Sequence record: FJ483837.1
Length of the DNA stretch: 3,412 nt
Direction: 5' to 3' (one strand)
Source: Escherichia phage BZ13
In this document: piece by piece, positions 1 through 3,412 of the stretch
How positions within the stretch are numbered: the stretch's first letter is position 1
How the letters are laid out: every line of letters starts with the position of its first letter
Notes under the pieces: generated by a model
Told to the model about the DNA's origin: nothing
Seen by the model: the letters and a program-made list of their open reading frames with translations, nothing else
Database searches by the model: none
Made by a program: the position numbers and the translations under genes

Positions 1-82
1 GTTTTGCAAGCGACTCATTTCTGCAGTCTTTTCACCATGCCGTTAGGTTTAGATGACGGTATATCCATATACCGGAGGATCT
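1..82 (+). other. 5' untranslated leader, probably 5'-truncated
   Basis: No convincing ORF before the maturation gene; the frame of the maturation ORF is closed by TAG at 50-52. The window begins GTTTTGC rather than the GGG expected at the 5' end of MS2-like genomes, suggesting missing 5' nucleotides. Confidence 0.5.
57..74 (+). promoter_or_regulatory. Stem-loop next to the maturation-gene ribosome binding site
   Basis: CGGTATA (57-63) is the exact reverse complement of TATACCG (68-74), loop TCCA (64-67). The 3' arm abuts/overlaps the Shine-Dalgarno GGAGG (74-78) upstream of ATG 83. Functional role is inferred by analogy to structure-controlled maturation-gene translation in MS2. Confidence 0.35.
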
Positions 83-1255
83 ATGTTTCCGAAGTCGAAT
101 ATAGACAGAAATTACAAGGTTACACTTATATCTTACGACGAGAAAGGGAAGCTTGTTTCCGACGACTCTTTCGAGCAAGTCGAAAACTATCTCTTTCAAA
201 ATCGTTCGAATACGTATAAACCCGGTTATATCCGTCGTGACTTCCGAAGACCAACGAACTTTTGGAATGGCTTTCGCTATTTCAATCAGCCAGTTGGTAC
301 CTTCACTCGGAAACTCTCTGATGGTGGGAGACAAGTTGCTGATTATGGCATCGTGAACCCTAATAAGTTCACGGGCAACAGCCAGCACTTGGGGGACAAC
401 ATGGTTATTTACCCTGGTCCCTTTTCTATTAATATTGATCACCGAGCTTCTGTCGAAGTCCTCAATAAACTTTCGCAATCAAACCTCAATATTGGGGTTG
501 CAATTGCTGAAGCTAAGATGACTGCTTCATTACTCGCTAAACAATCAATAGCTCTCATCAGAGCCTACACTGCTGCAAAGCGCGGTAAATGGCGAGAGGT
601 GCTTTCTCAGCTCCTCATCTCCGAACACCGTTTCAGAGCTCCTGTTAAGGATCTCGGAGGTCGATGGCTCGAACTGCAGTACGGTTGGTTACCTCTTATG
701 AGCGATATGAAAGCTGCATATGATTTGCTTACGCAAACCAAACTGCCTGCTTTCATGCCCTTGAGGGTTACCCGTACCGTTGGCGGAACGCACAATTATA
801 AAGTGCGCAACGTCGAATCTGCAGGGGATACTTGGTCCTATAGCGATCGTTTGTCGGTGAATTACCGAATATGGTATTTCATTTCCGATCCACGGCTCGC
901 ATGGGCTAGTTCCCTTGGGCTTCTAAACCCTCTAGAAATCTATTGGGAGAAGACGCCTTGGTCTTTCGTCGTTGACTGGTTCTTACCTGTTGGTAATCTT
1001 ATAGAAGCCATGAGTAATCCTCTTGGCCTCGATATTATTTCCGGCACGAAGACCTGGCAACTCGAATCAAAACTTAATGCGACGCTTACAGCTTCGGGTT
1101 GGTCTGGAACTGCAAAGTTATCTGCATACGCGAAAGCATATGACAGGTCAACTTTCTACTCCTTTCCAACTCCTATGCCTTATGTGAAATCCCCACTTAG
1201 TGGGCTTCACTTAGCGAATGCATTAGCCTTAATCAACCAACGCCTGAAAAGGTAA
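83..1255 (+). CDS. mat: Maturation (A / assembly) protein, 390 aa from ATG 83; in-frame alternative start at ATG 53 (400 aa)
   Basis: Long + strand ORF ending TAA 1253-1255. GGAGG at 74-78 lies 4 nt upstream of ATG 83; ATG 53 has only a weak AGG upstream. The translation contains blocks recalled from the MS2 A protein (e.g. [16 protein letters not shown] vs MS2 [16 protein letters not shown]; [16 protein letters not shown] vs DARLAWLSSLGILNPL; SFVVDW; C-terminal ALALI-QRL). First gene of the canonical levivirus order. Confidence 0.88.
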
Positions 1256-1271
1256 TAATGGAGTTAGCCAT

Positions 1272-1664
1272 ATGGCAACTTTACGCAGTTTCGTACTCGT
1301 CGATAATGGCGGTACGGGGAATGTTACTGTCGTTCCTGTTAGCAATGCCAACGGCGTCGCTGAGTGGCTTTCTAATAACTCGCGCAGTCAAGCTTATCGC
1401 GTGACTGCCAGTTATCGTGCGTCAGGCGCGGACAAGCGCAAGTACACCATCAAACTTGAAGTACCGAAAATCGTTACTCAAGTTGTTAACGGTGTCGAGC
1501 TGCCTGTTTCCGCATGGAAGGCTTATGCCTCTATTGACCTGACCATCCCGATCTTTGCTGCAACTGACGATGTGACTGTTATTTCCAAGTCACTCGCTGG
1601 TCTGTTCAAAGTTGGGAACCCTATCGCTGAAGCTATCTCTTCGCAGAGCGGCTTCTACGCGTAA
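1272..1664 (+). CDS. cp: Coat (capsid) protein, 130 aa including initiator Met
   Basis: ORF 1272-1664 with GGAG (1260-1263) 8 nt upstream of the ATG. The translation (MATLRSFVLVDNGGTGNVTVVPVSNANGVAEWLSNNSRSQAYRVT...IPIFAATDD...GNPIAEAISSQSGFYA) is plainly homologous to the MS2 coat (ASNFTQFVLVDNGGTGDVTVAPSNFANGVAEWISSNSRSQAYKVT...) and, from memory, nearly identical to the group II phage GA coat. Mature length of 129 aa matches MS2/GA coats. Confidence 0.95.
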   Translation: MATLRSFVLVDNGGTGNVTVVPVSNANGVAEWLSNNSRSQAYRVTASYRASGADKRKYTIKLEVPKIVTQVVNGVELPVSAWKAYASIDLTIPIFAATDDVTVISKSLAGLFKVGNPIAEAISSQSGFYA

Positions 1665-1855
1665 TGGGTCTGAAAGCAAAACATAAGGAAAACCTATGTT
1701 CCGATTCACAGAGATCGAAAAGACTCTATGTATGGATCGCACTCGCGATTGTGCTGTCCGATTTCACGTCTATCTTCAGTCATTGGATATGGGGTCTTCT
1801 GATCCTCATTCTCCAGACTTTGATGGACTTGCCTACCTTCGTGATGAGTGTTTAA
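1664..1855 (+). CDS. lys: Lysis protein (MS2 L-like single-gene lysis protein), 63 aa, +1 frame overlapping coat stop and replicase 5' region
   Basis: ATG 1664-1666 shares its A with the coat stop codon TAA 1662-1664 (UAAUG). Basic N-terminus (KAKHK...RSKR) is followed by a hydrophobic segment LYVWIALAIVLSDFTS that closely matches the MS2 L segment LYVLIFLAIFLSKFTN, including the conserved Leu-Ser dipeptide (codons at 1754-1759). Position between coat and replicase in a different frame is canonical for MS2-like phages. Confidence 0.8.
   Translation: MGLKAKHKENLCSDSQRSKRLYVWIALAIVLSDFTSIFSHWIWGLLILILQTLMDLPTFVMSV
1681..1699 (+). promoter_or_regulatory. Translational operator hairpin (coat-protein binding site) containing the replicase start codon
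   Basis: ACAUAAGGAAAACCUAUGU: stem 1681-1685 paired with 1695-1699, unpaired A at 1686, G1687-C1694 and G1688-C1693, loop AAAA 1689-1692. The replicase AUG (1696-1698) is in the 3' arm. Same architecture as the MS2 operator ACAUGAGGAUUACCCAUGU (7 bp stem, bulged A, 4-nt loop), with A rather than U at loop position -5. Confidence 0.8.
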
Positions 1856-3294
1856 CTAAACATCCTTCACTAGGAAACAGTAATTCGGATGCACGCCGTA
1901 AGGAATTGGCATATGCCAAACTTATGGATAGTGATCAAAGATGCAAAATCCAAAACAGTAACGGATACGACTACTCTCACATCGAAAGTAGCGTACTGAG
2001 TGGTATACTCAAGACTGCTCAGGCCCTTGTGGCGAACTTGCTTACGGGTTTTGAATCTCACTTCCTGAACGATTGTTCATTCTCCAATGGAGCCTCACAA
2101 GGGTTCAAGTTGCGGGATGCAGCGCCGTTTAAGAAGATCGCTGGGCAAGCAACCGTTACAGCTCCTGCTTATAACATTGCCGTGGCCGCCGTTAAAACGT
2201 GCGCGCCGTGGTATGCTTATATGCAGGAAACGTATGGCGATGAAACCAGATGGTTTCGTCGGGTATACGGCAACGGTTTGTTTTCTGTTCCGAAGAACAA
2301 TAAAATAGATCGGGCTGCCTGTAAGGAGCCTGATATGAATATGTACCTTCAGAAGGGGGCGGGATCTTTTATAAGAAAACGCCTTCGCTCCGTCGGTATA
2401 GATCTTAACGATCAAACGTGCAATCAGGAATTAGCCCGACTTGGCAGCATTGATGGTTCACTCGCTACTATTGATCTTAGTAGCGCTAGTGATTCTGTCT
2501 CTGACCGCCTTGTCTGGGATTTACTTCCGCCACACGTTTATTCATACCTCGCTCGCATCCGTTCATCGTTCACTATGATCGATGGTCGGTTGCACAAGTG
2601 GGGCCTGTTTTCTACTATGGGAAACGGCTTTACATTCGAACTCGAGTCCATGATTTTCTGGGCTTTGAGTAAGAGTGTTATGCTGTCCATGGGTGTTACT
2701 GGCTCATTAGGCATCTACGGTGATGATATAATCGTCCCCGTTGAGTGTGCCCCAACTCTCCTTAAGGTACTATCCGCTGTGAACTTTCTTCCTAATAAGA
2801 AGAAGACGTTCACTACGGGTTACTTTCGTGAAAGTTGTGGTGCTCACTTCTTTAAAGGTGCCGACATGAAACCTTTTTACTGCAAGCGGCCAATGGAAAC
2901 CCTTCCCGATGTCATGTTGCTATGCAACAGGATAAGGGGTTGGCAGACCGTTGGTGGAATGTCAGATCCGCGGCTCTTTCCTATTTGGAAGGAGTTTGCT
3001 GATATGATTCCGCCGAAGTTTAAGGGTGGATGCAACCTGGATCGCGATACTTACCTCGTTTCACCGGATAAACCTGGTGTCACATTGGTTCGAGTCGCTA
3101 AGGTACGTTCTGGTTTTAACCATTCGTTCCCGTACGGCCATGAAAATGGTCGCTACGTCCACTGGTTGCATATGGGATCGGGAGAAGTTCTCGAGACCAT
3201 ATCCTCCGCCAGGTTTAGGTGCAAACCTAACTCGGAATGGAGAACACAGATCCCTCTATTTCCTCAGGAATTAGAGGCCTGCGTTCTCTCCTGA
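1696..3294 (+). CDS. rep: RNA-dependent RNA replicase, beta subunit (532 aa)
   Basis: Long + strand ORF ending TGA 3292-3294. Catalytic YGDD motif at nt 2716-2727 within GIYGDDIIVP; AAGGA (1685-1689) lies 6 nt upstream of the ATG. Last and largest gene of the levivirus order, with length close to the MS2 replicase. Confidence 0.95.
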   Translation: MFRFTEIEKTLCMDRTRDCAVRFHVYLQSLDMGSSDPHSPDFDGLAYLRDECLTKHPSLGNSNSDARRKELAYAKLMDSDQRCKIQNSNGYDYSHIESSVLSGILKTAQALVANLLTGFESHFLNDCSFSNGASQGFKLRDAAPFKKIAGQATVTAPAYNIAVAAVKTCAPWYAYMQETYGDETRWFRRVYGNGLFSVPKNNKIDRAACKEPDMNMYLQKGAGSFIRKRLRSVGIDLNDQTCNQELARLGSIDGSLATIDLSSASDSVSDRLVWDLLPPHVYSYLARIRSSFTMIDGRLHKWGLFSTMGNGFTFELESMIFWALSKSVMLSMGVTGSLGIYGDDIIVPVECAPTLLKVLSAVNFLPNKKKTFTTGYFRESCGAHFFKGADMKPFYCKRPMETLPDVMLLCNRIRGWQTVGGMSDPRLFPIWKEFADMIPPKFKGGCNLDRDTYLVSPDKPGVTLVRVAKVRSGFNHSFPYGHENGRYVHWLHMGSGEVLETISSARFRCKPNSEWRTQIPLFPQELEACVLS

Positions 3295-3343
3295 TAGTAT
3301 CAGGACCTCCCCGGATGGGGTGGGTGTGACCGAAAGGCCACTA

Positions 3344-3360
3344 TGGGGGTGAATCCCCCA
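3344..3360 (+). other. 3' UTR hairpin (6 bp G/C-rich stem, UGAAU loop)
   Basis: UGGGGG (3344-3349) pairs with CCCCCA (3355-3360), loop 3350-3354; exact complementarity read from the sequence. Confidence 0.6.
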
Positions 3361-3375
3361 CCGCCCAAAAGGCGG
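3361..3375 (+). other. 3' UTR hairpin (5 bp stem, CAAAA loop)
   Basis: CCGCC (3361-3365) pairs with GGCGG (3371-3375), loop 3366-3370. Confidence 0.55.
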
Positions 3376-3380
3376 TTTTA

Positions 3381-3407
3381 GGTGACTAGTTTGCTTGGCT
3401 AGTCACC
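3381..3407 (+). other. 3'-terminal hairpin preceding the single-stranded ACCCA tail
   Basis: GGTGACTAG (3381-3389) is the exact reverse complement of CTAGTCACC (3399-3407), loop 3390-3398; followed by ACCCA (3408-3412). Analogous to the terminal hairpin of the MS2 3' domain. Confidence 0.65.
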
Positions 3408-3412
3408 ACCCA

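Follow-up and report, generated by a model that had tools for sequence, protein, structure and literature searches.

Phage GA (X03869 / NC_001426) is the prototype of genogroup II of the F-specific single-stranded RNA (ssRNA) coliphages, a group whose members are practical indicators of human faecal pollution, and KU1 (AF227250) and T72 (FJ483838) represent the other sublineage of that group. MS2 (NC_001417), a genogroup I phage (Emesvirus zinderi), carries four genes in the same order as the DNA described below. The Q-beta-like phages of the genus Qubevirus (formerly Allolevivirus) are set apart by a coat read-through protein (A1), the lack of a separate lysis gene and a genome of ~4.2 kb.

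The stretch of DNA that we analysed (the window; 3,412 nucleotides) can with great confidence be read as cDNA of a genogroup II F-specific ssRNA coliphage, corresponding to the plus strand of its genomic RNA, and most likely derives from phage BZ13 strain DL10 (FJ483837). Sequence comparisons support its placement in the family Fiersviridae, genus Emesvirus (formerly Levivirus), species Emesvirus japonicum, within the GA/BZ13 lineage and with E. coli as its host. An initial annotation, made from the letters alone, had taken it for the cDNA of an MS2/GA-like ssRNA coliphage genome and not a cellular locus, and this was borne out by an end-to-end match to GA and by the assignment of its proteins to four Pfam families. 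The phage is an already known, ordinary one and not a new system. Since the window is the genome of a known ssRNA phage, its other findings are to be read in RNA-phage terms: there is one coding strand, hairpins are translational controls, minus-strand open reading frames (ORFs) are chance, and no feature here is to be taken as a novel cellular or DNA-phage feature.

Gene content and relationship to GA and MS2

The ORF listing contains four genes, all on the + strand and in the Emesvirus order of maturation, coat, lysis and replicase. Their lengths (390, 130, 63 and 532 codons) are the same as in GA and BZ13 strain DL20 and fall within the sizes that characterize group II (390/130/63-64/532). 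The order and the sizes of 390/129/63/532 aa in the initial annotation were thereby all recovered, 129 being the length of the mature coat protein after Met removal. All four products score above the curated (gathering) Pfam cut-off of 25 bits. The product of the maturation (A) protein gene (83..1255, + strand, 390 aa; Phage_mat-A, 210.5 bits, E = 5.3e-62; identical to ACT66717.1) is predicted to be a virion protein that binds the pilus and the RNA, and among PDB structures it matches the MS2 maturation chain 5tc1_M (E = 2.6e-75). The coat gene (1272..1664, + strand, 130 codons; Levi_coat, 132.2 bits, E = 1.5e-38; ACT66718.1) matches the GA capsid structure 1gav (E = 1.2e-79). It is followed by the lysis gene (1664..1855, + strand, 63 aa; Phage_MS2_lysis, 29.3 bits; ACT66719.1) and by the gene for the replicase, the RNA-dependent RNA polymerase beta subunit (1696..3294, + strand, 532 aa; RNA_replicase_B, 727.5 bits, E = 1.2e-218; ACT66720.1). 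The replicase has the YGDD motif that had been noticed earlier (aa 341-344, nt 2716-2727), and it matches Q-beta replicase structures in the PDB over aa 39-443 only (E = 5e-65). By these Pfam and structure matches the coat protein and the replicase both clearly belong to the Fiersviridae.

The lysis gene had been described as overlapping in the +1 frame. This is correct relative to the replicase gene, which it overlaps by 160 nt in the +1 frame ((1664-1696) mod 3 = 1); its overlap with the coat gene is just one base, within the UAAUG at 1662-1666. The lysis start thus lies in the coat stop codon, whereas that of MS2, whose lysis gene encodes 75 aa, lies ~50 nt inside the coat gene. KU1 and T72 share species, gene order and operator with the window, but in both an insertion of 18 nt separates the coat stop from the lysis start, where the window has the GA-type UAAUG; they also have three additional nt ahead of the operator and a lysis protein of 64 rather than 63 aa. 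Assignment to Qubevirus was rejected: a UAA closes the coat gene, a distinct lysis ORF of 63 aa comes directly after it, and the genome size here is ~3.46 kb. A minus-strand ORF (478..32, 148 aa) was likewise dismissed as a chance ORF, its equivalents holding stop codons in GA, DL20 and KU1.

At the nucleotide level the window matches GA over its full length at ~94.4–94.5% identity (megablast; 94.43% in a global alignment, with one internal 1-nt indel), a difference of ~190 substitutions, and matches DL20 end to end at ~93.9–94.3% (megablast and global alignment). Identity to KU1 and T72 is 85–86%, and the only megablast match to MS2, whose genome is ~100 nt longer, is a single ~400-nt patch in the replicase gene at 74%, covering 12% of the query. 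The proteins follow the same pattern. Identity of the maturation protein is 96.2% to GA versus 41.5% to MS2, and that of the coat protein is 98.5% versus 62.3%; the lysis protein is 95.2% identical to that of GA, 96.8% to that of DL20 and 29.3% to that of MS2, and the replicase 96.4%, 97.7% and 51.0%, respectively, so that the MS2 proteins span 29–62%. The nucleotide and protein comparisons with reference genomes thus place GA far above MS2, as had been predicted, and the coat and lysis proteins are indeed most like those of group II (GA/BZ13) phages. The window further shares with GA its gene order, all four gene lengths, the UAAUG coat/lysis junction, the operator hairpin and the 3' terminal hairpin. 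Codon changes relative to GA are mostly synonymous ones at third positions (synonymous/non-synonymous: maturation 53/15, coat 17/2, replicase 58/19), which argues that the maturation, coat and replicase genes are under purifying selection.

Natural recombinants have been claimed in this genus (the JS strains; PMC3499819), and the sister record DL20 has an MS2-type 5' end, so we considered whether the window might be a mosaic of the two group II sublineages or of groups I and II. Sliding-window identity to GA and DL20, however, stays at 88–98.5% over the whole length and is higher throughout than that to KU1 and T72, except that the values tie at 1701-1900. The 102 sites that the window has in common with GA alone are intermingled with the 84 that it has in common with DL20 alone and show no clean breakpoint, and no MS2-like segment is present beyond the conserved replicase core. 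We therefore regard a recombinant origin as highly improbable.

Identity of the isolate

In a protein look-up, all 1,115 residues of the four proteins were identical to those of ACT66717-ACT66720, consecutive accessions that are filed under taxid 329853 and assigned to a record of Escherichia phage BZ13 which, like the window, is 3412 nt long. The adjoining accession blocks belong to FJ483838 (T72; ACT66721-24) and FJ483839 (DL20; ACT66725-28), and FJ483837 is listed as strain DL10 in Table 1 of PMC3499819. Compared at the protein level, DL10 and the window are identical in all four products and have no known difference.

Alternatively, the window might represent a new group II strain of Emesvirus japonicum that had not been deposited before and only resembles DL10, given that the nearest nucleotide record in the searched phage collection is just 94.5% identical and the best full-length environmental contig 96.2% identical. 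Ten environmental contigs (none longer than 3425 nt) encode an identical coat protein while being 94.9–98.2% identical to the window. An undeposited strain would nevertheless have to match four consecutive GenBank accessions exactly, and because other strains differ at 2–19 residues per protein, an independent isolate that matches all four proteins and also has this truncated length is very unlikely; we give this alternative very little weight. DL10 itself, whose source was a Tijuana River mussel, was reportedly described by Friedman et al. 2009, and the strain contributes nothing beyond that 2009 deposit.

Operator and predicted translational control

The MS2-type operator hairpin that had been predicted is present at 1681..1699 (+ strand) and contains the replicase AUG (1696-1698). 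On folding, its sequence (ACAUA-A-GG-AAAA-CC-UAUGU) adopts the MS2 operator architecture of a 5-bp stem, a bulged A, a 2-bp stem and a 4-nt loop, with the AUG in the stem; the loop is AAAA here and AUUA in MS2. It is invariant in five group II genomes and aligns to positions 16-36 of the Rfam MS2 operator family (RF02359) at 18.1 bits, which is under the gathering score of 40. This hairpin is the presumed binding site of the coat dimer, by analogy with MS2 and with the GA annotation, which gives it as a potential coat-protein binding site. The permissive Rfam scan returned this sub-threshold operator match and one other, to the sR43 snoRNA (minus strand, 594-622; E = 0.16), which we attribute to chance, and nothing else.

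A candidate lysis-gene control stem-loop lies at the end of the coat gene (1630..1654, + strand), at the equivalent of GA 1683-1707, where the GA annotation also calls it potential. Its upper stem is conserved in five genomes. Its predicted fold (-6.1 kcal/mol) is no better than those of shuffled sequences (z = -0.98), so we make no claim for it.

Gene content, homology, hairpins and near-identity to GA were computed here, and the steps of the following scheme are drawn from MS2/GA levivirus biology. The phage RNA would serve as both genome and mRNA, and virions would attach to the F pilus through the maturation protein. Ribosomes are expected to enter mainly at the coat gene. Coat dimers bound to the hairpin at 1681-1699 would hide the replicase AUG, by which replicase synthesis would be shut off and packaging nucleated. 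The lysis gene may be translated by ribosomes that, after finishing the coat gene at its stop codon, restart at the overlapping AUG of the UAAUG. Finally, the replicase subunit, together with host EF-Tu, EF-Ts and S1, would copy the RNA from its 3' CCA end.

In MS2 the long-range Min Jou pairing was recovered, as a control, by a crude duplex scan; in group II the partners that it finds vary in position between strains, and this simple scan found no Min Jou-type partner at a conserved position in group II coat genes. It is conceivable, although we consider it rather unlikely, that group II phages, this one included, couple replicase to coat translation through a long-range pairing other than that of MS2. 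Such a pairing, if real, would be a matter of regulation inside a known phage and not a new entity.

The ends of the genome

The initial annotation had called the window essentially a whole genome, and this stands for its 3' end, which is complete; ~51-53 nt are absent at the 5' end, and the genome is better described as near-complete. Alignments with GA, KU1 and environmental contigs (L006-L009) identify positions 1..82 (+ strand) as a partial 5' untranslated region (UTR). The first letter of the window corresponds to GA nt 52-54 or KU1 nt 53, and therefore the first ~51-53 nt of the full genome are missing. The missing part includes the terminal GG(G)-hairpin, which is needed for replication. 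A related contig, L006, reaches 43 nt further 5' and shows this hairpin, and its absence from the window is, as judged from these alignments, that of an incomplete record and not of a phage without the element. A 2-nt gap at window position 8-9 is also seen relative to all relatives, GA included.

Within the remaining 5' UTR a 9-bp hairpin (37..62, + strand) lies upstream of the maturation ribosome binding site (GGAGG, 74-78). It has a predicted energy of -10.8 kcal/mol (z = -4.3; none of 200 shuffles was as good), and its sequence is nearly invariant across the group II genomes. An upstream in-frame ATG at 53, which would give a 400-aa maturation ORF, was considered and rejected. It falls inside this conserved hairpin and has no Shine-Dalgarno sequence, whereas the ATG at 83 is homologous among relatives and is preceded by the GGAGG. 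The equivalent of the ATG at 53 is GTG in GA, T72 and contigs L006-L009, and a 1-nt insertion shifts the position out of frame in DL20 and contigs L007-L009.

Since the sequence is given in DNA form and does not begin at a natural 5' terminus, it could in principle be a cDNA cloned or integrated in a larger DNA replicon (an expression plasmid, a reverse-genetics clone or an endogenous element). Its 3412-nt source, however, carries no vector sequence and has ACCACCCA, the natural 3' terminus, as its end. Searches of 72,556 plasmids and of 5,426 complete E. coli genomes gave no match to the window, and no contig that encodes these proteins is longer than 3,486 nt, so that none exceeds genome length. 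We consider such an origin exceedingly improbable, and a copy of the free phage RNA genome is the reading that we keep.

The complete 3' UTR (3295..3412, + strand) consists of a series of hairpins, a terminal hairpin and the ACCACCCA terminus. The terminus occupies 3405-3412, in agreement with the levivirus 3' end claimed at the outset; it is common to MS2 and the window and is described in PMC3499819 as marking the 3' ends of genogroup I and II genomes. The 11-bp terminal hairpin (3381-3407) folds at -17.4 kcal/mol (z = -4.3), and it and the terminus are invariant across group II genomes. Relative to GA, one hairpin of the 3' UTR has a 1-nt deletion (window ~3356), where neighbouring base changes preserve the pairing. 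The consensus fold of the 3' UTR from five genomes has 37 pairs, four of which show compensatory changes.

Relationship to group II phages

The window is an already known, deposited phage genome. An exact-sequence look-up finds its four proteins under the public accessions ACT66717.1–ACT66720.1 ("Escherichia phage BZ13"), on a contig that is likewise exactly 3412 nt long, in keeping with the initial annotation's view of a known kind of entity; the accession blocks that come next are those of FJ483838 (strain T72) and then FJ483839 (strain DL20). FJ483837 is strain DL10 (mussel, Tijuana River, CA), the third strain of this group of records, in Table 1 of PMC3499819, and the window is almost certainly this entry.

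Megablast of the window against 50,697 phage records gave full-length matches to group II phages only, namely GA (X03869 / NC_001426; 94.5% identity), BZ13 strain DL20 (94.3%), T72 (85.9%) and KU1 (85.0%), whereas MS2-group records match at 74–75% and only across some 400 nt in the core of the replicase gene. The proteins are 95.2–98.5% identical to those of GA and 29.3–62.3% identical to those of MS2 (maturation protein 96.2% versus 41.5%, coat 98.5% versus 62.3%, lysis 95.2% versus 29.3% and replicase 96.4% versus 51.0%). Both comparisons had been proposed in the initial annotation, and they uphold its assignment to a levivirus-family genome closest to GA/BZ13. Taxonomically, GA, KU1 and BZ13 all fall within Emesvirus japonicum, Fiersviridae. 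Global alignment with GA gives 94.43% identity with a single internal indel, of 1 nt in the 3' UTR, and the codon differences are chiefly synonymous and at the third position, a pattern that would be expected of actively constrained genes. Sliding-window identity and informative-site counts revealed no recombination breakpoint in the window.

Ten public metagenome or sequencing-run contigs (L006–L015, from ENA and Logan assemblies) encode the identical coat protein and are 94.9–98.2% identical to the window in nucleotide sequence; thus a DL10-like lineage is still turning up in environmental samples. Searches of 5,426 complete E. coli genomes and 72,556 plasmids found no similar DNA, which agrees with the initial annotation's view that the window is not a cellular locus. 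All protein-cluster members and all ten of these contigs are at most about 3.5 kb long, and nothing suggests an embedded DNA copy.

Genes and their expected expression

The plus strand of the 3412-nt window carries four open reading frames, all of which score above the curated cut-off of 25 bits for their levivirus Pfam families. The maturation gene (83–1255) encodes 390 aa from an ATG that follows GGAGG at 74–78 (Phage_mat-A, 210.5 bits), and it is followed by the coat gene (1272–1664; 130 codons; Levi_coat, 132.2 bits), the lysis gene (1664–1855; 63 aa; Phage_MS2_lysis, 29.3 bits) and the replicase gene (1696–3294; 532 aa; RNA_replicase_B, 727.5 bits), with the YGDD motif at replicase residues 341–344 (nt 2716–2727). 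The lysis gene had been described as overlapping, and this is true of the replicase gene, with which it shares 160 nt; it has just one base in common with the coat gene. Alignment with group II genomes shows that this coat/lysis junction is UAAUG, of the GA type, and that KU1 and T72 carry an 18-nt insertion there which the window lacks. A 148-aa minus-strand frame antisense to the maturation gene (32–478, TTG start) was rejected as a chance ORF, since its equivalents in GA, DL20 and KU1 are interrupted by stop codons.

By analogy with established MS2/GA biology, one RNA would serve as both genome and messenger, with the coat gene as the main ribosome entry site. Termination at the coat UAA would allow reinitiation at the overlapping AUG and so yield a little of the 63-aa, presumably membrane-active lysis protein. 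The replicase subunit is expected to join host EF-Tu, EF-Ts and S1; coat dimers would later occupy the operator hairpin, block the replicase AUG and nucleate encapsidation, and the maturation protein, at one per virion, would bind the RNA and the F pilus.

RNA elements

In the operator hairpin (1681–1699, plus strand, like the other elements described here), stems of 5 bp and 2 bp are separated by a bulged A and capped by a 4-nt loop, and the replicase AUG lies in the 3' arm. Folding gives this hairpin the architecture of the MS2 operator, although the loop is AAAA in the window and AUUA in MS2. Its alignment to the hairpin portion of Rfam RF02359 scores 18.1 bits, short of the gathering score of 40, and the hairpin is unchanged across five group II genomes; the GA depositors annotated their operator as a potential coat-binding site. 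A second conserved hairpin (37–62) lies in the 5' UTR, upstream of the maturation-gene ribosome binding site.

The 3' UTR is a set of hairpins with compensatory changes at four pairs among the five genomes, and it closes with a highly stable terminal hairpin of 11 bp (−17.4 kcal/mol, z = −4.3). The hairpin at 3344–3361 has a 1-nt deletion relative to GA. From GA to the window its 5' arm changes A to G (GGAGG to GGGGG) and its 3' arm changes from CCCTCC to CCCCC, so that pairing is kept because the 5'-arm change is matched in the 3' arm; these changes are a minor instance of covariation in support of the hairpin.

In MS2 the long-range Min Jou pairing couples replicase to coat translation. A crude RNAduplex scan that paired the coat gene with the 18 nt preceding the operator, run on window 1272–1700 and on comparison sequences L001–L006, recovered the known pairing in the MS2 control (1426–1443 with 1729–1745) and detected no conserved equivalent at a consistent position in the group II genomes. 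The best partner was coat 1417–1430 in the window, DL20 and environmental contig L006, and lay elsewhere in GA, KU1 and T72.

Ends of the record

Open reading frames, Pfam matches and folding place the four genes, YGDD, operator and 3' end where the initial annotation had put them. Its description of an essentially whole genome holds for the 3' end, which is complete and terminates in ACCACCCA; the 5' end is incomplete. The first base aligns with GA nt 52–54 and KU1 nt 53, and same-lineage environmental contigs reach further upstream by up to 43 nt (L006, which starts CCTTTCGGGGCGCTGCTTTCATCCTTGAAGGCGCTAGGAATG...), so about 51–53 nt, with the 5' terminal genome hairpin, are absent from the window; in GA and KU1 the 5' terminus is of the GG(G) type. 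With this truncation and the extent of the lysis overlap corrected, the annotation was right in both observation and interpretation.

The window begins (1–20) GTTTTGCAAGCGACTC, two nucleotides short of its relatives: GA and four environmental contigs (L006–L009) read GCATAAGCG and KU1 reads GCAAAAGCG, so that the bases missing at 8–9 are TA in the former and AA in KU1. The gap borders the record's truncated 5' end and for that reason may be an artefact of priming or of a read end and not a real deletion.

The DL20 record has an unusual 5' end of its own. Apart from a TT insertion, its first 82 or so nt (1–82) are those found at the 5' end of MS2 (genogroup I), and it switches from MS2-type to group II sequence at ...ACCATGCCGTTAGG. 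Since group II contigs with DL20-like markers (L007–L009) have an ordinary group II 5' UTR, the DL20 record looks like either a GI/GII recombinant or a chimera that arose in the laboratory.

Follow-up and report, generated by a model that had tools for sequence, protein, structure and literature searches.

The 5' end of this phage genome raises the question of where the maturation gene starts and what controls that start. The stretch of DNA analysed here (the window; 3,412 nt, one strand, 5' to 3') carries two in-frame ATG codons, at 53 and 83, with a hairpin between them. A preliminary description of the sequence had left the choice between both codons open, had suspected that the 5' end was truncated, and had likened the hairpin to the structure-gated initiation of phage MS2.

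The maturation protein and the replicase (532 aa) encoded by the window are exact matches to the BZ13 proteins ACT66717.1 and ACT66720.1, respectively, which belong to a record of 3412 nt. By megablast, the window shares 94.5% nucleotide identity with GA (X03869, 3466 nt; window 3-3412 corresponding to GA 54-3466), 94.3% with BZ13 strain DL20, and 85-86% with KU1 and BZ13 strain T72. The layout is of the levivirus type, maturation - coat - lysis (overlapping) - replicase, with GA-like sequences, and both the gene order and the protein lengths (390, 130, 63, and 532 aa) equal those of BZ13/GA. In its leader the window differs from BZ13/GA as follows: it is without the first ~51 nt and without 2 nt at 8-9, in the W-arm loop, and has A53 instead of the majority G53. 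The window is F-specific RNA coliphage BZ13 (Emesvirus japonicum, group II, GA-like), almost certainly strain DL10: the two protein accessions directly precede those of T72 (ACT66721-24, FJ483838), and by elimination DL10, listed as FJ483837 in PMC3499819, is the genogroup II strain of that laboratory left over. The genes and the 3' end are located as follows.

83-1255, + strand: maturation (A) protein gene, 390 aa from ATG 83, which is taken as the true start.
1272-1664, 1664-1855, and 1696-3294: the other open reading frames of the window.
3405-3412, + strand: intact 3' terminus, ACCACCCA.

The 63-aa lysis reading frame (1664-1855) spans the coat/replicase junction, as it does in the GA annotation. 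Rfam searches with the window and four relatives (E ≤ 1) yielded no family for the levivirus 5' UTR; the sole related hit was a sub-threshold match to the MS2 operator in the replicase-operator hairpin region (window about 1678-1700), obtained in KU1 only (23 bits versus a gathering score of 40).

For comparison of the leader we used 12 independent ENA/Logan assemblies whose encoded proteins fall into the same clusters. Seventeen aligned group II leaders, the window counted in, formed the base for the conservation and pairing counts, and as a pairing control the partners were slid along the alignment. Two contig ends carried library artefacts that were trimmed before structures were counted: Nextera transposase sequence AGATGTGTATAAGAGACAG in L013 (1-20), and the SISPA primer GTTTCCCAGTCACGATA followed by a random 9-mer in L020 (1-26). 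Protein and DNA-pattern scans of viral_contigs returned GA itself and two 5'-less fragments, a scan of metagenome_contigs with the conserved S-arm pattern gave no match, and a final contig look-up added no further leaders. A curated alignment of the levivirus leader has already been published (PMC4615214).

The window begins GTTTTGC and ends ACCACCCA. Complete genomes of this group start with GG(G)... and end with ...ACCACCCA, the 3' signature being stated in PMC3499819; the window possesses the 3' but lacks the 5' terminus, which is a property of the record and does not speak against its membership. The counterparts of window nt 1 are GA nt 52 and KU1 nt 53 (in the GA alignment, window nt 3 falls on GA nt 54), and both genomes reach 51-52 nt further 5', beginning GG. 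Eight of the 12 contigs likewise carry conserved sequence, 16-53 nt of it, on the 5' side of window nt 1. Among them, the leader of L011 is the longest; it reaches GGGUAGCGCCCC..., and the sequence preceding its homologue of window nt 1 is (UU)GGGUAGCGCCCCUUUCGGGGCGCUGCUUUCAUCCUUGAAGGCGCUAGGAAU. By the GA-like count the missing segment comprises 51 nt, by the KU1 count 52. Genogroup II genomes are 3458-3486 nt long (PMC3499819), so 3412 nt fits an incomplete record. The record is truncated at the 5' end only, by ~51 nt, and its 3' end is complete. The suspected loss of tens of nucleotides was thus borne out against GA, KU1, and eight assemblies, and alignment to reference genomes, which the preliminary description had proposed as a check, places the true 5' end with its GGG start 51-52 nt upstream of window nt 1.

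The remaining leader can be described in terms of the cloverleaf with West, South, and East arms that was established for MS2 (Groeneveld 1995) and is reported to be conserved in KU1 and GA, both of which had entered the original phylogenetic comparison (PMC4615214). The corresponding features of the window are listed below.

1-31, + strand: West (W) arm remnant, with an apical hairpin (4-7/10-13) and the 3' strand (10-31); the partner 5' strand lies in the missing ~51 nt.
32-56, + strand: South (S) arm (32-36/52-56 and 39-41/46-48), containing AGG 45-47, TAG 50-52, and the apparently spurious ATG 53-55.
53-55, + strand: upstream in-frame ATG, predicted not to be a start codon; GTG in 14/17 leaders and out of frame in 6/17.
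57-74, + strand: hairpin assigned to the East (E) arm, 7 bp (57-63/68-74) with the loop UCCA, adjoining the Shine-Dalgarno (SD) sequence on its 5' side.
74-80, + strand: SD sequence GGAGG (74-78; GA RBS 127-131) and long-distance strand GAGGAU (75-80), which pairs with AUCCUU in GA-like relatives.

With the arms in place, it is apparent that the window opens halfway through the W arm. Because the replicase of leviviruses starts synthesis at 3'-terminal C residues, plus strands begin with runs of G, which counts against the reading that the window start is the real 5' terminus of the genome and that the strain has a leader of 82 nt. The record itself reads that way, and that of T72 is likewise short; however, the closest relatives (94-96% identical) continue with conserved sequence from window nt 1 up to the GGG start, a molecule starting inside the W arm would be without the upstream complementary sequence (UCS) and the 5' hairpin, both of which are conserved across groups I and II, and the genogroup II genome lengths point in the same direction. 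We consider a genuine 82-nt leader extremely improbable and treat the record as 5'-incomplete.

The 5' ends of several related records have peculiarities of their own. The T72 record (FJ483838), labelled 'complete genome', is shorter still, its nt 1 being the homologue of window nt 37. In the 'complete genome' of DL20 (FJ483839), positions 1-84 equal MS2 nt 1-82 plus two extra T in the T-run and are joined to GA-like sequence at a shared ACCATG; this MS2/group II chimera is either a laboratory artefact or a recombinant. Positions 1-40 of GA, sequenced in 1986, are unlike all other GA-like leaders in the 5' hairpin and in the UCS (CACCCUU versus CAUCCUU), so that pairs are broken and the GA UCS has one mismatch to the SD strand; these deviations are probably errors in the old sequence. 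The window itself reads GCAAGCG around positions 8-9 where all relatives have GCATAAGCG or GCAAAAGCG. The 2-nt deficit would leave the W-arm apical hairpin with a sterically impossible 2-nt loop; as it is located in the first 16 nt, it may stem from a primer or from low-quality sequence at a read end.

TAG 50-52, ATG 53-55, AGG 45-47, GGAGG 74-78, and ATG 83-85 were all found at the positions reported previously, and the two ATG codons share a frame: the ORF 53..1255 would encode 400 aa, and 390 aa from position 83. The annotated starts of GA (136, RBS 127-131), KU1 (137), DL20 (129), and T72 (47) are homologues of ATG 83 and give 390 aa each, and automatic gene calls on 12/12 assemblies start at the same codon. 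Residue 1 of the MS2 maturation protein falls opposite window Met-11, encoded by ATG 83, in a global MAFFT alignment only; the N-terminal third of these proteins is divergent and was left unaligned by BLASTP and PDB phmmer. The MS2 start, GUG 130, has been determined experimentally.

The pattern of variation separates the two codons sharply. Position 53 is G in 14/17 leaders, resulting in a GTG codon; the three leaders with A are those of the window, KU1, and DL20. In 6/17 leaders (DL20, L011-L014, L017) the hairpin loop contains one inserted U, which puts codon 53 out of frame, and that frame ends after 23 aa. Between 53 and 82, four sites vary, all of which would change an amino acid if the region were coding, while none of the 10 would-be third positions varies. 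By contrast, 24 of the 30 third positions are variable in the first 30 codons from 83, and across the whole maturation gene 71% of the 384 variable sites are at third codon positions. Coding-type variation starts exactly at 83. The strength of the putative SD sequences differs as the preliminary description had proposed, with a weak AGG before ATG 53 and a strong GGAGG before ATG 83: the best anti-SD duplex before ATG 83 reaches -9.5 kcal/mol, within the top 1.4% of window positions, and that before ATG 53 reaches -3.1 kcal/mol, a value equalled or beaten at 35% of window positions.

Translation from ATG 53, alone or besides ATG 83, would yield a 400-aa maturation protein from the longest in-frame ORF, and 11/17 leaders have a GTG or ATG here that is followed by an open frame. 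However, the scarcity of A53, the frame-breaking insertion, the lack of third-position changes, the poor anti-SD duplex, and the position of the MS2 start all stand against such a product; in addition, the codon is buried in the S-arm stem, and the 400-aa protein found no match in a collection of about 15 billion sequences. A conserved in-frame start, an SD sequence, and coding-type variation, the marks of an N-terminally extended protein, are all absent at codon 53. Initiation there is barely credible, and the ambiguity of the start is only apparent, since annotation, MS2 alignment, variation pattern, and SD strength agree on ATG 83. On this comparative evidence, the maturation protein is predicted to start at AUG 83 with the SD sequence GGAGG 74-78, and AUG 53 represents a non-conserved base variant within the S-arm stem that is presumably not used.

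Another AUG, at window 37-39, is invariant in the 15/15 leaders that cover it, and the equivalent MS2 site reads ACCAUGG. As a gene start it was rejected: it has no SD sequence (+0.9 kcal/mol), and the ORF that it opens varies in length between 28 and 106 aa in the relatives.

Folds of the window alone were non-significant (z = -0.3 for 1-100 and +0.1 for 1-140) and were not used, because the 5' partners are missing. The full leader of KU1, in contrast, folds into the cloverleaf with z = -4.6, that of L011 with -64.5 kcal/mol and z = -5.6, and that of MS2 with z = -4.7. All three share a 5'-terminal hairpin, a UCS paired to the SD region, and three arms enclosed by the UCS-SD pairing. Across the 17 leaders, 97% of the cells at cloverleaf pairs are paired, compared to 35-43% with partners slid. 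The UCS-SD helix, which could be scored in 9-10 relatives, is 98% paired and shows a double change at window position 80 (A-U 7, U-A 2); the window has the GA-like U80 that matches the UCS AUCCUU. Only the SD-side strand of this helix is present in the window; the UCS itself is absent. In the relatives the S and W arms are 95-100% paired (W arm 97.4%, with pairs taken from the L011 and KU1 folds), and the S-arm pair 35/53 is C-G in 11, U-A in one (KU1), and other in two. In the window, the S arm has a C35.A53 mismatch and the W arm is half present. Each covarying pair rests on one or two lineages only, because group II leaders are very similar. A UCS-sequestering hairpin, GCUUUCA-UCCU-UGAAGGC, forms part of the predicted MFE structure of L009, and in the relatives it is 93.7% paired, with no double changes.

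The 7-bp hairpin between the two ATGs was confirmed. Positions 57-63 (CGGTATA) are the exact reverse complement of 68-74 (TATACCG), with the loop TCCA, and the structure touches the SD sequence in that the stem ends with G74, with which the SD sequence begins. The hairpin exceeds chance expectation: its folding energy is -7.7 kcal/mol (z = -2.07), and 7/200 shuffles were as good. Perfect 7-bp hairpins with loops of 3-8 nt are expected 1.3 times per shuffled window, or ~0.03 times per 85 nt. The covariation analysis of this stem that had been suggested at the outset was carried out on the 17 leaders: the stem is 100% paired, with one compensatory change, A63G+U68C in GA (A-U 16, G-C 1), and one pair-adding insertion. 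The latter is the additional U at window 63/64 in the six leaders in which codon 53 is out of frame. It behaves as a variant of RNA structure and not of coding, because it adds an eighth U-A pair and leaves the loop UCC, as in the MS2 E arm. By its position and conservation, the hairpin 57-74 corresponds to the East arm of the levivirus 5'-UTR cloverleaf.

Could this hairpin itself be the translational gate, occluding the SD sequence locally so that its melting sets the level of initiation? G74 is common to stem and SD sequence, and the isolated 50-90 fold adds a helix, 50-54/79-83, over the start codon. However, only 1/5 SD bases lies in the stem. The additional helix was rejected: it shows no covariation, as position 53/80 is A.A, G.A, or G.G in KU1-like strains and T72, and it clashes with the covarying S arm and the UCS-SD helix. 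The E arm and the UCS-SD pairing coexist in full-length leaders, and deletion of the UCS or destabilisation of the long-distance UCS-SD pairing raises maturation-protein synthesis in MS2 (PMC4615214). We consider it very unlikely that the hairpin acts as the gate. The preferred candidate for the gate is the UCS-SD pairing, with the E arm as a structural arm adjoining it.

Kinetic gating of this kind has been studied experimentally in MS2, including arm swaps with KU1 (Groeneveld 1995, Poot 1997, van Meerten 2001, summarised in PMC4615214), and these MS2 and KU1 experiments suggest that it may also operate in the phage analysed here. In the complete genome, the UCS (AUCCUU, about nt 31-36) would pair with GAGGAU, which directly follows the E arm at window 75-80, and would thereby close the ribosome-binding site at equilibrium. 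In nascent plus strands, a metastable hairpin would sequester the UCS and delay this closure, and the delay would allow ribosomes to load and a short burst of maturation-protein translation to occur. The window alone cannot show this mechanism, because the UCS and the metastable hairpin both lie in the missing 5' segment. Of the earlier proposal of structure-gated initiation as in MS2, the part that stands is that the group probably uses such gating; the hairpin 57-74 is most likely not the gate, and the UCS and the metastable hairpin are located in the absent segment.

Full-length group II leaders resemble that of MS2 in having a 5' hairpin, a UCS paired to the SD sequence, and W, S, and E arms, with the E arm directly 5' of the SD sequence and a predicted UCS-sequestering hairpin. 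However, the leader sequences are not alignable with MS2. The E arm has 7-8 bp in group II, where it abuts the UCS-SD helix of 6 bp (AUCCUU/GAGGAU), and 5 bp in MS2. The spacing from SD sequence to start is 4 nt with AUG in group II, compared to 8 nt with GUG in MS2.

The A that turns codon 53 into ATG affects the predicted structure. A53 breaks the conserved S-arm pair C35-G53, for which KU1 compensates with U35 but the window and DL20 do not, and it was found in 0/12 independent assemblies. In the predicted S and E arms, A53 changes the energy from -17.4 to -10.7 kcal/mol, a cost of about 6.7 kcal/mol. When the leader was rebuilt from the 51-nt consensus and the window, the cloverleaf was the MFE structure with G53 (-63.8); with A53 it reached -57.1 versus an MFE of -58.4, i.e. 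1.3 kcal/mol above the MFE. A 9-bp hairpin, 37-45/54-62 (AUGCCGUUA/UGACGGUAU), is predicted at -10.8 kcal/mol and cannot form together with the S and E arms. Its two strands can pair in each of the 15-17 relatives, and U44C in L011 turns a G.U into a G-C pair; its sequence is invariant, so that the comparison neither supports nor excludes it.

A53 could be either a real polymorphism or a cloning or sequencing artefact. If it is real, the equilibrium fold of the window strain would be less certain. The energy calculations allow the reading that A53 is a genuine polymorphism of DL10 and DL20 which destabilises the S and E arms, with the competing hairpin isoenergetic and the cloverleaf above the MFE, and which makes the maturation-gene gate leakier; we regard this as unlikely. 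If true, A53 would be a mutation by which a kinetic RNA switch is tuned in nature, and which incidentally creates an in-frame AUG.

Taken together, the observations are very probably explained by a 5'-incomplete record of a group II BZ13 phage with its start at AUG 83, in which the hairpin 57-74 would be the East arm of the known cloverleaf and the UCS-SD pairing would serve as the gate. Phage, gene start, and regulatory structure are already known from earlier descriptions, the biology having been established since 1995-2001; what is left of the finding is a record without its 5' end, an upstream ATG that is spurious, and an arm belonging to a known cloverleaf. Its importance is mainly one of annotation. 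The annotation of the maturation gene at ATG 83 (390 aa) should be kept, and the 3412-nt record should be handled as one that lacks about 51 nt at its 5' end. Studies of RNA structure or regulation in the leader must put the missing segment back, since the UCS, the kinetic-trap hairpin, and the 5' hairpin that replication requires are all located there. With the UCS/SD covariation and the pair-adding loop insertion, the 12 assemblies add new comparative evidence, modest in extent, in favour of the group II cloverleaf already published.

What the first reader, a model, noticed from the sequence alone, without database searches (positions are those of the whole stretch)
1662..1855. Lysis gene starts on the coat stop codon (UAAUG) and has no Shine-Dalgarno of its own: likely termination-reinitiation coupling
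ATG 1664-1666 overlaps the coat stop TAA 1662-1664, and no SD-like sequence precedes it, suggesting lysis-protein expression depends on ribosomes terminating coat translation. The 63-aa product keeps the L-type layout (basic N-terminus, hydrophobic segment, conserved Leu-Ser at codons 31-32, nt 1754-1759) and aligns with MS2 L over LYV-I-LAI-LS-FT. Overlapping-frame single-gene lysis proteins are easy to miss in annotation.
Basis: partly seen in the sequence, partly recalled or inferred. Interest (0 to 1): 0.6.

Follow-up and report, generated by a model that had tools for sequence, protein, structure and literature searches.

The report
Known GA-type phage lysis gene start
This is the already annotated lysis gene of a GA-like (genogroup II) RNA coliphage, and its start on the coat gene's stop codon (UAAUG, no ribosome-binding site) is a published textbook model of termination-reinitiation coupling, so the reading is correct but not new.

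Summary

- **Identity:** the window is a genogroup II F-specific ssRNA coliphage (Emesvirus japonicum), 94.5% identical to phage GA.
- **Junction:** coat ends at TAA 1662-1664. The lysis ORF starts at ATG 1664-1666 and runs 63 codons to TAA 1853-1855. The nearest anti-Shine-Dalgarno pairing upstream is at background level.
- **Protein:** it passes Pfam's MS2-lysis model. It has a basic N-terminus, a hydrophobic stretch and Leu31-Ser32, aligned to the MS2 L motif. It is the only alternative-frame ORF kept open in all relatives, and it suppresses synonymous change in the overlapped replicase codons.
- **Prior knowledge:** GA's 1986 GenBank record annotates the same 1-nt overlap. Inokuchi et al. 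(2000; 2023, PMC9955659) showed that GA lysis translation depends strictly on ribosomes finishing coat at UAAUG. The ~95% identical KU1 protein lyses E. coli on induction. The exact 63-aa protein is deposited as ACT66719.1, 'lysis protein, phage BZ13', on a 3412-nt record.
- **Variant lineage:** the KU1 lineage carries an 18-nt insertion that splits the UAAUG, also published (Groeneveld 1996).

Novelty: already known. Interest: low.

The parts
1272..1664 (+). Coat protein gene (130 codons plus TAA 1662-1664). It is the upstream ORF whose terminating ribosomes feed the lysis gene.
   Evidence: ORF list. Pfam Levi_coat PF01819, E = 1.5e-38. Homologous to GA coat 1325-1717.
1662..1666 (+). UAAUG junction. 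The coat stop UAA and the lysis start AUG share A1664.
   Evidence: Read directly. Identical in GA and BZ13 DL20. It is the GA junction used as a coupling model (PMC9955659).
1642..1663 (+). The 22 nt upstream of the lysis AUG. It contains no Shine-Dalgarno element.
   Evidence: Anti-SD duplex of -2.5 kcal/mol, which is the background median. The other three genes score -5.9 to -9.5.
1664..1855 (+). Lysis (L / Sgl) gene: 63 codons plus TAA 1853-1855. From 1696 onward it is read in the +1 frame relative to the replicase gene.
   Evidence: PF11125 at 29.3 bits, above the cut-off of 25. 95-97% identical to GA, DL20, KU1 and T72 L, and 38% to MS2 L. The frame is open in all relatives while six control ORFs are not. 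The exact protein is ACT66719.1, 'lysis protein'.
1664..1723 (+). L domain 1, the basic N-terminus (residues 1-20): 6 Lys/Arg plus 1 His against 2 Asp/Glu.
   Evidence: Composition count.
1724..1759 (+). L domains 2 and 3: the hydrophobic stretch LYVWIALAIV (residues 21-30) followed by the Leu31-Ser32 dipeptide (1754-1759).
   Evidence: Alignment to MS2 LYVLIFLAIFLS. The Kyte-Doolittle 19-residue mean reaches 1.77 for residues 21-39.
1760..1852 (+). L C-terminal region (residues 33-63). It is mostly hydrophobic, with a Kyte-Doolittle mean up to 1.89 at residues 45-63.
   Evidence: Hydropathy scan.
1629..1655 (+). Imperfect hairpin inside the last coat codons. It is homologous to GA 1683-1707, which the GA record annotates as 'pot. 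stem loop structure; pot. function in lysis gene control'.
   Evidence: GA annotation. MFE fold. Retained in the 7 sequences that cover it in the consensus fold, with one C-G/U-G change and one A.C mismatch in the window. No compensatory changes.
1680..1700 (+). Replicase operator hairpin (the coat-protein binding site). It contains the replicase SD AAGGA and ATG 1696, and L-translating ribosomes read through it.
   Evidence: GA annotation 1733-1753, 'pot. binding site coat protein'. Predicted in all folds and invariant in all sequences compared.
1696..3294 (+). Replicase beta-subunit gene. Its first 53 codons are overlapped by L.
   Evidence: PF03431, E = 1.2e-218. Synonymously variable codons are 4/53 in the overlap against 169/479 outside, Fisher p = 1e-5.

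Best explanation
Nt 1664-1855 encode the single-gene lysis protein (L-type, 'type II' Sgl) of a GA-like genogroup II RNA coliphage. The gene has no ribosome-binding site of its own. It is translated only by ribosomes that have just terminated coat synthesis at UAA 1662-1664. A fraction of them re-engage the overlapping AUG 1664-1666, one base back and therefore in a different frame. Lysis protein output is thus a fixed small fraction of coat output and appears only once coat is heavily translated. The 63-aa product inserts in the inner membrane through its hydrophobic region and triggers autolysis without blocking net peptidoglycan synthesis.

What is shown in this sequence: the UAAUG junction, the lack of an SD, the lack of any alternative start, family membership, and purifying selection on the overlapping frame.

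What is shown experimentally in close relatives (literature): strict dependence on coat translation and on the AUG in GA, and lytic, type II behaviour of the KU1 protein.

What is inferred by homology: that both apply to this strain.
For: - Sequence: UAAUG and no SD. No in-frame start between TGA 1628 and AUG 1664.
- Identity: 94.5% identical to GA over the whole genome. 130 of 136 nt identical from -90 to +45 around the junction.
- Annotation: the GA, DL20, KU1 and T72 records all annotate the homologous lysis CDS. GA and DL20 have the same 1-nt overlap.
- Family: Pfam Phage_MS2_lysis above its gathering score. The LYV.I.LAI.LS.FT block is shared with MS2 L.
- Overlap constraint: 4/53 against 169/479 synonymously variable replicase codons, p = 1e-5, and the lowest of all sliding windows. 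The overlap is 97.5-98.1% identical to KU1 and T72, against 84-85% for the rest of the replicase gene.
- Control: only the L frame stays open in all relatives, out of 7 alternative-frame ORFs.
- Experiments on GA (PMC9955659, which also summarises Inokuchi 2000, EMBO J 19:3788): lysis translation is performed strictly by ribosomes that translated coat. Mutating the coat AUG or the AUG of UAAUG abolishes it. About 25% of upstream ribosomes reinitiate in the reporter.
- Experiments on KU1: Sgl-KU1 lyses E. coli on arabinose induction, and mDAP incorporation continues until lysis (PMC10614894). It groups with MS2 L in suppressor screens (PMC10229422).
- Deposit: the exact protein is ACT66719.1, 'lysis protein' of phage BZ13, on a 3412-nt record.
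Against: - Nothing here was tested on this strain itself. Coupling and lysis are transferred from GA (94.5% nt identity) and KU1 (95% aa identity).
- The window has one substitution (U to C at 1649) that creates an A.C mismatch in the hairpin just upstream of the stop. Its effect on coupling efficiency is unknown.
- How the ribosome gets from UAA to AUG is still debated in the field: release and rebinding, or 30S or 70S scanning (PMC12548453).
- The molecular target of L-type proteins is unknown.
Confidence: 0.95

Rival explanations
1. Coupling works by RNA unfolding rather than true reinitiation. Coat-translating ribosomes melt a structure that hides the lysis start, and a fresh 30S subunit then initiates de novo.
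For: A conserved hairpin (1629-1655) and an ACCC(1618-1621)/GGGU(1666-1669) pairing flank the start. GA's record flags the hairpin as possible lysis-gene control. Unfolding is the model discussed for MS2, where the spacing is -50 nt (PMC12548453).
Against: - There is no SD to recruit a free 30S subunit.
- In the ensemble, the A and U of the AUG are mostly unpaired in GA-type sequences (pairing probability 0.03-0.46), so masking is weak and inconsistent.
- The local fold is not exceptional (z = -1.8), and no compensatory changes are seen.
- With a 1-nt overlap, the terminating ribosome physically covers the start.
- GA experiments found that free ribosomes are excluded from the SD-less downstream ORF.
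Confidence: 0.04
2. The ORF is a chance open frame in the coat-replicase junction, and lysis is carried out by something else, as in Qbeta where the maturation protein does it.
For: Alternative-frame ORFs of similar length are common in this window. One of them, 2441-2578, is even more hydrophobic.
Against: - Pfam MS2-lysis hit above its cut-off.
- The frame is open in all 8 group II sequences, while every control ORF is broken in the KU1 lineage.
- Strong synonymous suppression in the overlapped replicase codons.
- The KU1 homologue is experimentally lytic.
Confidence: 0.005
3. The lysis protein is made by independent, SD-less initiation at AUG 1664 by free ribosomes, for example S1-mediated binding to the A-rich region downstream. 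The overlap with the coat stop would then be incidental.
For: The sequence just downstream (GGGUCUGAAAGCAAAACAUAAGGAAAA) is A-rich and mostly unpaired in predicted folds.
Against: In GA reporter constructs carrying this same downstream sequence, removing upstream ORF translation abolished downstream expression.
Confidence: 0.01

Closest known systems
Phage GA lysis gene and its coat-lysis UAAUG junction (X03869; Inokuchi et al. 1986, 2000, 2023)
   Same: Same species-level lineage, at 94.5% nt identity. Same UAAUG, same absence of an SD, same 63-codon ORF, and 95% aa identity. The junction context is identical at 130 of 136 nt.
   Different: Three amino-acid differences in L (Q16E, I49Y, S62N, written window to GA). 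There are two substitutions in or near the upstream hairpin (1643, 1649).
Phage BZ13 strain record carrying ACT66719.1 (lysis protein, 3412-nt genome)
   Same: The protein sequence is identical, and the deposited record has the same length as the window. The window is very probably this record.
   Different: None detected at the protein level. The nucleotide record itself was not in the searched phage collection.
Phage KU1 / BZ13 T72 lysis gene (Groeneveld et al. 1996)
   Same: Homologous L protein, 95% identical, and the same position and frame relative to the replicase gene. It is experimentally lytic and type II.
   Different: An 18-nt insertion sits exactly between the A and the UG of the GA-type AUG. 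The start becomes UUG, 17 nt after the coat stop. The insertion forms a CUACGCC-UAA-GGCGUAG hairpin with the stop in its loop. There is also one extra codon.
Phage MS2 L protein and its coat-coupled expression (Pfam PF11125)
   Same: Same family, four-domain layout and aligned LS motif. Expression depends on coat translation.
   Different: MS2 L is 75 aa. It starts 47 nt upstream of the coat stop (CDS 1678 against a coat end at 1727), so it overlaps the coat gene, and it is only 38% identical. The extra ~16 N-terminal residues are absent here.

Membership tests
L-type (MS2 L-like, 'type II') levivirus single-gene lysis proteins / Pfam PF11125 | Sequence matches the family model above its curated threshold | tested here: met
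   PF11125 at 29.3 bits against a gathering score of 25, E = 8.8e-7.
L-type (MS2 L-like, 'type II') levivirus single-gene lysis proteins / Pfam PF11125 | Four-domain layout: a basic N-terminus, a hydrophobic domain, a Leu-Ser dipeptide at its C-terminal edge, and a variable C-terminus | tested here: met
   Residues 1-20 hold 6 K/R and 1 H against 2 D/E. LYVWIALAIV is at 21-30 and L31-S32 aligns to the MS2 LS. The C-terminal 31 residues are hydrophobic. The layout definition is taken from PMC10229422 and PMC10614894.
L-type (MS2 L-like, 'type II') levivirus single-gene lysis proteins / Pfam PF11125 | Embedded at the coat/replicase junction in an alternative reading frame | tested here: met
   Starts on the coat stop and overlaps replicase codons 1-53 in another frame.
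L-type (MS2 L-like, 'type II') levivirus single-gene lysis proteins / Pfam PF11125 | Expression alone lyses the host, without arresting net peptidoglycan synthesis | not testable with these tools
   Shown for the 95% identical KU1 protein (PMC10614894), not for this exact sequence.
L-type (MS2 L-like, 'type II') levivirus single-gene lysis proteins / Pfam PF11125 | Dependence on the chaperone DnaJ through the N-terminal domain (an MS2 L property) | not testable with these tools
   Domain 1 is not conserved among L-like proteins, and they may not need DnaJ (PMC10229422). The window's N-terminus lacks the first ~16 MS2 residues.
Termination-reinitiation translational coupling of the GA coat-lysis (UAAUG, SD-less) type | [quoted passage not shown] | tested here: met
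   TAA 1662-1664 and ATG 1664-1666.
Termination-reinitiation translational coupling of the GA coat-lysis (UAAUG, SD-less) type | The downstream ORF lacks its own Shine-Dalgarno sequence | tested here: met
   Anti-SD duplex of -2.5 kcal/mol, the background median. The other genes score -5.9 to -9.5.
Termination-reinitiation translational coupling of the GA coat-lysis (UAAUG, SD-less) type | Downstream translation is abolished when upstream translation is prevented, and it requires the AUG of UAAUG | not testable with these tools
   Shown in GA reporter constructs (PMC9955659). The window's junction context is 130/136 identical to GA.
Emesvirus japonicum (genogroup II F-specific RNA coliphages: GA, KU1, BZ13) | Genome-wide nucleotide similarity and the maturation-coat-lysis-replicase gene order | tested here: met
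   94.5% to GA and 94.3% to BZ13 DL20 over ~100% of the window. All four genes match their Pfam families.

The most novel reading that the evidence does not exclude
The conserved imperfect hairpin in the last coat codons (1629-1655) was flagged in 1986 as a possible lysis-gene control element. It might tune how many terminating ribosomes re-engage the AUG. If so, the window's U1649C mismatch, or the KU1 lineage's alternative stop-in-loop hairpin, would set strain-specific lysis timing. My evidence neither supports nor excludes this: the hairpin is retained in the 7 sequences that cover it in the consensus fold, but it lies in coding sequence and shows no compensatory changes.
Probability: 0.2. 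Interest if true: 0.25.

Novelty: already known. Interest (0 to 1): 0.07.

Why it matters
It matters mainly as a validation. A reader working from raw sequence alone correctly recovered an overlapping single-gene lysis ORF and its unusual mode of expression. The biology itself is established. [quoted passage not shown] L-type lysis proteins are under active study because their cellular target is still unknown. This window adds no new information to either question.

Tried and rejected
1. Structural masking of the lysis start codon. I folded 110-nt contexts of all 8 group II sequences and computed pairing probabilities. The G of the start is always paired, but the A and U are mostly unpaired in GA-type sequences (0.03-0.46), and the partners differ between sequences. 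The consensus fold has no compensatory pairs, and the local fold z-score is only -1.8. I therefore do not claim masking.

2. Rfam scan of the whole window. No family reached its gathering score.

3. ORF length or the UAAUG itself as statistical evidence. I rejected both, because similar-length alternative-frame ORFs are common here and TG follows A in 8.6% of cases.

4. The primary papers: Inokuchi 2000 (PMC313962) and Chamakura 2017 (PMC5775895). Neither is held in the library, so I relied on later open papers that summarise them.

5. One viral-contig scan for more relatives. It found only GA itself and three KU1-type fragments.

Full report
**What the window is.** The 3412-nt window is a nearly complete genome of a genogroup II F-specific ssRNA coliphage (Fiersviridae, Emesvirus japonicum). 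Megablast against annotated phage records gives 94.5% identity to phage GA (X03869 / NC_001426) over 100% of the window. It gives 94.3% to BZ13 strain DL20 and about 85-86% to KU1 and BZ13 strain T72. The ORF list and Pfam scans recover the canonical gene set:
- maturation protein 83-1255 (PF03863)
- coat 1272-1664 (PF01819, E = 1.5e-38)
- a 63-codon ORF 1664-1855 (PF11125 Phage_MS2_lysis, 29.3 bits against a curated cut-off of 25, E = 8.8e-7)
- replicase 1696-3294 (PF03431, E = 1.2e-218)

**Checking the observation.**
- The coat gene ends in TAA 1662-1664, and ATG 1664-1666 shares its A, giving UAAUG.
- The ORF ends with TAA 1853-1855.
- Leu31-Ser32 is CTG TCC at 1754-1759.
- In the L frame the preceding stop is TGA 1628-1630. 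No ATG, GTG or TTG lies between it and 1664, so AUG 1664 is the only possible start.

The 'no Shine-Dalgarno' statement holds quantitatively. The best duplex between the 16S 3' end and the 22 nt upstream is -2.5 kcal/mol, at the 54th percentile of all window positions. The maturation, coat and replicase starts score -9.5, -5.9 and -6.2.

The protein has 6 Lys/Arg and 1 His against 2 acidic residues in its first 20 positions. From residue 21 onward the Kyte-Doolittle 19-residue mean is 1.2-1.9. Aligned with MS2 L, the block L21 Y22 V23. I25. L27 A28 I29. L31 S32. F34 T35 is invariant.

**Is it more than chance?** UAAUG alone and ORF length alone are not. TG follows an A 8.6% of the time in this window. 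Six other plus-strand alternative-frame ORFs of 36-82 aa exist. Three other lines of evidence are discriminating:
- **Frame survival.** The L frame is open in all relatives (GA, DL20, KU1, T72). Each of the six control ORFs loses its start or gains internal stops in the KU1/T72 lineage. Three further environmental fragments from IMG/VR (L007-L009) also keep the frame.
- **Synonymous suppression.** Replicase codons overlapped by L show strong suppression of synonymous change. Only 4 of 53 codons vary synonymously, against 169 of 479 elsewhere (Fisher p = 1e-5). This is the lowest of all 53-codon sliding windows.
- **Local identity.** The overlap is 97.5-98.1% identical between the window and KU1/T72, against 84-85% for the rest of the replicase gene.

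**What is already known.** GA's 1986 GenBank record annotates coat 1325..1717 and 'put. lysis protein' 1717..1908, which is the same 1-nt overlap. It also annotates a stem-loop at 1683-1707 with 'pot. function in lysis gene control' and the coat-binding operator at 1733-1753. DL20, KU1 and T72 all carry an annotated lysis CDS. The exact 63-aa sequence of this window is deposited as ACT66719.1, 'lysis protein [Escherichia phage BZ13]', on a record of 3412 nt, the window's own length.

The coupling mechanism has been demonstrated on this junction. Inokuchi et al. 2023 (PMC9955659) also summarises Inokuchi et al. 2000 (EMBO J 19:3788). [quoted passage not shown] It also reports the following:
- Deletion and substitution analyses found no sequence that allows coat-independent expression.
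- Mutating the upstream AUG, or changing UAAUG to UAAUA, abolishes the reporter.
- About 25% of upstream ribosomes reinitiate in the reporter construct.

The window matches GA at 130 of 136 nt from -90 to +45 around the junction, with no difference between 1650 and 1708.

For protein function, the KU1 homologue (95% identical) lyses E. coli on induction. It does so without stopping mDAP incorporation, which defines it as a type II (L-like) Sgl (PMC10614894). It also clusters with MS2 L in multicopy-suppressor screens (PMC10229422).

**Mechanism, and which steps are shown.**
- **Shown in the sequence:** the stop-start overlap, no SD, no alternative start, family membership, and dual-coding constraint.
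- **Shown in close relatives by experiment:** strict dependence on coat translation and on the AUG, and lytic activity.
- **Inferred:** that both hold for this strain.
- **Unresolved in the field:** whether the ribosome is released and rebinds or scans as 30S or 70S (PMC12548453), and what the cellular target of L-type proteins is.

**RNA structure.** The hairpin homologous to GA's annotated one maps to 1629-1655. An ACCC(1618-1621)/GGGU(1666-1669) pairing and the replicase operator hairpin (1680-1700) are also predicted. However:
- The local fold is unexceptional (z = -1.8).
- No pair shows compensatory change.
- The A and U of the start codon are mostly unpaired in the ensemble of GA-type sequences.

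I therefore attribute the exclusion of free ribosomes to the missing SD, not to structure. The unfolding model remains a minor rival.

**The KU1 lineage.** KU1, T72 and fragments L007-L009 carry an 18-nt insertion exactly between the A and the UG of the GA-type start. The start becomes UUG, 17 nt after the coat stop. The inserted sequence pairs with the end of the coat gene to form CUACGCC-UAA-GGCGUAG, with the stop codon in the loop. This is the feature named in the title of Groeneveld et al. 1996 (cited in PMC12856241). UAAUG is therefore conserved only in the GA sub-lineage (window, GA, DL20), while the L ORF is conserved throughout.

**Verdict.** The feature is already known at every level: gene, protein family, coupling mechanism and exact deposited sequence. 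Interest is low. The only open thread is whether the conserved upstream hairpin tunes reinitiation efficiency.

Noticed in passing
window 1-3 / GA 1-53: The window aligns to GA from GA position 54 onward, so about 53 nt of the 5' UTR are missing. The 3' end (...CACCACCCA) is complete. The genome record is 5'-truncated.
   Followed up: partly
window 53-1255 vs 83-1255: The mechanical ORF caller starts the maturation gene at ATG 53 (400 aa). The strong SD GGAGG at 73-77 (-9.5 kcal/mol) and all relatives' annotations (390 aa) point to ATG 83. ATG 53 has only a weak SD (-3.1).
   Followed up: partly
L002 (KU1) 1718-1735; L004, L007, L008, L009 at homologous positions: An 18-nt insertion splits the GA-type UAA|UG, creates a UUG start 17 nt downstream of the coat stop, and forms a 7-bp hairpin with the coat stop codon in its loop. 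It is present in three environmental IMG/VR fragments as well as in KU1 and T72.
   Followed up: yes
window 2441-2578 (+): A very hydrophobic 45-codon alternative-frame ORF lies inside the replicase gene. It has a TTG start, a Kyte-Doolittle maximum of 2.91, and an LS dipeptide. It is open in GA and DL20 but has 1-2 internal stops in KU1 and T72, so it is probably a chance ORF.
   Followed up: partly
window 1649: A strain-specific U to C change turns an A-U pair of the conserved hairpin just upstream of the coat stop into an A.C mismatch. The other six sequences covering it in the consensus fold keep A-U.
   Followed up: no
window 1680-1700: The replicase operator hairpin (coat-protein binding site, containing the replicase SD and ATG 1696) is invariant in all 8 group II sequences. 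It lies inside the L ORF, so L-translating ribosomes must open it.
   Followed up: partly
window 1696-1855: The L/replicase overlap is the most conserved stretch between the GA and KU1 sub-lineages, at 97.5-98.1% identity against about 84-85% for the rest of the replicase gene.
   Followed up: yes
L001 (GA record X03869) CDS 1717..1908: The GA record's note says 'aa 1-64', but the CDS is 63 codons plus a stop. This is a minor annotation inconsistency.
   Followed up: no

Follow-up and report, generated by a model that had tools for sequence, protein, structure and literature searches.

The replicase start codon of this phage lies in the 3' arm of a small stem-loop whose loop consists of adenosines only. 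This arrangement raises two questions, namely whether the stem-loop is the operator at which coat protein represses replicase synthesis, as in MS2, and what the adenosine at position -5 of the loop, where MS2 has a uridine, implies for the specificity of the coat protein that would bind it.

Genomic setting and fold of the hairpin

The 3412-nt window (by which we mean the whole stretch of DNA that was analysed) could be aligned over its full length with complete group II genomes and represents a near-complete group II levivirus genome of the species Emesvirus japonicum. It is 94.5% identical to phage GA (X03869/NC_001426), 94.3% identical to BZ13 DL20 and ~85% identical to KU1 and BZ13 T72, all four of which are assigned to Emesvirus japonicum. 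The 5'-terminal ~53 nt are missing from the window, whose first letters correspond to about GA nt 52–54, and its 3' end, ...ACCACCCA (3400–3412), aligned to the GA 3' terminus. Its open reading frames are the canonical four, and the coat gene occupies the position assigned to it in the original prediction:

53–1255: maturation protein, longest open reading frame, 400 aa from ATG 53 (PF03863)
1272–1664, plus strand: coat protein gene, encoding the putative trans-acting repressor of the hairpin (PF01819 Levi_coat; 129/129 residues as in PDB 1GAV)
1664–1855, plus strand: lysis gene, 63 aa, in another frame (open reading frame; PF11125 Phage_MS2_lysis, 29.3 bits; corresponding to the GA lysis CDS 1717–1908)
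1696–3294, plus strand: replicase beta-subunit gene, 532 aa (open reading frame; PF03431 RNA_replicase_B, 727 bits; same length as the GA replicase)

Group II organisation was defined here by a lysis start at the coat stop, a 532-aa replicase and a genome of ~3.4–3.5 kb. The window has the coat stop and lysis start overlapping as UAAUG at 1662–1666, followed by a lysis frame of 63 aa and a replicase of 532 aa, together with the 94.5% identity to GA. The hairpin is located inside the lysis gene, and thus in a doubly coding region, with its first 15 nt upstream of the replicase frame.

The UAAUG overlap is common to the window, GA and DL20. Exactly at this site, KU1 (L007 1715–1737), T72 (L008) and three IMG/VR contigs (L010–L012) carry an 18-nt insertion that shifts the annotated lysis start 18 nt downstream, and the same genomes have a further 3-nt insertion at window 1677/1678; the operator is unchanged despite both insertions. 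Just upstream of the lysis start, a separate hairpin appeared at 1629–1655 in the 141-nt fold, and window 1630–1654 is homologous to a GA stem-loop (X03869 1683–1707) annotated as 'pot. function in lysis gene control'. The maturation protein probably starts at ATG 83 rather than ATG 53, in view of a GGAGG at 75–79 and the annotation of 390 aa for GA. On the minus strand, nucleotides 594–622 gave a weak Rfam match to the archaeal C/D box snoRNA sR43 (18.7 bits versus a threshold of 45, E = 0.16), which, in the genome of an RNA phage, is a chance match.

For the locus itself, a hairpin with a 7-bp stem, a bulged A and a 4-nt AAAA loop (A at -5), whose 3' arm contains the replicase AUG, had been described at 1681–1699, and all of these elements are indeed present there:

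1681–1699, plus strand: core of the operator hairpin, ACAUAAGGAAAACCUAUGU (lower stem of 5 bp, unpaired A, upper stem of 2 bp, loop AAAA; MFE -3.3 kcal/mol)
1680–1700, plus strand: extended hairpin with an eighth pair, A1680–U1700 (context folds; p = 0.71), equivalent to the 21-nt stem-loop of GA at X03869 1733–1753
1689–1692, plus strand: tetraloop AAAA, positions -7 to -4, in which A1691 is -5 and A1692 is -4, the invariant loop A
1685–1686, plus strand: unpaired purine in a degenerate register, either A1685 or A1686 pairing with U1695
1686–1689, plus strand: AGGA, resembling a Shine-Dalgarno sequence for the replicase gene and located 6 nt ahead of the AUG, within the upper stem and loop

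In DNA letters, 1681–1699 reads ACATAAGGAAAACCTATGT. Its MFE structure, (((((.((....))))))), comprises a 7-bp stem (5+2) with G-C as the two upper pairs, and the two possible bulge registers are equal (-3.3 kcal/mol each, with pair probabilities of 0.50 and 0.475). The ATG at 1696–1698, inside the 3' arm, opens the 532-aa frame, and the AGGA motif, whose counterpart in the MS2 operator is GAGGA, would serve as the ribosome-binding site. On its own, the 19-mer has little stability (-3.3 kcal/mol, z = -2.3), and the hairpin is thermodynamically weak overall, at -3.3 to -4.9 kcal/mol. The prediction that it would fold in the context of its flanking sequence held for every length analysed: the hairpin was part of the MFE structure in 41-, 81-, 141- and 3412-nt contexts, with pair probabilities of 0.93–0.985 in the full-length partition function (3412 nt), and the A1680–U1700 pair was present in the 41-, 81- and 141-nt context folds.

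Chance, covariation and relation to known operators

The closest known counterpart is the operator of phage GA (X03869 1733–1753), to which the window is identical in 22/22 nt, AAACAUAAGGAAAACCUAUGUU. It also occupies the same place among the coat, lysis and replicase genes, and there is no difference within the element, whereas the surrounding genome is that of a distinct strain, 94.5% identical. The 1986 GenBank record of GA annotates 1733–1753 as 'pot. stem loop structure; pot. binding site coat protein', and the GA operator was reportedly characterised by Gott, Wilhelm and Uhlenbeck (Nucleic Acids Res 1991;19:6499). A comparison with further operators of GA/BZ13 genomes, likewise envisaged in the original prediction, extended the 22/22 identity to DL20, T72 and KU1; with three KU1-like IMG/VR contigs included, the 22 nt around the hairpin are AAACATAAGGAAAACCTATGTT throughout. 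The proposal of a GA-type group II replicase operator, MS2-like but with a purine at -5, is thus borne out by the 94.5% genome identity to GA, by the GA-identical hairpin with its annotation in X03869, and by a coat protein identical to that in 1GAV, and we regard it as almost certain that, in this group II (GA-type) RNA coliphage, the hairpin constitutes the translational operator of the replicase gene.

The structure could alternatively be incidental, a stem-loop that arose by chance and is conserved only through its coding for the lysis protein and the replicase N-terminus. With a search pattern of two stem segments (5 bp and 2 bp) separated by an unpaired purine and closed by an NNNA loop, dinucleotide shuffles of the window gave a chance expectation of 0.49 hairpins per shuffle, and 40% of the shuffles contained at least one, so that the architecture alone is no more than chance would provide. 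Conservation speaks in the same direction: 332 of 3391 22-nt windows (10%) are invariant among five group II genomes, and full conservation of the hairpin within the group is therefore not exceptional and, being confounded by the double coding of lysis and replicase, not decisive. The significance of the hairpin derives instead from its being the sole match of this architecture in the window, from its exact MS2 register to the replicase AUG, from its folding in all contexts, from covariation and from its identity with the annotated GA operator. For one fixed position, the chance expectation falls to roughly 0.49/3394, or ~1.4e-4.

As invariance within group II is not decisive, covariation was taken from MS2, fr and an uncultured relative (L015) instead. 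In an alignment anchored on the AUG and comprising GA-type, KU1, MS2, fr and L015, a small sample of 5 distinct sequences, 97% of the stem cells were paired, compared with 11–51% in controls in which the 3' partners had been slid. Compensatory double changes occurred at 2/7 pairs: in group II, A-U replaces G-C immediately below the bulge, and in L015, U-A replaces G-C in the upper stem. Loop columns -7 and -4 were invariant A in all of these sequences. An incidental stem-loop would have no reason to lie in a register to the AUG exactly as in MS2, fr and L015, nor to show compensatory double changes at two stem pairs; furthermore, its first 15 nt precede the replicase frame, and coat protein binding to the identical GA hairpin has been published, as cited in PMC3561173. 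We consider the incidental origin highly improbable, and a chance hairpin was rejected because the AUG register is exact, stem pairs have changed in a compensatory manner and the GA operator has an identical sequence.

In Rfam, positions 16–36 of the MS2 operator model RF02359 align to 1679–1699, and all pairs are formed. At 18.1 bits (E = 0.49), the match is below the gathering threshold of 40, as only the hairpin part of the model matches and its 5' flank is unaligned. We therefore did not accept formal membership of RF02359 and counted the match as alignment support.

With the group I phages MS2, R17 and fr (Emesvirus zinderi), the hairpin shares the 7-bp stem, the unpaired A two pairs below a 4-nt loop, the A at -7 and -4, and the position of the replicase AUG in the 3' arm. 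The MS2 operator, found at the same place, is ACATGAGGATTACCCATGT. Differences are confined to few positions. The loop is AAAA in the window, AUUA in MS2, AAUA in fr and AUAA in L015, such that -5 is A in the window but U in MS2 and fr, and the pyrimidine characteristic of group I is absent. The pair below the bulge is A-U in the window versus G-C in MS2, which results in the degenerate bulge register and in a hairpin weaker than that of MS2 (-4.9 versus -6.0 kcal/mol for the 23-mers). The element is accordingly a homologue of the MS2/R17 operator that lacks the features specific to group I and has every sequence, coat and genome feature of group II.

More distant relatives retain less of this design. 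The operators of PRR1 and phage M, two pilus-specific leviviruses from other genera, likewise have the AUG in the 3' arm, an unpaired stem purine and, four nt ahead of the AUG, an A in the loop (PMC3561173), but their loops, AGCUA and AAUAA, are 5 nt long (RNAfold) compared with 4 nt here, and the PRR1 coat protein (2vf9) is much more distant (E = 1.9e-5).

The uncultured Emesvirus-like sequences from IMG/VR deserve separate mention. L015 carries the operator ACAUGAGUAUAAACCAUG at 1684–1702 (also found in L013 and L014), with GU/AC as the upper stem and a loop, AUAA, that has A at -5 as well. Their coat protein is 57% identical to that of GA and 56% identical to that of MS2, with Ile and Asp at the positions of MS2 Tyr85 and Asn87. 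Judged from these sequences, coat protein and operator of L013–L015 may constitute a pair of distinct specificity.

Coat protein and specificity at position -5

The protein encoded at 1272–1664 is identical in all of its 129 residues to the crystallised GA coat protein (PDB 1GAV) and 62% identical to the MS2 coat protein. The residues that align with MS2 V29, T45, S47, R49, K57, T59, K61, E63 and Y85 are kept, while Ser replaces Asn87, Lys replaces Asn55 and Arg replaces Lys43. Asn87, which is Ser in this protein, is a residue that we take to contact the -5 base in MS2 complexes, and Lim, Spingola and Peabody (J Biol Chem 1994) are said to have traced discrimination at -5 to residue 87. Such a role would be consistent with the Asn/Ser difference apparent from the alignment.

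The coat sequence in the GenBank entry of GA (X03869) is 98% identical to that of the window, with Ala for Thr59 and Gly for Val79 in GA (counting Met1). Residue 59 aligns with MS2 Thr59, presumably an RNA-contact residue. The GenBank sequence of the GA coat protein may represent a variant or contain old sequencing errors.

All group II genomes combine A at -5 with Ser at the Asn87 position, and group I phages combine U with Asn. This partition would be expected if the pair of coat protein and operator were orthogonal to that of MS2, with a switched specificity and not just a more tolerant one. We nevertheless hold orthogonality to be unlikely. The GA coat protein, according to what is reported of Gott et al. 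(1991), simply lacks the strong preference of group I proteins for a loop pyrimidine and, unlike these, is indifferent to which of two positions the unpaired purine occupies; the essential features that Gott, Wilhelm and Uhlenbeck (1991) reportedly defined are that an otherwise paired stem contains an unpaired purine and that the loop has four bases, the last of them A. This reported tolerance matches both the degenerate bulge register and the A at -5 seen here. In addition, the MS2 coat protein has been crystallised with A or G at -5 (PDB 2C50, 2C51; structure list in PMC10610835), and MS2 and GA coat proteins showed crosstalk in an in vivo assay (10.1101/168625). The original prediction had deduced from the purine at -5 a coat specificity different from that of MS2; the difference as such finds support, but GA specificity is better described as relaxed at -5 and in the position of the unpaired purine than as switched.

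Among the solved structures found, GA coat protein is represented by 1GAV and 1UNA only and not by a protein–RNA complex; in the structure table of PMC10610835, the GA row lists the VLP only. One may thus speculate, with little expectation of being right, that the protein could recognise the all-A loop and the register-degenerate A by a geometry unseen in MS2 complexes, for example with either A1685 or A1686 in the adenine pocket, or with A(-5) stacked differently on the Tyr85 equivalent, beside Ser instead of Asn. Even if true, such a geometry would only add structural detail to an interaction already known and would not make the element a new one.

Proposed control of replicase synthesis and packaging

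How the element would work is deduced here from what has been published for MS2/R17 and for GA, whose hairpin and coat protein are identical to those of the window. In E. coli, GA coat protein acts as a working repressor on the native GA site (10.1101/168625), and an operator function in both repression and encapsidation is described in PMC10610835. PMC3561173 names the A at -4 and the unpaired purine as critical for coat protein binding in GA (citing Gott 1991) and refers to Carey 1983 for binding of the MS2 coat protein to its hairpin. Extrapolating from there, ribosomes would early in infection reach the replicase AGGA and AUG in the upper stem, loop and 3' arm of the marginally stable hairpin. 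Upon accumulation of coat protein, a dimer would bind the folded hairpin and recognise the unpaired purine (A1685 or A1686) as well as the loop adenines, above all A1692 (-4); A at -5 would then represent the natural group II state, matched by Ser at the position of MS2 Asn87. Binding would lock the ribosome-binding site in the helix and thereby shut off replicase synthesis, and this high-affinity complex is probably also the nucleus for specific encapsidation.

The weight could also be distributed the other way round, with the hairpin acting chiefly as a nucleation or packaging signal for capsid assembly and translational repression being a side effect. PMC10610835 indeed presents the operator as a strong encapsidation site and operator-like stem-loops as packaging signals. 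However, both roles use the same complex and are compatible, and the enclosure of AGGA and AUG, in the same register in every relative examined, is needed for repression but not for packaging. Moreover, a scan of the window for further operator-like hairpins of the GA consensus revealed none with a lower stem of at least 4 bp; one case with a 3-bp stem, at 939–953, is within chance expectation. A primary role in packaging thus appears rather improbable to us, and we retain the reading of the hairpin as a translational operator.

A second RNA element that may bear on replicase synthesis emerged from the whole-window MFE structure, in which a sequence inside the coat gene forms six pairs with a sequence close to the operator:

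1367–1372, plus strand: GCUUUC within the coat gene, 5' arm of a predicted long-range helix (whole-window MFE, p = 0.98–0.99)
1672–1677, plus strand: 3' arm of this predicted helix, GAAAGC (six pairs with 1367–1372)

Two nucleotides separate the 3' arm from the extended operator stem, and three separate it from the core stem. Neither arm varies among five group II genomes, and there is thus no covariation to read. The positional analogue in MS2 is the pairing of UGAAUGG (1427–1433) with CCAUUCA (1738–1744), which we take to be the Min Jou interaction that makes replicase translation dependent on translation of the coat gene. By analogy, the helix of 1367–1372 with 1672–1677 may couple replicase translation to coat translation as in MS2.

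With a hairpin identical to that of GA and a coat protein identical to that in 1GAV, the operator–coat pair is, by its sequences, one that is already known. The window adds no new sequence variant of either partner, and the value of the finding is confirmatory, lying in the correct annotation of a group II levivirus. The interaction itself is of wider interest, as the coat protein–operator hairpin is a textbook case of sequence-specific RNA–protein recognition and of translational autoregulation in RNA phages, and underlies the MS2/PP7 RNA-tethering tools. The GA variant illustrates how one change in the protein (Asn to Ser) and one in the loop (U to A at -5) can shift specificity.

Follow-up and report, generated by a model that had tools for sequence, protein, structure and literature searches.

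The stop codon of the replicase gene in this levivirus genome lies inside a short hairpin (positions 3289 to 3305, plus strand) which, judged by comparative sequence analysis and by modelling of the fold, appears to be a genuine plus-strand RNA structure maintained by selection. The 5' arm comprises C3290-U3295, with U3289 as a possible outermost base, the loop consists of A3296-U3298, and the 3' arm comprises A3299-G3304, with A3305 as the partner of U3289. The assignment draws on an inverted repeat, the MFE structure, pair probabilities, conservation, covariation and RNAalifold. The hairpin is an already known part of the 3' fold of MS2- and GA-type phages, and its identification here is correct but ordinary. 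Its role is probably that of a local structural hairpin, which would keep the linker between the R1 hairpin and ld IX paired and would hold the 3' domain apart from the site where translation ends.

The window, by which we mean the entire 3412-nt stretch of DNA that was analysed, carries four genes in the ORF list: maturation (ATG 83 to 1255), coat (1272-1664), lysis (1664-1855) and replicase (1696-3294, plus strand). The replicase ORF encodes the 532-aa RNA-dependent RNA polymerase beta subunit and is 100% identical to ACT66720.1 of Escherichia phage BZ13. The window shares 94.5% nucleotide identity with phage GA (X03869), a group II RNA coliphage, and is itself a GA-like, group II F-specific RNA coliphage, a published isolate of Emesvirus japonicum (BZ13). 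Its 5' end is about 53 nt shorter than that of GA, and its 3' end is complete (...CACCACCCA). According to the sequence and the ORF list, the replicase reading frame ends at UGA 3292-3294 (plus strand), within the 5' arm of the hairpin. Directly 3' of it on the same strand the sequence contains an in-frame back-up UAG (3295-3297), of which U3295 belongs to the closing pair and A3296 and G3297 belong to the loop. The earlier note on this DNA made no mention of the in-frame TAG adjoining the TGA.

That note had pointed out that CCTGATA (3290-3296) and TATCAGG (3298-3304) are exact reverse complements and that they enclose the replicase TGA (3292-3294). Both observations were confirmed on the sequence, with ORF 1696-3294 ending at that codon. 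The repeat is in fact one base longer on each side, as the arms TCCTGATA (3289-3296) and TATCAGGA (3298-3305) are 100% complementary with a 1-nt spacer. When perfectly paired inverted repeats with arms of at least 7 nt and a spacer of at most 12 nt were counted across the whole window, 12 were observed compared with 2.9 ± 2.1 in dinucleotide shuffles, which means that the genome as a whole is enriched in such repeats. A repeat of that class fell over one pre-specified codon in 1.15% of dinucleotide shuffles. Perfect 8-nt repeats separated by no more than 3 nt are expected 0.25 times per window, and two were seen. By itself the repeat at the stop codon is modestly unlikely; it is the comparative data that lift it above chance.

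Folded alone, the stop hairpin forms a 7-bp stem with an AGU triloop at -7.7 kcal/mol (RNAfold). Pair probabilities were computed in a context of about 370-400 nt. The five core pairs, C3290-G3304 to A3294-U3300, each reached at least 0.97 and U3295-A3299 reached 0.77. The outer pair U3289-A3305 reached only 0.27, as U3289 is preferentially engaged in closing the extended stem of R1. The structure predicted in context is a 6-bp stem (C3290-G3304 to U3295-A3299) with an AGU triloop and a marginal seventh pair. The earlier proposal of at most a 5-bp stem with a roughly 5-nt loop was wrong, since a hairpin loop of 3 nt is allowed and RNAfold gives 6-7 bp with a triloop; structure prediction with flanking context, the check that had been suggested, did recover the hairpin. 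The GA version is fully Watson-Crick paired and has the same stability on the minus strand, whereas the DL52 hairpin, with an internal G-U pair, has a predicted stability of -10.1 kcal/mol on the plus strand and -5.6 kcal/mol on the minus strand. With no such asymmetry in GA, the assignment to the plus strand derives solely from homology and from DL52.

The hairpin is embedded in a region whose elements, all given here on the plus strand, can be placed one after another. On its 5' side stands the core of R1, the terminal replicase hairpin (3253-3277; CCUCUA.UUCC UCA GGAA.UAGAGG), which appears in the MFE structure of 3230-3412 and as helix 1 of the covariance model described below, and whose name is taken from PMC3561173. 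In a longer context the R1 stem is extended by pairing of 3239-3249 with 3279-3289 and abuts the stop hairpin. Between the stop hairpin and ld IX lies a second small hairpin, CCCC GGAU GGGG (3309-3320), present in the MFE structure; as helix 3 of the model it is 100% paired in 12 sequences. The 5' strand of ld IX, UGGGU (3321-3325), pairs with ACCCA at the 3' terminus of the genome (3408-3412) in the MFE structure of 3281-3412, the concept of ld IX being that of PMC3561173; GGGGUGGGUG at the 5' strand is invariant across groups I and II. U1, the 3'-terminal hairpin (3381-3407), was likewise found in the MFE structure, and its loop UGCUU (3392-3396) matches the conserved U1 loop in PMC3561173. 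Besides R1, the stop hairpin, the second hairpin, ld IX and U1, there are three internal hairpins in the window. The 3'-terminal 132 nt, with a z of -4.4, fold into the stop hairpin, the second hairpin, ld IX and U1-U4. The suggestion that the repeat may form the base of the 3' UTR structural domain is supported in part. A structural element where the 3' UTR begins agrees with the data, but the hairpin is not strictly the base of the domain, which is closed by ld IX (U3321-U3325/A3408-A3412). A permissive Rfam 15 scan of the whole window (E up to 1) returned nothing at or near 3289-3305.

Within group II the stop hairpin is identical in nine of the nine genomes sampled, namely the window, GA, DL20, T72, KU1 and four metatranscriptome genomes from public sequencing runs. 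The flanks are also identical for about 10 nt on each side, and the hairpin is invariant despite the approximately 10% replicase divergence of KU1 and T72. The other hairpins of the 3' UTR differ among the same genomes, while the non-coding 3' arm of the stop hairpin is kept. Taken alone, the nine group II genomes show conservation and no covariation.

Covariation was seen in comparison with group I. At the corresponding position, MS2 carries CCUCGG-UAGCUGA-CCGAGG (3390-3408), fr and an fr-like contig carry CCUCAG...CUGAGG, and DL52, DL54 and a DL52-like contig carry CCUAGUC-AGCAC-GGCUAGG. The flanks are common to groups I and II, with CUCUCC upstream and ACC(U/C)CCCG...GGGGUGGGUG downstream. 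MAFFT alone put the 3' arm of GA one column off group I, and a covariance-model alignment was used instead. The model, trained on only seven group I sequences (MS2, fr and DL52 types), matched the window at 3250-3326 with 41.9 bits (E ~5e-10) and aligned the hairpin pair for pair. In an alignment of 12 sequences from four lineages, 100% of the cells of the stop helix are paired. Three basal pairs are invariant, one pair has a one-sided change (U-G/U-A) and four have changed on both sides (GC/CG/AU, AU/GC, UA/GC/UG and AU/UA/CG); the innermost pair of the model, A3296-U3298, is physically impossible in GA. Over the whole 19-pair structure, seven compensatory pairs were observed compared with 0-2 in register-shifted controls, a count that reflects only four independent lineages and about five substitution events in an alignment fitted to the structure of the model. 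The helix also emerges from RNAalifold, which had not been supplied with it. Position, compensatory pairing and detection by the model all place the element among the local hairpins that Emesvirus genomes carry between R1 and ld IX. A lack of conservation or covariation in related phages had been named as what would speak against the element, and both were found; the remark that the repeat may have no function is disfavoured by a hairpin that is invariant in nine group II genomes and covaries with those of MS2, fr and DL52.

A wider model alignment (A4, 25 sequences) gave strong statistics and was set aside because its distant rows (E 1e-5 to 0.5) were fitted to the model and some of them are clearly not homologous. 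Viral and metagenome contigs were scanned with the pattern CCCCGN{3,5}GGGGTGGGTG; among the matches listed were chance matches in long GC-rich DNA contigs, and none of those matches was levivirus-like by BLAST. In a scan of viral contigs with the U1/3'-tail pattern TGCTTGGCTAGNNACCACCC, GA itself was the sole match.

Inside this fixed hairpin the stop codon has moved. The CUCUCC motif (3286-3291, plus strand) is conserved at the nucleotide level in groups I and II, and the alignments place it in codon phase 1 in GA and DL52 and in phase 3 in MS2 and fr. In GA and DL52 the codons are CUC-UCC and then UGA or UAG; in MS2 and fr they are UCU-CCU-CGG/CAG-UAG, a difference in frame that is due to a one-base length difference upstream. 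As judged from the aligned sequences, the conservation of CUCUCC acts at the RNA level. With the frame different across the motif, the functional stop of GA and DL52 falls within the 5' arm and that of MS2 and fr at the apex, and the back-up UAG (3295-3297) aligns with the functional apical UAG of MS2 and fr. In relatives at 53-59% replicase identity, stop and hairpin are likewise decoupled. L282 has the hairpin CCUUC-UUGACG-GAAGG with the UGA in its loop; L281, a relative of L282, keeps the hairpin, and its ORF ends eight codons earlier. In AVE017 the hairpin CCUGU-UAGU-ACAGG (L005 3401-3414) lies 17 nt 3' of the stop, and in L283 a strong hairpin also lies 3' of the stop.

Among 20 non-redundant levivirus lineages, the stop falls within a local hairpin in 13, compared with an expectation of 9.1 drawn from neighbouring triplets, which is not a significant excess (p ~0.06). 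The general rule that a replicase stop lies in a hairpin was rejected on these grounds. The significance that the earlier note had implied for the enclosed stop finds no backing either, as the stop site differs by lineage, lies upstream of the hairpin in AVE017 and L281, and shows no significant excess in hairpins. The enclosure of the stop is probably incidental, a by-product of an ORF that ends in densely folded RNA.

How, then, might a local structural hairpin work at this site? The stop hairpin would form by purely local pairing next to the extended R1 stem, and a linker between R1 and ld IX that is paired in this way could neither mispair with the 3' domain nor sit exposed as a single strand. 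As a spacer or insulator, the hairpin would thereby set the site where translation ends apart from the 3' domain, which serves to initiate the minus strand and to bind the maturation protein. A ribosome halted at UGA 3292-3294 should melt this hairpin only, since ld IX starts 27 nt past the stop. In the ribosome footprint, mRNA enters about 11-15 nt 3' of the P site, and this is the basis of the insulator idea. The distance from stop to ld IX is 27-32 nt in GA, MS2, fr and DL52, with the window at the lower end of this range; it would exceed the downstream reach of the ribosome as generally known. The stop would be inside the hairpin since the ORF runs into RNA that is already structured, and the hairpin would not be there to hold the stop.

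The tandem arrangement of stops may be explained along the same lines. UGA is known as a leaky stop in E. coli, and the adjacent UAG would be a back-up that halts ribosomes which have passed UGA before they can unwind the 3' domain. Without UAG 3295-3297, read-through of UGA would add 27 more codons up to TAG 3379-3381 and would pass through ld IX as well as three hairpins. GA, MS2, fr, L282 and L280 have a back-up stop ahead of ld IX, but DL52, L279, L022 and L020 have none, so that the rationale for a tandem stop is not general. Programmed read-through of the kind that leads from the Qbeta coat UGA to protein A1 was also considered and is ruled out by the immediate in-frame UAG at 3295-3297.

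The papers that were read contained no direct experiment on the stop hairpin in any phage. A published protein contact or function at MS2 nt 3389-3409 was sought in the CLIP paper with its supplements, NAR 2022, PNAS 2025 and the Bukina and Bozic preprint, and none was found there.

Several other explanations have to be weighed against a structural role. A chance palindrome with no selected role, kept in group II by close kinship, is very improbable. The expectation of 0.25-0.6 perfect 8-nt repeats with a short spacer per window leaves room for it, and group II genomes are 85-96% identical, so the invariance of 17 nt alone is weak evidence. However, the homologues in MS2, fr and DL52 differ in sequence yet keep the pairing, a model blind to group II sequences still detects the element in the window, and the non-coding 3' arm is conserved where neighbouring UTR hairpins vary. 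The least probable of the explanations is a replication signal, acting either as a template element for the replicase on the plus strand or through its complement near the 5' end of the minus strand. The site does lie in the 3'-terminal region where minus-strand synthesis starts, and the equal stability of the GA hairpin on both strands would suit such a signal. Three points speak against it. Of the 3' UTR, the small RNA MSRP-22, which arose by selection with MS2 replicase, contains nothing but nt 3464-3568, and it is replicated although the hairpin is missing (PMC8956599); minus-to-plus synthesis proceeds without the complement of the entire 3' trailer (PMC6847885); and the G-U pair of DL52 weakens the minus-strand version by the energies given above. 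The first two results, obtained with MS2 and not with GA, indicate that the hairpin is not in the core replication signal; that it is dispensable in a minimal MS2 replicon in vitro (PMC8956599) also means that its contribution to fitness may be small. A binding site for a virion protein, whether a coat-dimer packaging signal or a contact of the maturation protein, appears quite improbable. The analogy comes from Qbeta, in which the maturation protein is bound by U1 and coat dimers by U2 and R1, an exposed one and an internal one respectively (PMC8880383), and from the many dispersed hairpins that touch the MS2 capsid (PMC4751978, PMC10610835); the loops of group I share AGC and that of GA has AG. 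The hairpin, however, has no bulged purine and no conserved loop adenines, and its loop measures 3 nt in GA and 5-6 nt in group I. The Rfam model of the MS2 operator matches only the true operator at 1679-1699, and the length and sequence of the loop vary freely, unlike those of a sequence-specific protein site.

The hairpin might also be a translation-termination element whose purpose is to display a stop, either that of the replicase or a back-up, within the 5' arm or at the apex. Termination or recycling would then be improved, or ribosomes would be kept from slipping into the 3' domain after termination, and the end of replicase translation would be coupled to minus-strand initiation. We regard this as unlikely. 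It would account for a stop triplet in the arm or apex in GA (UGA and UAG), MS2 and fr (UAG), DL52 (UAG), L282 (UGA) and L022 (UGA), for the in-frame back-up UAG in the loop of AVE017, for the maintained distance between stop and ld IX, and for the weak excess of stops in hairpins. That excess falls short of significance, however, and the stops of L281 and L283 lie upstream, with only out-of-frame stop triplets in their hairpins. In the L017-L021/L286 lineage and in PRR1 the stops fall between or after hairpins, a decoding ribosome must melt the hairpin anyway, and experimental support was not found in the papers that were read. A narrower form of the idea, in which selection keeps a real or back-up stop in the 5' arm or apex at about 27-32 nt upstream of ld IX as a termination buffer, is very doubtful. 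If it were true, ribosomes would melt a sacrificial hairpin only and the 3' domain would never be opened. The end of replicase translation would then be coupled to the preservation or timed exposure of the minus-strand start and the maturation-protein site, and the hairpin would be a new, if minor, case of translation and replication influencing each other in RNA phages.

The significance of the hairpin is small beyond correct annotation. It is an example of the tight packing of coding and structure in 3.4-kb genomes, in which CUCUCC is conserved as RNA and read in two frames. There is also a practical side for MS2- and GA-based replicons and RNA scaffolds. Since the structured 3' trailer already starts 5' of the annotated stop, trimming a construct exactly at that codon would cut through a conserved hairpin. 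The 3' trailer of MS2 has been described as 181 nt overlapping the end of rep (Weise et al., PMC6847885), which makes it begin at nt 3389, where the MS2 hairpin itself starts.

The 3' region of the window can be compared directly with known systems. For plasmid-specific leviviruses, Rumnieks and Tars (2012, PMC3561173) described a 3' UTR scheme of R1, one or two hairpins, ld IX, the U-hairpins and U1 with the loop UGCUU. All of its elements are present in the window; the scheme is schematic, gives the hairpins between R1 and ld IX no function, and does not discuss the tandem stop. The operator hairpin (MS2 TR, Rfam RF02359; GA operator 1679-1699) resembles the stop hairpin in being short, local and placed over a translational signal of the replicase, the start there and the stop here. 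It differs in having a bulged adenine and a four-base, A-containing loop. When these operator-type features, a bulged purine and a four-base adenine loop, were looked for in the stop hairpin, neither was present, its stem being perfect and its loop AGU. In GA, KU1, BZ13 DL20 and T72 (Emesvirus japonicum) the hairpin and its flanks are the same base for base; they show no difference from the window at the hairpin and differ from it elsewhere in the 3' UTR (U2-U4). The MS2 hairpin (nt 3389-3409) takes the same position, between R1 and the CCCCG...GGGG hairpin with ld IX, has the same flanks, shares the basal pairs C-G, C-G and U-A, and likewise carries UAG at its apex. Whereas the upper stem of GA and BZ13 consists of G-C, A-U and U-A, that of MS2 consists of C-G, G-C and G-C, and the loop has 3 nt in GA and BZ13 and 5 nt in MS2. 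The functional stop of GA and BZ13 is the UGA in the 5' arm, one codon upstream of that of MS2, and the apical UAG, which ends the replicase in MS2, is the in-frame back-up in GA and BZ13.

The replicase gene ends in an in-frame UGA-UAG pair in all group II genomes. In the window the tandem stops occupy positions 3292-3297, and the next in-frame stop lies 27 codons downstream at 3379-3381. The same tandem UGA-UAG also closes the replicase of contig L280 (3494-3499), an unrelated-looking sequence with a replicase identity of 59%.

Downstream of the stop hairpin, the small conserved hairpin that encloses the replicase UGA, the predicted pairing depended on the length of the context folded. In the minimum-energy fold of a 183-nt context, ACCU (3305-3308) was paired with GGGU (3322-3325), which lengthened the second hairpin (3309-3320). 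This extension and ld IX, the long-distance pairing of 3321-3325 with 3408-3412, both need the UGGGU strand, and in a 132-nt context ld IX was formed in place of the extension. The ACCU/GGGU pairing seen in the longer fold may be an artefact of the prediction, or the RNA may adopt it as an alternative conformer.

Short inverted repeats are abundant across the window. Counting perfect repeats with arms of 7 nt or more and spacers of at most 12 nt over positions 1-3412, we observed 12 as compared with 2.9 expected from dinucleotide shuffles, an approximately fourfold enrichment in keeping with how densely levivirus genomes are folded. A perfect 8-nt repeat at 57-74 (CGGTATAT cc ATATACCG) adjoins, at its end, the start of the maturation-gene Shine-Dalgarno sequence GGAGGA (74-79) upstream of the ATG at 83, and is probably part of a 5' UTR fold that controls translation of the maturation gene. 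The lysis-gene stop TAA (1853-1855), located within the replicase coding region, is another stop codon placed in an inverted repeat, in this case at the apex of an imperfect one (1841-1870) whose arms, GTGATGAGTGTTTA and TAAACATCCTTCAC, are 79% complementary. At the replicase start, the coat-protein operator (1679-1699) scored 18.1 bits against the Rfam MS2 operator model, below its gathering score of 40, because the GA operator loop is of the AAAA type.

Among the relatives compared, the AVE017 record (L005, NC_073941/BK013361; 3470-3483) and contigs L287 and L288 have the Illumina adapter sequence AGATCGGAAGAGC at their 3' ends, which means that their 3' UTRs are incomplete and include non-viral sequence. 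An uncharacterised Emesvirus-like lineage of contigs (L017, L019, L020, L021 and L286; replicase identity 48%) has a different layout, in which a UAA stop has on either side a 4-bp hairpin with a UGAA loop (GGCA-UGAA-UGCC and CUCC-UGAA-GGAG); two further small hairpins come next, ahead of GUGGGU. Across groups I and II, the nucleotide motif CUCUCC is kept (window 3286-3291; L006 3386-3391; L007 3392-3397) and its reading frame differs between phages, being CUC-UCC in GA and DL52 and UCU-CCU in MS2 and fr. Upstream, the phages differ in length by one base, and this accounts for the stop codon lying in the hairpin arm in some of them but at the apex in the rest.

Follow-up and report, generated by a model that had tools for sequence, protein, structure and literature searches.

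Motif C YGDD in the predicted replicase beta-subunit of a GA-like Emesvirus japonicum genome

Genome layout and source phage

We have analyzed a stretch of 3,412 nt (the window, by which we mean this whole stretch at its full length). The maturation, coat, lysis and replicase genes follow one another in this order on its plus strand, with the lysis gene being an overlapping one, and the lengths of the four products (Table 1) are of the GA type. All four plus-strand open reading frames (ORFs) matched levivirus Pfam families. The annotation of phage GA could be carried over by shifting every coordinate by 53 nt, and the gene order is the same.

Table 1. Genes, signals and conserved replicase blocks of the window
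Feature	Coordinates (nt)	Strand	Evidence
Partial 5' untranslated region	1..82	+	Window nt 1 corresponds to GA nt 54
Maturation (A) protein gene, 390 aa	83..1255	+	Pfam Phage_mat-A, E 5e-62; identical to ACT66717.1; GA annotation
Coat protein gene, 130 aa	1272..1664	+	Pfam Levi_coat, E 1.5e-38; identical to ACT66718.1
Lysis gene, 63 aa	1664..1855	+	Pfam Phage_MS2_lysis, 29.3 bits; overlaps the replicase start
Coat-protein operator hairpin holding the replicase AUG (1696-1698) in its 3' arm	1680..1700	+	GA annotation; folding
Replicase beta-subunit gene, 532 aa plus stop	1696..3294	+	Pfam RNA_replicase_B; identical to ACT66720.1
Fingers/motif F-like basic block VPKNNKIDRAACKEP, aa 198-212	2287..2331	+	Alignments; also nearly nucleotide-invariant
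Motif A block ATIDLSSASDS, aa 257-267, with D260 as the third catalytic carboxylate	2464..2496	+	Qbeta alignment
Motif B block STMGNGFTFELES, aa 306-318	2611..2649	+	Invariant in the alignment with MS2; pairs with Qbeta SSMGNGYTFELES
Motif C block GIYGDDIIVP, aa 339-348	2710..2739	+	Translation; alignment
YGDD core of RdRp motif C, Y341 G342 D343 D344	2716..2727	+	Direct translation of TACGGTGATGAT
Motif E-like block FRESCGAHFF, aa 377-386	2824..2853	+	Alignments
3' untranslated region ending ...ACCACCCA, start of minus-strand synthesis	3295..3412	+	Alignment; folding

The source of the window was sought with megablast in a collection of 50,697 phage records that lacked the window's own nucleotide record. 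Phage GA matched across the entire window with 94.5% nucleotide identity, and 99-100% of the window was also covered by BZ13 strain DL20 (94.3%) and by KU1 and T72 (85-86%). The match to MS2 was confined to a 400-nt replicase stretch, corresponding to 12% of the window, with ~74% identity. The replicase, coat and maturation proteins were letter-for-letter identical to deposited proteins of Escherichia phage BZ13 (accessions in Table 1). The protein numbers that come directly after the window's ACT66717, ACT66718 and ACT66720, namely ACT66721-24, belong to strain T72 (FJ483838). In the published strain list, FJ483837 is the genogroup II strain DL10, recovered from mussel at the Tijuana River, CA (Table 1 of PMC3499819), and DL10 is described in the same work as a cultured, plaque-forming environmental isolate (PMC3499819). 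The sequence matches identify the window as a GA-like, genogroup II F-specific ssRNA coliphage of the species Emesvirus japonicum, and we infer that it is almost certainly the deposited genome of strain DL10, FJ483837.

The start codon of the maturation gene is preceded by a GGAGG at 74-78. A mechanical ORF list placed the start at the in-frame ATG 53, which would give a product of 400 aa; this was rejected, the real start being ATG 83, from which the product equals the deposited protein.

The operator hairpin at the start of the replicase gene is annotated in GA as "pot. binding site coat protein" (GA 1733-1753) and is homologous to the MS2 operator. It folds at -4.9 kcal/mol (z -2.6) and is identical in all five group II genomes. 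By analogy with MS2 and GA, coat-protein binding at this element represses translation of the replicase. An Rfam scan of the window (E<=1) returned the MS2 operator at 1679-1699 as a sub-threshold match (18.1 bits vs 40), as well as a snoRNA match that we consider spurious; no curated family was found over the YGDD region in the same scan. Upstream of the hairpin, the coat stop codon and the lysis AUG share bases (UAAUG at 1662-1666). This lysis start is of the GA type, whereas KU1 and T72 differ by an insertion after the coat stop and by a UUG start. GA also has a lysis-control stem-loop, annotated a short distance ahead of the coat stop; the corresponding window segment, 1630-1660, folded no better than its shuffled versions (z -0.27).

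The YGDD motif of the replicase beta-subunit

The initial annotation had described an in-frame and intact YGDD at 2716-2727. Translation confirmed this: the four codons lie in the frame of ATG 1696 ((2716-1696) mod 3 = 0), as codons 341-344 of the 532-aa ORF, and the only stop codon in 1696-3294 is the terminal one. Two checks had been suggested together with that description, a search of the 532-aa protein against RdRp profiles and its alignment to the MS2 and Qbeta replicases. The profile search returned Pfam PF03431 (RNA_replicase_B) with 727.5 bits, far above the cut-off of 25 (E 1.2e-218), in a match spanning aa 18-505 and profile positions 14-514 of 540. In the alignments, YGDD fell on YGDD in both phages. 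When compared with PDB sequences using phmmer, the protein matched the Qbeta beta-subunit (3MMP_G, 4R71, 4Q7J, 3AGP and others) with E ~5e-65 over 405 residues (aa 39-443). The pairing joined "ygddiivp" of the window to "ygddiilp" of Qbeta and "atidlssasds" to "atvdlsaasds".

The catalytic palm carboxylates of Qbeta replicase are D273, D358 and D359, which coordinate two Mg2+ in an initiation complex on a CCA-3' template (PMC4200798). Residues D260, D343 and D344 of the window aligned with these three positions; since the Qbeta SEQRES index equals the literature number plus one, D260 pairs with SEQRES position 274, that is, with D273. D343 and D344 also aligned with D341 and D342 of MS2, and an MS2 replicase carrying D341S/D342V shows no catalytic activity when assayed cell-free (PMC6847885). 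In an alignment of nine sequences (the window, GA, KU1, MS2 and five metagenomic relatives), G339, I340 and Y341-I346 were invariant. The motif A block is likewise invariant in GA-like strains and MS2, with its codons varying synonymously. The block letters B, E and F are putative and were assigned by us on the basis of general knowledge of RdRps. The conserved palm and fingers blocks are all intact in the window replicase.

An AlphaFold2 model built from the same shallow nine-sequence alignment was poor (mean pLDDT 40, pTM 0.39); locally, this poor model placed a strand-turn-strand around YGDD (E339-341 and E344-348) with pLDDT 67-84. Hence, it is the 405-residue homology to the solved Qbeta chains that leads us to predict a palm fold for the replicase. 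The alignments argue that YGDD is a genuine and intact catalytic motif C of an RNA replicase beta-subunit.

Four-residue motifs can occur by chance, and we have considered whether YGDD arose in this way in a non-polymerase protein. For a protein with the composition of the replicase, GDD alone is expected 0.15 times. The full YGDD is expected only 0.005 times in 532 aa of the same composition, and was seen in 98 of 20,000 shuffles. Chance is hardly relevant here because the motif falls on the very column in which the homologous replicases of GA, KU1, MS2 and Qbeta carry their YGDD; the protein is unambiguously a levivirus (Fiersviridae) replicase, and the PF03431 and Qbeta matches together with this column rule the chance origin out, so that we give it no weight at all. 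Across the six frames, GDD recurs just once, at 2731-2739 of the minus strand; no ORF of at least 40 aa covers it, and it is coincidental.

Comparison with characterized replicases placed the window closest to the group II strains. The GA replicase (P07393 / CAA27499.1) shares 96.4% amino acid identity with that of the window and has the same length, gene position and overlaps, whereas the other Emesvirus japonicum replicases are 97.7% (DL20), 90.0% (KU1) and 90.4% (T72) identical, all with 532 aa. YGDD, the motif A, B, E-like and F-like blocks and the operator hairpin are identical to those of the window in all four strains. The 12-53 amino acid replacements that separate the window from them fall outside the catalytic blocks, with the exception of I340, beside YGDD, which is V in DL20.

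MS2 belongs to a different genogroup and to the species Emesvirus zinderi. Its replicase (YP_009640127.1) is 53% identical to that of the window and retains as identical blocks GIYGDDII, TIDLSSASDS, STMGNGFTFELES, FRESCGAH and VPKNNKIDRAACKEPDMNMYLQKG. Its 545 aa include 19 extra residues inserted toward the C terminus (alignment columns 459-477), and 2 residues are deleted near aa 180. The Qbeta replicase (genus Qubevirus, 589 aa) has N- and C-terminal parts that do not align to the window, but conserves YGDD, the motif A aspartate, SxMGNGxTFELES and FRESCG. The right-hand fold has been solved for this enzyme, and the two-metal mechanism with D273, D358 and D359 also comes from it (PMC4200798).

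Based on these data, we estimate with a probability of about 97% that nt 2716-2727 encode the motif C YGDD core of a GA-like Emesvirus japonicum replicase beta-subunit. This is a textbook catalytic motif in a phage replicase that has already been deposited and annotated, and it is already known. If the enzyme works like its Qbeta and MS2 counterparts, D343 and D344, together with D260 of motif A, would bind the two Mg2+ that catalyze nucleotidyl transfer, and the replicase would initiate de novo at the CCA-3' end of each strand. [quoted passage not shown] RdRp activity with these factors is known for Qbeta and has been presumed, or shown in vitro, for MS2 (PMC4200798, PMC6847885); for the GA-type enzyme, dependence on host factors is assumed by analogy. 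Late in infection, a coat-protein dimer on the operator hairpin may then repress replicase translation.

Selection on the replicase gene and completeness of the record

The replicase has 532 aa in the window, GA, DL20, KU1 and T72, with neither indels nor frameshifts among them. The window and GA genes differ at 81 nucleotides, 59 of which are at third codon positions. The dN/dS values of the window gene were 0.087 relative to GA, 0.040 to DL20, 0.121 to KU1 and 0.135 to T72, which points to strong purifying selection on the replicase gene. The maturation and coat genes behaved like the replicase (dN/dS 0.035-0.085). Within YGDD itself, the codons vary among strains only synonymously (TAC/TAT, GGT/GGG/GGA and GAT/GAC). 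Around the motif, 8 of the 15 codons for identical residues differ synonymously from MS2, the gene-wide figure being 55%. Since synonymous change near YGDD is normal, the motif is kept by selection at the protein level. The initial annotation had also concluded that the replicase is functional rather than degraded, and the full length, the lack of indels, the dN/dS of 0.04-0.135 and the intact blocks are all in favor of that.

Even with an intact motif, the recorded replicase might be non-functional through substitutions elsewhere, for instance, through cloning or RT-PCR errors. The source laboratory sequenced cDNA clones (PMC3499819), and some replacements are confined to the window or rare. 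Most of what we have found speaks against such damage. The window-specific replacements all avoid the conserved A-C, E-like and F-like blocks, the dN/dS relative to the closest strains is 0.04-0.09, the strain was grown as a plaque-forming isolate (PMC3499819), and some of the replacements recur in independent contigs. We regard a replicase inactivated in this manner as very improbable, and continue to read the gene as intact.

The individual replacements are as follows. N61 (nt 1876-1878) occurs only in the window, with D in seven other GA-like sequences and S in MS2. N160 (nt 2173-2175) is also restricted to the window, with D in six GA-like sequences, G in contig P0013 and R in MS2. Two rare residues, C242 and S99, recur in the independent ENA contig P0002, and M32 of the window replicase recurs in contig P0011.

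The two ends of the window differ in completeness. Nothing is missing at the 3' end (...GGCTAGTCACCACCCA), which matches that of GA, KU1, T72 and DL20 exactly; MS2 terminates in the same ACCACCCA. Folding showed strong structure in the 3' untranslated region (-57.2 kcal/mol, z -3.8). The part played by CCA-3' in initiation is taken over from Qbeta structures (PMC4200798). At the 5' end, alignment revealed that the terminal 53 nt are absent relative to GA, including the GG-start hairpin region of GA and KU1. If the plus strand lacks its 5' terminus, the minus strand copied from it would have no initiation site; with 53 nt missing, the recorded sequence thus falls short of a full replicon.

Such a deletion could in principle be natural, with the window representing a 5'-deleted, replication-defective RNA that kept an intact replicase gene. 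The window does begin without the hairpin region and the 5' GG(G/U)... end, and the minus strand would have its 3' initiation site in the complement of the missing end, if the CCA-3' initiation of Qbeta (PMC4200798) is taken as the guide. Against this, the record of the sister strain T72, which belongs to the same study, lacks another 36 nt at its start and its description nonetheless says complete genome, which suggests incomplete determination of 5' ends. In addition, the four ORFs, the operator and the 3' end are all intact, and the phage was a cultured isolate (PMC3499819). A naturally deleted RNA is accordingly given very little credence. Because T72 is shorter still and the strain was cultured, the truncation most likely belongs to the record, that is, to an incomplete 5' end determination, and not to the biology of the phage.

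This bears on a further proposal of the initial annotation, according to which the intact motif supported a replication-competent genome. The part that concerns the replicase gene stands, as the gene is intact. The motif alone cannot show competence, which requires an intact motif C but other things as well, and the record is 53 nt short. For reverse genetics or replicon design, the record thus lacks 53 nt at the 5' end, and motif integrity should not be equated with replicon completeness. For annotation, the value of the result is that it confirms the window as a bona fide levivirus genome of the GA type whose polymerase is intact, and shows that the initial annotation could recognize a replicase from the bare letters; it has little value beyond that.

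A separate peculiarity was noticed at the 5' end of the DL20 record (FJ483839). Except for two additional T, its nt 1-84 equal the 5' leader of MS2, and they join GA-like sequence at ACCATGCCGTTAGG. The DL20 record is a group I/group II chimera, which could have been generated either in the laboratory (primer, contamination) or by natural recombination.

Nucleotide-level conservation within the replicase gene

Approximately 360 nt upstream of YGDD, synonymous change is strongly suppressed across Emesvirus in replicase codons 195-221 (nt 2278-2358, the VPKNNKIDRAACKEPDMNMY block). Only 2279-2357 contained 30-nt windows with at least 90% of the columns identical in six Emesvirus genomes including MS2, the genome mean being 48%. 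In codons 195-221, 3 of 23 differ synonymously from MS2, vs 55% gene-wide; the hypergeometric P of 1.7e-5, which is uncorrected, was the lowest of all 27-codon windows. Nucleotide identity over 2278-2358 was 91% with phage fr, 89% with a sludge ssRNA phage and 77-80% with soil ssRNA phages.

A hairpin was predicted at 2309-2334 by RNAalifold over 2260-2370. The predicted hairpin is invariant, hence there is no covariation to test, and the single-sequence fold of the 2260-2370 region gave a z of -1.3. In the text of an MS2 packaging-signal paper, no coordinates near the invariant stretch 2260-2370 were found. We tentatively consider that codons 195-221 carry an undescribed cis-acting RNA element over the coding sequence, for example, the predicted hairpin, although we think this rather unlikely. 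Such an element might be an internal binding site for the replicase, S1 or coat protein, or the partner of a long-range pairing. The suppression at 2278-2358 could also simply be extreme protein plus codon constraint.

Two long stop-free stretches of the minus strand were evaluated as possible genes and rejected. The first, of 148 codons (35-478), is not kept in KU1. The second, of 111 codons (2098-2430), is present in GA and DL20 and lost in KU1 and T72, and most probably just reflects how codons are used on the plus strand.

Among the five group II strains, two further stretches outside the lysis overlap, 1909-1971 and 2116-2166, run for 21 and 17 codons, respectively, without nucleotide change. 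The longest unchanged run, of 23 codons (1720-1788), lies inside the lysis overlap and was equalled in 1 of 5000 shuffles.

Follow-up and report, generated by a model that had tools for sequence, protein, structure and literature searches.

The 3′ end of the Escherichia phage BZ13 sequence FJ483837.1 (3,412 nt, hereafter the window) folds into three stable hairpins, which together with the terminus very probably represent the levivirus 3′ domain already described for GA-type phages. The boundaries of this domain are corrected here: it is predicted to be a five-way junction at positions 3321–3412, rather than a set of three separate hairpins followed by a free end. A fourth hairpin lies within it, and the terminal ACCCA is probably paired in the predicted folds with an upstream UGGGU, the interaction known as ld IX. 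The 3′ structure of the RNA coliphages was reportedly treated by Adhin et al. in 1990.

Genome context and folding of the 3′ terminus

The window shares 94.5% nucleotide identity with phage GA (X03869), with positions 3–3412 corresponding to positions 54–3466 of GA, the latter being the last base of GA. Its four genes follow the standard levivirus order, and the ORFs are of the GA type (maturation, coat, lysis, and replicase). On sequence grounds, the window represents a group II levivirus, or GA-type coliphage (Emesvirus japonicum), and its genome is nearly complete. The 5′ end is approximately 53 nt short, with the 5′ hairpin among the missing part, and the 3′ end is complete. The final base of the window is also the final base of the GA, DL20, KU1, and T72 records (DL20 and T72 are BZ13 strains), confirming an earlier note, made from the sequence alone, that the authentic 3′ end is present; for annotation, this means that a GA-type 3′ terminus is available in full. 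The ...ACCACCCA terminus is identical in GA, DL20, KU1, T72, MS2, fr, DL52, and DL1. Among the group II records compared, the last 32 nt are identical and the last 133 nt are 88–95.5% identical. The replicase ORF ends at position 3294, and the 3′ domain falls in the stretch separating this stop codon from the plus-strand terminus. The features of this region are as follows, all on the plus strand:

3289–3305, plus strand: R1 hairpin, UCCUGAU-AGU-AUCAGGA, an inverted repeat paired in the minimum free energy (MFE) fold, with the replicase stop codon UGA at 3292–3294
3309–3320, plus strand: CCCC-GGAU-GGGG hairpin, in the MFE fold, directly 5′ of the ld IX strand
3321–3325, plus strand: UGGGU, 5′ strand of ld IX, paired with 3408–3412 in the MFE fold
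3326–3341, plus strand: fourth hairpin, GUGACC-GAAA-GGCCAC, with an A3329/C3338 mismatch and a GNRA loop, in the MFE fold
3345–3359, plus strand: hairpin 1, GGGGG-UGAAU-CCCCC, 5 bp, pair probability at least 0.99
3360–3376, plus strand: hairpin 2, (A)CCGCC-CAAAA-GGCGG(U), abutting hairpin 1
3377–3380, plus strand: U/A-rich linker UUUA between hairpin 2 and U1, unpaired in every fold
3381–3407, plus strand: U1, the terminal hairpin, with a 9-bp Watson–Crick stem GGUGACUAG/CUAGUCACC and two possible G–U pairs, pair probability at least 0.99
3408–3412, plus strand: ACCCA terminus, 3′ strand of ld IX, paired in the MFE fold; candidate initiation site of the minus strand

Hairpins 1 and 2 and U1 coincide with exact inverted repeats at 3344–3349/3355–3360 (UGGGGG/CCCCCA), 3360–3365/3371–3376 (ACCGCC/GGCGGU), and 3381–3389/3399–3407 (GGUGACUAG/CUAGUCACC), respectively. 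RNAfold of 3344–3412 produced exactly these three hairpins at −38.0 kcal/mol (shuffle mean −20.7, z = −6.4), and none of 200 dinucleotide shuffles was as stable. The core pair probabilities of the three hairpins were 0.98–1.0 in contexts of 127, 162, and 212 nt, and the pair probability of hairpin 2 decreased to 0.2 in a 412-nt fold. The three hairpins that the earlier note had proposed are thus borne out as inverted repeats and in the MFE structure, as well as by their conservation and compensation in related phages (see below). The boundaries given there for two of them, 3361–3375 and 3381–3407, hold, whereas the first, given as 3344–3360, is trimmed to 3345–3359 with 5 bp because A3360 cannot serve both hairpins and the outer pair U3344–A3360 is weak (P = 0.28) and lacks an equivalent in KU1 and T72. 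Hairpin 2 occupies 3361–3375, with an optional extension by the A3360–U3376 pair. There is no nucleotide between hairpins 1 and 2, and the 4-nt linker precedes U1; the stacked arrangement named in the earlier note is an inference. In U1, the top of the stem is extended by two G–U pairs, U3390–G3398 (P = 0.99) and U3391–G3397 (P = 0.91), and the loop contains UGCUU at 3392–3396, as is characteristic of the levivirus U1.

The terminal ACCCA (3408–3412) is the exact complement of UGGGU at 3321–3325, with five of five Watson–Crick pairs, and RNAfold pairs the two once the upstream R1 hairpin is included. For 3286–3412, the MFE was −63.3 kcal/mol (z = −4.9), again with none of 200 dinucleotide shuffles as good, and the UGGGU/ACCCA pair probability was 0.56–0.92, although this was lost in the 412-nt context. 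The same pairing occurs in the MFE structures of GA, DL20, KU1, T72, DL52, MS2, and fr, and UGGGU is invariant in all eight Emesvirus genomes compared and is also found in the distant relatives L135 and L133. The gain from ld IX in the nearest-neighbour model is small (0.8–1.8 kcal/mol), and given this marginal energy and the loss at 412 nt, thermodynamics alone is indecisive on the state of the tail. Covariation neither supports nor refutes ld IX, because it is invariant within Emesvirus, and the same applies to the pairing of the U1 loop with its upstream partner discussed below. Meanwhile, ld IX, U1, and the conserved UGCUU loop have been described for all known leviviruses (PMC3561173), and in the Qbeta virion model, based on cryo-electron microscopy (cryo-EM), the 3′ untranslated region (UTR) is a five-way junction whose six terminal nucleotides, CCA tail included, are paired (PMC8880383). 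The folding model and these descriptions suggest that the ACCCA tail is probably paired with UGGGU rather than free; the invariant complement, the pairing in the MFE fold, and the presence of ld IX in the literature all argue against the free, unpaired ACCCA of the earlier note. RNAfold was also run on the range 3295–3412 that had been put forward with that claim. This range cuts R1 in half, and the resulting closure of G3303/G3304 with C3410/C3411 is misleading; it was discarded in favor of the fold from 3286, which has an intact R1 and gives ld IX.

The predicted architecture would therefore comprise R1, the CCCC/GGGG hairpin, and then a five-way junction closed by ld IX around four hairpins (3326–3341, 3345–3359, 3360–3376, and 3381–3407), where at least three hairpins inside ld IX mark a levivirus domain. 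The idea that three hairpins make up the whole element did not survive, since 3326–3341 is a fourth one inside the larger 3321–3412 domain. R1 lies outside the closed 3′ domain and is invariant in five group II genomes, and a hairpin over the replicase stop codon is also predicted in MS2, fr, and DL52. For the 3309–3320 hairpin, the stem is invariant in group II under a GGAU, GUAU, or GGAC loop, and the equivalent position in MS2, fr, and DL52 is occupied by CCCCG-UAAN-CGGGG.

Conservation and compensatory changes in the hairpins

The comparative evidence is based on an alignment (A3) of eight Emesvirus genomes (the window, GA, DL20, KU1, T72, MS2, fr, and DL52) in three alignable genome pieces. 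Standard base pairs were found in 96.3% of the cells of this alignment, compared with 25–49% when the partners were slid by 1–3 columns. Changes on both sides were observed in five pairs, a number reached by only 3 of 500 shuffles, and the overall covariation score exceeded that of all 500 shuffles. In the 3326–3341 hairpin, three of the six pairs are compensated within Emesvirus (GUGACC/GGCCAC, GGGACC/GGUUCC, and GUGCUC/GAGCAC), and the A3329/C3338 mismatch of the window is repaired to A–U in L129, a record whose replicase is 98% identical to that of the window. The five complete group II genomes have the same U1 sequence (the L129 record ends before U1), and two of the nine U1 pairs are compensated between groups: a G–C pair of the window is A–U in MS2 and fr, and an A–U pair is G–C in fr.

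The stem of hairpin 1 is GGGGG/CCCCC in the window only; it is GGAGG/CCUCC in the five other group II genomes, L129 among them. By sequence comparison, G3347–C3357 is a single, strain-specific compensatory change from A–U to G–C, unique to the window. The G/C-rich stem that had been singled out as notable is indeed present, and it is explained by this one change in this strain; it is not a feature of the group. As a by-product, the change provides a clean natural compensation (A–U to G–C) that backs hairpin 1, although the covariation of hairpin 1 taken alone is weak, consisting of one event that was matched by 82 of 500 shuffles. The loops of hairpin 1 vary in both length and sequence (UGAAU, UGAAC, UGAUAC, and UGAUAU). 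Likewise, the CGCC/GGCG stem of hairpin 2 is retained under three loops, CAAAA, UUUAUU (KU1), and GUAA (T72); its pairs were not formally counted because the KU1 and T72 stems were misaligned by MAFFT. The retained stems and drifting loops and sequences are consistent with hairpins 1 and 2 acting mainly as structural spacers of the junction.

The linker at 3377–3380 is variable in group II (UCUC and UUAA) and reads AUUU in MS2 and CUCUAUA in L135. Hairpin V is recognized by a large A-rich loop, and hairpin 2 offers only the 5-nt CAAAA loop in this respect. Hairpin V is less pronounced or absent in several phages, and a linker-type substitute for it has been proposed for PRR1, C-1, Hgal1, and M (PMC3561173). 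By analogy, the A/U-rich linker at 3377–3380 may substitute for hairpin V in the window. Furthermore, the same order of elements (UGGGU, a GNRA hairpin, two hairpins, an A/U-rich linker, and U1) was found in L135 (55% replicase identity) and DL52, in which the stem sequences are unrelated.

Searches of general resources yielded little. Rfam 15, with E-values of up to 1, gave no hits in 3295–3412, and ARAGORN found no tRNA-like genes. Elsewhere in the window, the Rfam hits were a chance snoRNA match and a sub-threshold match to the MS2 operator at 1679–1699. A collection scan with the pattern TGCTTGGN7CCACCCA returned mostly chance matches in DNA phages, with only GA itself (L011) being relevant. 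A stricter 3′-end pattern matched GA only in IMG/VR, and a group II 3′-end pattern had no match in the JGI metagenomes. The contigs encoding replicase homologues (55–98% identity) all end before or within the 5′ arm of U1. Metagenomic assemblies of relatives systematically lack the terminal hairpin, which limits comparative tests of covariation between the U1 loop and its partner in the candidate pseudoknot.

Possible roles of U1, the tail, and a long-range partner

We infer the life-cycle roles of the domain from MS2, Qbeta, and AP205. The Qbeta replicase initiates the minus strand at the penultimate C, and the terminal A is added without a template (PMC10610835). If the window behaves similarly, its CCCA end would be the start for the replicase on the minus strand, and prior release from ld IX would be required. 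In MS2, a self-replicating RNA selected with the MS2 replicase by serial transfer is made up of 118 nt from the 5′ end of the genome and 105 nt from its 3′ end (PMC8956599). Because this parasite RNA keeps the last 105 nt, the terminal hairpins belong to the minimal replicable unit; because it contains neither the 5′ strand of ld IX nor the pseudoknot partner, both are dispensable for basic template activity.

The best-documented partner of U1 is, by analogy with related phages, the maturation protein. The sequence GCUUGGC at 3393–3399 matches the motif GCUUXGC, located at the apex of the final AP205 stem-loop and clamped there by the maturation protein (PMC10980823). U1 is also bound by the maturation protein in Qbeta and MS2, and mutants of U1 or R1 in Qbeta lose maturation-protein incorporation and infectivity (PMC8880383). 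U1 may therefore serve, via its GCUUGGC loop, as the point at which the single maturation protein of the virion grips the RNA, in which case the 3′ end would be packaged beside that protein and pulled with it into the next host.

The U1 loop also has a complement within the replicase gene:

2146–2152, plus strand: CAAGCAA, replicase gene, in codons Q-A-T; candidate partner of U1 nucleotides 3391–3397 (UUGCUUG)

The two sequences would form 7 bp (−9.0 kcal/mol as a duplex), and the upstream site lies approximately 1.25 kb (1,247 nt) from the U1 loop. On the plus strand of the window, CAAGCA occurs at this site only. The chance expectation for this 6-mer is 1.67 matches in the window on both strands, and a 7-nt complement within 3.4 kb is not rare by chance. 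Meanwhile, all eight Emesvirus genomes compared carry CAAGCAA unchanged at the same codon, and its AGCAAC core is retained in five relatives at 55–59% replicase identity. When the codons of nine lineages were aligned, nucleotide conservation within the gene peaked at 2080–2160, above that of the YGDD motif, and the loop complement was conserved even at synonymous sites. This places the candidate partner, as a further by-product of the analysis, where the replicase gene is most conserved at the nucleotide level across Emesvirus-like lineages. The predicted accessibility of 2146–2152 was inconsistent across contexts and genomes.

Comparable complements of the U1 loop were found upstream in other phages: at 1,340 nt in MS2, 1,345 nt in fr, 1,216 nt in M (UUGCU/AGCAA), 1,251 nt in PP7 (GCUCAG/CUGAGC), and 1,221 nt in the Qbeta type (CUGCUUU/AAAGCAG; NC_001890). 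Across genera, the loop and its complement differ together (PP7, the Qbeta type, and M), although short matches of this kind are expected by chance. The partner column is near-homologous in PP7, and the Qbeta site is approximately 69 alignment columns off. An altered partner, GAGCAA, occurs in AVE017 and L133, both of which are assemblies without U1. In PMC3561173, a pseudoknot between the Qbeta U1 loop and a sequence approximately 1,200 nt upstream is cited as essential for replication, and the U1-loop pseudoknot is described as unverified in phages other than Qbeta. Based on this analogy, a pseudoknot between the U1 loop and CAAGCAA is a reasonable candidate in the window. Such pairing with 2146–2152 would bring the 3′ end to an internal region of the replicase gene, as the Qbeta pseudoknot does. 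A further proposal, which we consider rather doubtful, is that the U1 loop acts as a mutually exclusive switch between pairing with 2146–2152, for minus-strand synthesis, and the maturation-protein clamp, for packaging, with release from ld IX as a second gate. If this were true, the clamp would take a genome copy out of replication and commit it to packaging. The demonstration of both the pseudoknot and this competition in an Emesvirus would be new, since the pseudoknot has been shown only in Qbeta.

The evidence on the maturation protein could be taken further, to mean that the domain is mainly a handle for packaging and delivery, in which U1 is held by the maturation protein, the other hairpins shape a junction that docks to the capsid, and replication needs only CCCA. 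The cryo-EM and mutant data for Qbeta, the comparison with MS2, the contacts of the AP205 maturation protein with GCUUXGC (GCUUGGC at 3393–3399 in the window), and the invariance of the U1 loop across Emesvirus are all consistent with this. We nevertheless consider such a dominant packaging role tentative and, on balance, unlikely: the selected MS2 replicon keeps its terminal 105 nt with no maturation protein present, not even the synonymous sites of the loop complement in the replicase gene vary, and Qbeta replication depends on the pseudoknot formed by the U1 loop, as cited in PMC3561173.

The structure might also have been selected on the minus strand. There, the complement of 3381–3412 would form a 5′ hairpin that separates product from template and defines the end of plus-strand synthesis, and the plus-strand hairpins would be a by-product. 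The reverse complement does fold into a mirror structure (z = −5.7), so that the complement of the domain would give the minus strand a stable 5′ hairpin, a feature that a figure legend in PMC3561173 calls important for RNA replication. The U1 stem consists entirely of Watson–Crick pairs and is therefore equally stable on both strands, and the A3329/C3338 mismatch becomes a G–U pair on the minus strand. In contrast, U1 is extended by G–U pairs that exist only on the plus strand, the G–U pair in the GAAA hairpin of KU1 and T72 is likewise specific to the plus strand, and the maturation protein reads its loop motif on the plus strand. The roles on the two strands are not mutually exclusive, and selection on the minus strand as the main explanation seems rather unlikely to us; a plus-strand 3′ domain of the levivirus type remains the preferred reading.

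The earlier note had further regarded the 3′ end as a domain recognized by the replicase holoenzyme. The assignment as a levivirus 3′ domain stands, and a template role is backed in MS2, but recognition in Qbeta does not occur via the 3′ hairpins alone: on the plus strand, S1 mediates recognition at an internal M site of the Qbeta RNA, and the enzyme meets the 3′ domain through long-distance contacts (PMC4176380). The corresponding explanation would be a promoter recognized directly by the replicase holoenzyme and built from three stacked hairpins, independent of one another, plus an ACCCA that is always free, with no long-range pairing or other partners. The robustness of the hairpins, the unpaired tail in the 412-nt fold, the need of the replicase for a free CCCA at initiation, and the MS2 parasite RNA, with its last 105 nt retained in the absence of the ld IX 5′ strand, are compatible with such a promoter. 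Nevertheless, this explanation appears improbable in view of the invariant UGGGU complement and the paired tail in the MFE structures of eight genomes, the description of ld IX in all known leviviruses and its visibility in the Qbeta virion, the use of the M site and long-range contacts in Qbeta, and the binding of U1 by the maturation protein. Furthermore, synthetic plus strands failed to be copied although both MS2 UTRs were present (PMC6847885). Finally, the possibility that the inverted repeats merely reflect chance or the composition of a G+C-rich tail (57.6% in the UTR versus 47.1% in the genome), without any selected structure, is already refuted for practical purposes even though hairpin 1 covaries by a single event, because none of 200 dinucleotide shuffles folded as well, compensatory changes occur in three helices, stems are retained under changing loops, and unrelated sequences build the same architecture in L135 and DL52.

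Comparison with known viral 3′ ends

The tRNA-like 3′ structures of plant plus-strand viruses are likewise structured ends that terminate in CCA and serve minus-strand initiation. Unlike these, the window has a multi-hairpin junction, carries no aminoacylation signal, and gave no ARAGORN or Rfam match. Qbeta has a UGCUU-type terminal loop, a folded-back 3′ end, and a U1 bound by the maturation protein, and the window shares the hairpin and the predicted fold-back. The loop complement is located at a similar distance in the two genomes, 1,221 nt upstream in Qbeta (NC_001890) versus 1,247 nt in the window. The Qbeta sequence is unalignable with that of the window, its tail pairs into R1 (residues 4124–4129), and the evidence for the pseudoknot and for Hfq dependence is experimental in Qbeta only.

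MS2 and fr (group I, Emesvirus zinderi) have in common with the window the ACCACCCA terminus, the design of U1, the UGCUUGG loop, UGGGU followed by a GAAA hairpin, and the CAAGCAA codons of the replicase gene. Their UTRs are longer (171–176 nt) and contain seven hairpins in all (PMC3561173), with more of them inside ld IX, compared with four in the junction of the window. The U1 stem of these phages differs from that of the window by compensatory pairs, and the MS2 loop is one nucleotide shorter.

The closest resemblance is to GA, KU1, and BZ13, whose 3′ UTRs belong to the same length class as that of the window (115–119 nt). KU1 and T72 have different loops in hairpins 1 and 2, and their GAAA or GUAA hairpin is fully paired. 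In GA, an additional C separates hairpins 1 and 2. The window differs from the other group II genomes by G–C in place of A–U at 3347/3357 and by one loop base (U3354). The order of elements in GA, KU1, and BZ13 is that of the window throughout: R1, the CCCC hairpin, UGGGU, the GAAA hairpin, two hairpins, the linker, U1, and ACCCA.

A possible cis-acting RNA element and the replicase operator hairpin

Across nine Emesvirus-like lineages, the highest nucleotide conservation in the replicase gene was found at window positions 2078–2160, where it exceeded that of the YGDD region and extended to synonymous sites. This stretch contains a predicted irregular hairpin, and the candidate pseudoknot partner CAAGCAA (2146–2152), which is complementary to the loop of the 3'-terminal hairpin U1, lies just downstream of that hairpin. 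Positions 2143–2184 of MS2 are predicted to fold with an identical topology from a changed sequence. The region 2078–2160 may be a cis-acting RNA element. The structures in the replicase region are as follows:

Window 2078–2119, irregular hairpin (predicted) inside the conserved stretch
Window 1679–1699, replicase operator hairpin, AAACAUAAGGAAAACCUAUGU, sub-threshold match to Rfam RF02359

The operator hairpin scored only 18.1 bits against the MS2 operator model RF02359, whose gathering score is 40; the group II operator is not captured by this model.

Genome ends in the window and in assembled relatives

At its 5' side (positions 1–60), the window begins approximately 53 nt inside the genome and lacks the 5'-terminal GGGUGGG... 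hairpin of DL20, KU1, and GA; it is thus truncated at the 5' end, whereas its 3' end is complete. Two starts are listed for the maturation gene, and the sequence GGAGGA precedes the second:

Window 53–1255, mechanically listed ORF, start ATG 53, 400 aa
Window ATG 83, start corresponding to the GA annotation, 390 aa

In all three relatives assembled from metagenomes or transcriptomes, the contig reaches the 5' arm of U1 and stops there or a few bases into it:

L129, contig end at 3425, ...UUUUAGG
L133, contig end at 3505, ...UUUUAG
L135, contig end at 3458, ...UAUAGGUGAC

The terminal inverted repeat seems to be lost by assemblers, and U1 is therefore usually missing from the public contigs of this group. 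In BK013361.1 (ssRNA phage AVE017), the final bases (3470–3483) are AGATCGGAAGAGCG, the start of the Illumina adapter; the deposited 3' end is therefore probably adapter contamination and not the genome terminus.

Comparison genomes of Qbeta and MS2 type

NC_001890.1 is titled "Enterobacteria phage Qbeta" and carries MX1 locus tags (MX1p1-4); it is doubtful that this is Qbeta proper, and we therefore term it a Qbeta-type genome. MS2 isolate DL52 (JQ966307.1) has an MS2-type replicase and a short 3' UTR (125 nt, 3401–3525). Its U1 stem, GGUGAC/GUCACC, belongs to the group II type and contains a single A/C mismatch, and the hairpins within its junction, the 3' domain closed by UGGGU/ACCCA, are unrelated. 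DL52 looks like a natural mosaic of groups I and II.
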